Below, one piece after another: positions 1-64,000 of a stretch of 64,000 bases of DNA. The stretch's first letter is position 1. Every line of letters starts with the position of its first letter. The notes under the pieces were generated by a model. It was not told where the DNA came from. It did not search any database and worked only from the letters and a program-made list of their open reading frames with translations. The position numbers and the translations under genes were made by a program. The DNA comes from Bacteroidia bacterium (GTDB taxonomy: Bacteria > Bacteroidota > Bacteroidia > Bacteroidales > VadinHA17): positions 1 to 64,000 of the forward strand of contig JAPLDX010000056.1 of NCBI GenBank assembly GCA_026391215.1, in the 5' to 3' direction.

Positions 1-96
1 ATCATTGGTATGAAGAATAACTATTTTCTTTTCATTCTGAGCAACAAGTGGTATAGAAAATATCAGAAACAGTGAAATGGCAGCTGTTTTTTTCAT
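1..96 (-). CDS. N-terminus of a secreted 5'-nucleotidase/metallophosphoesterase-family protein (runs off window)
   Basis: Not in ORF track; manual translation from ATG 96 gives MKKTAAISLFLIFSIPLVAQNEKKIVILHTND: signal peptide plus ILHTND first metal-binding motif. Confidence 0.75.
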   Translation of the reverse strand, partial: MKKTAAISLFLIFSIPLVAQNEKKIVILHTND

Positions 97-130
97 GTGA
101 TGGTATATTGAATAAATAAAAATACAAAAA

Positions 131-1420
131 TTAAATTACCTCAGCCACAATAAACGTACTGCCACCAATAAATATCATATCAGATTCCAAAGCTATATCC
201 CTTGCGGCTTTAAGTGCCTTATTAACATCAGCATAACTGTTTCCATGCAGACCAAATTCTGAAGCTTTTGATCTCAGGATTTTTTCGCTAAGGGCTCTTT
301 GTACCGATGCCCTGGTAAAATAGTATTTTGCATCAGCAGGAAAAAGAGGCAATATTGAACCTATATCCTTATCACTTACAAAACCGATTACAATATGCAA
401 TCCTGTTTTGGGTATATTTTTTATCTGTCGGAGTACATATTCCAGTCCTTCCTTGTTATGACCTGTGTCACAGACTGTAAAAGGCTTATGATCAAGAATC
501 TGCCAGCGCCCTTTCAGTCCTGTATTTGCCACTGTATTTTTTATTCCTTTTATTAAATCCCCCTTTGAAATATTAAAGGAACGTTCCAGAACCTTAATTG
601 CCTGGAATAGTGTCTGCAGATTCCTGAACTGGTAATCACCTCCGAGTGGTGTTACTCCTGAGATTAATCTGGTATCTTTTAAATCATGTATTTCAAATTG
701 ACGCTCTCCTTCAGCACTGATTGTTTTATCAAAAAGGCATCTGAAGTTATCGTCGGCAAAGACTATCTCAGATCCCGTTTTAGCTGCCCGCGAAATAAAA
801 ACATCCTTTAATCCTGCCTGAGTTTCACCAATAACGACAGGAACGCTCTTCTTTATTATGCCTGCCTTTTCGGAAGCGACTTTTTCAAGAGTGTTACCCA
901 GAAGATCCATATGATCATGTCCGATATTGGTAATAACTGAAAGTACAGGATTGATAATGTTTGTTGAATCGAGCCTACCTCCCAGTCCTGTTTCAATCAC
1001 AGCTACATCAGCATTTGTCCTGGCGAAATAATCAAATGCCATTGCAGCCGTCATCTCAAAAAAAGAAGGATTGACTGACTTAATTATGCCATTATGCTTT
1101 TTTAAAAAAGCCGTGACCTCTCTTTTTGGTATCATTTCGCCGTTCACCCTGATCCTCTCCCTGAAATCCTTAAGGTGAGGCGATGTATAAAGACCAGTTT
1201 TGTAGCCTGCTTCCTGTAGAACTGATGCGATCATGTGGGAAACTGATCCCTTGCCGTTAGTTCCTGCAATATGTATGGTCCTGTACCTGGAATGAGGATG
1301 ACCAAAATATTCATCCAGTGCATTGGTATTATCAAGATTATTCTTATAGGCAGCTTTCCCTATACGGTGATAAGCTGGTAATTGAGAGTAGAGAAACTCT
1401 AGGGTTTGATTATATGTCAT
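131..1420 (-). CDS. folC: Folylpolyglutamate synthase/dihydrofolate synthase
   Basis: IHIAGTNGKGS P-loop, YTSPHL, ETGLGGRLDSTN, EKAGIIK. Confidence 0.97.
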   Translation of the reverse strand: MTYNQTLEFLYSQLPAYHRIGKAAYKNNLDNTNALDEYFGHPHSRYRTIHIAGTNGKGSVSHMIASVLQEAGYKTGLYTSPHLKDFRERIRVNGEMIPKREVTAFLKKHNGIIKSVNPSFFEMTAAMAFDYFARTNADVAVIETGLGGRLDSTNIINPVLSVITNIGHDHMDLLGNTLEKVASEKAGIIKKSVPVVIGETQAGLKDVFISRAAKTGSEIVFADDNFRCLFDKTISAEGERQFEIHDLKDTRLISGVTPLGGDYQFRNLQTLFQAIKVLERSFNISKGDLIKGIKNTVANTGLKGRWQILDHKPFTVCDTGHNKEGLEYVLRQIKNIPKTGLHIVIGFVSDKDIGSILPLFPADAKYYFTRASVQRALSEKILRSKASEFGLHGNSYADVNKALKAARDIALESDMIFIGGSTFIVAEVI

Positions 1421-1426
1421 CTTATT

Positions 1427-1948
1427 TCATTTAGCCTGCCAGTTGTTTTTTCTGATCTTTTCCGGTTCATATCTGTCGGGAATTTCAGCAGGTATTTTAA
1501 CCGGAACGCCCACTGAAATAATCGATAAAGGATGTACATGGTCAGGCAAAGACAGAACGGAACTTACCCCACTTATCCTGTCAGGTCTGGGTTCCACTCC
1601 AAGCCACACTGCACCAAGTCCAAATGAATGGGCAGCAAGAAGAATATTCTGTGCTGCTGCCGAACAATCAAGCTTGTAATAGCCGGGGCCGTTTTCAAGG
1701 TTTTCATCACCGCAAACTACAATGGCATGACTTGCTTCCGAAAGCATGGAAGAATATGGATGGATCTTCATTATCTGTTTCAATACCTCCCTGTCATCAA
1801 CTATAATAAAGTGCCAGGGCCTTTTATTTCTTGCAGAAGGTGCATACATGCCTGCTTTTATAATGGCAAATATCTGTTCCTCCTTTATTTTCTCACCTGT
1901 ATATTTACGTATGCTTCGTCTTGTTAACAGTCCTTCATAGAGTTCCAT
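1427..1948 (-). CDS. Nitroreductase family protein
   Basis: RRSIRKY, APSARNKRPW, QNILLAAHSFGLGAVW. Confidence 0.93.
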   Translation of the reverse strand: MELYEGLLTRRSIRKYTGEKIKEEQIFAIIKAGMYAPSARNKRPWHFIIVDDREVLKQIMKIHPYSSMLSEASHAIVVCGDENLENGPGYYKLDCSAAAQNILLAAHSFGLGAVWLGVEPRPDRISGVSSVLSLPDHVHPLSIISVGVPVKIPAEIPDRYEPEKIRKNNWQAK

Positions 1949-2080
1949 ACCTGGTATTTTTAATACAAATTAACTTACTTTCAACATGCTTACAAATTAA
2001 TACTATATTTTCGTTATTTTTACAAATCGGAAGAAGCATGAGTATTCATTATTATTTTATTGATTATAAAGAACTTGGGT

Positions 2081-3415
2081 ATGACAAAAAAATTAAATAA
2101 GAAACTTTTTATCATCGATACAAATGTCCTTCTCCATGATTATAAATGCATTTATAATTTTGAGGAGAATGATGTGATTATTCCCATTGTAGTACTTGAA
2201 GAGCTTGACAAATTCAAAAGAGGCAATGACCTTATAAACTTTCATGCCAGGGAGTTTACCCGGGAGCTTGACAAACTGTCAGGAGACATGCTCCTCACGG
2301 CCAATATCCCGCTGGGAGAGAATCTTGGCAACCTGCATATTGAAACCGGGAGGGACTTTTCAGAAAAGGTAAACCAGTCGTTTCCTGAAAGGACATCTGA
2401 CCACAGGATACTTGCAATTGCAGAATATGTATCTAACGCCAACAAGAACAAAACAGTAGTTCTGATAACCAAGGACATAAACCTCAGGATGAAGGCAAAA
2501 TCGCTGGGCATTATTGCACAGGATTATCAGAACGACAAAGTTGCGAACATTGACGACCTCTATAAGGGAATTAAGATTCTTGAAGGCGTTGACCAGGGAC
2601 TTATAAGCAAGCTGTATGAGCTTCCTGAGGGTGTCAGCGCTGAGGAATTCAAGCTTGAACCGGAGCTTAAAGGGCACCAGTTTTTTATAATGAAAAATAA
2701 TGGAGCCAGCGCCCTTGCCCATTATAATCCTGTGGCCAAGCTTCTTACAAGGGTCATAAAACAAACTACCTATGGTATTGATCCAAGGAATGCTGAACAG
2801 ACTTTTGCGCTTGAAGCTCTTGCAAATCCTGATATTCAGCTGGTTTCACTTACAGGGAAGGCAGGTACAGGTAAAACTCTGCTTGCCCTGGCTGCGGCTC
2901 TTGCACAGCATAAAAGATATAAGCAGATCTTCCTTGCCCGTCCCATTGTTCCTCTGGCAAACCGCGACCTTGGATTCCTTCCGGGTGATCTGAAGGAGAA
3001 AATGGATCCTTATATGCAGCCTCTTTATGATAATCTTACTGTCATCAAGCATAAATTCAGCCACCAGAGTTCTGAATTCCTTCGCATTAACGACATGGTG
3101 AAGGAGGAGAAGCTGGTGATAACGCCTCTTGCCTATATCAGAGGGAGAAGTCTTTCCAGCATCTTTTTCATTGTCGATGAAGCGCAGAATCTTACTCCTC
3201 ATGAGATTAAAACCATTATCACCCGCGCGGGTGAAGGAACAAAAATGGTTTTTACGGGAGATATTGAACAAATTGATTCCCCGTATCTTGACACGGCATC
3301 AAACGGATTAAGCTATCTTTCAGATAAGATGAAGAGCCAGGATATCTTTGCTCACATCAACCTGGTAAAGGGAGAACGCAGCTTCCTGGCAGAGCTTGCA
3401 AGCAAAGTATTGTAG
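2081..3415 (+). CDS. PIN-PhoH (PhoH2/YlaK-type) ATPase-RNase
   Basis: PIN motifs IDTNVLL, EELD, D.RIL, TKD.NLR; GKAGTGKT, LGFLPG, YIRGRS, DEAQN; ATG 2081 preferred over TTG 2060. Confidence 0.92.
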   Translation: MTKKLNKKLFIIDTNVLLHDYKCIYNFEENDVIIPIVVLEELDKFKRGNDLINFHAREFTRELDKLSGDMLLTANIPLGENLGNLHIETGRDFSEKVNQSFPERTSDHRILAIAEYVSNANKNKTVVLITKDINLRMKAKSLGIIAQDYQNDKVANIDDLYKGIKILEGVDQGLISKLYELPEGVSAEEFKLEPELKGHQFFIMKNNGASALAHYNPVAKLLTRVIKQTTYGIDPRNAEQTFALEALANPDIQLVSLTGKAGTGKTLLALAAALAQHKRYKQIFLARPIVPLANRDLGFLPGDLKEKMDPYMQPLYDNLTVIKHKFSHQSSEFLRINDMVKEEKLVITPLAYIRGRSLSSIFFIVDEAQNLTPHEIKTIITRAGEGTKMVFTGDIEQIDSPYLDTASNGLSYLSDKMKSQDIFAHINLVKGERSFLAELASKVL

Positions 3416-3443
3416 TAATATCATAACTTTAAACCATATAACC

Positions 3444-4115
3444 ATGAAGATCAGGCATTTTTCAGTATTTATTATTCTGTCCCTCATTTTGGCAGTGCCA
3501 TTATCAGCCCAGTCGAAAAAGAAGACAAAAGCGACTAAAGAACGAAAAGCAGAAAAAGTTCAGCTATTTAATGGAAAAGATCTGAATAACTGGGCTTTCA
3601 AGTTAAAAGACCCATCAGTCGATCCTGCAACCGTTTTTACTGTTCAGAACGGCTTCATTCATATAAATGGAAATCCATACGGATATATGCGCACAAAAGA
3701 ATCATATTCTGATTATCTCCTTCATGTTGAATACCAATGGCCCGTTGAGGCAACAAACAGCGGTATCTTTATCCATGCCCAGCAGCCCGACACTATCTGG
3801 CCAAAATGTGTCGAGGTTCAGCTTGCAGCAGGAAATGCAGGTGACTTTATCGTCGTGGGTGGCGTTAACATGAATGAGCAGGCTGATAAATCAAAGAGAG
3901 TGCTGAAGAAAATGGCTGCTTCCTCTGAAAAACCTGTGGGAGAATGGAATATCATTGAGGTAGCTTGCAAGGCAAATACAATAGAAGTGTTTGTTAACGG
4001 AGTGCTTCAGAATAAAGGAACGGGGGTCACAGTTAACAAAGGTCATATCTGTCTGCAAAGCGAAGGCAAAGACATTGAATTCAGGAATGTCTTTCTGACA
4101 AAACTTAAGAAATAG
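3444..4115 (+). CDS. DUF1080 (3-keto-glycoside hydrolase-like) secreted protein
   Basis: Signal peptide from ATG 3444; LFNGKDL..W, NSGIF, GEWN, GHICLQSEG..IEFRN. Confidence 0.88.
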   Translation: MKIRHFSVFIILSLILAVPLSAQSKKKTKATKERKAEKVQLFNGKDLNNWAFKLKDPSVDPATVFTVQNGFIHINGNPYGYMRTKESYSDYLLHVEYQWPVEATNSGIFIHAQQPDTIWPKCVEVQLAAGNAGDFIVVGGVNMNEQADKSKRVLKKMAASSEKPVGEWNIIEVACKANTIEVFVNGVLQNKGTGVTVNKGHICLQSEGKDIEFRNVFLTKLKK

Positions 4116-4131
4116 GCCGCAGGTCGGGTTC

Positions 4132-5439
4132 ATGAATAACTTGAAAAGAAAAAAGGTAGCTTTTCATACTCTTGGCTGCAAGCTTAATTTTGCCGAAACA
4201 TCGACCATATCAAGACTATTTCCGGAAGAACAATTCGAAAAGGTTCCTGCCCGGCAGAAGGCTGATGTTTATGTCATCAATACATGTTCTGTAACTGATG
4301 TTGCCGATAAGAAATGCCGCCAGGCAATAAAGAGATTCATCCATCTTTCGCCCGATGCCTTTATTGCTGTTGTTGGCTGCTATGCTCAGCTCAAACCACA
4401 GGAAATATCAGCAATCCCCGGAGTGGATCTTGTCCTTGGAATCAATGAAAAATTTGATATTGCCGGCTATATCACCGGACTTGAAAAAAGAAAGAAAGCA
4501 GAAATAAGTTCATGCGCTCTTTCAGATTCTGACAGATTTAATCCTTCCTGGTCAGCAGGTGACAGAACACGGTCATTTCTGAAGGTCCAGGATGGATGTG
4601 ATTACGGCTGCTCCTATTGCACCGTTCCCCTGGCAAGGGGACGAAGCAAAAACCCTAATATAATAACTCTCTGCGGTCAGGCCGCAGATATAGCAAACAA
4701 AGGTGTCAAAGAGATCGTTCTTACCGGAGTGAACATCGGAGATTTCGGAAAATCAACCGGAGAATCGTTTACTGACCTTATTAAAGAACTGATAAAAGTG
4801 CCCGGCATCGAAAGATACCGGATATCATCCATTGAACCGAACCTCCTTACAGATGAGCTGATTGAGCTTGCCTTCAGCAACAAAAAGATCCTGCCTCATT
4901 TCCATATCCCTCTTCAGAGCGGATGCGACAGGATACTGGGGCTTATGAGGAGAAGATATAAAAGAGAGATTTTTGCTGAAAGGGTAAAGATTATAAAGAA
5001 GCTGATCCCCCTTGCCGGTATCGGGGCCGATGTAATAGTTGGATTCCCTGGAGAAACGGAATCTGATTTCAGGGAAACGTATTCTTTTATCGAAAAGCTG
5101 CCGCTGACATATCTGCACGTATTCACCTTTTCCGAAAGACCCGGAACAGTTGCCTGGGATCTGCCGGGGAAGGTTAACCTTCAGGAAAGAGAAAGCAGAA
5201 GCAAAAAGCTCATCGCACTTTCTGAATTAAAACATTCCGGGTTCATGGGCCTGAATACCGGTTATAATGCTGAGGTTCTTTTTGAAAAAGTACGCACCAG
5301 CGGTATGATCACTGGTTTTACCGGGAATTACCTGCGGGTTGAATATCCATGGAATGCTAAGCTTGCAGGTCAAATAAGGAAAGTAAATCTGAAAGGTTTA
5401 TCACCTTCAGGTAAAATGAGAGTTGAATTAATTGACTGA
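4132..5439 (+). CDS. mtaB: tRNA t6A37 methylthiotransferase (radical SAM)
   Basis: TLGCKLN.AET, INTCSVT, GCYAQ, KVQDGCDYGCSYC, HFHIPLQSG. Confidence 0.93.
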   Translation: MNNLKRKKVAFHTLGCKLNFAETSTISRLFPEEQFEKVPARQKADVYVINTCSVTDVADKKCRQAIKRFIHLSPDAFIAVVGCYAQLKPQEISAIPGVDLVLGINEKFDIAGYITGLEKRKKAEISSCALSDSDRFNPSWSAGDRTRSFLKVQDGCDYGCSYCTVPLARGRSKNPNIITLCGQAADIANKGVKEIVLTGVNIGDFGKSTGESFTDLIKELIKVPGIERYRISSIEPNLLTDELIELAFSNKKILPHFHIPLQSGCDRILGLMRRRYKREIFAERVKIIKKLIPLAGIGADVIVGFPGETESDFRETYSFIEKLPLTYLHVFTFSERPGTVAWDLPGKVNLQERESRSKKLIALSELKHSGFMGLNTGYNAEVLFEKVRTSGMITGFTGNYLRVEYPWNAKLAGQIRKVNLKGLSPSGKMRVELID

Positions 5440-5442
5440 TAT

Positions 5443-6240
5443 ATGGTTAACTATAAAAGTATATGCAGGGAGGTGGTGAAAGCAGTTCGTGAAACAGGAA
5501 AGTTTATCCGCGAGGAATCATCGGGATTTGATATAAACAAAACTGAAAGCAAAGGTCTTCACGATTTTGTAAGCTATGTCGACAAGGGTTCCGAAAAGAT
5601 GCTGGTTGATAAACTCGGGAAGATACTGCCGGAAGCCGGTTTTATTGCAGAAGAAGGCACCTCATCAAAGAAAGGTGTCAGGTTTTGCTGGGTTATTGAT
5701 CCTCTCGACGGGACAACCAATTTCCTTCATGGAGTGCATCCGTTTGCCATAAGTGTTGCATTGATGGATTATGATGAGCCTGTTGTAGGAGTAGTGTATG
5801 AAGCTGCCGGAAATGAAATTTTCAGATCCTGGAAAAATGGCGGCGCATGGCTTAATGCCCGGCCGGTACACGTATCTTCTGCCCCGGCTCTTTCAGACAG
5901 CCTGATAGCTACAGGTTTCCCGTACTATGATTTTAAACGCCTTGGAAATTTCATGGATAGCCTTGCACATTTCTGCAAAACAACACATGGAATAAGAAGG
6001 CTCGGATCTGCCTCTATCGATCTCGCTTATGTCGCATGCGGACGATTTGAGGCATTCTATGAATACGGTCTTAAGCCATGGGATGTTGCTGCCGGCATCC
6101 TTCTTGTAAGGGAAGCCGGCGGCCGTGTCAGCGACTTCTCAGGCAATGAAAAAAATATTTCCGGCAATGAGATAGTTGCTGCCAATAATCTCGTTTTTCC
6201 TGAATTTCTGAAAAATGTGAGTAAATTTATGATCAGTTAA
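5443..6240 (+). CDS. suhB: Inositol monophosphatase family protein
   Basis: WVIDPLDGTTNF, RRLGSA, PWDVAAG. Confidence 0.92.
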   Translation: MVNYKSICREVVKAVRETGKFIREESSGFDINKTESKGLHDFVSYVDKGSEKMLVDKLGKILPEAGFIAEEGTSSKKGVRFCWVIDPLDGTTNFLHGVHPFAISVALMDYDEPVVGVVYEAAGNEIFRSWKNGGAWLNARPVHVSSAPALSDSLIATGFPYYDFKRLGNFMDSLAHFCKTTHGIRRLGSASIDLAYVACGRFEAFYEYGLKPWDVAAGILLVREAGGRVSDFSGNEKNISGNEIVAANNLVFPEFLKNVSKFMIS

Positions 6241-6251
6241 ATTTCAGTGAA

Positions 6252-7136
6252 ATGGGAGTAATCGGATTTTATATTTTCTATGGCATAAACTGGATCATGA
6301 CTCTTCTTCCGCTCAGGATCCTGTTTATCTTCTCCGATCTCATCTTCCTGATTATGTATTATTTCCCGGGTTACCGCCGGAAAGTAGTGGCAACAAACCT
6401 GAAGAATTCCTTTCCGGAAAAAAGCGATAAGGAACTGAAAACAATTGAAGAAAAATTCTACCATCATTTTTGTGACCTGTTCATTGAGACTCTCAAGCTC
6501 ACTCATATGAGCAATAGACAACAGATAAAAAGAATGCATCTTACAAATCCGGAACTGCTTGACAGGTTCTATGACGAAGGCCGTGATGTAGTAATGGTAT
6601 TGGGACATTACGGAAACTGGGAATGGCTGAATATTCTGCCCAAATACACCAAATTAAGAAATGTCCCGATATACAAACCGCTGCAAAACAAACATTTTGA
6701 TCGTTTTATGCTTAACCTGAGGTCTTTGAACGATTGTGATCCGACTGCCATGTCGAACGTCATCAGAGAAATCATTAAAAACCGGAAGATTAACAGGCGG
6801 GCTCTCTATGGATTTATGACGGATCAGACGCCCCCAAAGGGAGAAATAAGATTCTGGACAAACTTCCTTAACCAGGATACAGCTGTTTACCTGGGCGCTG
6901 AAAAAATTGCCATGAAATATGATATGGCGATAGTCTTTATCAATATTCAAAAAATCAAAAGAGGGTATTATGACTTTACTGCAGAGCTCCTGATTGAAAA
7001 GACAGCTGGTATACATGAGCAGGTTATTACCGAGGCGCACGTAAAAAGACTCGAGGAAATTATACGTGAGAAACCTGAATTCTGGCTATGGAGCCATCGC
7101 AGGTGGAAACATAAACGGGAACATATAAATGGTTAA
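6252..7136 (+). CDS. Lipid A late acyltransferase-like (LpxL/HtrB family)
   Basis: NL..SFPE, GHYGNWE, DQTP, PEFWLWSHRRWK. Confidence 0.88.
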   Translation: MGVIGFYIFYGINWIMTLLPLRILFIFSDLIFLIMYYFPGYRRKVVATNLKNSFPEKSDKELKTIEEKFYHHFCDLFIETLKLTHMSNRQQIKRMHLTNPELLDRFYDEGRDVVMVLGHYGNWEWLNILPKYTKLRNVPIYKPLQNKHFDRFMLNLRSLNDCDPTAMSNVIREIIKNRKINRRALYGFMTDQTPPKGEIRFWTNFLNQDTAVYLGAEKIAMKYDMAIVFINIQKIKRGYYDFTAELLIEKTAGIHEQVITEAHVKRLEEIIREKPEFWLWSHRRWKHKREHING

Positions 7137-8166
7137 AACGGCAGTAGTCATATTGAACTGGAACGGCATAGAGTACTTGAAATTGTTCCTTGATAAGGTC
7201 ATCAGCTATACTGTTAATGATGATACTATATTATATGTGGCCGACAATGGCTCGGTTGATGGTTCTGTTGAATGGATCTCCGTCAGCCATAAAGAGGTAA
7301 AGATTATAAGACTGGGGAAAAACCATGGATTTGCAGGAGGATATAATCTTGCTCTTGAACAGGTTGATGCTCAATATTATGTCCTGCTCAATTCAGATAT
7401 TGAAGTTACCAAAGGATGGCTTCATCCATTGATAAATTATCTGGACAATAATCGGGATGTAGCTTCCTGTCAGCCTAAGATACTCTCATATGGTAAAAGG
7501 GATCATTTTGAATATGCAGGCGCAGCAGGCGGTTTTATTGACAGATACGGTTACCCGTTATGCAGGGGAAGGATCCTTACATGTATTGAAAAAGATACCG
7601 GGCAATATGATAACACAACTGATATTTTCTGGTCAACCGGGGCCTGTATGGCGGTCCGTGCTGAAGCCTGGAAGAAATGCGGGGGATTCGATGCTGACTT
7701 CTTTGCCCATATGGAGGAAATAGATCTTTGCTGGCGTTTCCACAGGTCAGGATACCGGGTGTCATACGTACCTCAATCATCGGTATATCATGTCGGAGGA
7801 GGGACGCTTCCTTACGACTCACCATTTAAAACTTATCTCAACTTCCGCAACAGCCTCTTCCTTTTATATAAGAACCTGCCTGATAAAATGATTAAACGTA
7901 TCCTTTTTATCAGGAAGATCCTTGATGGAATTGCTGCATTGTTTTTCATGCTGAAGGGACAATTCAGAAGTGTCGGATCTGTATGGAAAGCCCATAAGGA
8001 TTACTACCGGGAGATGGATCATCTAAAGGAGAAAAGAAAGATTGTCAAAGAACTCTGCAGGAAGGAGAATGCTGAAATGATTTTGAACAAATCTATCGTT
8101 TTTGAGTTCTATATAAAAAGACACAGAACTTATGCGGAACTGAAAACGAAATTTTTATTTTCATGA
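7129..8166 (+). CDS. Glycosyltransferase family 2
   Basis: VILNWNG, VADNGS.D, LLNSD, HMEEIDLCWR. Confidence 0.92.
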   Translation: MVKTAVVILNWNGIEYLKLFLDKVISYTVNDDTILYVADNGSVDGSVEWISVSHKEVKIIRLGKNHGFAGGYNLALEQVDAQYYVLLNSDIEVTKGWLHPLINYLDNNRDVASCQPKILSYGKRDHFEYAGAAGGFIDRYGYPLCRGRILTCIEKDTGQYDNTTDIFWSTGACMAVRAEAWKKCGGFDADFFAHMEEIDLCWRFHRSGYRVSYVPQSSVYHVGGGTLPYDSPFKTYLNFRNSLFLLYKNLPDKMIKRILFIRKILDGIAALFFMLKGQFRSVGSVWKAHKDYYREMDHLKEKRKIVKELCRKENAEMILNKSIVFEFYIKRHRTYAELKTKFLFS

Positions 8167-9317
8167 AGACCTACCAGCTGATAGTTTTCCTGCTAATTGT
8201 ATTTGCCGTTTATTTTATCGGGAATGCCTATATCTTTTTCAAGGGATATAATATTATTCCACCGGTAAGGGAGAAAAGGGTACTCTATACCATAATTTTT
8301 ATTGCGATCGCAGTCACTTTTATTGCTGCCAAAATACTTGAATCGAGACACTCTTCAGTTCTTACGGATATCCTGAACATAATCGGCGGATTCTGGATGG
8401 CCTTTATGTTATATGGATTTATTTTCCTGATCCTTTCGGATATAACAGCGCTTATTTTACGCATCCCGGGTATTATTAACAGCGGCAATATAATGAATTA
8501 CAGGAAGTGGGCATTTTTTATAACTGCAGGCATTTCAGTAGTTCTTATCCTCGGAGGTTTTATCAATGCTGTTATCCCTGTCGTAAGCAGATATGACATA
8601 ACCATAAACAAAGCAGCAGATGATGTAAAGGAATTGAAGATAGCGGCCGTATCAGATATTCACCTTGGAAGCATTATCCGCAAAAGAAGCCTAAAGAAAT
8701 TATCCGGAATGTTTGAACGGGAACAACCTGATATTGTTTTTCTTCTTGGAGATATAGTAGACGGGGAACTGGGCCCGGTTCTCAGGGGTGATCTGCTCCA
8801 GTACTTTACTATGCCTCATACTGTGGATGGTCTGTTTGCCATTACCGGCAATCATGAATTTATAGGAGGGGCTGATCGTACTATTCCCTATATCGAAAGC
8901 AAGGGGATCACTGTTCTTAAAGATGAAATTATTAAACTCCCCGGAGGCATTCAGCTGATAGGAAGGCTCGACAGGGATTCCCGAAGATTTTATGGAAAAG
9001 ATCGTCTGCCTCTTTCAGATCTGATGAAAGATATTGATCATTCAAGACCGGTGATCGTTCTCGATCACCAGCCCTTCAACCTTGAGGAAGCTGAGAAAAA
9101 CGGAGTTGATCTTCAGCTGTCGGGACACACTCATAACGGGCAGTTCTGGCCTTTGAATTACATTACCCGCAAGATGTATGAATTAAGCTATGGATACCAG
9201 AGGAAAGGTAACACTCAGATTATTGTGTCATCTGGTTTTGGATTATGGGGGCCTCGTGTGAGATCCGGAAGCAGGTCTGAAATGATTGTTATCAATGTTA
9301 ATTTTACTGCAGATTAA
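8163..9317 (+). CDS. Membrane-bound metallophosphoesterase (YkuE/YaeI-like)
   Basis: N-terminal TM helices; SDIHLG, GDIVD, GNHE, HQP, SGHTH.GQ. Confidence 0.9.
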   Translation: MKTYQLIVFLLIVFAVYFIGNAYIFFKGYNIIPPVREKRVLYTIIFIAIAVTFIAAKILESRHSSVLTDILNIIGGFWMAFMLYGFIFLILSDITALILRIPGIINSGNIMNYRKWAFFITAGISVVLILGGFINAVIPVVSRYDITINKAADDVKELKIAAVSDIHLGSIIRKRSLKKLSGMFEREQPDIVFLLGDIVDGELGPVLRGDLLQYFTMPHTVDGLFAITGNHEFIGGADRTIPYIESKGITVLKDEIIKLPGGIQLIGRLDRDSRRFYGKDRLPLSDLMKDIDHSRPVIVLDHQPFNLEEAEKNGVDLQLSGHTHNGQFWPLNYITRKMYELSYGYQRKGNTQIIVSSGFGLWGPRVRSGSRSEMIVINVNFTAD

Positions 9318-10606
9318 AGCAGGTCATAGATCTGCTCAAGGGCCATCCCTCTTGATCCCTTTATCAGGATATGATTTCCTTTCACGGGTTTAGTTTTTAG
9401 AAACTCTTTAAGCCTTGCTACGTCGCGGAATGTTTTGAACCGGAAGCCCGCAGATACTTTACTGAATATTGGCCCGGTCAGGTATACATTTTTTATATTA
9501 TTATCACTCAGCACTTTGTGAATCTTTATATGCTCCTCCTCACTTTTATCTCCCAGTTCAAGCATATCTCCGAGAATGCAAATTTTATTTTCTGCCTTTA
9601 TTGCTGCAAACGATTCTATTGACATCCTCATGCTTAAAGGATTTGCATTATAAGAGTCGCAGATAAGAGTATTGTTTTTCGTCACCAGGACTTGAGATCT
9701 ATTGTTTCCGGGATTATAATTTTCGATTGCGTCAGCTATGTCATTCATTTCAACTCCGAAAAACAATCCGGTAGCAATCGCTGCTCTCACATTTTCAATA
9801 TTGAAAGTACCGAATAGCTTTGTTTTTAAAGTGTAGTCCTTATGCTGATACCTGACATGAAGGGTAAGGTTCAGGTCAGAAGGTACATAATTGACATAGA
9901 GATCAACACCTGTAGGATCTGAGAATGGCACTGCCCTGTTCACTATCCTGTATATTTTTTCTGAAAGCATCTGGTCCCTGTCATTGTAAAGTGCAATGCC
10001 GTTTATTTTCCTCAGGTGTTCATAGAGTTCTGTTTTAGTTTTCAGTACACCTTCCAGTGATCCGAAACCTTCAATATGTGCTGTGCCAACATTGGTTATC
10101 ATCCCATAGTCGGGTTTAGCTATCATGCACAGGGTGCGGATTTCACCGATATGGCTTGCTCCCATTTCGATAACCATCATTTCTGTGCCTTCGGGTGCTG
10201 AAAGAATTGTCAGCGGTACGCCGATCTGGTTATTCAGGTTTCCCCTGGTGGAATGAACCTTGAGTTTTTTTGATAATACGGCAGAAACAAGTTCTTTAGT
10301 TGTTGTTTTTCCGTTTGTCCCGGTAATTGCCAGGACAGAAGCATTCATTTCCTTTCTGTGATGAGAGGCAAGTGCCTGAAGTTCAATAAGACAATCGTCG
10401 ACGAGGATAGTTTTTTCGATTTCAAATGCTTCATCATCAATAATTGCCCAGGATGCGCCTTTTTCCAGTGCATCTGCAGCATATTTGTTCCCATTATATT
10501 TCTCGCCCCACAGAGCAAAGAATATCTGGTTCTTTCCTACTGTTCTGGAATCGGTGGAGACACCTGATGATTCCCTGAAAAGATGATAAAGCTGTTCCGT
10601 TTTCAT
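9314..10606 (-). CDS. murF: UDP-MurNAc-tripeptide:D-Ala-D-Ala ligase
   Basis: STDSR, ITGTNGKTTTKE, NNQIGVP, DSYNANP, LGDMLELG, KGSRG; ATG 10606 preferred because 10627 lies in a hairpin. Confidence 0.96.
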   Translation of the reverse strand: MKTEQLYHLFRESSGVSTDSRTVGKNQIFFALWGEKYNGNKYAADALEKGASWAIIDDEAFEIEKTILVDDCLIELQALASHHRKEMNASVLAITGTNGKTTTKELVSAVLSKKLKVHSTRGNLNNQIGVPLTILSAPEGTEMMVIEMGASHIGEIRTLCMIAKPDYGMITNVGTAHIEGFGSLEGVLKTKTELYEHLRKINGIALYNDRDQMLSEKIYRIVNRAVPFSDPTGVDLYVNYVPSDLNLTLHVRYQHKDYTLKTKLFGTFNIENVRAAIATGLFFGVEMNDIADAIENYNPGNNRSQVLVTKNNTLICDSYNANPLSMRMSIESFAAIKAENKICILGDMLELGDKSEEEHIKIHKVLSDNNIKNVYLTGPIFSKVSAGFRFKTFRDVARLKEFLKTKPVKGNHILIKGSRGMALEQIYDLL

Positions 10607-10612
10607 ATTTTC

Positions 10613-10646
10613 AAAAAAATGCCTCATTATGCAATCATAATGAGGC
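10613..10646 (-). terminator. Intrinsic terminator between gldJ and murF
   Basis: Perfect 11-bp inverted repeat GCCTCATTATG-caat-CATAATGAGGC followed on the minus strand by a T7 run. Confidence 0.75.
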
Positions 10647-10667
10647 TATTCACTGGAGTAATTTCCT

Positions 10668-12176
10668 TTAAAATCCTGCAGGGCTTCCTACCCTTATCAT
10701 TGCGCATCTGAATCCGATATCGTCGCGTGATTCTTCCTGGTCGAGGAATCTCCTTGTTGAAGGATTAAGCCAATAGGCTCTGTCTTTCCATGATCCTCCC
10801 TTATATACCCTTGCATTATCATTAATGAGAGTTACAAAGTCGGCCATTCCACCTCCTGTACCAAGATCCTGCGCATACATCCTGAGTGATGCTTTTTTGC
10901 CATCATCAGCAAGCCAGTCAGTTACTGCTGACGATGTGAGATCACCATCCCTGAAATTCCTGTAGTCACCTTTCTGATAGTTATACCTGTTGGCTACATT
11001 GGCGTCCTTTACGGTATCAACATATAATCTTCCAAGATTTCCTTTAGTAACTACATTACCATTGGCATCACGACGCAGGTCGGTATAAACGTTACCCCTG
11101 AAAGGATTGAATCCGTCTACATCATCCGGGCTAAGAGGACGGTAGACATCCTGTACCCATTCATTAACATTGCCTGACATGCAATAAAGTCCATAGTCGT
11201 TTGGCCAGTATGATTTTACTTCGCTTGTTATGCTTGCATTATCGTTAAGGCTCCCGGCAACCCCCATCATATCGCCCCTGCCACGAACAAAGTTTGCCAT
11301 CATTTCACCCTGTGATCTGGTAGCTGCATTTCTTACATTGTGTCCGTCCCATGGGTATATTCTTCTTTCATAAATTCTTTCTTCAAAAGTATTTCCCCTG
11401 AGCGCATAGGCAGCAAATTCCCATTCTGCTTCAGTAGGAAGCCTGTAGCTGGGAAGCAGTAAGCCATCCTCAAAATTTGTTCTGCGTTCGGTCTGATTGG
11501 GATTAAGGCTCTCTCTCAGCTGGTTGACAACACCTTCATACTGTCCGGCAAGATAAGCTTCAGTATTAAAGTTGTTCTGGTTCGACTGTGCCGGATCGGG
11601 ATTTAATTCTCCCTCATCAATCAGAAGCTGTTCATTCACTCGGTCGCTTCTCCAGAGACAATAGTCGTTAGCTTTCAGCCAGCTAACTCCAACAACAGGA
11701 TAATTATTATATGACGGGTGTCTGAAATAATATTGTACATAGGGATCATTGAAACCCATTGGACTTCTCCATACAAGTGTATCAGGAAGTGATCTCCTGT
11801 ATACTTCCGGGTAATCAATATAAACACGTCTGAGCCAGAACAGATACTCCCGGTAATCAACATTCTTCACCTCTGTTTCATCCATATAGAATGAAGATAC
11901 TGTTACAGTCCTTGGCTTATTGTTCCAGTCAAACAATACGTCCTGCTGCACCTGTCCCATTGTAAAGCGTCCGCCTTCTATGAGAACCAGGCCCGGACCT
12001 GTCTGCTGTTCGCCTTCAAGAGTAACCTCAAATCCGCCATTATCCGGACTATTATAATCCCATCCAGTAGTTGAGGAAACATTAGGATCACCACCTCCCT
12101 TCCCCTTGAATAGACTACAGGACACCAGGAAGAGTGAGGCTAAGAATATAACCGATAATGTTCTGAATTTATACAT
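10668..12176 (-). CDS. gldJ: Gliding motility/T9SS-associated lipoprotein GldJ (FGE/SUMF1 domain)
   Basis: Lipobox LVSC; SSTTGW, GPGLV.IEGG.FTMG, DWNN, FYMDETEV, YRLPTEAEWE, GFRCAM; synteny with murF and porU. Confidence 0.87.
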   Translation of the reverse strand: MYKFRTLSVIFLASLFLVSCSLFKGKGGGDPNVSSTTGWDYNSPDNGGFEVTLEGEQQTGPGLVLIEGGRFTMGQVQQDVLFDWNNKPRTVTVSSFYMDETEVKNVDYREYLFWLRRVYIDYPEVYRRSLPDTLVWRSPMGFNDPYVQYYFRHPSYNNYPVVGVSWLKANDYCLWRSDRVNEQLLIDEGELNPDPAQSNQNNFNTEAYLAGQYEGVVNQLRESLNPNQTERRTNFEDGLLLPSYRLPTEAEWEFAAYALRGNTFEERIYERRIYPWDGHNVRNAATRSQGEMMANFVRGRGDMMGVAGSLNDNASITSEVKSYWPNDYGLYCMSGNVNEWVQDVYRPLSPDDVDGFNPFRGNVYTDLRRDANGNVVTKGNLGRLYVDTVKDANVANRYNYQKGDYRNFRDGDLTSSAVTDWLADDGKKASLRMYAQDLGTGGGMADFVTLINDNARVYKGGSWKDRAYWLNPSTRRFLDQEESRDDIGFRCAMIRVGSPAGF

Positions 12177-12209
12177 AACTCCTTAAATTTTATGGCTTTT
12201 ATCGAAATT

Positions 12210-12217
12210 CAAATATA
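12210..12217 (-). promoter_or_regulatory. Bacteroidota -7 promoter element for gldJ
   Basis: TATATTTG on minus strand just upstream of gldJ. Confidence 0.55.
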
Positions 12218-12258
12218 ATAATATTAATACAAAATTCTTTTCCAAACATCAAATATAA

Positions 12259-13236
12259 CTACAATTTGGGAAAATTTATTGTTTTAACTGTTTTTCTTTT
12301 ATCAACATTATTTAAACGGAGAGCTATACCTGTATGATGCAGAAGCGAAAATGGCAGCAGGTCTTGTCCTGACAGAATATTAAAACGATAATTGTAAAAA
12401 ATGTTCAGAGCACCTGTATTTACTGAGAATCCTGTTTGGATATCCATGTTCTTCCCATTGCCAGCTATCACTAATGAACTAATTGATAGATAATTGAATT
12501 TAAATACAGCACCGGCTCCTCCTGCGACTGACTCTTTCTGGATTTGGAAAATCCCTATAGGAAATATCTTCACCTCCTTTTCACTGCTGAGGTCGAAATC
12601 GCCTGCAATATGCATAAAAAGCTGACGTTTAAGCTTCCCCTCCGCCAGGTCGCTTACCGACAGATCAGGCTCTGCCAGATGGTTTACGGAGAGTCCTCCG
12701 AAAATCCTGCCTGTATAAAACATGAATCCGGTGCCAAGGTCAAATATTGTACGCCCTTCAGAAGCGAGAAGCTCACCGGCAGGGAAAACAATACCTCCCA
12801 GCGGATCTATCTGATCGGGAAGAATCGCTCCTCCAAAGCTGTATCCCCTGTGATAAAATGATGCAGACAATCCTGCACTGAAATACAGATCTTTCCCCGC
12901 CTGGAAGAAATATGAATACGACAGTCCACCCTTCAGATCATTGATAATCCCTCCCAGGTATTCATTTGTGATAAATATGCCTGCCCCTCCGTGAAGCGAT
13001 GGGAAGTAACCATCATATGAGAAAAAGGCTGAATGAAGATTATATGCATTACCCGGATATAAATTCATGTATGAAATCCGGATATATCCATCCCCCTCAG
13101 CTCCCGTAATGGCGGGATTACCTGTCAGTGTAAGCTGATAACCCGGGCCGTAACCGGTTCCCTGGCTAAAGATTTCTGATGTGATGGTCAGGAGAACAAT
13201 CAGTAATAACCGGAGATATTTCGACATAATTGACAA
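12259..13236 (-). CDS. PorP/SprF family T9SS outer-membrane beta-barrel
   Basis: NPAITG, SYDGYF, GGAG, I.PDQIDP, DLGTG, GLSVNHL.EP typical of PorP/SprF; lies in T9SS locus. Confidence 0.8.
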   Translation of the reverse strand: MSIMSKYLRLLLIVLLTITSEIFSQGTGYGPGYQLTLTGNPAITGAEGDGYIRISYMNLYPGNAYNLHSAFFSYDGYFPSLHGGAGIFITNEYLGGIINDLKGGLSYSYFFQAGKDLYFSAGLSASFYHRGYSFGGAILPDQIDPLGGIVFPAGELLASEGRTIFDLGTGFMFYTGRIFGGLSVNHLAEPDLSVSDLAEGKLKRQLFMHIAGDFDLSSEKEVKIFPIGIFQIQKESVAGGAGAVFKFNYLSISSLVIAGNGKNMDIQTGFSVNTGALNIFYNYRFNILSGQDLLPFSLLHHTGIALRLNNVDKRKTVKTINFPKL

Positions 13237-13305
13237 TACTGCAATATCAACGTAATGACAACGTTATTATTTTGACCATAAGTTAACAAACATAAAGCAC
13301 ATTTC

Positions 13306-13313
13306 TATCTTTG
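13306..13313 (+). promoter_or_regulatory. Bacteroidota -7 promoter element for porU
   Basis: TATCTTTG ending 8 nt before ATG 13322. Confidence 0.6.
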
Positions 13314-13321
13314 TCAGTTAA

Positions 13322-16300
13322 ATGAACAGAATATTATTTATAATAATACTCTGCATTCTGTCTGTGCATTTTCAAATGAACGGACAGCAGGCTAAAGATA
13401 GTTATGCTTCATCATCTGTTCTGTCTTCGGGAACATGGTTCAAAATAGCTATTCTGAAGGATGGTATTTACAGGATCGACTATTCAAAACTGAAGCAGAT
13501 CGGAATAGCTGATCCTGCCAAAGCACGGATATATGCAAACAACTATGGCCAGCTCTCTTATTTTAATGATGACCCGAAACCCGATGATCTGACAGAGATC
13601 GCATTGTATACCGAAACCGGAGTTGACGGAATATTCAATGAAGGAGATTACCTGTTGTTTTACGGTCAGGGAACAGGCAGATGGAAATACAATACAACTG
13701 CCGGTGATTTTGACTTTATTAGGCATAATTATTCTGATACAGCTTTCTATTTCATTTCATCAGGGAGCATGCAGGGAAAGAGAATTTTGAATTCTGCCGA
13801 ACCTGCGGGATCATCAAATTTTTACAGCTCAGAATCAGATGCCCTGTTTATCCATGAACAGGAGAACGAGAACCTTATCAGATCAGGCAGGGAGTGGTAT
13901 CAACGGGTATCATCCATTTCAGGTGCTGTTATAAACCCTGAATTTACTGACCTTGTAAGCGGTGAAAAAATAAAGGTAAGGATCAGGGTGCTTGCAAGAG
14001 CTCCTGTATCTACAATTTTCAGATTATATGAAGAGTCGACACTTCATAAGAATATCCAGGTACAGGCAGTGAATTTGTACGCCTATACCGGGACATGGGC
14101 ACAAATATCTGACTCATCCGTATCAATAGTTCCCAGGTCATTATCGCCAAAATTTGAGATCAGATTTTTTAATAATGGCGAACCAGGCGCTGACGGATGG
14201 CTCGATTTTATAAAGCTTCAGGCAAGAAAAGTGAACATATTTAACGGACAAACTTCATTTTTTACTGATAGCAGATCTGTAGGTGCAGGGCGGATAACTG
14301 AATTCATGATAAACAGTACCACCGGCAATCCTTTCATATGGGACATTACCGATCCTTCGAATCCAAAGAGGATCAGCTATACAAAGGATAACGGGGAAAT
14401 CAGGTTCAAAGCCTTAACTGATACGCTTAAATCATTTGTCCTGTTTATTGAGGCAAACTACCTGACGCCATTGATCAAGCCAGTCTCTGTGCCAAATCAG
14501 GATCTTCATGGTTCAGATCCGGTAGATATGATAATCGTTACCCATCCTCTGTTCAGAAAATATGCTGAAGAGCTTGCCAGCCTGCATCTCTCTAATAGTG
14601 GCCTCATTTCACAGGTAGTAACACCTGAAGAAATATATAATGAGTTTTCAGGCGGTGTGCCGGATATTGCTGCAATAAGGAACTATGTCAGGATGAAATA
14701 CATTAAACAGCACGATACTGCACATCCTATGAAATATCTTCTTCTTTTCGGCGATGGTTCATATGAGAATAGAACGCTTCCTCCTGATAACCCTAATTTC
14801 GTTCCCACTTATCAGTCACAGAATTCAAATGTAATTGTATCGTCATTCACATCAGATGATTTCTATGGTCTTCTTGGGGATGGTGAAGGAGAAGCACAGG
14901 GAACGGAAGATGTAGGCATCGGCCGACTGCCGGCTTCCGATACTGCACAGGCACGGATACTTGTATCCAAAATCAGACGGTATCTGGATCCATCCAACCA
15001 GGGAGACTGGAAAAATATTATCTGCATAACCGCTGACGATGAAGACGGGAACACCCATATGTCTGATGCAGAAGGACTATCAGCGCTTTTGAGAGACAGT
15101 GTCAAATCATTTAATATCGACAAAATATATCTTGATGCCTTTAAACAAGTCACTTCAATAAACGGGCAATCCTATCCTGATGTGGAAAAAGCAATATATG
15201 ACCGAATTAATTCGGGGTGCCTCATTTTTAATTATGTCGGACATGGAAGCGAGAATGGACTGGCCGCTGAAAGGGTTATAAAAACTGCAGATATTAACTC
15301 ATGGATGAATGGGGCAAAGCTTCCCCTTTTTATTACAGCAACATGCGAATTCAGCAGGTTCGATGACGTGGAAAAGGACATAATTACAGGTGAATGGAAA
15401 ATAAAGACCTCAGCAGGTGAGATGGTGCTCATGAATGAGAACGGCGGAGGGATAGCATTGATGTCTACTACCCGTGTTGTATATTCAGCACCAAATTATT
15501 TTCTTAATAAGAACATATTTAATTACGCTTTTGACCGTGATACCTCAGGCAATGTCATGAGATTGGGAGATATTATACGATTGGCTAAAAACAGTTCGGG
15601 AAGTGGCTCTAATAAAAGGAATTTTACACTTCTCGGCGATCCTGCAGTAATTCTGGCTTATCCGTGGCACGGACAGGTAGTAACAGATTCAGTAAACCAC
15701 TTAAGTATTATCAACGGCAGTGACAGCCTTAAAGCATTATCACAGGTTACAATTTCAGGACATATTGAAAATGCCCGCGGCCTGACCCTTAGCGATTTTA
15801 ACGGGACAGTCTCTCCGATAGTGTATGATAAAGTATCGACAATTAAGACACTGGCAAATGATGGCGGACAATCGATGAAATTTGATATCAGGAATAATAT
15901 TCTTTTCAGTGGCAAGACAAAAGCTGATAACGGAAATTTCAGCTTTACATTTATTGTGCCGAGAGATATAGATTATGCATTTGGTTCAGGTAAAATAAGC
16001 TACTATGCAAACGATGCCTCACGGGATATGAATGGCAATTTTTCGGATATAATTGTGGGTGGATTCGCCGAAACGACTGTGGTTGATACTGTCGGACCGG
16101 ATATCGACCTGTTTATGAACGACACTCTTTTCAGGAACGGCGGAATTACGGATATTAACCCACGAATGCTTGCAATTATAGAGGATAAGGGGGGTATCAA
16201 TACAACTGGTTCAGGAATAGGGCACGACCTGACAGCATACCTTGACAATGACAGGAACAAATCGTTTGTCCTCAATAATTATTTTGAAAATGACTTTGAT

Positions 16301-16744
16301 AACTATATGAAAGGGAAAATCATATATGATCTTTCTGAACTCACCGAAGGAAATCATTCCCTTACGATAAAAGCATGGGATAACTACAATAACTCATCAG
16401 AAAAATCAATTGTATTCCTTGTCGAAACCAACGGCAAATTCATACTGACAAACCTGCTCAACTATCCGAATCCGATAGTAAACGGAACAAAGATAACCGC
16501 CGGGCATAACAGGCCGGATGAGGACCTTGAAATCACTATCAGCATTTTTGATATGAGCGGCCGGATAATCAGGATCATAAAGACAACATTGTATTCTACG
16601 GGTTATCAGATTTCTCCTGTAGAATGGGATGGCAACATTGAATCCGGGAAAAGAGCAGGGAGAGGCATCTATCCCTACCGTGTGTCAGTGAGAACAGGAG
16701 GAGGAGAATCGGCAGAAAGCTCAGGCCGGATGATCATTTTATAA
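13322..16744 (+). CDS. porU: T9SS sortase PorU (peptidase C25 family)
   Basis: SVLSSG.W.KI, IYNEFS.G.PD..AIR, YLLLFGD, catalytic NYVGHG and TATCEF, LLGDP, CTD NYPNP; followed by porV. Confidence 0.94.
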   Translation: MNRILFIIILCILSVHFQMNGQQAKDSYASSSVLSSGTWFKIAILKDGIYRIDYSKLKQIGIADPAKARIYANNYGQLSYFNDDPKPDDLTEIALYTETGVDGIFNEGDYLLFYGQGTGRWKYNTTAGDFDFIRHNYSDTAFYFISSGSMQGKRILNSAEPAGSSNFYSSESDALFIHEQENENLIRSGREWYQRVSSISGAVINPEFTDLVSGEKIKVRIRVLARAPVSTIFRLYEESTLHKNIQVQAVNLYAYTGTWAQISDSSVSIVPRSLSPKFEIRFFNNGEPGADGWLDFIKLQARKVNIFNGQTSFFTDSRSVGAGRITEFMINSTTGNPFIWDITDPSNPKRISYTKDNGEIRFKALTDTLKSFVLFIEANYLTPLIKPVSVPNQDLHGSDPVDMIIVTHPLFRKYAEELASLHLSNSGLISQVVTPEEIYNEFSGGVPDIAAIRNYVRMKYIKQHDTAHPMKYLLLFGDGSYENRTLPPDNPNFVPTYQSQNSNVIVSSFTSDDFYGLLGDGEGEAQGTEDVGIGRLPASDTAQARILVSKIRRYLDPSNQGDWKNIICITADDEDGNTHMSDAEGLSALLRDSVKSFNIDKIYLDAFKQVTSINGQSYPDVEKAIYDRINSGCLIFNYVGHGSENGLAAERVIKTADINSWMNGAKLPLFITATCEFSRFDDVEKDIITGEWKIKTSAGEMVLMNENGGGIALMSTTRVVYSAPNYFLNKNIFNYAFDRDTSGNVMRLGDIIRLAKNSSGSGSNKRNFTLLGDPAVILAYPWHGQVVTDSVNHLSIINGSDSLKALSQVTISGHIENARGLTLSDFNGTVSPIVYDKVSTIKTLANDGGQSMKFDIRNNILFSGKTKADNGNFSFTFIVPRDIDYAFGSGKISYYANDASRDMNGNFSDIIVGGFAETTVVDTVGPDIDLFMNDTLFRNGGITDINPRMLAIIEDKGGINTTGSGIGHDLTAYLDNDRNKSFVLNNYFENDFDNYMKGKIIYDLSELTEGNHSLTIKAWDNYNNSSEKSIVFLVETNGKFILTNLLNYPNPIVNGTKITAGHNRPDEDLEITISIFDMSGRIIRIIKTTLYSTGYQISPVEWDGNIESGKRAGRGIYPYRVSVRTGGGESAESSGRMIIL

Positions 16745-16777
16745 CTATAACACAATAAGACAGGTAAAAAATTGTTT

Positions 16778-16785
16778 TATATTTG
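16778..16785 (+). promoter_or_regulatory. Bacteroidota -7 promoter element for porV-ispF
   Basis: TATATTTG(CA) upstream of ATG 16804. Confidence 0.6.
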
Positions 16786-16803
16786 CACTTTCGAAGTATC
16801 AGA

Positions 16804-18015
16804 ATGAAAAAGAGGACAATACTAATTCTATTCCTGGCAGCTTTTCTGACAAGCCCTATGCTTTATGGCCAGGATAGCAGCGGCGAACTAAATGCCATTC
16901 AGACAGTTGTTCCGTTCCTTACTATAGCTCCCGACTCAAGAGCAGGCGCTATGGGGGATGCCGGGGTAGCTACCTCACCTGATGTTTACAGCATGCACTG
17001 GAATCCCGCAAAGTTCGCATTCATTGATGGAAAGGGAGGCGTTGGTATTTCCTATTCACCCTGGCTCAGAAATCTCGTTCCCGATATTAATATTGCCTAT
17101 CTGTCAGGATACTACAGATTCGATAAGAAGCAGGTCATTAATGGAAGCCTTATATATTCATCCCTTGGGGATGTTTCATTCACTGATGATTTCGGTAATC
17201 CCATGAGAGACTATAAGCCTAATGAATGGTCGTTTGATCTGGGGTATTCAAGATTATTAACTGATAACCTGGCCGGAGGTATAGCTTTCAGGTTTATATA
17301 TTCCAACCTTACGGGAGGCTTCTCTTCAGGCGAAACGAACACAAAACCGGGAACCTCTGTTGCCGCTGATGTTTCTGTATATTATCAAAAGGATATAAGT
17401 CTCTTCAGCAAGGAGGCGTCGCTTGCTTTCGGAGCAAACATATCTAACTTAGGATCAAAGATGAGCTATTCTGAATCCCAGACTTCCGATTTTATTCCTA
17501 TTAATATGAAGCTTGGAACAGCATTTAATATGAATCTTGATCAGTATAATAAAATCACTTTTACAATTGATATCAACAAACTGCTGGTCCCCACTCCCCC
17601 ATACTATTATGAAATAGGAGACACTACAAAAGATGGAACCATTGTTACAACCAGTCAATCAATAATTGAATTCGGGAAGGACCCTAATGTTTCGCTTCCT
17701 GTTGCCATCTTTCAGTCCTTCATTGATGCCCCCGGGGGGTTCAGGGAAGAACTGCATGAAATAACGTACTCGTATGGCGCAGAATACTGGTATAATGATC
17801 AGTTTGCTATAAGGGCCGGATATTTCCACGAGAATGAAAGCAAGGGAAACCGTAAATATTTTACTGCAGGTGCAGGTTTCAGGCTAAGTGGATTTACAGT
17901 TGACTTCTCTTATCTGATGCCACTGGTTCAGAACCACCCGCTTGCCCGCACATTGCGCTTCTCCCTTTCATTTGATATCAACTCGTTAAGGAACGCAACC
18001 AAATCGCGTACATGA
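16804..18015 (+). CDS. porV: T9SS shuttle beta-barrel PorV
   Basis: VPFLTIAPDSRAGAMGD.GVA, WNPAK, SYSPWL, NKLLVPTPP, KGNRKYFT.G, LARTLRFSL. Confidence 0.95.
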   Translation: MKKRTILILFLAAFLTSPMLYGQDSSGELNAIQTVVPFLTIAPDSRAGAMGDAGVATSPDVYSMHWNPAKFAFIDGKGGVGISYSPWLRNLVPDINIAYLSGYYRFDKKQVINGSLIYSSLGDVSFTDDFGNPMRDYKPNEWSFDLGYSRLLTDNLAGGIAFRFIYSNLTGGFSSGETNTKPGTSVAADVSVYYQKDISLFSKEASLAFGANISNLGSKMSYSESQTSDFIPINMKLGTAFNMNLDQYNKITFTIDINKLLVPTPPYYYEIGDTTKDGTIVTTSQSIIEFGKDPNVSLPVAIFQSFIDAPGGFREELHEITYSYGAEYWYNDQFAIRAGYFHENESKGNRKYFTAGAGFRLSGFTVDFSYLMPLVQNHPLARTLRFSLSFDINSLRNATKSRT

Positions 18016-18488
18016 ATCCCAGAATAGGCCAGGGTATCGACTTTCACCGGCTTGAAAAAGGTTTGAAATTATGGCTCGGAGGCATTCTCATACCTTCTGA
18101 AAAAGGTTGCATTGCCCATTCCGACGGGGACGTCCTTCTTCATGCAGTATGTGATTCACTCTTAGGTGCTGCAGGAGAGCCAGATATAGGAAGCCATTTC
18201 CCCGATACTGATCCGGAATTTAAAAACATCCAGAGCACAATATTACTCGAAAGGACATATAATATTATACGTAAAAAGGGATATAAAGTTTCAAATATCG
18301 ACTGTACAGTCTGCCTTGAAAAGCCGAAAATGGCATCCTATATTCCGGAAATGAGATCAGTCATCTCATCAATTCTTGAAACCTCACCTGACAATATTTC
18401 CATAAAGGCCACAACAGCGGAGAAACTTGGTTTTATTGGCCGGGAAGAAGGTATAATGGCAATAGCTGTGGCTCTTATTAACGAATAA
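18012..18488 (+). CDS. ispF: 2-C-methyl-D-erythritol 2,4-cyclodiphosphate synthase
   Basis: RIGQG.D.H, HSDGDVLLHA, DIG.HFPD, KATT.EKLGF.GR.EG. Confidence 0.96.
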   Translation: MNPRIGQGIDFHRLEKGLKLWLGGILIPSEKGCIAHSDGDVLLHAVCDSLLGAAGEPDIGSHFPDTDPEFKNIQSTILLERTYNIIRKKGYKVSNIDCTVCLEKPKMASYIPEMRSVISSILETSPDNISIKATTAEKLGFIGREEGIMAIAVALINE

Positions 18489-18579
18489 CCTCCCTGCCCC
18501 CCTGAAGGGGGTTGAAACCCATTTCACTTCAAAGTTATTAGACGGGTTTATAGCCCCCCTTTAGGGGGGTTGGGGGGTC
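18487..18579. repeat. REP/REPIN-like inverted pair of GC-rich palindromes
   Basis: AACCTCCCTGCCCCCCTGAAGGGGGTT (+) and GACCCCCCAACCCCCCTAAAGGGGGGCT (-) face each other across a short AT-rich spacer. Confidence 0.7.
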
Positions 18580-20583
18580 AATCAAACTGTCAATCAATTC
18601 ATCATCAGCAATATACGGTACCGTCACCTTTAATCCCGGAGTCCTCTTCATCTCTCTTTCAAGAGTAAACAAAGCACCTTCGCTTCTGGCCCAGCTCCTT
18701 CTTGCAATTCCATTATTAACATCCCAGTGAAGCATCATTCTGAGCTTATCACCTGCCTCCGTTGTTCCATCCAGCACCATCCCGAAGCCGCCATTAATGA
18801 CTTCACCCCATCCTACGCCACCTCCGTTATGCAGAGATACCCATGTAGCTCCCCGGAATGAATCGCCTATTACATTATGCACTGCCATGTCGGCAGTAAA
18901 CTTTGATCCGTCATAAATATTTGATGTTTCCCTGAAAGGGGAATCAGTGCCTGAAACATCATGATGATCCCTGCCGATTACTATCGGTGCAGATATTTTC
19001 CCGTTTGCCACAGCCCTGTTAAAAGCATCAGCAATTGCTATCCGCCCTTCCGCATCAGCATAGAGGATCCTTGCCTGCGAACCTACCACCAGCTCGTTTT
19101 TGCCTGCCTCCTTTATCCAGTGAATATTGTCTGCCATCTGCTGCTTTATCTGGTCAGGAGAAGCCTCCATAATATGCTCAAGTGTTTCTGAGGCAATTGT
19201 GTCAGTTATTGCAAGGTCGGCCGGATCATTTGAGCAACAAACCCACCTGAATGGTCCGAAACCGTAATCAAAACACAGAGGTCCCATAATATCCTGTACA
19301 TAAGACGGGTATCTGAATTCTCCATCAGGTTTGAGAATATCTGCTCCTGCCCTTGATGCTTCAAGAAGGAAAGCATTACCATAATCAAAGAAATATGTAC
19401 CCCTTTTCGTGTGCCTGTTAATTGCTTCGACCTGACGAACAAGAGATTTCTTAACCAGGACTTTAAATTTGTCAGGGGAATCTGAAATCATTCTGTTCGC
19501 CTCTTCAAAACCGAGTCCTGCAGGATAATATCCTCCGGCCCATGGATTATGAAGTGATGTCTGGTCAGATCCAATATCCACCATAATACCTGCATCTGCA
19601 AATTTTTCCCAGACATCCACAATATTCCCGTGATAGGCCAGAGAAACCACTTCTTTTTTCTCTCTGGCCGATCTTACCCTTTCAATAAGCTTATTCATAT
19701 CAGTCAGCACTTCATCCACCCATCCCTGTGAATGACATGTACGGATCGCCTTGGGATTTACCTCAGCTATAACAGATATGACACCTGCAATGGAGGCTGC
19801 TTTAGTCTGAGCTCCTGACATTCCGCCAAGTCCTGATGACACATAAATCTTCCCTCTCAGATTATTTTCGCCTTTGCTTATCAGCCTTCCGGCATTTAGA
19901 ATTGTAATAGTAGTCCCGTGAACTATACCCTGTGGCCCGATATACATATATGAGCCTGCAGTCATCTGACCATATTGTGATACCCCCATGGCATTGAACT
20001 TTTCCCAGTGATCCTGAGAAGAGTAATTCGGGATAACCATTCCGTTGGTGACCACTAATCTTGGTGCATCTTTATGAGAAGGGAAAAGTCCCAGGGGATG
20101 CCCTGAATATATAACAAGTGTCTGATCATCAGTCATTTCAGAAAGATACTTCATCACGATCCGGTATTGAGCCCAGTTCTGAAAAACTGCTCCGTTGCTT
20201 CCATATGTGATCAGTTCATGAGGGTGCTGGGCAACTGACAGATCAAGGTTATTTGAGATCATCAGCATTATTGCGGCTGCTTTTCGTGACCTGTACGGGA
20301 ATTCATCAATATGACGCGCCTTGATCTCATATTCAGGACGGAACCGGTACATATATATCCGTCCATATTCGTTAAGCTCATCAGCAAATTCCCTTGCCAG
20401 GACAGTATGAAAATCAATCGGGAAGTATCTCAGGGCATTTTTCAGCGCCAGCTTTTTTTCTTCCCGCGTAAGTATGTCCTTGCGTTTGGGAGCATGATTA
20501 ATATTCTGATCATAAGGCTTTTCTTCAGGAAGTTCTAACGGTATGCCTTCTGAGACGAGTTGTTTGAAAGCGGTGGAGGTCAT
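18538..20583 (-). CDS. hutU: Urocanate hydratase (long Bacteroidota/eukaryote-like form)
   Basis: GRIYMYR, YGQMTAGSYMYIGPQGIVHGT, GLGGMSGAQ, SDQTS.H, GRDH.D, HNGGGVGWG; ATG 20583 lies after the promoter motif. Confidence 0.95.
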   Translation of the reverse strand: MTSTAFKQLVSEGIPLELPEEKPYDQNINHAPKRKDILTREEKKLALKNALRYFPIDFHTVLAREFADELNEYGRIYMYRFRPEYEIKARHIDEFPYRSRKAAAIMLMISNNLDLSVAQHPHELITYGSNGAVFQNWAQYRIVMKYLSEMTDDQTLVIYSGHPLGLFPSHKDAPRLVVTNGMVIPNYSSQDHWEKFNAMGVSQYGQMTAGSYMYIGPQGIVHGTTITILNAGRLISKGENNLRGKIYVSSGLGGMSGAQTKAASIAGVISVIAEVNPKAIRTCHSQGWVDEVLTDMNKLIERVRSAREKKEVVSLAYHGNIVDVWEKFADAGIMVDIGSDQTSLHNPWAGGYYPAGLGFEEANRMISDSPDKFKVLVKKSLVRQVEAINRHTKRGTYFFDYGNAFLLEASRAGADILKPDGEFRYPSYVQDIMGPLCFDYGFGPFRWVCCSNDPADLAITDTIASETLEHIMEASPDQIKQQMADNIHWIKEAGKNELVVGSQARILYADAEGRIAIADAFNRAVANGKISAPIVIGRDHHDVSGTDSPFRETSNIYDGSKFTADMAVHNVIGDSFRGATWVSLHNGGGVGWGEVINGGFGMVLDGTTEAGDKLRMMLHWDVNNGIARRSWARSEGALFTLEREMKRTPGLKVTVPYIADDELIDSLIDPPTPLKGGYKPV

Positions 20584-20604
20584 GCATGTAGCTGTTGGTA
20601 TGTA

Positions 20605-20612
20605 CAAAGGTA
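20605..20612 (-). promoter_or_regulatory. Bacteroidota -7 promoter element for hutU
   Basis: TACCTTTG on minus strand upstream of ATG 20583. Confidence 0.6.
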
Positions 20613-20660
20613 GAGAAATTTAGGATCAAATTAGCCCTGCTTTCCCTTTCTCTGCTTCAG

Positions 20661-20774
20661 GTACTCACCCCCTTTGTCCCCCTCTCTGCTGAAGCAAAGA
20701 GGGGGAAATCATTGTTATACAACATATTAGCTCCCCCTCCTTGCGAAGCAGGGAGGGGGTTGGGGGGTAGGTAC
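20661..20774. repeat. REPIN-like inverted doublet
   Basis: Units 20661-20708 and 20730-20774 are related inverted copies, each with a CCCCCTC..TGC-loop-GCA..GAGGGGG hairpin; bounded by GTAC at both ends. Confidence 0.75.
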
Positions 20775-20791
20775 ATGCATCCCCGCCAAAT

Positions 20792-20819
20792 AAAAAAAGC
20801 CGGCTCATATCAGCCGGCT
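20792..20819 (-). terminator. Intrinsic terminator of the M23-CapA-MerR-Nif3-Zn-ribbon operon
   Basis: AGCCGGCT-N6-AGCCGGCT stem followed by a T run on the minus strand. Confidence 0.75.
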
Positions 20820-20843
20820 CTCTATATATCTTTTCCCCGATGA

Positions 20844-21608
20844 TTATATTTTACCTTCTTTTATTATTTCATCATCAACAAGAATGCGTCCGCAATATTC
20901 ACAGACAATGATCTTTTTCCTTGATTTTATATCCAGCTGTCTCTGAGGCGGTATCTGGTTGAAACAACCTCCGCAAGCATCTCTCTGAACAGGTACAACA
21001 GCCAGTCCGTTCCTTGCATTTGAGCGGATACGTTTGTAAGCAGTGATCAACCTTTCTTCAATAATATTTTGCACTTTTTCAAGCTTCTTATAAAGCCCTT
21101 CTTCCTCCTTCTGTGTATCAGCAATAATCTCATCAAGCTCTGATCTTTTATTTTCAAGATCAGCGGTCCTTTCGGCAAGTGTTCCTTCAGATTCTGCAAT
21201 GACAAGTTTTTTCTCATCAATCTGGACACGAAATTCCTTTATCTTCTTATTGAACAGCTCAATTTCCAGTCTCTGATATTCTATTTCCTTTGAAAGAGAA
21301 TCGAACTCCCTGTTGTTTCTGACATTTTTCTGCTGTTCCTCATATTTTTTTATGAGAGCTTCAGCATCGGAAATCTCATTATCTTTCTTAACAATGGATT
21401 TATCGAGGGTAACTACCTCTTCCTTCAGATTATTGAGCCTGGTTTCAAGGCCGGCTATTTCATCTTCAAGGTCCTGGACCTCAAGAGGCAGTTCGCCTCT
21501 CAGTGTTTTGATTTTATCTATCTCTGAATCAACTAATTGCAGACTATACAACGCCCGTAATCTTTCTTCAACAGAAATTTCGGTGTCATGTGTTTTTGCT
21601 TTTTCCAT
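20844..21608 (-). CDS. Coiled-coil C4-type zinc-ribbon protein (DUF164/HP0958-like)
   Basis: Long coiled coil, NNREFDSL, CGGC...CEYCGRIL; adjacent to Nif3. Confidence 0.9.
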   Translation of the reverse strand: MEKAKTHDTEISVEERLRALYSLQLVDSEIDKIKTLRGELPLEVQDLEDEIAGLETRLNNLKEEVVTLDKSIVKKDNEISDAEALIKKYEEQQKNVRNNREFDSLSKEIEYQRLEIELFNKKIKEFRVQIDEKKLVIAESEGTLAERTADLENKRSELDEIIADTQKEEEGLYKKLEKVQNIIEERLITAYKRIRSNARNGLAVVPVQRDACGGCFNQIPPQRQLDIKSRKKIIVCEYCGRILVDDEIIKEGKI

Positions 21609-21609
21609 A

Positions 21610-22704
21610 TTATAAATAGTTAACAGGATTCGTATTTATTTCTGAAAACCGGAGTGCAAATGTAGGGAATTTTTTGATAATTAGATTGTATAAAATTTCT
21701 GAAGAGAATTTTTCACTTTCATAATGGCCGATATCAATGATAATCATCTTATTCCCCGTCTCAAAAAAACTATGGTATCTTACATCGGCAGTAATGAAAG
21801 CATTTGCACCTGATGCTATTGCGTCTTTGATGAGTGCGCCTCCGGAGCCTCCGCAGAGTGCTACTTTTGTAATTTTATTACCTGTCAGCTTTGAATATCT
21901 GATTCCCTTTGCAGTGAAAACAGATTCAACACTTCTGAGAAAATCCTTTTCCTCCAATGGTTCAGGCATATCGCCGGTACAGCCTAGTCCGATCTCAATA
22001 TTATCATTTTCAAGCTGGTAAATATCATAAGCAACCTCCTCATAAGGATGTGTTTCAAGAAGGGCTTTTATAACCTTGTCTTTAAGGTGAGAGAACATAA
22101 TTGTTTCAAACCTTACCTCCTTTTCAAAATGTATTTTACCTTTTTCCCCAACATATGGGTTACTGTTTTCACCACCTCTGAAACTGCCTGTTCCCTGCGT
22201 AATGAAACTGCAGCGATCATAATTCGCGGCAATTCCTGCACCGGCATTAAAAATTGCTTCCCTGACTTTATCAAGGTGATTTTCTGGTATATAGGTAACC
22301 AGCTTTAACAACCTGTTCTTAAGCGGCGACAGAGTTCTTATATTATTTAGTTTCAGCTTCTCAGCTATTTTCCTGCTGACACCGTTACCCAGAACGTCAA
22401 GATTAGTGTGGGCGGAGTAAATCGCCACATCCTGCTTTATAGCTTTCAGCAATAGCCTTTCTGTTACGGTTCGTCCGGATAACTTTGTAATGCCGGTAAA
22501 AATAAGCGGGTGATGGGATATTATGACATCGCACCCGTTATAGCCAGCCTCATCAAGCACCTCATCAGTGATATCCAGGCAAATTAATGCTGATTTTACT
22601 TCCTTGTCGGGCAAGCCTACCTGCAAGCCTGAGTTGTCATATCCTTCCTGGAAGGATAATGGTATTGCAGAATCGAGAAATGAAGTAAGGTCTGTAAGCT
22701 TCAT
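21610..22704 (-). CDS. Nif3-like dinuclear metal centre hexameric protein
   Basis: DNSGLQVG, SHHPLIF, HTNLD, HPYEEVAYD, CGGSG, GHYESE. Confidence 0.93.
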   Translation of the reverse strand: MKLTDLTSFLDSAIPLSFQEGYDNSGLQVGLPDKEVKSALICLDITDEVLDEAGYNGCDVIISHHPLIFTGITKLSGRTVTERLLLKAIKQDVAIYSAHTNLDVLGNGVSRKIAEKLKLNNIRTLSPLKNRLLKLVTYIPENHLDKVREAIFNAGAGIAANYDRCSFITQGTGSFRGGENSNPYVGEKGKIHFEKEVRFETIMFSHLKDKVIKALLETHPYEEVAYDIYQLENDNIEIGLGCTGDMPEPLEEKDFLRSVESVFTAKGIRYSKLTGNKITKVALCGGSGGALIKDAIASGANAFITADVRYHSFFETGNKMIIIDIGHYESEKFSSEILYNLIIKKFPTFALRFSEINTNPVNYL

Positions 22705-22714
22705 GATTTGATTT

Positions 22715-23053
22715 TTATTTAATACTATCTCTCAGGTCAAGCATCAAGGTTTTGATTTTCTGAAGCGACTCGTTTATCTCATACTTATATTCAGCTTCTT
22801 CCCATTTACCTGAGATCCTTTTTTTTGCACCCGGCAGAGTCATTCCCTCCTCCTTGAGAAGGTGATGAATGATCTTCAGGTTTTTAATATCTGTGGGTGT
22901 AAACATCCTGTTCCCCTTTTTATTCTTCAAGGGTTTAAGGATGTCAAATTCATTTTCCCAGAACCTGACAGTTGAGATCGGTACATTCAGCATTTTAGCT
23001 GTTTCGCCTATTGAATAATAGAGCTTTTCGATCGATTTTTCCCTGTATGGCAT
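22715..23053 (-). CDS. MerR family HTH protein
   Basis: KLYYSIGE.A, RFWE.EF, KGNR.F. Confidence 0.9.
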   Translation of the reverse strand: MPYREKSIEKLYYSIGETAKMLNVPISTVRFWENEFDILKPLKNKKGNRMFTPTDIKNLKIIHHLLKEEGMTLPGAKKRISGKWEEAEYKYEINESLQKIKTLMLDLRDSIK

Positions 23054-23059
23054 ATCAAT

Positions 23060-24124
23060 TTATTTATAAGAGATTTCTCCATTGTCTGATATTCTGATCA
23101 GTGCATCAGGATAGTCAAGAGCGACAAGATCCTGAATTTTCCTTATTACACGTTTCTCCGGATCAACTTTCACCCCTTCACCCGGGAGTTGAAATACAGG
23201 GATTATTTTTCCTGATATGAATTTTCCGGAAACCTCCACCTTCAGTTTCACAACAGGTGCAATTCCGTTTGGTCCCTTTAGATTGAACCTTCCATAAGTG
23301 CAGAAATTACCGAGACTGTATCCGATGAAGCGATCTTTGTACACCTCGACAGCCCTGGTGACATGAGGTCCATGACCAAAAACAACATCAGCGCCGGCAT
23401 CAATCATCATGTGTGAGAATTTGTGCACGTCTCCCCTGTTCTCGGTATACATCATTTCATCTGTTTTTGGAACATGCTGAAAATCTGATCCTTCAGCGCC
23501 GCCATGAAATGATACTATAACGATCTGACAGGTATCTGCAAGCTTTCTTACAATAGCTTCTGCCTCAGATATCTCAAGGATACTTATGGTACCTGCATTA
23601 GGAGCAAAAGCGCAAAAACCATAAAGAATACTGTCCTTACTGAATATTGAATATGGAAGCTCTGTTAATCCTCCATAGTGAATCCCAAGTGAATCAAGAA
23701 GCTCCATTGTGCGTCTCCTGGCAGGAAAACCAAAATCTCCGAAATGATTATTTGCCAGGCTGATTATGTCAAATCCTGCAGTAGCTAAAGCGGAGGCATA
23801 TCGTTCCGGCATCCTGAAAAGATAACATTTGGTGGTGTCCCTGCATTTTTTTGCCGGTTCCCCGTCGTCGAGGAAAGATCCCTCCAGATTTCCGAAAGTT
23901 ATATCCGAGGCAGTAAGCGTATCAGCAAGATCTCCAAGCAGCATGAGAGGATTATCGTGAGGAGGCAGATATTTTGGTGAGGGGAAAGATGTCCCGAACA
24001 TAATATCCCCGACACCGGTTATAATAATTTTCCTCTGTGACGGGATGGTATCATTTAAACCTGAAACAGACTGATATGAAAATAATATTGCAAAAACTAA
24101 AACAAAGGCGGGATTTATCTTCAT
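23060..24124 (-). CDS. CapA/PgsA-like metallophosphatase family secreted protein
   Basis: GVGDIM, GNLEG, LANNH, SFHGG.E, GHGPHV, YSLGNF; ATG 24124 gives a signal peptide. Confidence 0.88.
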   Translation of the reverse strand: MKINPAFVLVFAILFSYQSVSGLNDTIPSQRKIIITGVGDIMFGTSFPSPKYLPPHDNPLMLLGDLADTLTASDITFGNLEGSFLDDGEPAKKCRDTTKCYLFRMPERYASALATAGFDIISLANNHFGDFGFPARRRTMELLDSLGIHYGGLTELPYSIFSKDSILYGFCAFAPNAGTISILEISEAEAIVRKLADTCQIVIVSFHGGAEGSDFQHVPKTDEMMYTENRGDVHKFSHMMIDAGADVVFGHGPHVTRAVEVYKDRFIGYSLGNFCTYGRFNLKGPNGIAPVVKLKVEVSGKFISGKIIPVFQLPGEGVKVDPEKRVIRKIQDLVALDYPDALIRISDNGEISYK

Positions 24125-24143
24125 AAAAATGTTTAAGGAAGAT

Positions 24144-25115
24144 CTAATCAAAAGACTGGCCGGTTTTTGAAGCTATTTCAATCATCCTCTCATATTCCTC
24201 CGGAGTGAGATCATTGAAATAGTAGTTAACCGGATCGACATTAGCCCCGTTAAGCTTTAGCTCATAATGCAGGTGAGGGGCCACTGACAGGCCTGTACTG
24301 CCGACAAATCCGATAATATCGCCTCTCCTGACCTTCTGCCCTGCCCTTATATTGAACTGGCTTAGATGAGCATAGATCGAAGTATATCCGTAACCATGGT
24401 TTATAATTATGTGATTCCCAAGTCCTCTCTTTGCTGAAATAACTGATGCTACAGTGCCATCACCTGTTACATAGACATCAGTCCCGGAAGGAGCCGTAAA
24501 ATCCATCCCTGAGTGAAATTTAATTATTTTGTATATGGGATGGATCCTTAATCCATAGCCTGAAGCAGTACGTGTAAGATCCTTATTGGAAATAGGAAGG
24601 ATGGCCGGAATTGATCTCAGCATTTCCTCTTTTCTCATCGCCAGGGTTATGAGGTCGTCAAATGATTTTGACTGAATGTAGACCTTCTTTCTTATCCGGT
24701 CAAGTTCTTTTGTTGTCTCAATTACAATACTTGAATTATCAAATCCTTCAAGTTCCTTGTACCTGTTGATTCCACCCACTCCTCCTTCGCGCAGGGTAGC
24801 AGGAATAGGTTCAGCTTCAAATACTGTCCTGTAAAGGTTATCATCAGTTTCCTGGAGCTGGCCGATTACCTTTTCAAGGTTATCCATTTCCCTGTGAATC
24901 AGGTCATACTGTAATGTAAGCTGATCTATCTCTCTTAAAAGAGTTTTCTCCTTCGGCGAATCAACAAAAATGGCAAAGATGAGATAATAAACCAGAGCGA
25001 CCAGAAGAGATCCAACAAAATAAGCAAGCCCTCTAAGCAGCATTGCCCCGACACCAAGTCTGATCTTGTCAAAACTCAGAGATTCGGGATTGAACTTATA
25101 TCTTGACTTTGGCAT
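24144..25115 (-). CDS. M23 family peptidoglycan metallopeptidase
   Basis: TM + coiled coil; H.GMDF, YAHLS, APHLHYE. Confidence 0.93.
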   Translation of the reverse strand: MPKSRYKFNPESLSFDKIRLGVGAMLLRGLAYFVGSLLVALVYYLIFAIFVDSPKEKTLLREIDQLTLQYDLIHREMDNLEKVIGQLQETDDNLYRTVFEAEPIPATLREGGVGGINRYKELEGFDNSSIVIETTKELDRIRKKVYIQSKSFDDLITLAMRKEEMLRSIPAILPISNKDLTRTASGYGLRIHPIYKIIKFHSGMDFTAPSGTDVYVTGDGTVASVISAKRGLGNHIIINHGYGYTSIYAHLSQFNIRAGQKVRRGDIIGFVGSTGLSVAPHLHYELKLNGANVDPVNYYFNDLTPEEYERMIEIASKTGQSFD

Positions 25116-25122
25116 AATGCAG

Positions 25123-25130
25123 CAAAGATA
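25123..25130 (-). promoter_or_regulatory. Bacteroidota -7 promoter element for M23 gene at 25115
   Basis: TATCTTTG 7 nt before the ATG. Confidence 0.6.
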
Positions 25131-25208
25131 AAAAATTCATAAAAAAGAAAACAGCTCCCATATCGGAGTTATCAGGAAATTTAAGAATGACGGATTATAA
25201 CCTTTTGA

Positions 25209-26174
25209 CTATCTGAATTTTGTGCTTGAAGTTAGCAGCTGGATCATGTCAAAATATTCTTCTTCAGTCAGGTCATCATTAAAATAATAGAGAGGATTCT
25301 TATGCTGGCCGTACTGATCTATCTGGTAATGAAGATGGGGTCCTGACGATGTGCCTGAACTACCTGTAAGACCGATCAGGTCTCCGCGTTTGACATTCAT
25401 TCCCTTGACAACCTTTATGCTGCTGAGATGTCCGTAGATGGTCTGATAGCCATATCCGTGATCAACGCGGACATGATTTCCGAAACCACTGGAGTTCCAT
25501 CCGGCTTCGATTACTGTTCCGGAGCCTGTGACATAAACCTCTGTACCATAAGGGGCGGTAAAATCCTGTCCAAAATGCCACCGGGGATTTCCGGTCACAG
25601 GATGTACCTCCCTGAATTTCACACCATCACCCAATCTTATCGTAACATCAACAGGACTGATCATTGGCAGGTATTCGTACATTCTCTCCCACTCAGCTCT
25701 CTTTTCTTCAATCGCCCTGAATGATTCATCCTGAACATTTACCATGTTTTTCATCTCCGCGATCCTTGTCCGGGTCGATCTCATAAGGTTAGAGTTGATA
25801 TAGTCGTCGAGGTCCCTGAACCTGTCAACACCTCCGTAACCCGGATTCCTGAATGATCCGGGAATGCTTTCCATTTCAAGGATTGACCTGTAGCGAACCT
25901 CATCCGACATCTCAAGGCTTTTCATAATTTCCTGGGCGCCATCAAGTTCCTTCCCTGCAAGTTTATACTGGAGCTTCAGGTTATCAATTTCCTGATTAAG
26001 CATCTTTTCCTTGGGCGATCCGAACAGGTTTTCGAAAATTGTACCGTAAATCAAAGTGATAATGACTGTAACAGAAAACCACATAAGCAACCTTAAAAGC
26101 TTCCTGGTTAACGATAGCCTTACCTGCTTGTATTGCAGATCATTACGGTCCAAAATATATTTCCGGTTATTCAT
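25209..26174 (-). CDS. M23 family metallopeptidase, tandem paralog
   Basis: Same architecture as neighbour (SPKEK.L, GGV.R, HFGQDF, YGHLS, GPHLHY, YYFNDDLT.EEY). Confidence 0.92.
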   Translation of the reverse strand: MNNRKYILDRNDLQYKQVRLSLTRKLLRLLMWFSVTVIITLIYGTIFENLFGSPKEKMLNQEIDNLKLQYKLAGKELDGAQEIMKSLEMSDEVRYRSILEMESIPGSFRNPGYGGVDRFRDLDDYINSNLMRSTRTRIAEMKNMVNVQDESFRAIEEKRAEWERMYEYLPMISPVDVTIRLGDGVKFREVHPVTGNPRWHFGQDFTAPYGTEVYVTGSGTVIEAGWNSSGFGNHVRVDHGYGYQTIYGHLSSIKVVKGMNVKRGDLIGLTGSSGTSSGPHLHYQIDQYGQHKNPLYYFNDDLTEEEYFDMIQLLTSSTKFR

Positions 26175-26290
26175 CGGCCGGGTTGGAATTTCATTTTTTT
26201 GCTACAGGCAATGGACAAATCTAAATCAAATAAACTAATTTTACAAGCCAATTTTCAGGTATATTTACATTATCCATTGATAATTAACAC

Positions 26291-28921
26291 ATGAAGGCAC
26301 AGGAACTGAGACAGTTATTTTTTGAATTTTTCCGGGAAAGAGAGCATGAAATTGTCCCATCAGCACCGATGGTGATTAAGAATGATCCTTCACTCATGTT
26401 CACAAATGCCGGCATGAATCAGTTCAAGGATATTTTCCTGGGAAACAGCCAGGCAAAATACAAAAGAGTTGCAAATTCACAAAAGTGCCTCAGGGTTTCA
26501 GGGAAGCATAATGACCTTGAGGAGGTTGGGCATGACACTTACCATCATACTATGTTTGAAATGCTTGGTAACTGGTCATTCGGGGAATATTTCAAGAAAG
26601 AGGCCATAGAATGGGCATGGGAATTTCTCACAAAACGGCTGGGCATTGCTGAGGACCGGCTTTATGCCACTGTTTTTCAGGGCAGTAAAGAAGACAATAT
26701 TTCCCGTGATGATGAAGCCTTCAGATTCTGGCAAAAATGCTTCCCGAATAATCCTGATCATATAATTGACGGTCCGAAAAAAGACAATTTCTGGGAAATG
26801 GGTGACACGGGGCCATGTGGTCCATGCTCTGAAATTCATGTTGATATCAGGGATGAAAAGGAAATGAACAGGATTTCCGGACAGAATCTCGTCAATAAGG
26901 GTGATCCGCAGGTGATAGAGATATGGAACCTCGTTTTTATCCAGTATAACAGAAAAGCTGACGGCTCACTTGAGATGCTTCCATCAAAGCATGTAGATAC
27001 AGGAATGGGATTTGAGAGACTATGCATGGTTGTTCAGGGGAAAAAGTCTAATTACGATACCGATGTCTTTCAGCCTGTTATCAAAGAAATTTCATCCATT
27101 ACCGGGAAAAAATACGGTGTCAATGAATCCTGGGATACAGCAATGCGGGTAATTGCTGATCACCTGAGAGCAGTCTCCTTCTCCATAGCCGAAGGACAGC
27201 TGCCGTCCAACAATAAGGCAGGCTACGTTATAAGAAGGATACTCCGCCGGGCAGTAAGATACGGATACAATAACCTCGGGATTGAAGAACCCTTTATCTA
27301 CAGGCTTGTACCAAAACTTGCCGAAACCATGGGTGACCACTACCCGGAATTAAAATCATTAAAGGAGCTTATATCAAAGATAATCCTGGAAGAGGAAACA
27401 GCATTCCTGAAAACCCTTGGCAAGGGTCTGAAGATGATAGAAAAAATGATCTCTGACCTGAAGAAAAGCAATAAGAAAACATTGCCCGGGAAGGTAGCAT
27501 TTGAACTGTATGATACTTTTGGATTTCCGGTTGACCTTACCCAGCTTATCCTTAAGGAGAACGGTATAGAGCTTAATATCAGGGAGTTTGAAGATGAGAT
27601 GAAAAACCAGAAAGACAGATCGAGGGAGGATGCTTTTCTGGATGCAGGCGACTGGGAGATTATAAGGGATTCAGGCGATACACTGTTTACAGGCTATGAT
27701 AAGACGGAAGAAGAGGTGCTTATCACAAAGTACCGGATGGTAAAGGTCAAAGGGATTGACATCTGCCATATAGTCCTTGATAAAACACCTTTCTATGCAG
27801 AATCGGGAGGACAGGTCGGAGATACGGGAACAATCGTTTCAAAAAATGAAAAAATTGAGATCTTCGATACCATCAGGGAGAATAACCTTATAATTCACAT
27901 AGCGAAGAAAGCCCCGTCAGATCCGAAAGCGGATTTTACAGCCAGGGTTGATATTGAAAAGCGTCTCATGACAGCCAATAATCACACAGCTACTCACCTG
28001 ATACACTATGCGCTGCGGGAAGTTCTGGGAAAGCATGTGGAACAGAAAGGGTCCCTGGTCACTCCGGATCGGCTCAGGTTTGATTTCAGCCATTTCACTA
28101 AGCCGGGAAAGGAAGAACTGATGAGGGTGGAAGAGATTGCAAACCGGCTGGTAAGGGAAAACAATATCAGGAAAATAACGGAAAATATATCGTTGAAGAA
28201 AGCACAGGCAATGGGTGCTATGGCACTTTTCGGTGAGAAATACGGAGAAACCGTAAGGGTGGTAAAATTCGGAGACTCTATAGAACTATGCGGCGGGACT
28301 CATGTTGAGTCAACTGCAAGCATAGGGATTATCAAAATCATATCGGAAGGAGCAATAGCAGCCGGTATCAGAAGGATTGAAGCGTTAACGGCAGGCAAGG
28401 CTTATGAGTATATCAATGACAAGCTTGCTGTAATTGAAGATATTGCTGTCATGCTTAAAAGCACCGGTAACATTAAAGAGAGTATTGAAAAGCTTATCTC
28501 TGAAAATAGTACACTTAAAAAGTCCCTGGAGAAATACCAGGACAGGTCTGCCATGGCTGCTCTTAAAATTCTTGAAGAAAAAGCAACAACAATTAACAGG
28601 ATAAGATTCCTGTCTGGGCTGGTTGAAACTGATTCTCCTGAGACTTTGAAGACAATTGCATTTGAAGCGAGAAAGAAATCTGAAGACAGCGTAATGGTTA
28701 TCGGATCATCAATAGGAGGAAAAGCAAATCTTGTGGTGATGGTATGCGATAAGCTTACAAAAGAAAAGAATATCAGTGCAGTCAATATAATAAAAGAGAT
28801 TGCCGGTGAGATCGACGGAGGTGGCGGCGGACAGCCATTCCTGGCTACTGCAGGGGGGAAAAAGCCTGAAGGAATAACCAAGGCATTAAAGAAGGCTGAA
28901 GAATACCTGCGGAATATTTAA
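26291..28921 (+). CDS. alaS: Alanine--tRNA ligase
   Basis: FTNAGMNQFK, HHTMFEMLGNWSFG, DTGMGFER, TPFYAESGGQVGD, ELCGGTH, GGGGG. Confidence 0.98.
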   Translation: MKAQELRQLFFEFFREREHEIVPSAPMVIKNDPSLMFTNAGMNQFKDIFLGNSQAKYKRVANSQKCLRVSGKHNDLEEVGHDTYHHTMFEMLGNWSFGEYFKKEAIEWAWEFLTKRLGIAEDRLYATVFQGSKEDNISRDDEAFRFWQKCFPNNPDHIIDGPKKDNFWEMGDTGPCGPCSEIHVDIRDEKEMNRISGQNLVNKGDPQVIEIWNLVFIQYNRKADGSLEMLPSKHVDTGMGFERLCMVVQGKKSNYDTDVFQPVIKEISSITGKKYGVNESWDTAMRVIADHLRAVSFSIAEGQLPSNNKAGYVIRRILRRAVRYGYNNLGIEEPFIYRLVPKLAETMGDHYPELKSLKELISKIILEEETAFLKTLGKGLKMIEKMISDLKKSNKKTLPGKVAFELYDTFGFPVDLTQLILKENGIELNIREFEDEMKNQKDRSREDAFLDAGDWEIIRDSGDTLFTGYDKTEEEVLITKYRMVKVKGIDICHIVLDKTPFYAESGGQVGDTGTIVSKNEKIEIFDTIRENNLIIHIAKKAPSDPKADFTARVDIEKRLMTANNHTATHLIHYALREVLGKHVEQKGSLVTPDRLRFDFSHFTKPGKEELMRVEEIANRLVRENNIRKITENISLKKAQAMGAMALFGEKYGETVRVVKFGDSIELCGGTHVESTASIGIIKIISEGAIAAGIRRIEALTAGKAYEYINDKLAVIEDIAVMLKSTGNIKESIEKLISENSTLKKSLEKYQDRSAMAALKILEEKATTINRIRFLSGLVETDSPETLKTIAFEARKKSEDSVMVIGSSIGGKANLVVMVCDKLTKEKNISAVNIIKEIAGEIDGGGGGQPFLATAGGKKPEGITKALKKAEEYLRNI

Positions 28922-28933
28922 ACAGTTTTAAAC

Positions 28934-29401
28934 ATGAGAAGTCTCAGGTCAAATTGTCTTGTTGCGGTTGTCATTGCAGCTATACTGCAAGGGACTTCAT
29001 GTACTCCACAATCATGTCTTGAAGAAACAATTGCCGAAATAAAAGTCCCGCTGTACCTTAGCAGCACAAAAATAATACAGGCGCCCGACAGCCTGACCCT
29101 GTACGGAATAAATTCCGGATCAGGCAAAATACATAATAAAGCAACAGGCGTTACTAAGGTCTTATTGCCGCTTGATCCTTCTGCAGAAACCTGTGGTTTT
29201 GTTATAAGGATCAACGGGACCACCGATACGCTTCTCATTTGGTATGATTCCTTCACACACCTTATATCGAAGGAATGCGGATATACCTTTTATCATACAA
29301 TTGATTCACTGATATATACTAAGAACATAATTGATACAATAAAAATCAAAAACAGGTCTGTAACAACAATCAATGAGGAGAATTTCCGCATATTATATTA
29401 G
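28934..29401 (+). CDS. Conserved Bacteroidota lipoprotein (DUF6452-like)
   Basis: Lipobox GTSC, LPLDP, DTL...Y, IS.ECGY. Confidence 0.65.
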   Translation: MRSLRSNCLVAVVIAAILQGTSCTPQSCLEETIAEIKVPLYLSSTKIIQAPDSLTLYGINSGSGKIHNKATGVTKVLLPLDPSAETCGFVIRINGTTDTLLIWYDSFTHLISKECGYTFYHTIDSLIYTKNIIDTIKIKNRSVTTINEENFRILY

Positions 29402-30107
29402 TGCCCTGATATTATTGATTACCGGCTCTGTAATGACCGAAGCACAAACACAGACGCCAGATACTGTCGTGATACCTCTTAAAATAAGGGCAGGTGTGGA
29501 AGTCACCGGACCCATAATTTATTTAACAGATAAAAATAACCTGAACACTGAAGGATTCATTTCTGCCGATCTGAATGAAAGGATCGGACTCTTCCTCGGC
29601 GCCGGATATTCTGATTATAAGTATTCACAGTACAATTACGACTATAATAGCAAAGGATTTTTTCTTAAGGCTGGTGTTGATTTCAATTTTCTCAAACCTG
29701 AAAAAGCCATGGGGAAGTATTGGGCTGGTGTGGGTTTACGTTACGGGCTTAGCTCATTCACTTCTGAAATACCCTCCCTTAAGTATGAAAATTACTGGGT
29801 ATCGATTACTACTTCAGTTGCTCCCTCAACGTACCTTAGCCATTATCTTGAAGCTTCACCGGGTTTTAAAGCAGAAATCTTCAGGAATTTCAGTATGGGA
29901 TGGTCGGTAAACATAAGGAAACTGCTCTATTCAGGAACAGGGAGCAAGGACGCAAGGCCAATCTATTTCCCGGGTTACGGATCGGGAGAGGGATCCATGA
30001 GCTTTGGAATAAGCTATTTTCTTGTCTGGAATATACCATTCAAAAAGATACTGGTTGAAGTTAAAAAGGAAGAACCGGTAGAGACTGAAGAAACAGAAAC
30101 GCAGTAA
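29373..30107 (+). CDS. Outer-membrane beta-barrel-like protein (DUF6048-like)
   Basis: Signal peptide, amphipathic beta-strands, G...KAGVD.N, PIYFPGYG; typically paired with DUF6452. Confidence 0.65.
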   Translation: MRRISAYYISALILLITGSVMTEAQTQTPDTVVIPLKIRAGVEVTGPIIYLTDKNNLNTEGFISADLNERIGLFLGAGYSDYKYSQYNYDYNSKGFFLKAGVDFNFLKPEKAMGKYWAGVGLRYGLSSFTSEIPSLKYENYWVSITTSVAPSTYLSHYLEASPGFKAEIFRNFSMGWSVNIRKLLYSGTGSKDARPIYFPGYGSGEGSMSFGISYFLVWNIPFKKILVEVKKEEPVETEETETQ

Positions 30108-30108
30108 A

Positions 30109-31557
30109 TCAGGCTTCTTTCCTGCTGAAGAGCCACAATCCTGTAAACGTCAGGAATCCGTTTACGAGAATCATTTCGAATCCGAATTTATAACCGCTGA
30201 AAAGCTCTTCCGAGAACGTACTTAGAAGGATGCAGATGAGCGGGGAAATTATTGCAATATACGGGGTAATCTTGTCATTTACCTTCCTCTTTGTAAAGAG
30301 TCCGAATGAGTAAAGTCCAAGCAGCGGGCCATATGTGTAACCTGCTATAGTGAACAGCTTATCAATTACAGCCTTGTCATTTAATGTACTGAATATCAGA
30401 ATACTTATAAAAAATATCAGGGCTACTGAAAGATGAACCATGTACCTGATCCAGGTAGCTTTCTTTTCGGTAATATCCTTCCTGCGGTCCAATCCAAGAA
30501 AGTCGATACTGACAGATGTAGTCAGTGATGTAAGCGCTCCGTCTGCACTGGGGAAAGCTGCTGAAATGAGTCCTATCACAAATACCAGGCCTGCCACTGG
30601 TCCCAGGTAGTTTATTGCAATCGTAGGGAAAAGATCGTCAGAGGCTGGAATATTGATCCCTTTGCTTTGCGAAAACATGAACAGGAATGCCCCAAGAAAC
30701 AGGAATAAAAGATTTACAAAAACCAGTATACCGCTGAAAGTGAACATATTTTTCTGAGCCTCCCTGATATTCCTGCAGCTGAGATTCTTCTGCATCATTT
30801 CCTGGTCAAGACCTGTCATTGTTATAGTTATGAACATCCCTGAAAAGAATTGCTTCAAAAAGAACCTTGGATGATGCCAGTCGGTAATGAACATTGTTGA
30901 CAGATCGCTATCGGTAATTTCCGAGAAGAGCTTAAATACGGGTCTATCAAGCCCTTTGCTGATATATATGACAGACAGGATGACTGCAAGAAGCATGAAT
31001 GTAGTTTGCAGTATATCTGTATATACGATCGTTCTGATACCCCCCTTGAAGGTATAAAGGATGATAAGTATTATGAAGATCAGTGCATTTACCCAAAATG
31101 GAATGTTCCAGGCATTAAAGACAAATACCTGTAATACATTGATAACCAAAAACATCCTAAGCGAAGCTCCCAGTGTACGGGATAAAATAAAAAAGCCGGC
31201 TCCTGTCTTGTGCGACCAGAAACCAAACCGCTGATCAAGGTAAGAATAGATAGATGTCAGCTTAAGCCTGTAGTATAATGGCATCAGCACAAGTGCTATT
31301 ACAGCATAACCGACAAGATATCCCAGGACAACAACCATATAGCTGAACTGGGTATCCCTCACCCATCCGGGCACGGACATGAAAGTCACACCTGACAGGG
31401 AGGCTCCAATCATCCCATATGCAACTACAAACCAGGGTGATTTCCTGTTTCCGATAAAAAACGACTGATCATTTGCACGCCTCGCTGTAATCCAGGTGAC
31501 AGAAAATAACAAGGCAGTATAAATCAGGAAGATTATGAGAATCAGTGCCGGTGACAT
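30109..31557 (-). CDS. Sodium:solute symporter family protein
   Basis: Many TM helices, FF.GNR.SPW, SGVTFMSVPG, GLDQ.MMQK, AA..SAD. Confidence 0.92.
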   Translation of the reverse strand: MSPALILIIFLIYTALLFSVTWITARRANDQSFFIGNRKSPWFVVAYGMIGASLSGVTFMSVPGWVRDTQFSYMVVVLGYLVGYAVIALVLMPLYYRLKLTSIYSYLDQRFGFWSHKTGAGFFILSRTLGASLRMFLVINVLQVFVFNAWNIPFWVNALIFIILIILYTFKGGIRTIVYTDILQTTFMLLAVILSVIYISKGLDRPVFKLFSEITDSDLSTMFITDWHHPRFFLKQFFSGMFITITMTGLDQEMMQKNLSCRNIREAQKNMFTFSGILVFVNLLFLFLGAFLFMFSQSKGINIPASDDLFPTIAINYLGPVAGLVFVIGLISAAFPSADGALTSLTTSVSIDFLGLDRRKDITEKKATWIRYMVHLSVALIFFISILIFSTLNDKAVIDKLFTIAGYTYGPLLGLYSFGLFTKRKVNDKITPYIAIISPLICILLSTFSEELFSGYKFGFEMILVNGFLTFTGLWLFSRKEA

Positions 31558-31639
31558 ACAGGAAAATTAATCTGCAAGGATAACAAAAAGAATGCAAGGC
31601 AAAAAATTCAATGATCATTAAAAAGAACAATAATTGGCT

Positions 31640-31647
31640 TATTTTTG
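31640..31647 (+). promoter_or_regulatory. Bacteroidota -7 promoter element for recR
   Basis: TATTTTTG upstream of ATG 31663. Confidence 0.5.
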
Positions 31648-31662
31648 TCTAAAATTTCCATC

Positions 31663-32277
31663 ATGAGCTTTAACGAATTTCCTTCCAGACTTCTGGAAAA
31701 TGCAGTAAACGAATTTGCGTCCCTTCCCGGGATAGGAAGGAAAACAGCTTTTAGGCTGGTGATGAACCTGTTAAGAAGAGATGCTGAAGAAGTCAGAAGA
31801 TTCGGCGAAAGCATCCTTAAACTTCATGAAGGGATACATTACTGCAAGGTATGCAATAATATTTCCGATACTGAGATTTGCAATATCTGCAATGATGGGA
31901 AAAGGGATAAATCTGTTCTCTGTGTCGTGGAAAATATCCAGGATGTAATGGCTGTTGAAAATACACGACAGTATAAGGGATTATATCATGTACTTGGCGG
32001 AATAATTTCACCTATAGATGGCATTGGTCCGTCGGACCTGAAGATTGACTCTCTTGAGGAAAAAGTAAAAGCCGGGGGAATAAAGGAAATAATACTCGCT
32101 CTTAGCGCAACAATGGAAGGCGATACGACTAATTATTATCTTTACAGGAAACTATGCAATTATGATTCACTGATCACGACCCTGGCCCGGGGTGTTGCAG
32201 TCGGAGATGAGCTTGAATATACTGATGAGATAACACTTGGAAGGGCAATAAATAACCGAAATCCCTATCAGCAATGA
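31663..32277 (+). CDS. recR: Recombination mediator RecR
   Basis: LPGIG.KTA.RL, C4 zinc finger, YHVLGG.ISP.DG.GP, EG..T, LARG..VG.ELEY.D. Confidence 0.96.
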
Positions 32278-33488
32278 TGACATCCGTAAATAAATTTCTC
32301 TCAAATTCAGGAAAGAGCATGAAACGCTCTGTCATAAGAGAAATCCTTAAAAACCTTCAAAATCCTGAAATGATCTCTTTTGCGGGTGGGCTTCCTGCTC
32401 CTGAGACATTCCCTGTAGAGGAACTGAAGGAAATAACACTCGAGGTTCTGGAAAAAGATGGGGCAAGCGCACTGCAGTACGGGACTACTGAAGGTGATAC
32501 GCTCCTCCGTAAAATGCTGGTCGAAAAGCACAAAAGAGACGGATTGGATTTAAGTATTGATAATATTATCATAACCACAGGATCGCAGCAAGCCCTGGAT
32601 CTTATTGGAAGAATATTTGTTGACAGTGGTGATTATGTTCTATGCGGACTTCCTTCATACCTGGGCGGCCTGAATGCTTTTTCTGTATATGGGGCAATGC
32701 TGAAAGGCATATCACTTGATGAGAAAGGCATGAAACCGGATGAACTTGAGAATACTATCATAAACCTGAAGGAGCTTGGCAAAAAGATCAAATTCTTATA
32801 TATCATACCTGATTTTCAGAATCCTGCGGGGATCACAATTCCGGAAGAAAGAAGGGTGAAAATAATTGAAATAGCAGAAAAGTATGACATCCTGATAGTT
32901 GAAGATAGCCCTTACCGTGATATACGTTTCAGCGGTGAGTCTCAGCCATTAATGTACAAGCTGGATAAAACAGGAAGAGTAATAACTTTATGTACCTTCT
33001 CTAAGATTTTTGCCCCGGGATTCAGGGTAGGATGGATAGTAGGACATCCTGAAATACTCGACAAAATAGTAATGGCAAAACAAACGGCCGACCTCTGCAC
33101 ATCTGCATTTGTTCAAAAGGTCATTGCCCGTTATCTTGAAAAAGGGTTGCTGGAAAAAAACCTCAGCAAGACAATTGCTCTTTACAGTGAAAGACGCAAT
33201 CACATGATAAAATGCTTCAGAAAATATATGCCCGCCGGTGTGTCATGGACAGAACCGGAAGGCGGTTTGTTCCTGTTCGTGACCCTGCCTCAGGGAATTG
33301 ATACTGAAAGAGTCTTCAAGAAGGCCATAGAGAAAAATGTTGCTTTTGTATCAGGATCAACATTTTTTTGCAATGATTCAGGGCATAATACCATGCGCAT
33401 GAACTTTTCATATTCTAAACCTGAAGTAATTGATGAAGGGATTAAACGTCTTGCATTGGTGATTGAAGAAGAAATAACCGGCAGATAA
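32274..33488 (+). CDS. PLP-dependent aminotransferase class I (LysN/Aro8-like)
   Basis: [44 protein letters not shown]. Confidence 0.92.
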
Positions 33489-33493
33489 TATCC

Positions 33494-35137
33494 ATGGAAC
33501 TCTCAATCATCATTGTCAGCTACAATGTAAGGCATTTCCTTGAACAATGTCTTCTTTCAGTCCGGAAAGCATCAGAGAATATTGACTCTGAGATATTTGT
33601 CGTTGATAATAACTCAACAGACGGTTCATGCTCAATGGTAAGCAGCGAATTCCGTGAAGTAAGGCTGATAATGAACCATGAAAACAGAGGATTTGCCGCT
33701 GCAAATAACCAGGCATTAAAGATAGCAGCAGGCAGGTTTCTCCTGATCCTCAACCCTGATACCATAGTAGAAGGGGACACTTTCAGAAAATGCATCGATT
33801 TCATGGATAGCCACACGGATGCCGGGATTGTCGGAGTAAGGATGATAGATGGGAAAGGCCGATTCCTTCCTGAATCAAAAAGAGGAATACCCACACCTGA
33901 AACAGCTTTCTTCAAGTTAATGGGATTTTCAAAACTGTTCCCCAAATCGGAGCGGTTTAACAGGTACTATCTCGGGCATCTTGACAATACGAAAACATCG
34001 AAGGCTGATATAATTTCAGGCGCTTTTATGTTTCTCCGTCGGGAGGCATTCCTCAAAACAGGTCTGCTGGATGAAGAATTCTTTATGCATGGTGAAGATA
34101 TAGATTACTCCTACAGGGTTTTGCAGCAAGGATACTGTAATTATTATTTCCCCGGGACAAATATCCTGCATTACAAGGGAGAAAGTACGAAAAAGGAGGA
34201 TCTTAATGTCTTTATTGCCCTCCATAAGGCCATGATAATATTTGTCAAGAAGCACTTAAGCGACGGGAAATTTAAAAAATACATCTTCCCTATAAAGATT
34301 GCAATAATATTAAGGGCAGGATTATCATTATTAAGAAGATTCATGAGAAGGGCTTTCCTCCCTATCTCGGATGTCATCCTGATCTACCTTTTTTACCGGA
34401 TTATAGCCTCATTCTGGGGAACATATAAATTCGGAGCAGGATATATTTTCCCTGCTATACTCCCGGAAATTATTGTACCAGCTTATACAATTATCATTCT
34501 CCTTTCAATCGCATTATTATCAGGGTACAAAATTCCGTCCAAGACAGAAAATGCAGCAACGGGAATACTGACAGGAACTATGCTAATTCTTGTCATCTAT
34601 GCCCTCCTCCCTTTAAGCCTGATGTTCTCAAGGGCAATAATCATTTTTGGAGGACTGGCTTCACTTCTTATTATACCTTTATGGAGACTGCTTACTTCAC
34701 TTATCTTTCCTGGCATTGCCGATAATCCATTTTCAAAAGCCAGAAGAACTATTGTTGTCGCCGAAAGTGAAGAATATTCAAGGGTAATGAATCTGCTCTC
34801 ATCAACAGGAATCAAAAACAAAATTGCCGGAAGAGTCAGCCTTGATAATGATGATATGAAGGAGGAAGTGCTGGGGTATGTTGAACAACTGCGAGAAGTA
34901 ATAAGGATCAACAAGATCAAGGAAGTGATATTCACTACGAACAAAATGACTGCAGCTCAGATAATTGATTCCATGCATCTTATATCAGATCTTAATGTTA
35001 CTATCCGTATCGCCTCAGTAGGTGAAAAATACATTTTCGGGAGCAGGTACGTTAATCCTGAAAATGATCTGATCTCATTAAGCCGTCCGGTCCTTAGAAA
35101 AAGAATATGGACCTGGTTCAGGAATCTGTATAAATAA
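33494..35137 (+). CDS. Glycosyltransferase family 2 with C-terminal membrane region
   Basis: IIVSYN, VVDN.S.D, LNPDT, FLPESKRG, FM.GEDID, HYKGEST; TM helices in C-terminal half. Confidence 0.9.
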   Translation: MELSIIIVSYNVRHFLEQCLLSVRKASENIDSEIFVVDNNSTDGSCSMVSSEFREVRLIMNHENRGFAAANNQALKIAAGRFLLILNPDTIVEGDTFRKCIDFMDSHTDAGIVGVRMIDGKGRFLPESKRGIPTPETAFFKLMGFSKLFPKSERFNRYYLGHLDNTKTSKADIISGAFMFLRREAFLKTGLLDEEFFMHGEDIDYSYRVLQQGYCNYYFPGTNILHYKGESTKKEDLNVFIALHKAMIIFVKKHLSDGKFKKYIFPIKIAIILRAGLSLLRRFMRRAFLPISDVILIYLFYRIIASFWGTYKFGAGYIFPAILPEIIVPAYTIIILLSIALLSGYKIPSKTENAATGILTGTMLILVIYALLPLSLMFSRAIIIFGGLASLLIIPLWRLLTSLIFPGIADNPFSKARRTIVVAESEEYSRVMNLLSSTGIKNKIAGRVSLDNDDMKEEVLGYVEQLREVIRINKIKEVIFTTNKMTAAQIIDSMHLISDLNVTIRIASVGEKYIFGSRYVNPENDLISLSRPVLRKRIWTWFRNLYK

Positions 35138-35202
35138 TTGATTCAGATTCCTTCCGACAATTCATTATCTTTGCCCGGTTTAGAAGAATCCTTTTACAAC
35201 TT

Positions 35203-35235
35203 AAAAAAGGACAATAACAATTTGTCCTTTTTTTT
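35203..35235 (+). terminator. Intrinsic (possibly bidirectional) terminator
   Basis: AAAAAAGGACAA-N7-TTGTCCTTTTTT perfect 12-bp inverted repeat ending in a T run. Confidence 0.7.
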
Positions 35236-35359
35236 AATATTTCTGCTATATTAGCATCGTTAATTATTGAAGTATAAAGACATAAAACCTCCTTCCGGCA
35301 TTTTGCAGGAATGTGAACGTGAAGAAGTGAGGTAGTCATATGATTTATATCTGCATAAA

Positions 35360-38218
35360 ATGATCAAAAGGCTGATTCTGTTAACATTGCTTCTAACTTT
35401 GGCTTCTAACAACTTTTTGTTTCCCCAGGCGAAAGGCGAAATAAAAATAATGTATTATGAAGCCGAAAGCTATATCCTTTTTGAAGATTATAAAGAAGCT
35501 TTACCGTTTTATCAGTCACTTCTGAAATTCTTTCCGACCAATGCAAGTTATAAATACCGGCTCGGACAGTGCTATTTAAACGTACCAGGGGAAAAAGATA
35601 AAGCAATAGGTTTTCTTGAAGATGCAGTAAAGAACATCAATCCGGATTACAAGCAAGGAAAACTCAAGGAAACAGGCGCACCATATGATGCCCTGTATTA
35701 CCTGGCCAATGCATACAGAATTAATAATCAGCTCGATAAGGCTATTGAAACTTACAAGCTTTTCAAAGAGAATCTTGATACCAAAATTTACAATCCGGAT
35801 ATTGTTGACGAACAGATTCAGTCTTGCCTCAATGCTAAAGAGCTGATGAGCATGCCTCTTTTTTTAAAGGAACAAAATCTTGGCAGCAATATAAACGGAG
35901 ACAACTCTGAATTCAATCCCGTTATCTCCGATGATGAGAGAATAATAGTATATTCAAAAAGCGAGGCATTTTACGATGCCGTACTCTATTCTACAAGAAG
36001 TAACGGAGAATGGAGCGGGCCGATAAATCTTAATGAAGCGCTTTCAGTTGATCAGGATCTCTATCCTACTTCCATATCAGCAGATGGCAAGACACTTTAC
36101 CTTTACAGTTCAGAGGGTTATGACGGTATAATATACTCATCATCTTACGAAAATGGAGCCTGGAGCACGCTGACAAAGTTAAATGACAATATCAACACGA
36201 AGTACTGGGAGTCGCATGCAACAATTTCACACGATAATAAAAAGCTCTATTTCACCAGTAACCGGAAAAGTTCACTTGGAGAACTTGATATTTATGTTTC
36301 ATTCAGGGATAGTACAGGAGACTGGGGCCCTGCGGTTAACCTGGGACCTGTGATAAATACCCGGTATCATGAGGAGACTCCCTTCCTCAGCAATGATGAT
36401 AAAACCCTGTATTTCAGTTCCAGGGGCCATTTCAATATGGGAGGATATGACATTTTCTATTCAACACTGCTTGAAAACGGGGAATGGTCGGTACCTCTGA
36501 ATTTAGGTTATCCGCTTAATTCAACCGATGACGATGTTTTCTTCAATCCAATAAATGAAGGTTATGAAGGCTATACTGCCAAATACTCTCCTGATGGCTT
36601 CGGTCACCAGGATATTTACAGGATGGAGATATTCTCTGACGAACATCCGAGAAAATTCACTGTCAGAGGGGTCGTCACGATCGCGGACCTTCTTCACAAT
36701 ATGAATGACAGGATTAAAATAACCGCCCTGAACACAAAAAAAACCGATCAGGTTGTTATTGTCTATTCAAATCCGGAAACTGGCGAATATGAATTACAGC
36801 TTCCCCATGGCAACTATGATTTAACCTATGAGGGTCCGTATGGCACTAAAGTCCAGAAAAATATTGATCTGGCACTGACTCATCCGTCCGACAGCTTTTT
36901 GCTCCCCGGGACAATATTGCCGAGAACAGATTTCATAGCGGATCTGTCTGTTGAAAGTGAAAATGTTATTTCTGTAGCTAAGGGAGATACTATCACATTC
37001 CCTGTGAAAGCTGAACCGGGTTCAATGCTTGTTGTGGAACATTGGGCAGGTGATTCCCTGCTTTACACTGAACAGTTTCCAATGACCGATTCGGCTTTTT
37101 ACTATAAAATGGTACCGCAGCCCGGGGAAAACAAGGTTACCTTTAAAGTTACAGACAGGTTCAGTAATACTACAACCGCTGATGTTCTCATAACCAGAAA
37201 ACCGGATGAGCCCATGCAGCAGGTTATACGTCCCGAGTATAACAGGGTCATTTCTGAAAAGCAGATTGCCGCGCTGACGGAAGTGCAGATGAATCGTGCC
37301 GGGGATAAGCTGAGAGAGATTATTGCAGGATCCGAAATTCATAAGAACCAGTTCGGTAAAATTGATGACCAGATCTCATACATCAAGGCGGAAGCAATAA
37401 AGAAAGGCATCAGTGCTGAAGAGGTAGACCGGCTTGCTCTGGAAGTAGCCTTAAAGGATAATATACTTTCACAGGCTGCAGTTGATTACCTGGCTGCAAA
37501 TACAGACGGTGAGCTGAAAAAGATCCTGAGTGAAATTGATATTTATGATCTGAATTTGAAGACCTGGAATGATCTGCAGAAATATATTGCAGAAAAAACC
37601 AGCGGAAAAATAAGCCCCGATACTCTTGATAAAATTGTAGCTGCTGTTCTTGCCGGACCAGATGTCACAATTTCATCCGGGAAAGATAAAATACTGGCGC
37701 TTAGCGAGAGTTCTGAGTACGGTGAAATATTTAGACAGGCTGTCGCAGCCACCGGGGAAAAAGGCATCAGGGACGGAGGAAAATGGATGCAATCTGTTTA
37801 TAATGAATCCATTAAACTGGGATTGACAGATAAGGAATTTGCAAAGATGATTGCATTAATAAGCTCCCTGCCGGGTACTGATGCTGAACAATTCCGCAGG
37901 GATCTTGCAGCTAATGCTGAAGAGCCTTTCCTGTCCTGGTTGAATTCCCTGGATCTGGAAAAAGAGGGAATAAAGACACCTGAGGATCTCATTTTGTTCA
38001 TCCTGAAGAATAAAAATAAGGTTGTCCCTGAAGAATTAATCTTCCGAGCCCTGGTAAATCTGATAGATCAGAAGGATATCCCCGCTGAAACAATTAAATC
38101 AGGCATTGAAGCTGAAAAAGAATGCAAATGGTGGATATTGTGGCTGATCCTTGGCGCTGGTGCTGCTTTCTTCCTAATCTGGTACTGGAGACGGAGAAAA
38201 GAAAGGAAGAGTGACTGA
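35360..38218 (+). CDS. TPR + PD40 beta-propeller protein (PorE-like N-half) with helical repeats and C-terminal TM anchor
   Basis: Signal peptide; TPR; PD40 motifs (INT.YWESH, LYFTS.R, NLGP.INT, LYFSS.GH..MGGYDIF, NLGYP.N..DD); C-terminal hydrophobic helix then RRRK. Confidence 0.8.
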   Translation: MIKRLILLTLLLTLASNNFLFPQAKGEIKIMYYEAESYILFEDYKEALPFYQSLLKFFPTNASYKYRLGQCYLNVPGEKDKAIGFLEDAVKNINPDYKQGKLKETGAPYDALYYLANAYRINNQLDKAIETYKLFKENLDTKIYNPDIVDEQIQSCLNAKELMSMPLFLKEQNLGSNINGDNSEFNPVISDDERIIVYSKSEAFYDAVLYSTRSNGEWSGPINLNEALSVDQDLYPTSISADGKTLYLYSSEGYDGIIYSSSYENGAWSTLTKLNDNINTKYWESHATISHDNKKLYFTSNRKSSLGELDIYVSFRDSTGDWGPAVNLGPVINTRYHEETPFLSNDDKTLYFSSRGHFNMGGYDIFYSTLLENGEWSVPLNLGYPLNSTDDDVFFNPINEGYEGYTAKYSPDGFGHQDIYRMEIFSDEHPRKFTVRGVVTIADLLHNMNDRIKITALNTKKTDQVVIVYSNPETGEYELQLPHGNYDLTYEGPYGTKVQKNIDLALTHPSDSFLLPGTILPRTDFIADLSVESENVISVAKGDTITFPVKAEPGSMLVVEHWAGDSLLYTEQFPMTDSAFYYKMVPQPGENKVTFKVTDRFSNTTTADVLITRKPDEPMQQVIRPEYNRVISEKQIAALTEVQMNRAGDKLREIIAGSEIHKNQFGKIDDQISYIKAEAIKKGISAEEVDRLALEVALKDNILSQAAVDYLAANTDGELKKILSEIDIYDLNLKTWNDLQKYIAEKTSGKISPDTLDKIVAAVLAGPDVTISSGKDKILALSESSEYGEIFRQAVAATGEKGIRDGGKWMQSVYNESIKLGLTDKEFAKMIALISSLPGTDAEQFRRDLAANAEEPFLSWLNSLDLEKEGIKTPEDLILFILKNKNKVVPEELIFRALVNLIDQKDIPAETIKSGIEAEKECKWWILWLILGAGAAFFLIWYWRRRKERKSD

Positions 38219-38269
38219 TCTTTTTATCTTCCCGAATTTTTTATAAATTTGTTGGCAAAACCAATAGTC

Positions 38270-39544
38270 ATGGGCAAAAGGATTGTCACTCTCCTGGCTG
38301 CAATTGTTTTTGCATTTTCTCTTTACGCACAGGAACTCAAAACTTTCCAAAAATCTTTTATTGAAGCTGAGTATTTTTTTATACAGGAAGATTATTCCGA
38401 TGCACTCTCATATTACCTGCAGCTTTATGAAAAGATGCCGCAAAATGCAAATATTGCATACCGCATAGGCATATGTTACCTGAATATTCCAGGGGAAAAA
38501 AACCTTTCAATTGACTATCTTGAGGCTGCAGCGAAAAATATGTCAGCAAAGCACAGAGAGGGGACAATCAAGCAAAAAGCTGCACCATTTGATGCATTAT
38601 ATGACCTGGCTTCAGCTTACAAGATCAACTATCAGTTTGATAAAGCAAAAGAAATTTTTACAAGGTATCTGGGTACTCTGCTTCCTGACGACCGGGAAAA
38701 CATTGATTTTGTAAACTCCCAGATCAAATCATGCGATATGGCAAAAGAGATTATTGCCAGTCCTGTAATCTATACCGAGGAGAACATGGGGGAAAATTTC
38801 AATGACGATAAATCAAATTTCAATCCTGTAATTTCTGCTGACGGAAAGTCATTCGCCTTTATGGTATCAATGAAGTTCTATGATGCAATTATGCTGTCAA
38901 AATCTGAAAATGGCAGATGGAGCATCCCCGTAAATATTACACCTGAGCTTCAGTCTGACGGTGATATGTATATCTCCTGCCTTTCTCCTAACGGAAAAAC
39001 TTTATTTCTTTCAAAGGATGATAATTTCAACAGCGACATATACACCTGTACATTTGATGGAGTCAGGTGGGGAGTGAGTGTAAGACTAAATAAAAACATA
39101 AATACAAGGTACTGGGAATCACATGGTTTTGTTTCAGAAGACGGGGAACAGCTGATCTTTGCTTCTGATCGTCCCGGTGGATTCGGGGGGCTTGACCTTT
39201 ATATTTCGAAAAAAGTAAATGGTGACTGGGGGCCGCCCGTTAATCTTGGTCCTCAAATCAATACACCATTCAATGAGGACCGCCCTTTTCTCATCAATAA
39301 GGGGAACACACTTTTCTTCAGCTCCCAGGGTCACAGGAATATTGGAGGATATGATCTTTTCAGGTCTGATCTTCAGTCAGATGACCTCTGGAGCATTCCT
39401 GAAAATCTTGGGTACCCTTTCAACACACCCGACGACAATATATTCTTCATGCCTGTCGGGAATGGTAAATCAGGCTATTATTCAGTTTATAAGGAATCAG
39501 AAGGTATGGGGAAAGAGGATATCTACATAGTCACTTTTCAATAA
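38270..39544 (+). CDS. TPR + PD40 beta-propeller protein, minimal form
   Basis: Signal peptide from ATG 38270 (TAAATTTG at 38244-38251 upstream); same TPR/PD40 motifs; ends after EDIY strand. Confidence 0.82.
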   Translation: MGKRIVTLLAAIVFAFSLYAQELKTFQKSFIEAEYFFIQEDYSDALSYYLQLYEKMPQNANIAYRIGICYLNIPGEKNLSIDYLEAAAKNMSAKHREGTIKQKAAPFDALYDLASAYKINYQFDKAKEIFTRYLGTLLPDDRENIDFVNSQIKSCDMAKEIIASPVIYTEENMGENFNDDKSNFNPVISADGKSFAFMVSMKFYDAIMLSKSENGRWSIPVNITPELQSDGDMYISCLSPNGKTLFLSKDDNFNSDIYTCTFDGVRWGVSVRLNKNINTRYWESHGFVSEDGEQLIFASDRPGGFGGLDLYISKKVNGDWGPPVNLGPQINTPFNEDRPFLINKGNTLFFSSQGHRNIGGYDLFRSDLQSDDLWSIPENLGYPFNTPDDNIFFMPVGNGKSGYYSVYKESEGMGKEDIYIVTFQ

Positions 39545-39596
39545 ATAAGCTGGAATGCCTGTTTATTCATTCTTAAAATGTTATATATTTGTTATA

Positions 39597-41537
39597 ATGT
39601 ATAATTTCAGAGTTAAAACATACCGCCTTACGACCCAGCTGTTGACTCTGGTTATTTTTTCCGTTGCTGCTTCGGCTCAGTCGACAAAGGAGATGAAAGA
39701 GATTTTTGCCCAAGCTGAATCATATTACCTTTATGAAGAATATGAACTTGCGAATCAGCTGTATATTCTGTTGGAAAATCCTGAAAATCTTAATATTACT
39801 TATAAAATTGGTACATGCTACCTTAGTATCCCTGACGAAAAGGAGAAGGCGATACCATACCTTGAGGCAGCAGTGAAGAATGCAACATATGATGCAAAAT
39901 CCGGATCATTCAAAGAAAAGAGGGCTCCCCTTGATACATATTTCTTCCTGGCTAAAGCCTATCTTATCAATAATGAGCTGGAAAAGGGACTTAATACCCT
40001 TCAAAACTTCAGAAGCCTGGCAAAAGAGACTGAAGGAAAAGGGGGTATGGAAAACCTGGATTTTGTTGATCAGCAGATACAGGCATGCAAGATTGCCATG
40101 GGTTTTAAGGAAAACCCTGTAGCAATAAGCAAGAAAACCCTTGGGACTGATTTCAGCCAGGGATCAATGAATGAAAATCCTGCTGTCAGCTTCGATGGTA
40201 ATACAATAGTCTATACGGAACGCAGGGGACTGGTAAATGTCATACTGTTCTCAAAGAAGATTCGGGGCATCTGGCAGACTCCTTTTGAGATCACAGATCA
40301 GCTCAATGCAAGTGAAGATTGTTCTTCCTGCTCCCTTAATATGGACGGGACAGAACTTTACTTATACAAGAATGATAATTTTGATGGCAATATCTATACT
40401 TCAAAATATATAAATGATCAGTGGACTCCTATTGTAAAACTGAATAAGAACATCAACACAAAATTCTATGAATCCCATGCCTCGGTTTCTGCTGATGGAA
40501 GCAAACTTTACTTTACCAGTAACAGGGAAGGAGGTAAGGGAGGACTGGACATATATGTCTCGGAAAGAGATGCCTCAGGGGACTGGGGTCTGCCTGTCAA
40601 CCTGGGCCCAACAGTAAACACAGTTTACAATGAGGATACTCCATTCATAATCCAGGATGATTCCGTTCTCTATTTTTGTTCAGAAGGGCATAATTCAATG
40701 GGTGGATATGATAATTTCAAGAGCAGGAAGATCGGTACAGAATGGGAAAAACCACAGAACCTTGGATACCCTGTTAATACAACAGACGACAATAAGTTTT
40801 TCCAGCCTTCCAACAATGGGATGAACGCATTCTATTCAATGAAGACAGATTACAAAAAGAGAGAGATCTTTTACCTCGGAATAGGTGGACCTGATGTTAA
40901 CCAGATATATGAAATAACCGGGAAGGTCATCCTGAATGATACGGTTATGGCTGCAGACAAAAACTATAATATTCATATCCTCAACAGAATACCAGGAGAT
41001 ACTCTTTATAAAACATCCCCCAATAAAAACACCGGGTCATACAGGATAAATGTTGCACCAGGTGATTTTAAAGTTGTTTATTCAGGCGACGGGTATTTTT
41101 CAACATCAATTGATACAACTATTGTACGTGATAATCCGGAACTTGTTGTTAATATCGATGTTACACTGATAAGAGATTCCTCTCTGATCGAGCCGGTCAT
41201 TTATGAAAAAATCAATCTTAACGAAATACCTGTAGTAGCTGCAATTGACTCCAGCATCCTTATAAAGAACATGCATGTGAATGACGTAGGCGATACAGGT
41301 ATTAAGGATTCAGATATATTGTATTATACTGTACAGGTGATGGCTCTGTATAAGCCTATGGATGTCAGCTATTTTAAACGTATTTCTGACATGAAGGTGA
41401 TGTACAATGAAGCCGACAGGTTCTACAGATACACAACAGGTAACTTTGCAACCCGCGAAGAAGCAGCTGCATGGAGACTGGAACTGATAAGGAAGGGATA
41501 TCCAAACGAGATCTTTATCAAAAAAGTATCAAAATAA
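39597..41537 (+). CDS. TPR + PD40 + beta-sandwich protein with C-terminal SPOR-like domain
   Basis: TATATTTG at 39584-39591; TPR/PD40 motifs; C-terminal YTVQV.A...YRYTTG.F..REEA....EL..KGY..IFI. Confidence 0.8.
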   Translation: MYNFRVKTYRLTTQLLTLVIFSVAASAQSTKEMKEIFAQAESYYLYEEYELANQLYILLENPENLNITYKIGTCYLSIPDEKEKAIPYLEAAVKNATYDAKSGSFKEKRAPLDTYFFLAKAYLINNELEKGLNTLQNFRSLAKETEGKGGMENLDFVDQQIQACKIAMGFKENPVAISKKTLGTDFSQGSMNENPAVSFDGNTIVYTERRGLVNVILFSKKIRGIWQTPFEITDQLNASEDCSSCSLNMDGTELYLYKNDNFDGNIYTSKYINDQWTPIVKLNKNINTKFYESHASVSADGSKLYFTSNREGGKGGLDIYVSERDASGDWGLPVNLGPTVNTVYNEDTPFIIQDDSVLYFCSEGHNSMGGYDNFKSRKIGTEWEKPQNLGYPVNTTDDNKFFQPSNNGMNAFYSMKTDYKKREIFYLGIGGPDVNQIYEITGKVILNDTVMAADKNYNIHILNRIPGDTLYKTSPNKNTGSYRINVAPGDFKVVYSGDGYFSTSIDTTIVRDNPELVVNIDVTLIRDSSLIEPVIYEKINLNEIPVVAAIDSSILIKNMHVNDVGDTGIKDSDILYYTVQVMALYKPMDVSYFKRISDMKVMYNEADRFYRYTTGNFATREEAAAWRLELIRKGYPNEIFIKKVSK

Positions 41538-44047
41538 TGAACCATCTTATCAGAACAATCCTATTTCTGACTTTCTTAATTAACTTTTTTTCTCCTCTCC
41601 TGCCACAGGAACCTGATAAGAAAGATTTTATCAGGACAGTCCAGGATGCTGATATCTATTATTATTATGATGAGGACTATGAAAAAGCGGCAAGCTTATA
41701 TGAGCCGCTTTTGAAATCAAATCCTGAAAACTGCAATATTGCTGGCAAGCTCGGGATATGCTATCTTAACATGGATGGTAAAAAAAAGGAGGCACTCAGG
41801 CTCCTTAGAATAGCTTCTGCAAATGTTGTGACAAATGACAAGGAATACGTTGAGTATGGAGAGAAAGCTCCCATGGATACTTACCTTTATCTTGCAATAG
41901 CGTATCATGTAAACGACAGCCTTGAAAAAGCCATCTCTCTTTACAATGATGTTAAGAATAGGCTTGGCGATCAGGATGTTTTCAGGGTCGATTTTATTGA
42001 CAATCAGATAAGGGATTGCAGGTATGCAATAGAAATGAAAAAGAAACCCCTTACTATTGTTTCCGAACTGCTGGTACCATGGCTGAAGGATTACCCCGGA
42101 GCTTGCAATCCGGTAATTTCAAAGAATGACTCTGTCTTTATTTTTACCCAGAAAAGAGAAGGCAGTACCCGCATCTTATGCTCTTATTATAATGACGGAT
42201 GGAAAAATCCGGTTGACATTACCCGGCAGCTTGGCGGGTATGACAGATTTTATTCAAATTCAATTACGGGCAACGGGAAAATCCTGGTATTGTACCTGGA
42301 TGACGGAGGAGATGGAAATCTTTACTTAAGTGAAAGAAAAGACAGTACCTGGACGAAAATAAAGAGCCCTGGTAAAAACATTAATTCAATCTACTGGGAA
42401 ACGCACGGCTTTATAACTCCTGACGGGAATATTTTATACTTTTCAAGCAACAGGCCGGGAGGAATGGGTGAACTGGATATATGGGTCTCGGAAAGGAATG
42501 AAGACGGAACCTGGAAGAACCCTGTTAATTGCGGTGATGTAATCAATACAGCATTTAATGAGGATACCCCATTTTTTGATCCCGCCACCAATGCTTTAAT
42601 ATACAGCTCTTCAGGGCACATCAGCATGGGAGGGTATGATGTTTTCAGATCTATCTCCAGGAATTCAGGATGGACAAATCCGGTCGGAATGCCCTTCGCT
42701 TATAATACCACCGGGGAGAATACATTTTTCATCCTTAATAATAATGCCCCTGGATTTATTGCCAGTCTTTATGATGACAAAATAGAATCAAGGAATATCT
42801 ATGCGATTGTTGCAATTGACCCTGCAGACGAGATTACAACAACTGAAGGAGTAATTACCCTTCAGGACGGTATGAATGTTGATCCTGCAAAAACGTCAAT
42901 TAGACTGACTGAGGCAAAAAAAGGCTCACTGGTCAAGACAGTTAATGTTAATGGTGATGGAAAGTTCCGATTTGATATTACACCTGGTGATTATCAGCTT
43001 TTTGTGAGCCATACAGGTTATAAGACGGATACTATCAACCTCAATCTGCCTCTGTATTTCCTTAGCCACTACATGGCTGTGAATCCTACCCTGGTACCCG
43101 AGAAAGTATCGGCCGGCGATTTCCTTGCTATTAAAAATATACTGTTCGCCTTTGATAGCTATGAGCTTGATCCTCAAGCAATATCGGCGCTTGAAACCCT
43201 TAAATCAATACTGATAAGTTATCCTGAACTTACAATAGAGGTTGACGGTTTCACCGATGCAAAGGGAAATTCTGAATATAATATGGCACTTTCAGATAAA
43301 AGAGCACAGACAGTTATTGACTACCTGACATCAATGGCTATTCCTGCTTCCAGGTTTGTAAAAAGAGTATTCGGTGAATCAGATTTTGTTGCTGTAAATG
43401 TAAACCGTGACGGATCAGATAACCCTGAAGGAAGGAAATACAACAGGAGAGCCTCCTTCGGTATTGTCGATCCTCATACCGGAGTAGTATTACGGCAGGA
43501 TACATATACTCCTGAACATTTGAGACTTGCATCTTCAATGAAGTACAGTATTGTTCTAGAGAAAACAATTGAGAAGCTGCCTATTTCTTCGTTTAAGAAT
43601 CTGAATCTCAGTGGAATACTATTCGTAAGATCAATAGAATCAGATTCCATATCCATATATGCTCTGGGGATATTCTATAACAAACCTGATGCTATTAAGT
43701 ATCTTGGTTATATAAAGGGCATGGGATATACTGAAGCTTATATCGTTAATCAGTATAATCTTAATAATGAAACCAGATCGCTTAAAAGAGTTGCTCCCAT
43801 GGTCATGCAAACCGGAGGAAAGAGAATCTACACTGTACAGTTGAAAGCTTCTAAATTGCCCTTAAACATGGAACAGTTCAGCGCCATAAAAGATGTCAGG
43901 GAAATATTTGGAGATGATGCCTATTACAGGTATATAGTTGGCGAGTACAGCGAACTTGCAAAGGCTCAGGAAGCTGTTGTCCAGATACATGAATCCGGTT
44001 TTAAGGATGCTTTTGTCAGGGAGCTTAACGTGATGGTGACAAAATAA
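41537..44047 (+). CDS. TPR + PD40 + beta-sandwich + OmpA-like PG-binding domain + two SPOR-like domains (PorE-like)
   Basis: ATG overlaps previous stop (TAATG); NILF.FDS..L, G.TD.KG..EYN..LS.KRA, GE, NRR; YSIVL..GY.EAYIV and YTVQL..GFKDAFVR. Confidence 0.85.
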   Translation: MNHLIRTILFLTFLINFFSPLLPQEPDKKDFIRTVQDADIYYYYDEDYEKAASLYEPLLKSNPENCNIAGKLGICYLNMDGKKKEALRLLRIASANVVTNDKEYVEYGEKAPMDTYLYLAIAYHVNDSLEKAISLYNDVKNRLGDQDVFRVDFIDNQIRDCRYAIEMKKKPLTIVSELLVPWLKDYPGACNPVISKNDSVFIFTQKREGSTRILCSYYNDGWKNPVDITRQLGGYDRFYSNSITGNGKILVLYLDDGGDGNLYLSERKDSTWTKIKSPGKNINSIYWETHGFITPDGNILYFSSNRPGGMGELDIWVSERNEDGTWKNPVNCGDVINTAFNEDTPFFDPATNALIYSSSGHISMGGYDVFRSISRNSGWTNPVGMPFAYNTTGENTFFILNNNAPGFIASLYDDKIESRNIYAIVAIDPADEITTTEGVITLQDGMNVDPAKTSIRLTEAKKGSLVKTVNVNGDGKFRFDITPGDYQLFVSHTGYKTDTINLNLPLYFLSHYMAVNPTLVPEKVSAGDFLAIKNILFAFDSYELDPQAISALETLKSILISYPELTIEVDGFTDAKGNSEYNMALSDKRAQTVIDYLTSMAIPASRFVKRVFGESDFVAVNVNRDGSDNPEGRKYNRRASFGIVDPHTGVVLRQDTYTPEHLRLASSMKYSIVLEKTIEKLPISSFKNLNLSGILFVRSIESDSISIYALGIFYNKPDAIKYLGYIKGMGYTEAYIVNQYNLNNETRSLKRVAPMVMQTGGKRIYTVQLKASKLPLNMEQFSAIKDVREIFGDDAYYRYIVGEYSELAKAQEAVVQIHESGFKDAFVRELNVMVTK

Positions 44048-44065
44048 CATAATCAGAGACTATTC

Positions 44066-44593
44066 ATGAAGCATGATAAAATAAAGCTTAGAGCCCTCGA
44101 ACCAGAAGATCTGGGATTGCTGTATGAATGGGAGAATAACAGTAAATACTGGACAATAAGCAATACAGTTACTCCATTCTCAAAATATACTCTAAAGAGA
44201 TATATGGAAAATTCTCATAAGAGTATTTATGAAACAGGTCAGCTTCGTTTGATGATAGAAATTATTTCTGAAAAGAAAACTATAGGCACTATAGATATTT
44301 TTGATTTTGACCCTTTTCATAAAAGGGCAGGTCTCGGTATCCTGATCGCTGATGAGGATCAAAGGAGAAAAGGTTATGCATCTATGGCATTAAAAATCCT
44401 CATAGAATATTGCTTTAATACCCTTCAGCTTCACCAGTTATACTGCAATATTCTGGTCAATAATTGCGAAAGCATGGACCTTTTCAGAAAACAGGGATTT
44501 GTTCAGACAGGAATTAAAAAGGAATGGATCAAAACATCAAACGGCTACCTGGATGAATGTTTTTTCCAATTGATAAATGAAAACAAATCCTAA
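44066..44593 (+). CDS. GNAT N-acetyltransferase (RimL/SpeG-like)
   Basis: LRALEPEDL..LY.WEN, QRRKGYA, LHQLYC. Confidence 0.88.
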   Translation: MKHDKIKLRALEPEDLGLLYEWENNSKYWTISNTVTPFSKYTLKRYMENSHKSIYETGQLRLMIEIISEKKTIGTIDIFDFDPFHKRAGLGILIADEDQRRKGYASMALKILIEYCFNTLQLHQLYCNILVNNCESMDLFRKQGFVQTGIKKEWIKTSNGYLDECFFQLINENKS

Positions 44594-44604
44594 ATAATAA
44601 ATTA

Positions 44605-46266
44605 TTATTTAGCCTGAGCTCTTGTATCCCTATATTCTCCCTTAAAGTAGTTGATCCCGATTGCATCATACCTCTTTTTCTGAGCCTCAAATCGGGCAAG
44701 AAAATCTTCGAAATCCTTTAGCCTGTCAGGAGCCCAACCAATTTCGGCAATGGCAAACATTCTCGGGTAGGCCATGTACTCCATATAAACGGGAGTGCTC
44801 AGGTATTCCGACCACAGATTACCCTGAACTCCAAGAATATACTTTTGTTCCTCTTGAGAAAGCTCCCCCGGCATGGGATTATATGAATAGACCTTCTCAA
44901 GGGGAAGATAACCTCCTATCGCAAGGGGTTCTCCCTGAGGCTCGCACTGGTAATAATCGATATAAACATATGTAGATGGCGTCATGATCACATCATGTTT
45001 TTGTCGTGCTGCTGCAATGCCTCCCGTGGTTCCCCTCCATGACATTACAGTTGCCTCCGGGGCCAATCCTCCCTCAAGGATTTCATCCCACCCTATTATC
45101 CTGCGTCCTTTTGAAGCAACAAACTTTTCAATCCTTTGTACAAAATAGCTCTGAAGCTCACTTTCATTCTTTAATCCCTCATCCTTTATTCTTTTCTGGC
45201 AAAGAGGACATTTTTCCCAACGGGTCTTTGGACATTCGTCACCTCCGATATGAATATATTCCGATGGGAAGAGTTCAATAACTTCAGTAAGAACATCCTG
45301 CAAAAAATTGAATGTCTCCTCTTTTCCTGCACAGTACACATCATCAAAGACACCCCATCTGGTCTGGACTTCATAGGGCCCCTTTGTACAGCCCAGATTG
45401 GGATATGATGCAAGAGCTGCCATAGCATGCCCAGGCATTTCTATCTCAGGTATCACTGTAATGAATTTCGATGCAGCATATGCTATAATTTCCTTAACCT
45501 CATCCTGTGTATAAAATCCGCCGTAAGGTTTTCCGTCATAAGTAAAAGGCTTTTTACCACCATGACCGATAAGCGTCTCCTTGCGGAAAGCTCCGGTTTC
45601 AGTGAGATTGGGGTATTTCTTTATTTCGATCCTCCATCCCTGATCTTCAGTGAGATGCCAGTGAAATGTATTCATCTTGTGGAGAGCAATCATGTCGATA
45701 TACCTTTTTATATATGCTACCGGGAACATATGACGCCCAACATCAAGATGCATGCCCCTGTAACCAAATCTGGGTTCATCCTTTATTGCACAGGCGGGGA
45801 CAGAAAGGACCAATCCCTCAACTACTAATGGACTTTCAACCTCAACCGGCATCAGCTGCCTTATTGTCTGAACTGCATAAAACAGTCCGACAGCAGATTT
45901 TGCCCTGACCACAATCTTTTTAGGTGTCACTGTCAACTCATATCCTTCATCATTATTAATTGCAGAATCGAGGGTCATAAAAACCGAACCTTTTACGGGC
46001 TTGCTCCCTTCCTCAACTGACAGGTCAATTCCTGTTGGATTTCTAACAAAATCAGCCAGACAATCAGCAGCAAGCCTGGTCTCACTATCAAGAACCGAAA
46101 GGATGATTTTGCTTTTCCCGGAAAAAATAAAATCTCCGTTCATCTCAGTAATGGAAACGGGCGCCGGAATAATGGCAAGAGCTTTTCCGGTAAACGGCGC
46201 ATTTCCTGATTTGCATCCTCCGATCATTAATATAAGCCCCATAATGAAATAAAGTGTCTTTTTCAT
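44605..46266 (-). CDS. Beta-N-acetylhexosaminidase (GH20) lipoprotein
   Basis: Lipobox IGGC from ATG 46266; RG.HLDV.RH, HWHLTEDQGWR, PEIEMPGH, HIGGDE, YPR. Confidence 0.95.
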   Translation of the reverse strand: MKKTLYFIMGLILMIGGCKSGNAPFTGKALAIIPAPVSITEMNGDFIFSGKSKIILSVLDSETRLAADCLADFVRNPTGIDLSVEEGSKPVKGSVFMTLDSAINNDEGYELTVTPKKIVVRAKSAVGLFYAVQTIRQLMPVEVESPLVVEGLVLSVPACAIKDEPRFGYRGMHLDVGRHMFPVAYIKRYIDMIALHKMNTFHWHLTEDQGWRIEIKKYPNLTETGAFRKETLIGHGGKKPFTYDGKPYGGFYTQDEVKEIIAYAASKFITVIPEIEMPGHAMAALASYPNLGCTKGPYEVQTRWGVFDDVYCAGKEETFNFLQDVLTEVIELFPSEYIHIGGDECPKTRWEKCPLCQKRIKDEGLKNESELQSYFVQRIEKFVASKGRRIIGWDEILEGGLAPEATVMSWRGTTGGIAAARQKHDVIMTPSTYVYIDYYQCEPQGEPLAIGGYLPLEKVYSYNPMPGELSQEEQKYILGVQGNLWSEYLSTPVYMEYMAYPRMFAIAEIGWAPDRLKDFEDFLARFEAQKKRYDAIGINYFKGEYRDTRAQAK

Positions 46267-46342
46267 GAATATCAGTTTTTGATGAATAAGTGTTTTAAAG
46301 TTAATAAACATTTTCATCATCTCCATGCCGATTGCATATCAG

Positions 46343-47359
46343 CTACTTCAGCCCTGATGCAAGAAGTCCGCACGCAGCTGAAATATCAGTTCCCCTTGAT
46401 CTTCTGATTGATGCTGATATTCCCGAGATTACCAGCTCATGCTTAAAAAATAGCATCCTGTCGTCTGAAGACGAAGAGTTATTATCATCATTTACAGGAT
46501 GATATGGCATCAGGTTGACCCTGATACCCGATCCTCCCAGAATTTTTCTTAATCCTTCCAGATGTCTGACCGTATCATTGATATCATTTATCATCACATA
46601 TGCTACGCTGAATCGCCTTTTCTTCTTCACTGTAAAATCCTTCATTATCCTTATGATCTCATGAACAGGGTATGAGGATTCAGCCGGGACAATTCTGATC
46701 CTTTCCTCTTCAAAAGGAGAATAGAGACTAATCGTAAGGTTGCATTCCGATCTGTTCAGAAATTCTTTGATCGCGGGAGTGATCCCTACTGATGAGACCG
46801 TAATATTGCGGGGGCTAAATGACATGCCCCATTCGGATGTCATTATCTTGCAGGCCTTAAGGACATTCTCAAGGTTATCCATCGGTTCCCCCATTCCCAT
46901 AAAAACAACATGGGTTACATTGCCGGCATCAGGAATACTGAGCACCTGATTTACAATATCTCCCGAAGAGAGGTTCCCATGAAAACCATATTTTGCAGTA
47001 ACACAAAAAGGGCACCCCATCCTGCAACCTGATTGTGTTGATATACAGATAGTTCTTCTCTTAACATCAGGGATCCAGACTGATTCAAATTTCTTTCCCT
47101 CAGGAGAAATGAAAAGATATTTTATTGATTTGTCAGCAGATACTTCAGATGTTGCAGGACCGTAGAATCCTGTCACAGCAATATCATCCAGGTAAACCTT
47201 GAGGCTTTTTGGTACCCCTCCTATTTGAGAAACATCAGCAATACGTTTCTTATATATGCTCGTGGCCACTTTAACAGCCTGGTTGTAATTATATCCTTCA
47301 GCTTGTACTAGCCCGTATATCTCATCAGGAGTCAGTCCGCAAAGGTTTTCTTTAATCAT
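46343..47359 (-). CDS. rlmN: 23S rRNA/tRNA m2A methyltransferase (radical SAM)
   Basis: CISTQSGCRMGCPFC, FMGMGEP, ITVSS.G, RG.DI.AACG.L. Confidence 0.88.
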   Translation of the reverse strand: MIKENLCGLTPDEIYGLVQAEGYNYNQAVKVATSIYKKRIADVSQIGGVPKSLKVYLDDIAVTGFYGPATSEVSADKSIKYLFISPEGKKFESVWIPDVKRRTICISTQSGCRMGCPFCVTAKYGFHGNLSSGDIVNQVLSIPDAGNVTHVVFMGMGEPMDNLENVLKACKIMTSEWGMSFSPRNITVSSVGITPAIKEFLNRSECNLTISLYSPFEEERIRIVPAESSYPVHEIIRIMKDFTVKKKRRFSVAYVMINDINDTVRHLEGLRKILGGSGIRVNLMPYHPVNDDNNSSSSDDRMLFFKHELVISGISASIRRSRGTDISAACGLLASGLK

Positions 47360-47449
47360 AATAAGTATCTGAATACAAAAATAACCCGATTATCAATATC
47401 TTAGTATCTGGTTTTATTATTTACAAGCGAAGTAATATCATCATCAGAA

Positions 47450-48529
47450 ATGCAAAGCTGGGATTCTCTTTATATATACTATCTTTCAGGAACCGGAAAC
47501 ACCCGCATCTCCTCACAATGGATTGCAGAGGAGGCTGGAAAGAGAGGTCTCAGGACAGTTGTACAGCAGATTGACCGGCTGGAGAATATTGTCATGCCGT
47601 CACCTGACGAAAAGCCTTTAATAGGTTTTGCATTCCCGACCCATGGATTTAATGCAGCTCCGATAATGCTTAAATTCATGGCAGGATTTCCTCCTCACCT
47701 TTGTAGTAAGATATTCCTCCTGAATACCCGCGGGTGCCTCAAACTCTACAAAATATTCGTACCGGGATTTAGTGGATTGGCACTTATATTACCGGCTTTC
47801 ATGCTCTGGATGAAGGGGTATAAGTGCATTGGGATCAGATCTATAGACATGCCATCCAACTGGATGCCCCTTCATCCCGGGCTCAGGGAAAAAGTTATTG
47901 AATCAATTATTCACAAGGCGGAGCCGATTATCAGAATATATGCAAATAAAATACTCTCGGGGCAAAAGGTCTGGAGAGGCCTCTACAGTCTTCCTGCTGA
48001 TCTCCTGATCAGCCCGATTTCTGTAGCATATTATATCGGAGGGAGATTCTTCCTCTCTAAGACATTCATTGCAAATAACAAATGCAATAATTGCATGATA
48101 TGCATTAAGGAGTGCCCGACAGCTTCGATAAAATTAGTAGGGAACAGGCCTTACTGGAAGCTTACCTGTGAAAGCTGCATGAGATGTCTTAATCATTGCC
48201 CGCTGAAAGCTATTGAAGCTGCTCACGGCATGGCAACTGCTTTTATGATAATCATGAGCGCAGTAAATACATGGCTGATATTATTTATGGTACAAGCCCT
48301 CAATATTGAGCCTGAAGCATGGTGGTGGAAAATACTCACGCAATTTATTTCAATAGCAGTAATGATATCAGTAGCAGCGGTCCTGTATCTGATAATGCAC
48401 TATGCAATGGGATTCAAGCCTATAAATTATCTTGTAAGGTTCACATCTCTTACAACACTGCCTTTCTGGAGAAGATATAAATTTCTCAAGAAGAGAAAGG
48501 AAAATACTACAGTACCATGTGAAAAATAA
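47450..48529 (+). CDS. EFR1-type flavodoxin-like/ferredoxin protein with hydrophobic segments
   Basis: YLSGTGNT, FP, MPSNW, CNNCMICIKECP and CESCMRCLNHCP; two C-terminal TM-like helices. Confidence 0.82.
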   Translation: MQSWDSLYIYYLSGTGNTRISSQWIAEEAGKRGLRTVVQQIDRLENIVMPSPDEKPLIGFAFPTHGFNAAPIMLKFMAGFPPHLCSKIFLLNTRGCLKLYKIFVPGFSGLALILPAFMLWMKGYKCIGIRSIDMPSNWMPLHPGLREKVIESIIHKAEPIIRIYANKILSGQKVWRGLYSLPADLLISPISVAYYIGGRFFLSKTFIANNKCNNCMICIKECPTASIKLVGNRPYWKLTCESCMRCLNHCPLKAIEAAHGMATAFMIIMSAVNTWLILFMVQALNIEPEAWWWKILTQFISIAVMISVAAVLYLIMHYAMGFKPINYLVRFTSLTTLPFWRRYKFLKKRKENTTVPCEK

Positions 48530-48546
48530 TTCAAAACTTAAATAAA

Positions 48547-49788
48547 ATGAACCGGATAACAATTTTACTAATATTTTCTCTTCTTGTGATTGCCTGCGGC
48601 AGCAGGGATAAAGGAAAAATTGATAAAAACTTAAATACCATGATAACAGACAGCACAAAGCAATACGGTTATAACAGGGATTTCCTGAAGAAACATGTAA
48701 ATATTATTGAGCTGAAATCCGGCAAATCCGCAATTGTCCTGATACCTGCCTGGCAGGGAAGAGTAATGACAAGCACAGCTGAAGGCGACCATGGCTTCAG
48801 TTTCGGATGGATCAACCGCGATCTGATTGCATCAGGGAATATACAGCCTCACATCAATGCTTTTGGCGGAGAAGAGAGATTATGGCTTGGGCCTGAGGGG
48901 GGACAGTTTTCCCTGTTTTTTAAAAAAGGGACCCGGTTTGTCTACGATGACTGGCAAACCCCAGCTTATATGGATACAGATCCGTTTGAAATTATGAGCC
49001 AGACAGATTCTTCAGCATTGTTCGCCTGTTCTGTTGGAACAGAGAATTATGGCGGAACTCAGCTTAAATTCAGGATTGAAAGAAATGTCATTATTCTTTC
49101 AGCAGAAGAGATCATGAAACAAACAGGAATTGACATAACCGGGATTAATGGTGTTGCCTACAGGTCAGACAATAAAATAACAAATACAGGAGATAATGAG
49201 TGGATAAAGCAAACCGGCCTTATATCTGTCTGGATGCTTGGGATGTTTAATCCCTCGCCTGCTGTTGTGGTTGTTATCCCAAATAAACCCGGAAATGAAG
49301 AGATAATGGGACCTCTGGTCAATGATGATTATTTCGGGAAGATCTCAGCAGACCGGCTTAAGGTCTCAGAAAATCATATTTATTTCAGAGCCGACGGCAA
49401 GAGCAGGGGAAAAATAGGGCTTCCTCCGCTAAGAGCAACAGGAACTATGGGCAGCTTTGATTCCGATAACAATATTCTTACCCTGCTTATCTGCAGGATG
49501 CCTGAAGGGAAAACAGAATATGTCAATTCAGCATGGCAGATACAGGATGATCCTTATTCAGGAGATGCGCTTAACTCGTATAATGATGGCCCTCTTGAAG
49601 ATGGTTCACAGATGGGACCATTCTATGAACTGGAAACCTCCTCCCCTGCGGCAGCCCTGAAGGCAGGTGAAGAACTCACTCATGTCCAATATACTTTACA
49701 TCTGACCGGCGACAGAAGAATCCTTGACAATATATCCCAAAAGATATTAGGAGTTTCTCTGGATGAAATAGAGAATTCGTTCAATTAG
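48547..49788 (+). CDS. Conserved lipoprotein (DUF6786-like)
   Basis: Lipobox VIAC; QGRVMTS, FGGE.R.WLGPEGGQ, NSYNDG, GPFYELETSSPA. Confidence 0.7.
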   Translation: MNRITILLIFSLLVIACGSRDKGKIDKNLNTMITDSTKQYGYNRDFLKKHVNIIELKSGKSAIVLIPAWQGRVMTSTAEGDHGFSFGWINRDLIASGNIQPHINAFGGEERLWLGPEGGQFSLFFKKGTRFVYDDWQTPAYMDTDPFEIMSQTDSSALFACSVGTENYGGTQLKFRIERNVIILSAEEIMKQTGIDITGINGVAYRSDNKITNTGDNEWIKQTGLISVWMLGMFNPSPAVVVVIPNKPGNEEIMGPLVNDDYFGKISADRLKVSENHIYFRADGKSRGKIGLPPLRATGTMGSFDSDNNILTLLICRMPEGKTEYVNSAWQIQDDPYSGDALNSYNDGPLEDGSQMGPFYELETSSPAAALKAGEELTHVQYTLHLTGDRRILDNISQKILGVSLDEIENSFN

Positions 49789-51889
49789 GCATTAGTCCCT
49801 TGTTCTTGAGCAGCGGCTCAATAACTGGTTCACGCCCTCTGAAATTAACGTACATCTCTATAGGATCCATGATGCCGTTCTTCGCCAGGATATTTGTCCT
49901 GTAGGATTCTGCAGTAGTCTTATCGAAGATCCCCTTTTCCTTGAATGCCTCAAAAGCATCGTTATCAAGGACGGCAGCCCAGGTATAACTATAATAACCG
50001 GAATCATAACCATCCATGATATGAGTGAAATAAGTGCTCCTGTAACGTGAAATTATTTCAGGGATCAATCCGATTTTCGTGAGGTACTCCGTTTCAAACT
50101 TTTGAATATCAACAACAGCCGGGGCTTCAAGGGTATGATAAGCCATATCAAGCATTGAAGCAGCAAGAATCTCAACATTATCAAATCCCTGGTTAAAGTA
50201 ACCGCTATTCCTTATTTTCCTGACAAGAGAAGCAGGTATCACTTCACCTGTCTGATAATGCCTTGCGTAAATGTTCAACATCTCTGGCTCGGTAGCCCAG
50301 TGTTCCATCAGCTGAGACGGAAGTTCGACAAAGTCCCATGCCACGAAAGTCTGGTTGTAGGTATTTCTGTTAAACATGGCATCCAGCGCATGACCGAATT
50401 CATGAAAGAGTGTTGAGACTTCTTCCAGGCTCAGAAGAGATGGTGCATCTCCGCTTTCAGGAGTAAAATTGAAGACTGTCGTTGCAATCGGAGTTATAGT
50501 TTTGCCATCGAGGATATGATGGGTGCGGTATGTTATGCACCAGGCTCCCTGCCGTTTGCTATCTCTCGGGAAGAAATCCATATACAGCACTCCTATATGG
50601 GAGCCGTCAGCATCCTTAACCTCAAAAGCCTGTGCATCAGGATGAGGTAATGGACAATCTGTCAAAGGATTAAAGACAATCCCGAAAAGCTTGTTGGCGC
50701 AGGTAAAAACACCTTCACGCACATTCTCAAGCTTAAAGTAAGGCCTTAACTCAGCATCATTAAGATTATATTTCTGTTTTCTTAGCTTCTCTGCATAGTA
50801 CCACCAGTCTGAAGGTTCGAGCTTGAAATTGCCTCCCTCCTTGTCAATGATTCTCTGCATCTCCTTCAACTCATTTTTTGCAACAGGGACAGCTTTTTCC
50901 CAGAGGTTATTAAGAAGACTATATACATTCTCAGGTACTTTGGCCATTCTTGGTTCGAGTACTGTATGGGAATGCGTTTTATATCCAAGGACCTTTGCCC
51001 TCTCTGCTCTAAGCCTCACAATGTCTGAAAGCAGCTTATTGTTATCAAATTCGTTCCCGTTATTGCATCGGGTTATGTATGCGCTGTACAATTTTTGACG
51101 AAGCTCCCTTATATCTGAATAAGTCAGAAAAGGGAAAATGCTTGGCCGTTGAGTTGTGAAAACAAATAATCCTTCGCTTCCTTCTGCTTTTGCTACTTCT
51201 GCAGCTGCAGACATTACTGATTCTGGTAATCCTGAAAGACCATTACTGTCAACACGAAACCTGATGTTGTTCGTTTCATCCAGGACATTCTGACTGTATT
51301 TTACTGTAAGCACAGAGAGCTCCTGATTAATCTTTTTCAGAGTATCCTGGTCCTGTTTGTTAAGATTTGCCCCATTCCTTACAAATCCTTTATAAAGATT
51401 TTCGAGGATGTACTTCTGTTCTGAATCCAGGTTATATTTTGCCTGATTATCATATACATATTTTACTTTCCTGAAGAGATCAGGATTAAGTCTTATCTCA
51501 TCATTGTAAGCAGATAATTTCGGAGAAATATCAACCTCAATGCTTTGCAGGGAATCACTGGTATTTGCATTAGCCTGACCATAAAATACCTGTGATACAG
51601 TTGTAAGGAGTTCACCGGTTTTATCCAGGGCTTCAATTGTATTTGAGAATGTCGGTTCTTCCTTATTGTTTATGATTTTTTCAATCTCTATTCTTCCTTC
51701 TGTCATCCCTTTTTCAAAAGCCGGTATATAATGCCTGGCCATTATTCTTTCAAAGGGCGGAATATTATAAGGAGTATTGAACTCGCTGAAGAACGGGTTG
51801 GTTTTATCAACCTCAGGTTCATTTTTACATGAAGATATTGCCATTACAAATAAAGCTGTGATAATGAATAATTTAACAAATTTTTTCAC
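49781..51889 (-). CDS. dcp: M3 family peptidyl-dipeptidase lipoprotein
   Basis: Lipobox ISSC; R..KRQGAW, TLFHEFGHAL, DFVELPSQ.ME.W, YYSY.WA. Confidence 0.9.
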   Translation of the reverse strand: MKKFVKLFIITALFVMAISSCKNEPEVDKTNPFFSEFNTPYNIPPFERIMARHYIPAFEKGMTEGRIEIEKIINNKEEPTFSNTIEALDKTGELLTTVSQVFYGQANANTSDSLQSIEVDISPKLSAYNDEIRLNPDLFRKVKYVYDNQAKYNLDSEQKYILENLYKGFVRNGANLNKQDQDTLKKINQELSVLTVKYSQNVLDETNNIRFRVDSNGLSGLPESVMSAAAEVAKAEGSEGLFVFTTQRPSIFPFLTYSDIRELRQKLYSAYITRCNNGNEFDNNKLLSDIVRLRAERAKVLGYKTHSHTVLEPRMAKVPENVYSLLNNLWEKAVPVAKNELKEMQRIIDKEGGNFKLEPSDWWYYAEKLRKQKYNLNDAELRPYFKLENVREGVFTCANKLFGIVFNPLTDCPLPHPDAQAFEVKDADGSHIGVLYMDFFPRDSKRQGAWCITYRTHHILDGKTITPIATTVFNFTPESGDAPSLLSLEEVSTLFHEFGHALDAMFNRNTYNQTFVAWDFVELPSQLMEHWATEPEMLNIYARHYQTGEVIPASLVRKIRNSGYFNQGFDNVEILAASMLDMAYHTLEAPAVVDIQKFETEYLTKIGLIPEIISRYRSTYFTHIMDGYDSGYYSYTWAAVLDNDAFEAFKEKGIFDKTTAESYRTNILAKNGIMDPIEMYVNFRGREPVIEPLLKNKGLMPN

Positions 51890-52028
51890 GGTAAATGATT
51901 TTCGTTTAGAAATGGGGAAGTTGATTTTTCTACTAAGGTAGAATTTTCTCTATAAATTTCTGTAAGCAAAAAAGAAATTTAGTATATTAGCATGTGCTAC
52001 ATTTTTAAAGGAATAAATATTTACTTAA

Positions 52029-52811
52029 ATGAAAAAATCGCTGCTGTTATCATTTACAGTTGTGTTATCCTTTTTATTATCACTCAGTTTTAATATTGAG
52101 GGTCAGACTGTAGTATTCTCAGAAAATTTCTCAGGTTTCTCCAACGGTACACATGCTTCTCAATCTTCGTATGATTATTCGGGTGTTCTTGACACAAAAA
52201 CCCAGCTGCCCGGATGGACAGGATATAAGGTCTATTCAGCGGGCGGAGAGATCAAGCTGGGTACTTCAGATGTACCCGGATGGATTGAGACTCCGTCAAT
52301 TGATTTGTCGGGATATGAAGGAGATGTTTTCATTGAATTTGATATTTCAAGATGGCCGGATGATGCTGCAATTGTACAGGTTTCACTTAACGGCTTTCCG
52401 CTTGGTAATACAATTGCTCCTGCCGATGAATTCCAGACTGTAGAAATACTGCTTACTGAGGAAATCACTTCAGCAAAGATAAAATTTGAATCTCTCGCGA
52501 AAAGGTTCTTCCTTGATAATGTCCGGGTTGTTGCTCAGAATGCCACATCTGCCGGCAATAATTATAAATTTGAATCCCGGATAAAAGTGTACCCGAACCC
52601 TGCCGGTGATTTAATCAATATCGACAATTTGAATGGAATAAGCAGGTTAGAGATTATTAACTTAAACGGAAGAGTAATGGAAGCGATTGACCTTTCAGAT
52701 ACAGAAAAGGTTGATCTGGCTTTGAACGACTTTCCGCCGGGCATTTATTTAATAAGATTTTTCACCGGCAGGAGTTCTTTTACAACAAGGTTTGTAAAAT
52801 ATAAAAAGTAA
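52029..52811 (+). CDS. Small T9SS substrate with type A CTD
   Basis: Signal peptide; beta-rich domain; IKVYPNP, GIYLIRF, RFVK. Confidence 0.85.
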   Translation: MKKSLLLSFTVVLSFLLSLSFNIEGQTVVFSENFSGFSNGTHASQSSYDYSGVLDTKTQLPGWTGYKVYSAGGEIKLGTSDVPGWIETPSIDLSGYEGDVFIEFDISRWPDDAAIVQVSLNGFPLGNTIAPADEFQTVEILLTEEITSAKIKFESLAKRFFLDNVRVVAQNATSAGNNYKFESRIKVYPNPAGDLINIDNLNGISRLEIINLNGRVMEAIDLSDTEKVDLALNDFPPGIYLIRFFTGRSSFTTRFVKYKK

Positions 52812-52924
52812 TTGGGGAGAAAACAATCTCTTTTTTTCTGCAGACCGTAATTCTTTAAAGAAAATTGCCCAAATTTGCGCAGGTCCGTCTTCGTCCCGAG
52901 GACTCGGGGCTTCGGTGGATAAAT

Positions 52925-53013
52925 GGAGAGATGGCAGAGCGGTCGAATGCGGCGGTCTCGAAAACCGTTGTCCTGCTTACGCGGGACCGGGGGTTCGAAT
53001 CCCCCTCTCTCCG
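52925..53013 (+). tRNA. tRNA-Ser(CGA)
   Basis: GGAGAGA/TCTCTCC acceptor stem, anticodon arm GCGGT-CTCGAAA-ACCGT, long variable arm, GGTTCGAATCC; CCA not encoded. Confidence 0.96.
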
Positions 53014-53026
53014 CAAAACTTTAATG

Positions 53027-53054
53027 AACCCCGCGAACGCGGGGTTGTTTATTT
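53027..53054 (+). terminator. Probable tRNA terminator hairpin
   Basis: AACCCCGC-GAAC-GCGGGGTT followed by GTTTATTT. Confidence 0.55.
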
Positions 53055-53198
53055 GACCGAAGCCCCATTAAAAGCTTGCTTTTATAAGGGGCTGAAGGGA
53101 AAATAAATAGACTCGTAAGGGTTCATTAAAACTTTGCTGGTATCCACCAGGGGATCACACCTGAACGGAGTGAGGGTGTAATCCCCTTTTTATATTAC

Positions 53199-53282
53199 GC
53201 CCCTTCAGGGCTAACAATCATTTATTAGCCTCCTGCCACCGGCGGTTGCCGGTGGTTATTCAAATTATGCCCTTTCAGGGCT
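53199..53282. repeat. Three-part REP/BIME-like element
   Basis: Direct repeats GCCCCTTCAGGGCT (53199) and GCCCTTTCAGGGCT (53269) flank hairpin GCCACCGGC-GGTT-GCCGGTGGT. Confidence 0.7.
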
Positions 53283-53425
53283 TATTGTATTTTGGTTTTG
53301 CCAGCCTTCTCCATAGGATCGTGAGCCCCGGATGGTACCTCTTTTTTCAACATTTTATCAGAGTGGCTCCTTAGTTTAGAATAGCTTGTTATCTTCGTAA
53401 ATTAATGTAATAAATAATCTAAAGC

Positions 53426-54658
53426 ATGGGACTCAGAGGCCGGCTTATCATAATGAACTTCCTCCAGTTCTTTATCTGGGGATCGTGGTTGCTAACCATC
53501 GGGGCATATTGGTTTCAGAACAAAAACTGGTCAGGAACCGATTTCGGAGCTATCTTTTCAACAATGGGACTGGCTTCACTCTTCATGCCGGCCATTGCCG
53601 GGATCATTGCCGACAGGTGGGTCAATGCCGAAAGGGTGTATGGCATCTTTCACATTGCAGGTGCCGTCCTGCTTACACTAATTCCGTCCATCACTAATCC
53701 TGACACCTTTTTCTGGATTCTGCTGCTTACGATGATGTTCTACATGCCCACCCTGGCTCTGGCTATCACGGTGGCATACAGCTCTATGAAAAAGAGTGGT
53801 ATGGATATAATAAAGGATTACCCGCCGGTGAGGGTCTGGGGTACGATCGGCTTCATAGTGGCGCTGTGGGTGGTAAGCCTGCTGGGCTTTGAAACCTCAC
53901 CCTTGCAGTTCTATGTTGCGGCTGCCGCCTCTCTCCTGCTTGGTCTCTATGCCTTTACCCTCCCAAAGTGTCCGCCACTGGGCAGGGGACACAAGAAGAA
54001 ACTGGCAGAAGAGCTGGGTCTCAATGCCTTCAGACTTTTCAAAAGTTCCAAAATGGCCATCTTTTTCATCTTCGCCATGCTCCTGGGCGGTGCTCTGCAG
54101 CTGACCAACGCCTACGGCGACACTTTTCTGCACGATTTTGCAGACATACCGGAGTATAAAGACCTTCTTGCCGTAAGGTATCCAGCCATAATAATGTCAG
54201 TCTCACAGATCTCCGAAACCCTCTTCATTCTTACCATTCCCTTTTTCCTGAAAAAATTCGGGATAAAGAAGGTGATGCTGATGAGCATGGTGGCTTGGAT
54301 TCTCCGTTTCGGCCTGTTCGGATTCGGAAATCCCGCCGAAGGGCTCTGGCTGATCATCCTCTCATGCATCATTTACGGTATGGCCTTTGATTTCTTCAAT
54401 ATCTCGGGTTCCCTCTTCGTTGAGACCCAGTGTACTCCTGACATACGTGCCAGCGGCCAGGGCCTGTTCATGATGATGACTAACGGCTTCGGTGCTTTCC
54501 TTGGCAGCAGGATAAGCGGGATCGTGATTGACAAATACTTTACCCTGGGAGGCGGCGTATTCGACTGGAAGGGGATCTGGTTCACCTTTGCGGGTTATGC
54601 CCTGGTGGTGGTAATCCTCTTCGTCATACTCTTCAGGCATAAGCATGTTCAGAAGTAA
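53426..54658 (+). CDS. nupG: Nucleoside:H+ symporter (NupG/XapB-like MFS)
   Basis: MNFLQFF.WG.W, ADRW, YMPT, RVWGTIGF, Q.SE, AFDFFN.SG, QGL...MTNG.G; TATCTTCG at 53390-53397. Confidence 0.85.
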   Translation: MGLRGRLIIMNFLQFFIWGSWLLTIGAYWFQNKNWSGTDFGAIFSTMGLASLFMPAIAGIIADRWVNAERVYGIFHIAGAVLLTLIPSITNPDTFFWILLLTMMFYMPTLALAITVAYSSMKKSGMDIIKDYPPVRVWGTIGFIVALWVVSLLGFETSPLQFYVAAAASLLLGLYAFTLPKCPPLGRGHKKKLAEELGLNAFRLFKSSKMAIFFIFAMLLGGALQLTNAYGDTFLHDFADIPEYKDLLAVRYPAIIMSVSQISETLFILTIPFFLKKFGIKKVMLMSMVAWILRFGLFGFGNPAEGLWLIILSCIIYGMAFDFFNISGSLFVETQCTPDIRASGQGLFMMMTNGFGAFLGSRISGIVIDKYFTLGGGVFDWKGIWFTFAGYALVVVILFVILFRHKHVQK

Positions 54659-55449
54659 ACAGCTACCTGCCCTTGTTCAGGGAGAGCCCTGTAGATGATC
54701 TTTGCGTCGGTGCGGGGGATCCGTAGTTTAATAAATGGCTGATAATCAGGTACCCTGAAAGTAACAACTCTTAAGAATGTATTCCCGGCATTGATCAGCC
54801 TGTACCGCAGGTTAAATATGAAAAGACGTATCCCGTCACCAGACCGTAATTTTCCTTCCTGATAGATAAAAAGTCTCGTTCCGTTATCCATTTCCAAAAT
54901 GTAGTTCACCGGTTCATAATCGGCAGTATCGGGAATAATATCAGGTTTGAATTCAGAAGTATCTTTAGGAGCCATCCTGATCATGAGCGGTTCCTTCTCA
55001 ATGGAAGCTATACTCTTACTGATCGTAAATGGATTGGAAAGCATTGACAGAATGACATAATCGTTTTTTGCGCTTAACATCCTGCTGACTTTCATCTTCT
55101 TTATATCTGCTTTATGGACAACCACACCGTTTATCTCAAGGTTTACAGTACTATCAGGCATGTCGATAGTAAGGTAAATTGAATCGGACTCAGCCATTGC
55201 AACTTTTGACTGAAGGAATGATTTCTCCTTTAATAATGACAGATATGTTGAATCAGTAAATATCCTTTCGTCGACAGGTTTCTTTTCATCCTGCCTGAAC
55301 CCGTATATGTTTTTTAATTCTTTATATTTTTTTGCCGGGGCCAGCAATGTCATGATCGAATAATAAATCAGGAAACACAGTACGATGACTATCCATACAA
55401 TTATTTTGTATTTCCTGTCTGCAGATGTATATTCTTTTTCTGTTTCCAT
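54649..55449 (-). CDS. Membrane-anchored L,D-transpeptidase-like protein lacking catalytic His/Cys
   Basis: N-terminal TM; aligns by eye to neighbouring YkuD domain (YLTID...VNL...G; IKL....DAK.IY..L..G.V.V); no HG or GC motif. Confidence 0.55.
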   Translation of the reverse strand: METEKEYTSADRKYKIIVWIVIVLCFLIYYSIMTLLAPAKKYKELKNIYGFRQDEKKPVDERIFTDSTYLSLLKEKSFLQSKVAMAESDSIYLTIDMPDSTVNLEINGVVVHKADIKKMKVSRMLSAKNDYVILSMLSNPFTISKSIASIEKEPLMIRMAPKDTSEFKPDIIPDTADYEPVNYILEMDNGTRLFIYQEGKLRSGDGIRLFIFNLRYRLINAGNTFLRVVTFRVPDYQPFIKLRIPRTDAKIIYRALPEQGQVAVYF

Positions 55450-55466
55450 ATCGGTTCTTATCCGGA

Positions 55467-56279
55467 TCAGAATATGTATACTTTAGATCCTATGCTGAGG
55501 GTATTAAAAATAACCTTCAGATCTTCATCATTAAGACGGACACAACCATGAGTTACGGGCATGCCCAGAAACCTTTTGTAAATGGTTCCGTGGATCAGGT
55601 AACCATCACCCAGGGCGAGCGCATATTCTCCAAGCACTCCGTATTCATACCTCGAATAGTGGTCCTGAGGAGGTATTGGCAGTCCTTCCTCAACAAATGC
55701 CCAGTCAGGTTTCTTCCAGTAAGGATTTGTAGTTTTCCCCTGTATCCAGAATCTTCCCTTTGGAGTCTTAAATGTCCAGCTTCTTCCTTCCTCTGTTTTT
55801 AGCAATTTATAACTGCCTGTGCTGCAATGGCCTTCTCTCACAAGCTTCTTATTCCTGTAAAGACAAAAGAGGTTATCAGTTGTGTTGATCACAAGGTATG
55901 ATTGACCCGATGTATAGCTGTTATATTTTCTTGAAAGACGCTGAACATCTCTCTTTATCTGAGCTATCTGTTTCTTATAAACTGCGTCCTTCTTCAGTTC
56001 ATCTGAATTTTCAATGACAATTTTTACCACCCGGGGAATCTCTTGTATTGCCGGAATTGCATTGATAAAAAAGGCAAACAGTGAAGCTATGATTAATAAG
56101 ATAAGGAGCCCCATTGATAATGGCCGCAGAACTCTTATAACCTTTTCATTATCAAGTATTCTCTGGTAAAATGAATTGCCGGTGCCTTTTATCTCTTCTG
56201 TGGCATCAGGATCATTTTCAGCCGGTGTCTTTTCTATGCCGGGAAGTAATCCGTTATCAGGTATGAATTCATCTTCCAT
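55467..56279 (-). CDS. L,D-transpeptidase (YkuD, ErfK/YbiS-like), single TM
   Basis: CSTG, F.TP.G, NP.W..PDW, YLIHGT, THGCVRL. Confidence 0.92.
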   Translation of the reverse strand: MEDEFIPDNGLLPGIEKTPAENDPDATEEIKGTGNSFYQRILDNEKVIRVLRPLSMGLLILLIIASLFAFFINAIPAIQEIPRVVKIVIENSDELKKDAVYKKQIAQIKRDVQRLSRKYNSYTSGQSYLVINTTDNLFCLYRNKKLVREGHCSTGSYKLLKTEEGRSWTFKTPKGRFWIQGKTTNPYWKKPDWAFVEEGLPIPPQDHYSRYEYGVLGEYALALGDGYLIHGTIYKRFLGMPVTHGCVRLNDEDLKVIFNTLSIGSKVYIF

Positions 56280-56289
56280 CAGTGCAGAT

Positions 56290-57349
56290 TTATCTGTTCA
56301 GGACATGCCTGAGGCTGTACATAGATCCAACAATTGTTACAGGAGTTCCCTCCCTCACATACTTGAATATACTATCCATTTCCCTGTCTTTCAGAGCGAT
56401 GCATCCCGCAGTCCAGTCTGCGCCTCTTCCGCCGTTTCCATGAATTTCTATCATATCCCCTATCCTGGCTGAGCGTGATATACTGCCGCTTTCTATGGCA
56501 TGATTGAATTCCAATGTATCCTCCTCATTCGGGTAGTTAATCAGAAGCGCCTTATAATACTTGGTACTGTCACTTTCAAATTTCCTGGATATTTTATACA
56601 TGCCCTCAGGCCGCAGTGAATTCGGTAATTTTTGTTCCGTCAAGATAAACAAAAAATTTATGTGAAAATTTGTCGACGATGATCGAGTAATCATGACTTT
56701 CTCTCGATAAGGCTAAAGTGCTGTCAATCCATATTTTCCATTGAGGATATGATCTGAAATAACTCTTCAGGTTTTCATCAGCATATTGATAAGAAGATCC
56801 CAGGAGAGACTTTGAATCTGATATCTTGCTCTCTGCCTGGAGGTAATTGCCTTCCCTATAAGCTAATTCCGCTTCCCTCATCAGCATTTTTCCCAATGAT
56901 ATCTTATTACGTACTTCGATTGTCAGGGGATATGTCGGGAAGATCTTATTGATCTTTGCCATAAGGTCGTTAATGTCTTTCAACTCCTGTTCCAGGCGGA
57001 CCCTGAGGCTTGAAGTATTGTATACTGAGATTTCAGAAGCTTCTTTTGCTTTATTTGAGGATAATTCAGCCAGGGCGAGTATTTTGCTGTAATTTCTTTT
57101 ATAGATGAACTTTGTGTTTTCGCGCCTCCAGTTGGCCATTGCAGAATCGTAACAATTCATGGTTTCTTTGAACAGTTCCTCTGAGTAGATATCAGCTTTG
57201 TTTTTGCGGGCCAGGGAAATAGCTTCACGTGCCTCCTTCATTTCTTTTGCGGGAGGAGGAGGAACAGGATAAAAGAAAAGGAAAACCATCAGGGTTATGA
57301 AAACTGCAATTGCAGAAATTATAAGAATATGCCACCAGGGTTTTCCCAT
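56290..57349 (-). pseudogene. Frameshifted L,D-transpeptidase-family gene with N-terminal helical (DUF4398-like) stalk
   Basis: ORF 56606-57349 ends IIVDK...FFVY..G....EFTA; another frame resumes PEGMYKI...YKALLINYPN..D, IEIHG, DWTAGCIAL; junction at 56611/56610. Confidence 0.82.
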
Positions 57350-57370
57350 TAAAAGTGATTTTAGTTACCC

Positions 57371-57398
57371 AAAAAAAACCCCGGGGATAAACCCGGGG
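57371..57398 (-). terminator. Intrinsic terminator after the helical lipoprotein gene
   Basis: Minus strand CCCCGGG-TTTATC-CCCGGGG followed by T8. Confidence 0.85.
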
Positions 57399-57429
57399 AT
57401 ATTTCTTATTTCATGAAATTGATGACAGA

Positions 57430-58026
57430 TTAGAATCTGATCCTTGCTTTTGTTAAAGCTTCCTTGATTTCAGCGTTCAAACCGTCAGCTTTTTCTTTAG
57501 CAGCTTTGATCTTGTTAAGTGCATCCATGAAAGCACCCTTGTCATATGCGCCCTGAGCTTCAGCAACTGCAGCGTCGACATTTGACAGGTCAGCTTTGAT
57601 CTGCTCAATAACAGCAGCACCTTCTTTACCTCTCGGGAGTTTGAGAACGAGCTTGCCGTTTTCAGTAACAACATTCTTTATGTCGTTCAGAAGAGTTTCA
57701 GCTTCTTTCTTAATTTCATCTTTCTTGGCGGCTACTTTACCGGCGACCTCATTTGCCAGTGTTGTAACAGCAGCTAATTTTTCTTTTTCAGCTGCCATGC
57801 CTTTAAATAATTTTCCTTCTTTGGCTTCAATTGCAGCCATAACAGCGTTCAGTGAATCCTGTACTGCTGCGAATTCAGCAGGTAAATAAACATTAGCTTC
57901 TGCTACCTTAGCAGCCTCAATAGCAGCATTGGTTGCATCAATTTCAACTTGCGGTTTTTTTCCGCAACTGGAAAGAACAGCAACCATTGCGATAGCTGCC
58001 AGTCCCATTAAAATTTTACTTTTCAT
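57430..58026 (-). CDS. Ala/Lys-rich alpha-helical lipoprotein (DUF4398-like)
   Basis: Lipobox VLSS-C; P..E.....AI..A....A..Y.P.EF pattern; heavy use of GCT/AAA/GAA codons. Confidence 0.82.
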   Translation of the reverse strand: MKSKILMGLAAIAMVAVLSSCGKKPQVEIDATNAAIEAAKVAEANVYLPAEFAAVQDSLNAVMAAIEAKEGKLFKGMAAEKEKLAAVTTLANEVAGKVAAKKDEIKKEAETLLNDIKNVVTENGKLVLKLPRGKEGAAVIEQIKADLSNVDAAVAEAQGAYDKGAFMDALNKIKAAKEKADGLNAEIKEALTKARIRF

Positions 58027-58107
58027 TTCTAGATTTTTTAATACTTTGTTTATTTAAAACTTCCGATTTGTTTAAAATTAATCGTTTTAGTTTAAATTTT
58101 TACGGTG

Positions 58108-58115
58108 CGAAGATA
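58108..58115 (-). promoter_or_regulatory. Candidate -7 promoter of the lipoprotein/L,D-transpeptidase operon
   Basis: TATCTTCG(CA), one mismatch to TAnnTTTG, in AT-rich intergenic DNA. Confidence 0.5.
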
Positions 58116-58213
58116 CTATAATTTAGTGATATAGCAATGGAAAAATGAATAATATTTTTTCATTTATCAACAGGCCTGTTCAAATAATCACATGCAATAT
58201 ATCTCAAGTTATA

Positions 58214-60454
58214 CTAATCAATAATAGAAAATTCCGTTTTTTTATTATCGGTAGAGTTTGTTCCGATAAAGAGTTCAAAGTCACCCGGATCATAGCTGTA
58301 ACTCATATCCTGATGATAATACGACAGATCTTTCGGGTATATCGTAAAAGATATACTGGCTGTTTCCCCTTTCCTTATCAGGACCTTCATAAAACCCTTC
58401 AGCTCCTTAACAGGTCTTGTCACATCGCCGATAAGGTCCCTGATATAAAGCTGCACAATTTCTTCTCCATCCCTGTCGCCGGTATTTTTCACCTCAACAG
58501 AAGCGATAATCTGTTCAGTTCCCCCGAATGATTGCTTGTTAAGCTTTATATCCGAGTAACTGAATGTTGTATAACTCAATCCGTAGCCAAAAGGATAGAG
58601 CGGAGTATTGGGACTGTCAAGATAATTTGATTTGAACTTCTCATAAGGATTTTCCCGATTTATAGGCCTTCCCGTATTCTTTGAATTATAGAATATTGGA
58701 ATTTGCCCGACATTCAGTGGGAATGTCATGGTGATCTTCCCTGAAGGATTCACGTCTCCGAACAGGACATCAGCAATTCCGTTTCCGGCCTCAGTGCCAC
58801 CAAACCATGTTTCAAGTATTGCCGGAGCCATTTTATCGAGTTTGGGAATTGCAAGAGGCCTCCCATTAAACAGGACTACGGCAACAGGTTTACCTGTCCT
58901 GATTATAGCCTCAGCCAGCTCCATCTGCACTCCTGGCAGGGAGATATCTGTACGGCTGGCAGCCTCGCCGCTCATCATGAAATTCTCTCCAAGGGCGAGG
59001 ATAATGAAATCAGCTTTTTTCGCTGTCGAAACTGCCTGGTTGATCCCGCTCAGGTCGTTATCATTCACATTGCATCCTTTTGCTGTTAATAAATTAACAG
59101 TACTTCCTACCTTGTTCTTAATTCCTTCAACCAGGGTGACAGCTTTATCAAACTGCCCTGCCCCAAACCAGAACCCGAGCATATCCATCTTTGAATCTGC
59201 AAGCGGACCGATCACAGCGATGGTCCTGGCTGACTTCGGAACGGGAAGCGTATTATTATTCTTAAGAAGTACGCATGATTTTGCCACAAATTCCCTGGCA
59301 AACGAGCGGTGCTCAGGAGTCATTATCTCCTCAGCTTCCCTCTTTTTATCACAGTATTTGTACGGATCATCGAATAATCCCAGTTTGTACTTTGCTACAA
59401 GGATCCTGCGAACCGCATTATCAAGTGTCTCTTCACTCACTTTCCCTGATTTCACCAGATCGGTAAGTTGTGTCAGAAATGCGCTTCCCTGCATATCCAT
59501 ATCAACTCCTGCATTCATTGCAAGCTCTGATGCTTGCGAAAGATCCGAAGCGACGCCATGAGGGATCAGCTCATTAAGCGAGCTATAGTCGGTTACGATA
59601 AAACCATCAAATTTCCAGTCATCGCGAAGCAGGTCGGTCAGCAGCCATCTGTTTGACGTTGCCGGAACTCCTGCAATTTCATTGAATGAAGTCATTACAG
59701 AACCGACACCTGCATCCACAGCTGCCTGATATGGAGGGAGATACCATTCATAGAGAGATCTCTCCGACATATCCACCACATGGTAGTCTCTTCCTCCCTG
59801 GGGCGCTCCGTAGGCTGCAAAGTGTTTCACACATGCAAGAACGGTATTATTATCTGACAATGAAGATCCCTGGAAACCTCGTACCCTGGCAGCTGATATC
59901 AGCGATCCCAGGAAGGTATCCTCACCTGCTCCTTCCATCACCCTTCCCCATCTTGGATCACGTGCAATATCTACCATAGGAGCAAATACCCAGTTGAGAC
60001 CCTCAGCCGTGGCTTCAATGGCTGCGATACGCTCTGATTTTTCGATCATTGCAGTATCCCATGATGCTGCCTGTCCAAGGTTTATCGGAAAGATTGTCCT
60101 GTGACCATGAATAACGTCATATCCAAAGATCAGAGGAATATGCAGGCGGGTTTCTTCAACGGCTATTTTCTGAAGATTCCTTACAAAATCCACAGTATAG
60201 GCATTAAAGACAGCGCCGACCTTTCCCTGCCTGATAAGATCAATATAATCATTCCTCATGGTCGGCCCGGTCAGTGACATGTCGCTTGTAAAAAGCGACA
60301 CCTGTCCTATCTTTTCATCGAGAGTCATAAGTTTGATAATGGAATCTGCCTTCTTGTTATAAAGAGATGCAACATCTCCCGGCTTTGTCTTGCAGCTACT
60401 CGCAAACATAATTGTTACAAGAAGGAGGACAATAGGTAATCGTCTGTTTTTCAT
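58214..60454 (-). CDS. bglX: GH3 beta-glucosidase lipoprotein
   Basis: MTLDEKIGQ, DVIHG, RDPRWGR..E..GED, KHFAAYG, IVTDY, SGEAASR, YPFGYGLSY, RPVKELKGF. Confidence 0.93.
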   Translation of the reverse strand: MKNRRLPIVLLLVTIMFASSCKTKPGDVASLYNKKADSIIKLMTLDEKIGQVSLFTSDMSLTGPTMRNDYIDLIRQGKVGAVFNAYTVDFVRNLQKIAVEETRLHIPLIFGYDVIHGHRTIFPINLGQAASWDTAMIEKSERIAAIEATAEGLNWVFAPMVDIARDPRWGRVMEGAGEDTFLGSLISAARVRGFQGSSLSDNNTVLACVKHFAAYGAPQGGRDYHVVDMSERSLYEWYLPPYQAAVDAGVGSVMTSFNEIAGVPATSNRWLLTDLLRDDWKFDGFIVTDYSSLNELIPHGVASDLSQASELAMNAGVDMDMQGSAFLTQLTDLVKSGKVSEETLDNAVRRILVAKYKLGLFDDPYKYCDKKREAEEIMTPEHRSFAREFVAKSCVLLKNNNTLPVPKSARTIAVIGPLADSKMDMLGFWFGAGQFDKAVTLVEGIKNKVGSTVNLLTAKGCNVNDNDLSGINQAVSTAKKADFIILALGENFMMSGEAASRTDISLPGVQMELAEAIIRTGKPVAVVLFNGRPLAIPKLDKMAPAILETWFGGTEAGNGIADVLFGDVNPSGKITMTFPLNVGQIPIFYNSKNTGRPINRENPYEKFKSNYLDSPNTPLYPFGYGLSYTTFSYSDIKLNKQSFGGTEQIIASVEVKNTGDRDGEEIVQLYIRDLIGDVTRPVKELKGFMKVLIRKGETASISFTIYPKDLSYYHQDMSYSYDPGDFELFIGTNSTDNKKTEFSIID

Positions 60455-60458
60455 GGGT

Positions 60459-62213
60459 TTATTGTTTAATTATTGAACTTCTCTCACCAATACCGTTTTC
60501 ATTAATCGCCTCAATGGCAAAATAATATAGTTTTTCCTTATCCATAGTTTTCAGCCAGTATTCATTTGCATTGTATACCATTATACAGTTATACAGCTTG
60601 TCAGGGGTAATACCTATGTAAATATTGTATGCATAGGCATTATCAACTCTGTTCCACTTTATCCATGCGCTTCGTTTGTCTTTCTCGGTCCTCAGCACTG
60701 TAAATCCTGTAACAGATGAAGGCGCCTGGCCTGTTCCTTGGCCAAAGACTCTGAATCCGCTGATGCTGAATTTACCTGTGGGCATATGCAGATTTTCCAG
60801 TTTGAGGTATCTCGTCTGAACAGGCCTGGGCAATTCAACATAGTCATGAGGTACATCTGCCATGTTTTTGCTTTTGTCAACCAGAATATTCCACTTTTTA
60901 CCGTCCTTTGATTCAAGTATCCTGTACTGATGATATACTTCGGTTGATTTTCCGAGAAATTCAGCATCCTGGTCCGCATAGTTGATCTGGATTGCCATTA
61001 CTGTTGATATTGTGCCAAGATCAGACTGCATCCATTCGCCGGGATTACCCGTTTCAGCGCTCCAGTATGTTTTAATATCCTCATCTACTGCAAAGTTGGA
61101 ATAATAACTTCCATATGTGGATGATACCATGACAGGTTTGTTGAAATTAAGCAGCATCCAGCCGGTGAAACGGCTCTTAAGATGATCTTCTGTTCCGTCA
61201 GGCAGGTACGTCGGATAATCCCCGAATGCCTGGTTGCAGAACATTATACCGTCTTGATCAAAACCGGCCGGCCAGATGCCAATCCTCCGCTCAAAATTAT
61301 TCTTTACTGAAATTGCTATTGTTGATACATGCCAGTAGTTCTTCCAGTTATCCTGGAATGTCGCACCATGCCCTGCCCCTCTGGCAAATCCGCCGGGCTT
61401 ATAGCTGAAAGGCATCGATTGAGGAGAAAAATATCCCAAGGGATCATCGCCAACCACAACTCCGTCGGCATACCCGCTGAATTCAGTTCCGGGAGCACCG
61501 TATTGCAGGTAATATCTGCCGTTATGTTTTGTCATCCAGGCGCCTTCAATGAATGGATCAAGAAAAGTATCATCATAGTTCTCACCGAAACGCTGCCATC
61601 CATAGCGCCATGGCTCAAGCATGTACATCTCTTTTCTTGTACCGGCAGGCTGTAATGTCTTCCTGTTCAGTTCAATGCCATAAACAGGGTATTTGTTGCT
61701 GCTTCCGTTGTACATGTATAATTTCCCATTATCGTCAGTGAAAAATGCAGGATCCCAACCACCGATTTCGAAAGAATCTATCAGTGGCTTCCAGATATTG
61801 TTTTTCGGATCCGTGCTCATCCAGATTGAAAAAGTCCTGGTATAGGTTGATCCAAAGACCAGCATCGTATCGCTTATTATCCCAACAGCCGGAGCGCACA
61901 GCTCGTCATAGCTGTTGTTCCATGGCCGCAAAAATCTTCTGGAAATATATTTCCATTTAAGCAAATCGCTGCTCCACCAGTATCCCCACTGATTTGTCGA
62001 AAAGAGATAATAATCACCTTTATAATTTACGATAACCGGATCAGCTGTAGCCCTGTGTTTGCCAGCCGCTGTGTAATCCGGAATAGGTGTATATCCATAG
62101 TCAATATTGACTGGGTTGCAATACGTAGTCTGCTTCTGGGCAAAAAGCGGACCTGACAGGCTCAAAAATATTGAAACCGACAGAATTGAATATTTTATAT
62201 TTCTCATTATCAA
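60459..62213 (-). CDS. GH43 glycoside hydrolase with F5/8-type C (CBM32-like) and Fn3-like domains
   Basis: TYCNP, ADPV, CAPA, WDP.FF.DD.GK.Y, FIEGAW, GAGHG; discoidin-like C-terminal region. Confidence 0.9.
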   Translation of the reverse strand: MIMRNIKYSILSVSIFLSLSGPLFAQKQTTYCNPVNIDYGYTPIPDYTAAGKHRATADPVIVNYKGDYYLFSTNQWGYWWSSDLLKWKYISRRFLRPWNNSYDELCAPAVGIISDTMLVFGSTYTRTFSIWMSTDPKNNIWKPLIDSFEIGGWDPAFFTDDNGKLYMYNGSSNKYPVYGIELNRKTLQPAGTRKEMYMLEPWRYGWQRFGENYDDTFLDPFIEGAWMTKHNGRYYLQYGAPGTEFSGYADGVVVGDDPLGYFSPQSMPFSYKPGGFARGAGHGATFQDNWKNYWHVSTIAISVKNNFERRIGIWPAGFDQDGIMFCNQAFGDYPTYLPDGTEDHLKSRFTGWMLLNFNKPVMVSSTYGSYYSNFAVDEDIKTYWSAETGNPGEWMQSDLGTISTVMAIQINYADQDAEFLGKSTEVYHQYRILESKDGKKWNILVDKSKNMADVPHDYVELPRPVQTRYLKLENLHMPTGKFSISGFRVFGQGTGQAPSSVTGFTVLRTEKDKRSAWIKWNRVDNAYAYNIYIGITPDKLYNCIMVYNANEYWLKTMDKEKLYYFAIEAINENGIGERSSIIKQ

Positions 62214-62364
62214 AATTATAGAAGAATTATTTTTTCGATTTTCTTAAAGGTAAAAAATAGTCAACTGATTAATGCTATTGCCTGTGAAAGCACGACTTTC
62301 AACAATGATCTATATGTTATAAGAAAAGGGCAGTGAAAGTAAGGGAGAAAGGATATTAATTATC

Positions 62365-63252
62365 TTATTTCAGGAAATACCTTAGTCCCAGACTTAAACC
62401 AATTGCCTGAACACTGGCTCCCGAGCTTCCTTCCAGAAGACTGTTCATTTCATCGGCTTTTGAGGATATCATGAAGTTTGGATCCGGACCAGAAGATAAA
62501 ATATTTGAAAGCGCCCTGTTATAATGGCCGCCAATAAGAACCTGCATTTTTTTACTTAAAGAAACAAAGACACTGCCTGAAGCATTAACTGAAAGGCTGA
62601 AAGGTTTCAGCTCCAAATCACCTGTTGCAGTAGTAGGTACATTGCTTGGGAAATAAACCGGTATATCTGAAAGGGTCACATTGTATGTTGCATAATATCC
62701 GGAATAAGAAAATTTTCCGCTTCCATCATAACTTTTAACCAGAGGTATATCAAACCCAATCCCTCCCTGCAGGCAAAAACCAATTTTACCCTCAGCAGGA
62801 AATCGTAGTGATAAGCCCACCGGAATATGAATGTAACCGATCTTATTGTTTTCAACGATTGAAGATCCATTGATGGTCATTACATAAGATTCGTTTTCGG
62901 AATCTTTTGTAGAATAATTATCAGACCATGAAACAAGAGACAGTTGCGACGAGAAGCCGCTATATCCGATTCCAAAGCTTATTCCGGCTGCCCTGGAAAA
63001 GAAATAATCCAGATCCAGAGCCCCATGCAATGATTTTCCGCCACTGGTGCTTAACTCTGATAAGCCAGCTATTTCTCCTGATGAGACTTTGGTCATCGAT
63101 GGATTCAGGTAAATGGTCATACATAGCTTATTCATCTGTCCTCCCGCACGCTTTCTTGATTCGGTACCTTGCGGGAACAATGCTGTATTAAGCGCGGTCA
63201 GCAAGAAGAACAACAGGAAAAAATACTTGCTATTTGATGCTATATTCTTCAT
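62365..63252 (-). CDS. Outer-membrane beta-barrel protein (PorT/OMP_b-brl_2-like)
   Basis: ATG 63252 gives a signal peptide; GISFGIGY, YIHIPV.L, terminal GLSLGLRYF. Confidence 0.75.
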   Translation of the reverse strand: MKNIASNSKYFFLLFFLLTALNTALFPQGTESRKRAGGQMNKLCMTIYLNPSMTKVSSGEIAGLSELSTSGGKSLHGALDLDYFFSRAAGISFGIGYSGFSSQLSLVSWSDNYSTKDSENESYVMTINGSSIVENNKIGYIHIPVGLSLRFPAEGKIGFCLQGGIGFDIPLVKSYDGSGKFSYSGYYATYNVTLSDIPVYFPSNVPTTATGDLELKPFSLSVNASGSVFVSLSKKMQVLIGGHYNRALSNILSSGPDPNFMISSKADEMNSLLEGSSGASVQAIGLSLGLRYFLK

Positions 63253-63274
63253 ATTATAATAATTGCTTAAGTAA

Positions 63275-64000
63275 CTATTTAATAACAACAATTTTTGAAG
63301 TGCTGAATAGTTCATTATTGACCAGGACTTCAATTGTATACGTCCCGCTTTGCAGCCCGGGCAGAGCAATTTCGCTATCAAGCTTAAAGTCCAGCTTCTC
63401 GGTCTGAAGTTCAATAACTTTGACCCCGGTCGAATTGTAAAATCTTATCAATGTTCTTCCGTAATCATCGCCGCTGATGCTCAAAGTTATATTCTTACTG
63501 GCCGGATTCGGATATACATATGCCGACTTTGTTCCTGTAATATTAATTGCAGCTGAAGGATTCTGACATCCGTTTTTATCAGTTGCCCAAACATAATAAC
63601 TTCCCGGCGATTTGGCAGTCACATAATATTGCTTTGTTGCGCCGGAAATTGCAATTCCTCCCTTAAACCACTGCCAGCTTGTCAATGAATCACCGACGTT
63701 ATAGCAGATAAGCACATTGTTCCATTTTGCCTTTATTTTAGGAACAACACCTTTTTTCACTTTTGCTGAAACTTCACTGCTGTAAGAACTGGCCATACCC
63801 ACTGTATTCACGGCTGTTACACGGAAATAATAAGTGACTCCGGGTGTTAATCCTGAAATTGTTTTGGCAACACTTGAGATTGTGGACGTGGAGTCAATTT
63901 TTGTAGTTGGACTGGCGGATGTTCCTCCAAAAATAATGTACCGGAGGAAATTCGCATCTGTGATTGCTGTCCAGCTCAGAGTAACCAGGTTATTGCATGA
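63275..64000 (-). CDS. C-terminal part of a T9SS type A substrate with Fn3 and Ig-like domains (starts beyond window)
   Basis: Frame open to the window edge: VTLSWT...ISGLTPGVTYYFRVTAVN (Fn3), WQWFK.G..I.GAT, CTD VYPNPA...SGTY...KIVV. Confidence 0.88.
   Translation of the reverse strand, partial: SCNNLVTLSWTAITDANFLRYIIFGGTSASPTTKIDSTSTISSVAKTISGLTPGVTYYFRVTAVNTVGMASSYSSEVSAKVKKGVVPKIKAKWNNVLICYNVGDSLTSWQWFKGGIAISGATKQYYVTAKSPGSYYVWATDKNGCQNPSAAINITGTKSAYVYPNPASKNITLSISGDDYGRTLIRFYNSTGVKVIELQTEKLDFKLDSEIALPGLQSGTYTIEVLVNNELFSTSKIVVIK

What the first reader, a model, noticed from the sequence alone, without database searches (positions are those of the whole stretch)
54649..58026. Candidate Braun-lipoprotein-like tether system: helical lipoprotein plus three L,D-transpeptidase-family genes
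Seen: promoter motif, a 198-aa Ala/Lys-rich helical lipoprotein, a strong terminator, then three closely spaced TM-anchored YkuD-family genes. These are a PEG/YPN/DWTxGC type, an ErfK/YbiS-like IHGT/HGC type and a non-catalytic homolog. Known: E. coli LdtA-C attach Lpp via Lys to mDAP, and DpaA (YafK/LdtF) detaches it; I know of no Lpp equivalent described in Bacteroidota. Inference: abundant structural substrate plus low-level attaching, detaching and adaptor proteins. The lipoprotein has no C-terminal Lys (ends ARIRF), but the helix-breaking loop PRGKEG (57619-57636) offers an exposed Lys as acceptor.
Basis: partly seen in the sequence, partly recalled or inferred. Interest (0 to 1): 0.9.

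Follow-up and report, generated by a model that had tools for sequence, protein, structure and literature searches.

The report
Candidate peptidoglycan-tethered lipoprotein cassette in Bacteroidota
A rod-shaped lipoprotein is always encoded next to three cell-wall enzyme-like genes in many Bacteroidota, and modelling puts its one universally conserved lysine loop in the active site of the cross-linking enzyme, so it may be this phylum's counterpart of Braun's lipoprotein, though no experiment has yet shown it.

Summary
The window holds, on the minus strand:
- a lipoprotein gene (LP);
- a strong terminator;
- a DpaA/LD-carboxypeptidase-type YkuD gene (Ldt1);
- a canonical L,D-transpeptidase (Ldt2);
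- a catalytically dead YkuD-fold protein (G3).

Correction: Ldt1 is split in the window because 53 bases are missing at 56610/56611. Independent contigs of two runs hold them, so this is an assembly fault or a variant.

All computable predictions of the tether idea passed.
- The four genes lie in the same order in 20/20 genus loci, in all 32 loci of other genera (two cut before G3) and in 7/7 loci of other classes.
- LP and G3 co-occur in 38 of 301 genomes of the order, against one genome with each alone.
- The P-x-G-K loop is present in 60/61 LP homologues.
- A complex model docks this loop on the Ldt2 catalytic cysteine (score 0.66; controls 0.36, 0.01, 0.00).

New findings:
- LP is a distant DUF4398 relative and a paralogue of Ldt1's own stalk.
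- It is a roughly 75 Å rod, with the lipid anchor and the lysine loop inferred to lie at opposite ends.

Covalent attachment remains untested. A non-covalent regulatory role is the main rival.

The parts
58108..58115 (-). Promoter -7-type box TATCTTCG, 89 nt upstream of the LP start codon
   Evidence: Read. A TAnnTT[TC]G box lies 85-95 nt upstream in all 21 genus copies (window plus 20 loci). The consensus itself is recalled from memory.
57430..58026 (-). LP: 198-aa lipoprotein, a distant DUF4398 relative. Helical rod made of two three-helix bundles that share one 50-residue helix.
   Evidence: There are 1455 homologues at E<=0.001, and none of the 120 listed carries a Pfam domain.
57964..57966 (-). 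Codon of Cys21, the lipobox cysteine (LSSC)
   Evidence: Invariant in A1 and A6. A lipobox pattern is found in 58 of 61 homologues.
57619..57636 (-). Loop P131-R-G-K134-E-G136 between helix 78-127 and helix 134-162; candidate acceptor lysine
   Evidence: P131, G133 and K134 are invariant. P-x-G-K is present in 60/61 homologues. Residues 131-143 lie in the predicted interface with Ldt2.
57371..57398 (-). Intrinsic terminator: stem 57398-57379 with 7 G-C pairs, then a T-run. It ends about 20 nt before the Ldt1 start codon.
   Evidence: A similar hairpin plus T-run is found in 45 of 58 loci, with different stem sequences.
56290..57349 (-). Ldt1: TM segment, LP-like DUF4398 stalk and a DpaA/LD-carboxypeptidase-type YkuD domain. 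It is split in the window because 53 bases are missing between 56610 and 56611.
55467..56279 (-). Ldt2: TM-anchored canonical L,D-transpeptidase (H230-G-T ... T243-H-G-C246-V-R248)
   Evidence: Arg at Cys+2 in 54/54 family members. Its catalytic face lies in the predicted interface with LP.
54649..55449 (-). G3: TM-anchored YkuD-fold protein without catalytic Cys or His (a pseudo-enzyme). It has a conserved, low-confidence loop at residues 149-175.
   Evidence: Residues 169-172 touch LP in the complex model.

Best explanation
The cassette encodes a self-contained system that links the envelope to peptidoglycan (PG).

LP:
- A lipoprotein made from its own promoter.
- It folds into a rod about 75 Å long. 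The acylated N-terminus is at one end (inferred from topology). The invariant P-R-G-K-E-G loop and the basic C-terminal tail are at the other.

Expression design:
- A terminator directly after LP lets only a fraction of transcripts reach the three tightly spaced, membrane-anchored YkuD-type genes (inferred from sequence).

Proposed reaction cycle (inferred):
- Ldt2, a canonical L,D-transpeptidase, forms the acyl-enzyme with a PG stem peptide and passes it to the epsilon-amine of LP Lys134. This fixes the tip of the rod to the wall.
- Ldt1 is a DpaA-type hydrolase carried on a stalk paralogous to LP. It removes LP again, or trims stems.
- G3, a dead YkuD fold, helps to hold or present LP.

Shown here by computation only: the anatomy, the strict co-inheritance, the homology between LP and the stalk, the enzyme subtypes, and a docking model of the LP tip on the Ldt2 catalytic site.

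Inferred: the covalent bond, which lysine is used, the direction of each reaction, and which membrane holds LP. The outer membrane is assumed. An inner-membrane-to-PG tether, as for OutB in Dickeya, fits as well.
For: Co-inheritance:
- Same gene order in 20/20 genus loci, in all 32 loci of other genera, 2 of them cut before G3 by a contig or fetch end, and in 7/7 loci of other classes.
- LP and G3 presence in the same 301 genomes: both 38, LP only 1, G3 only 1, neither 261.

Lysine loop:
- P131, G133 and K134 are invariant in A1 and A6.
- P-x-G-K is present in 60/61 homologues.
- No other lysine is universal. The C-terminal residue is K in only 21/61, and the tails in other classes have no Lys.
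- The single LP-like protein without the loop lies in a complete genome in which no G3 was found.

Geometry:
- LP model: pLDDT 87.4, pTM 0.70, helices 26-41, 49-70, 78-127, 134-162 and 166-193.
- Residues 21-122 match the DUF4398 structure 4FM3 (Z 10.5).
- Residues 102-190 match single three-helix bundles (Z 11.9, rmsd 1.7).
- The loop and residues 186-195 share one interface, so both lie at the end far from the anchor.

Docking:
- ipSAE 0.66, the median of 3 runs.
- Controls: 0.00 and 0.01 with LP replaced; 0.36 with G3 replaced.
- The tool's mark was reached by 58 of 80 solved complexes and 2 of 110 mismatched pairs. These counts hold only roughly for a three-chain job with my own alignments.
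- The runs agree in at least 92% of contacts, and the partner's pLDDT is at least 87.
- The interface comprises LP 131-143, 186, 189-190 and 193-195 with Ldt2 153, 188, 194, 198, 212-218, 233-237, 242-244, C246, R248 and 251.

Enzyme types:
- Ldt2 has Arg at Cys+2 in 54/54 family members.
- Ldt1 has Ala at Cys+2 in 50/52 and never Arg.
- Ldt1 has Glu or Gln in 52/52 at the position of the LD-carboxypeptidase D-Ala-pocket Trp158 of Csd6.
- Criteria were read in passages of PMC8263019 and PMC10653827.

Expression design:
- A terminator follows LP in 45/58 loci.
- The gaps between Ldt1, Ldt2 and G3 are 10 and 17 nt in the window.

Precedent:
- The Coxiella lipoprotein LimB27 is linked through an internal Lys (passages of PMC12729407 and PMC12274547).
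Against: - No biochemical data of any kind.
- Most known acceptors are terminal residues. Only LimB27 uses an internal Lys.
- Ldt2, Ldt1 and G3 are anchored in the inner membrane, whereas E. coli LdtA-C are soluble. Reaching the tip of an outer-membrane lipoprotein would need the two to meet within the PG layer.
- The membrane that holds LP is unknown.
- Ldt1 and Ldt2 are the only YkuD genes above the Pfam cut-off in this 98.9%-complete genome. They may simply do general 3-3 cross-linking and stem trimming.
- The docking model cannot tell a substrate from a pseudo-substrate inhibitor or an activator.
- The control that kept Ldt2 still scored 0.36.
- The calibration does not strictly apply to a three-chain job with my own alignments.
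- Codon-usage support for high expression is weak. LP is at the 98.5th percentile, but the CAI of ribosomal genes (0.65-0.76) barely differs from the genome median of 0.71.
Confidence: 0.45

Rival explanations
1. The cassette is a PG-remodelling module with a non-covalent lipoprotein partner.
- Ldt2 makes 3-3 cross-links.
- Ldt1 trims or edits stem peptides.
- LP, alone or with the dead enzyme G3, binds the Ldt2 active-site face through its conserved loop. It acts as an activator, inhibitor or positioning factor, in the way the outer-membrane lipoproteins LpoA and LpoB control PBPs. LP never becomes wall-bound.
For: - The two YkuD genes of the cassette are the only ones above the Pfam cut-off in the genome, so general L,D-transpeptidase functions must come from them.
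- LP is a paralogue of Ldt1's own stalk (hhalign probability 95.6%, E 1.2e-8; cross-hits E 3e-9 to 7e-22). This suits a structural or regulatory partner.
- The docking result fits a stable complex as well as a transient enzyme-substrate contact.
- Pseudo-enzymes usually act as regulators. This last point is general knowledge, not tested here.
Against: - A conserved terminator between LP and the enzymes (45/58 loci) implies much more LP than enzyme. That suits a substrate better than a one-to-one regulator.
- The universally conserved element is a Gly-flanked lysine sitting on the catalytic Cys/Arg face.
- Ldt1 lacks the D-Ala pocket Trp of stem-trimming LD-carboxypeptidases.
Confidence: 0.3
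2. LP is covalently attached as in the best explanation, but it is an inner-membrane lipoprotein. The system then ties the inner membrane to peptidoglycan or sets the distance between them, as OutB does in Dickeya dadantii.
For: - All three partners are anchored in the inner membrane.
- LP and the Ldt1 stalk are homologous and of similar length. Rods standing on the same membrane would bring the LP tip and the Ldt1 catalytic domain to the same height.
- An inner-membrane protein attached to PG by L,D-transpeptidases is documented (passages of PMC12274547).
Against: - From recall, not tested: most Bacteroidota lipoproteins are exported to the outer membrane, and no retention signal is known.
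- Nothing in the sequence assigns LP to either membrane.
Confidence: 0.12
3. The cassette controls cell shape. Ldt1 would act as an LD-carboxypeptidase like Csd6, Pgp2 or Bd1075, with LP and G3 as accessory factors.
For: By sequence, the best solved relatives of the Ldt1 catalytic domain include Bd1075 (7O21, E 7.3e-10), Pgp2 (3e-8) and Csd6 (5.3e-6).
Against: - E. coli DpaA (8IKR) scores as well (1.3e-9).
- The Trp that lines the D-Ala pocket of these carboxypeptidases is Glu or Gln in 52/52 Ldt1 sequences (criterion from passages of PMC10653827).
- The C-terminal NTF2-like domain of those enzymes (recalled) is absent.
Confidence: 0.08

Closest known systems
Braun's lipoprotein Lpp with LdtA-C and DpaA (E. 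coli)
   Same: - An N-terminally acylated helical rod of similar length: about 75 Å here (50-residue helix), against about 83 Å for Lpp (recalled).
- A canonical YkuD transpeptidase plus a DpaA-type YkuD hydrolase lacking the Arg after the catalytic Cys (PMC8263019).
- Signs that LP is made in excess over the enzymes.
   Different: - No sequence relation to Lpp: no Pfam LPP hit.
- 198 aa, predicted as a single-chain double three-helix bundle rather than a 58-aa trimeric coiled coil.
- The candidate acceptor is an internal loop Lys, not a C-terminal Lys.
- The enzymes are membrane-anchored and encoded with the substrate in one cassette.
- There is an extra dead YkuD protein.
- Lpp occurs only in four gammaproteobacterial orders (passages of bioRxiv 10.1101/2021.05.31.446380).
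LimB27 of Coxiella burnetii
   Same: An outer-membrane lipoprotein linked to meso-DAP through an internal lysine (passages of PMC12729407 and PMC12274547).
   Different: - Described as Coxiella-specific.
- Lys21 lies near the anchor, and the membrane is held about 35 Å from PG.
- Its transpeptidase is unknown and no cassette is described.
- Homology to LP was not tested, because the sequence was not at hand.
DUF4398 (PF14346), e.g. PA2901 of Pseudomonas aeruginosa (PDB 4FM3)
   Same: - The N-terminal half of LP (residues 21-122) superposes on 4FM3: Z 10.5, 94 of 95 residues, 19% identity.
- 22 of 45 LP homologues and 15 of 45 Ldt1 stalks hit PF14346.
- NCBI names a Rhodocaloribacter litoris homologue 'DUF4398 domain-containing protein'.
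   Different: - The window's LP itself has no PF14346 hit at E<=1.
- LP carries a second three-helix bundle with the P-x-G-K loop that the 78-position Pfam model does not cover.
- DUF4398 has no described function. It is mentioned in three papers; only the search listing was seen.
DpaA/YafK and the LD-carboxypeptidases Csd6, Pgp2 and Bd1075
   Same: - The Ldt1 catalytic domain shares the GDK..TPEG.Y...YY.A...YPN..D block and the GC-x-Ala motif.
- It keeps the Tyr that corresponds to Csd6 Tyr133 and DpaA Tyr109.
   Different: - An N-terminal TM segment plus an LP-like stalk, instead of a soluble single domain.
- Far below the NCBIfam equivalog cut-off (31 against 365 bits).
- Glu or Gln at the position that is Trp in the carboxypeptidases and Met in DpaA.

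Membership tests
Braun lipoprotein Lpp (Pfam PF04728) | Sequence homology to Lpp | tested here: not met
   No LPP family among the Pfam hits at E<=0.1 for the window's LP. None is among the 25 families most often matched by the 45 homologues at E<=1.
Braun lipoprotein Lpp (Pfam PF04728) | N-terminal lipobox cysteine | tested here: met
   LSSC with Cys21. Cys invariant. Lipobox pattern in 58/61 homologues.
Braun lipoprotein Lpp (Pfam PF04728) | C-terminal lysine as the attachment site | tested here: not met
   The window's LP ends ARIRF. The last residue is K in 21 of 61 homologues, R in 18, F in 11 and S in 6.
Braun lipoprotein Lpp (Pfam PF04728) | Covalent bond to meso-DAP of peptidoglycan | not testable with these tools
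   Needs analysis of sacculi. The only evidence here is a docking model that puts the Lys134 loop at the Ldt2 catalytic site.
DUF4398 (PF14346) | Match to the Pfam model at its gathering score (27.9 bits) | tested here: inconclusive
   The window's LP has no hit at E<=1. 22 of 45 homologues hit at E<=1 (best 7.3e-6). Fold match to 4FM3, Z 10.5. ESM Atlas neighbours are auto-named DUF4398.
YkuD L,D-transpeptidase (PF03734): Ldt2 | Pfam match above cut-off, and the catalytic His...(S/T)HGC-x-R motif | tested here: met
   78 bits against a cut-off of 23.4. H230, T243, H244, G245, C246 and R248 are invariant. Arg at Cys+2 in 54/54.
DpaA/YafK amidase (NCBIfam NF040599): Ldt1 | Equivalog score | tested here: not met
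   31 bits against a cut-off of 365, scored on the C-terminal fragment of the broken window gene.
DpaA/YafK amidase (NCBIfam NF040599): Ldt1 | No Arg two positions after the catalytic Cys (Ala or Asn instead) | tested here: met
   Ala in 50, Ser in 1 and Gly in 1 of 52. Criterion from passages of PMC8263019.
DpaA/YafK amidase (NCBIfam NF040599): Ldt1 | Amidase activity on the bond between PG and the protein | not testable with these tools
   Needs an enzyme assay.
LD-carboxypeptidases Csd6/Pgp2/Bd1075: Ldt1 | Aromatic D-Ala pocket (Tyr133 and Trp158 of Csd6) | tested here: not met
   In the alignments, Csd6 Trp158 and the Pgp2 Trp align with a position that is Glu in 48 and Gln in 4 of 52 Ldt1 sequences. 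The Tyr is kept. Criterion from passages of PMC10653827.
YkuD fold, catalytically active: G3 | YkuD fold | tested here: met
   All 50 entries shown are YkuD-fold (L,D-transpeptidase family) proteins, Z 5.2-7.0 over residues 84-266. Foldseek probabilities reach 1.00. hhalign against Ldt2: E 1.1e-4, probability 56%. Z under 8 is a modest score.
YkuD fold, catalytically active: G3 | Catalytic Cys and His | tested here: not met
   The only invariant residue is G108, and no Cys or His is among the invariant or nearly invariant columns. No column has Cys in half or more of the sequences. One column has His in 37/46.

The most novel reading that the evidence does not exclude
Bacteroidota, including Rhodothermia, possess an ancient, self-contained covalent envelope tether that is unrelated to Lpp.
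- A rod-shaped DUF4398-derived lipoprotein is cross-linked to peptidoglycan through an internal Gly-flanked lysine at its distal tip. The cross-link is made by a dedicated membrane-anchored L,D-transpeptidase.
- A dead L,D-transpeptidase assists as adaptor.
- A DpaA-type amidase, mounted on a paralogue of the rod itself, releases the lipoprotein again.
- In many lineages the system sits next to a divergent ECF sigma factor, which may adjust envelope spacing to stress.
Probability: 0.4. Interest if true: 0.9.

Novelty: new variant of a known kind. Interest (0 to 1): 0.78.

Why it matters
- Covalent tethering of the outer membrane to peptidoglycan is textbook biology. Lpp itself, however, exists only in four gammaproteobacterial orders (passages of bioRxiv 10.1101/2021.05.31.446380).
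- The 2025 review of L,D-transpeptidases lists attached proteins only from Proteobacteria and does not mention Bacteroidota: 0 occurrences of 'Bacteroid' in PMC12729407.
- Winkle et al. noted DpaA-like proteins in Bacteroidetes that lack Lpp and asked what their substrates are (PMC8263019). This cassette offers a concrete candidate substrate, with its enzymes encoded beside it and a single residue to mutate.
- It would also give the first role to a DUF4398 protein and to a dead YkuD domain.
- If the rival holds instead, it would be the first lipoprotein regulator of L,D-transpeptidases.

Tried and rejected
Searches that gave no decisive result:
- BLASTP of LP against the Ldt1 N-terminal part gave nothing (E 7.1). 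The relation appeared only with profiles.
- Foldseek of the LP model against the PDB gave no match at E<=0.001.
- Z-scores from the wide structural search lie in the range the tool calls common for helical bundles. They support a fold only, not a function.

Codon adaptation:
- Tested as a proxy for abundance.
- LP 0.761 (98.5th percentile of 2345 ORFs of 150 aa or more); Ldt2 0.729; G3 0.694.
- The 25 ribosomal-cluster reference genes span 0.654-0.759 around a genome median of 0.713, so the measure hardly discriminates. I do not rely on it.

Expression and fusions:
- No RNA holder was listed for the region, so expression could not be examined.
- No longer fused forms of LP (402-2000 aa) were found at E<=1e-5. 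The tool calls this weak evidence, and proteins of 348-401 aa, such as Ldt1, fell between the two length windows.

Reading I corrected:
- I first took the P-R-G-K loop to lie at the membrane-proximal end, assuming three long helices.
- I rejected this after one search showed the loop and residues 186-195 in one interface, and after one search showed two separate three-helix bundles.

A fifth gene:
- A fifth conserved gene was sought and not accepted.
- A ~425-aa membrane protein follows G3 in 35 of 39 close-relative loci, but it is not among the families shared by the 39 distant loci.
- The divergent ECF sigma factor is present in only 12 of 20 distant loci. The window's genome has no close counterpart (best 25-31% identity), and the small partner protein gave no hit there.

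Literature searches for an earlier description:
- Searches found no paper on this cassette or on a PG-linked lipoprotein in Bacteroidota.
The supplementary alignments of PMC8263019 and PMC10653827 could bear on the DpaA criteria.

- The single search of protein representatives was not used.

Full report
**What is in the window.**

On the minus strand of 54649-58115 lie, in order:
- a promoter-like box;
- a 198-aa lipoprotein gene (LP, 57430-58026; lipobox LSSC, Cys21);
- a G+C-rich hairpin with a T-run (57398-57371);
- three closely spaced genes whose products each start with a hydrophobic segment.

The gaps between these three genes are 10 and 17 nt. The first starts about 20 nt after the terminator's T-run. 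There is therefore no room for a separate promoter of the usual kind, which is my inference.

Pfam finds YkuD in the second and third genes and nothing in LP or the fourth gene.

**A correction to the observation.**

The first YkuD gene (Ldt1) is not one open frame in the window.
- ORF 56606-57349 stops at a TGA, and the catalytic part lies in another frame.
- All 52 related loci carry an intact gene. Fifty are 366-395 aa, and two were called shorter from a later ATG. All contain a conserved stretch between the two window fragments.
- From the alignment I inferred that 53 bases were missing.
- Laying Logan contigs of four metagenome runs on the region confirmed this. Contigs of X1 (possibly the source sample) and X2 hold '53 letters between' 56610 and 56611. 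An X3 contig continues there with letters that read in frame as the residues relatives have before the PEG motif.
- The break is an assembly omission or a minor variant. The gene is intact in the population.

**The four proteins.**

LP:
- It has 1455 homologues at E<=0.001. Among the 120 listed, none carries a Pfam domain, and the names given are mostly 'hypothetical protein' with a few automatic JGI labels.
- Its AlphaFold model is confident: pLDDT 87.4, pTM 0.70, helices 26-41, 49-70, 78-127, 134-162 and 166-193.
- A Foldseek-independent structural search matched residues 21-122 to the DUF4398 protein PA2901 (4FM3; Z 10.5, 94 residues).
- The same search matched residues 102-190 to single three-helix bundles (Z 11.9, rmsd 1.7 Å). 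The whole length matched spectrin-like rods such as EzrA (Z 12.1).
- These Z values show a fold only.
- PF14346 (DUF4398) is the Pfam family hit by the most LP homologues: 22 of 45 at E<=1, best 7.3e-6.
- ESM Atlas neighbours carry that name.
- LP is thus two three-helix bundles sharing one 50-residue helix, a rod of about 75 Å.

Ldt1:
- It consists of a TM segment, a helical stalk and a YkuD domain.
- The stalk is homologous to LP. hhalign of the two family alignments gives probability 95.6% and E 1.2e-8 over 172 columns.
- The Ldt1 profile hits LP proteins of other classes at E 3e-9 to 7e-22. tblastn with the stalk hits LP genes in three loci.
- 15 of 45 stalks hit PF14346 at E<=0.01.
- The catalytic domain's best solved relatives are Bd1075 (7.3e-10), E. 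coli DpaA 8IKR (1.3e-9; identified through the listing and passages), Pgp2 (3e-8) and Csd6 (5.3e-6).
- Two published discriminators were applied. DpaA-like proteins and LD-carboxypeptidases lack the Arg two positions after the catalytic Cys (passages of PMC8263019). Ldt1 has Ala in 50, Ser in 1 and Gly in 1 of 52.
- The carboxypeptidases have a D-Ala pocket lined by Tyr133 and Trp158 of Csd6, where DpaA has Tyr and Met (passages of PMC10653827).
- In the alignments the Trp of Csd6 and Pgp2 aligns with a position that is Glu in 48 and Gln in 4 of 52 Ldt1 sequences.
- Ldt1 is therefore a hydrolase-type YkuD without the D-Ala pocket. It is nearer to DpaA in logic, but it is no equivalog (31 against 365 bits).

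Ldt2:
- It is a canonical L,D-transpeptidase: 78 bits in Pfam, an invariant H230-G-T...T243-H-G-C246-x-R248 motif, and Arg at Cys+2 in 54 of 54.

G3:
- Its model (pLDDT 87.3, pTM 0.82) has a long N-terminal helix and a beta domain.
- The beta domain aligns to YkuD catalytic domains in all 50 entries shown (Z 5.2-7.0). Foldseek probabilities reach 1.00, and its best E-value is 2.1e-3.
- It also aligns collinearly to the Ldt2 profile (E 1.1e-4, probability 56%).
- It has no conserved Cys and no invariant His.
- It keeps a conserved loop of low model confidence at residues 149-175.

**Is the cassette a unit?**

Gene order:
- LP-Ldt1-Ldt2-G3 is kept in 20 of 20 loci fetched from the genus.
- It is kept in all 32 loci from other genera of the order. 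Thirty show all four genes, and two are cut by a contig or fetch end.
- It is kept in 7 of 7 loci from other classes of the phylum. These classes include Rhodothermia, to judge from the names the protein search returned.

Co-occurrence in one fixed sample of 301 genomes of the order:
- LP was found strongly in 39 genomes and G3 strongly in 39.
- 38 genomes have both, 1 has LP only and 1 has G3 only. In both exceptions the hit lies on a short contig of a fragmented assembly.
- 261 genomes have neither.
- I set aside weak hits at E about 1e-4: two for LP and five for G3, the latter falling in long unrelated frames.

Wider distribution:
- A pattern scan of 185,579 species genomes confirmed 574 of 599 matched stretches. 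The best 80 all come from uncultured Bacteroidales or Bacteroidota MAGs.

**The lysine loop.**

- P131, G133 and K134 are invariant in both LP alignments.
- P-x-G-K occurs in 60 of 61 sequences.
- No other lysine is universal. Lys193 and the Lys after the lipobox Cys are lost in other classes.
- The C-terminal residue is K in 21, R in 18, F in 11 and S in 6 of 61.
- The one LP-like protein without the loop (G535, a complete genome) has no Ldts within the ~6 kb fetched downstream of it, and no G3 was found anywhere in its genome. This is a single case.

**Docking.**

- I sent one complex job with Ldt2 (residues 100-270), G3 (50-266) and LP (22-198) as the scored partner, each with its family alignment.
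- The score (ipSAE) was 0.66, the median of 3 runs.
- Controls gave 0.00 and 0.01 with LP replaced by unrelated proteins, and 0.36 with G3 replaced.
- The tool's mark was passed. In its calibration, 58 of 80 solved complexes and 2 of 110 mismatched pairs reached it. The tool warns that these counts hold only roughly for this kind of job.
- The runs agree in at least 92% of contacts, and the partner's pLDDT is at least 87.
- The interface comprises LP 131-143, 186, 189-190 and 193-195 against Ldt2 153, 188, 194, 198, 212-218, 233-237, 242-244, Cys246, Arg248 and 251. G3 residues 169-172 add a few contacts.
- Every invariant residue of LP's C-terminal half (P131, G133, K134, E186, K193) is in the interface.
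- I know of no solved transpeptidase-Lpp complex (recall), so a pass from memory seems unlikely.
- The model shows where the predictor places the chains. It does not show that they bind, and it cannot tell a substrate from a regulator.

**Geometry.**

- The loop and residues 186-195 share one interface, so helices 134-162 and 166-193 form a hairpin on the C-terminal half of the long helix.
- The DUF4398 hairpin (26-70) packs on the N-terminal half.
- It follows, by topology and without coordinates, that the acylated Cys21 and the lysine loop lie at opposite ends of the rod.
- In Ldt1 the same topology puts the catalytic domain at the far end of the stalk.

**Expression design.**

- A TAnnTT[TC]G box lies 85-95 nt upstream of LP in all 21 genus copies. 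The strict TAnnTTTG occurs upstream of LP in 22 of 52 copies scanned (window plus 51 loci), against 6.9 +/- 2.4 in shuffles.
- A terminator-like hairpin follows LP in 45 of 58 loci, with varied stem sequences.
- This fits an abundant LP and scarce enzymes, but no RNA data exist, and the codon-bias evidence is weak.

**Context that cuts the other way.**

- Ldt1 and Ldt2 are the only YkuD genes above the Pfam cut-off in this 98.9%-complete genome.
- Nine OmpA-domain genes are present.
- The cassette might therefore be the organism's general L,D-transpeptidase machinery, with LP as a non-covalent partner.

**Comparison with what is known, and novelty.**

- Lpp is confined to four gammaproteobacterial orders.
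- The PG-attached proteins listed in a December 2025 review are all proteobacterial. They include one lipoprotein with an internal Lys, LimB27.
- DpaA-like proteins in Bacteroidetes lacking Lpp have no known substrate.
- Seven literature searches found no description of this cassette.
- I file it as a new variant of a known kind: transpeptidase-mediated tethering of a lipoprotein.
- Its new features are an unrelated rod protein, an internal acceptor loop, membrane-anchored enzymes encoded with their substrate, a dead YkuD partner, and a remover mounted on a paralogue of the substrate.

**Verdict.**

- The interpretation survived every test that computation allows, and it gained a docking model and a coherent geometry.
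- The covalent bond is still unproven.
- My odds are about 0.45 for the covalent outer-membrane tether, 0.12 for the covalent inner-membrane variant, 0.30 for a non-covalent regulatory module and 0.08 for a shape-control role.

Noticed in passing
window 56610-56611: The window lacks 53 bases that Logan contigs of runs X1 and X2 hold at this point. An X3 contig also runs on there. The omission splits Ldt1 into two frames, so the assembly, not the organism, seems to be at fault.
   Followed up: yes
L201, L204-L207, L209, L210, L212-L214, L216, L217 (upstream of LP): In 12 of 20 loci from other genera, an ECF-type sigma factor is encoded divergently, directly upstream of LP (Sigma70_r2 and r4 in Pfam, tested on one member). 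In 11 of the 20 it is followed by a ~132-aa protein with no Pfam family. The window's genome has only 25-31% identical sigma paralogues and no hit to the small protein. This may mean control by envelope stress in those lineages.
   Followed up: partly
window 53426-54658 (+): A nucleoside:H+ symporter gene (Pfam Nuc_H_symport, E 2.8e-136) converges on G3 and overlaps its end by 10 nt. In 35 of 39 close-relative loci a different ~425-aa membrane protein, not identified, follows G3 on the same strand.
   Followed up: partly
G000 whole genome: The two YkuD genes of the cassette are the only ones above the Pfam cut-off in this genome. One sub-threshold match lies at C24:55518-55703. Nine OmpA-domain genes are present, one of them at window 43142-43411.
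   Followed up: partly
L028:4947-5633 and L030 (LP homologues): Some LP homologues end in a lysine-rich repeat tail (K-P-A-A units in L028). Tails are basic but very variable across the family: ARI[RK]F in the window's subclade, K/R-rich elsewhere in the order, and without Lys in other classes.
   Followed up: partly
window 54973-55003 (G3 residues 149-175): G3 carries a conserved motif (KEP...APKDT.E...PDT) in a loop of low model confidence (pLDDT 60-64). Residues 169-172 touch LP in the complex model. Its role is unknown.
   Followed up: no
window 55824-55826 (Ldt2 Cys152): Ldt2 has a second invariant cysteine (Cys152, in C-S-T-G-S), far in sequence from the catalytic Cys246. The neighbouring Ser153 is in the predicted interface with LP.
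   Followed up: no
window 52925-53013 (+): A tRNA gene (Rfam RF00005, 58.6 bits).
   Followed up: no
window 52029-52811 (+): A 260-aa secreted protein whose C-terminal ~80 residues look like a type IX secretion sorting domain. This is from recall; it was not scanned.
   Followed up: no
window 58027-58107: The ~80-nt leader between the promoter box and the LP start codon keeps the same length in all 21 genus copies. No Rfam family matches it at gathering score.
   Followed up: partly
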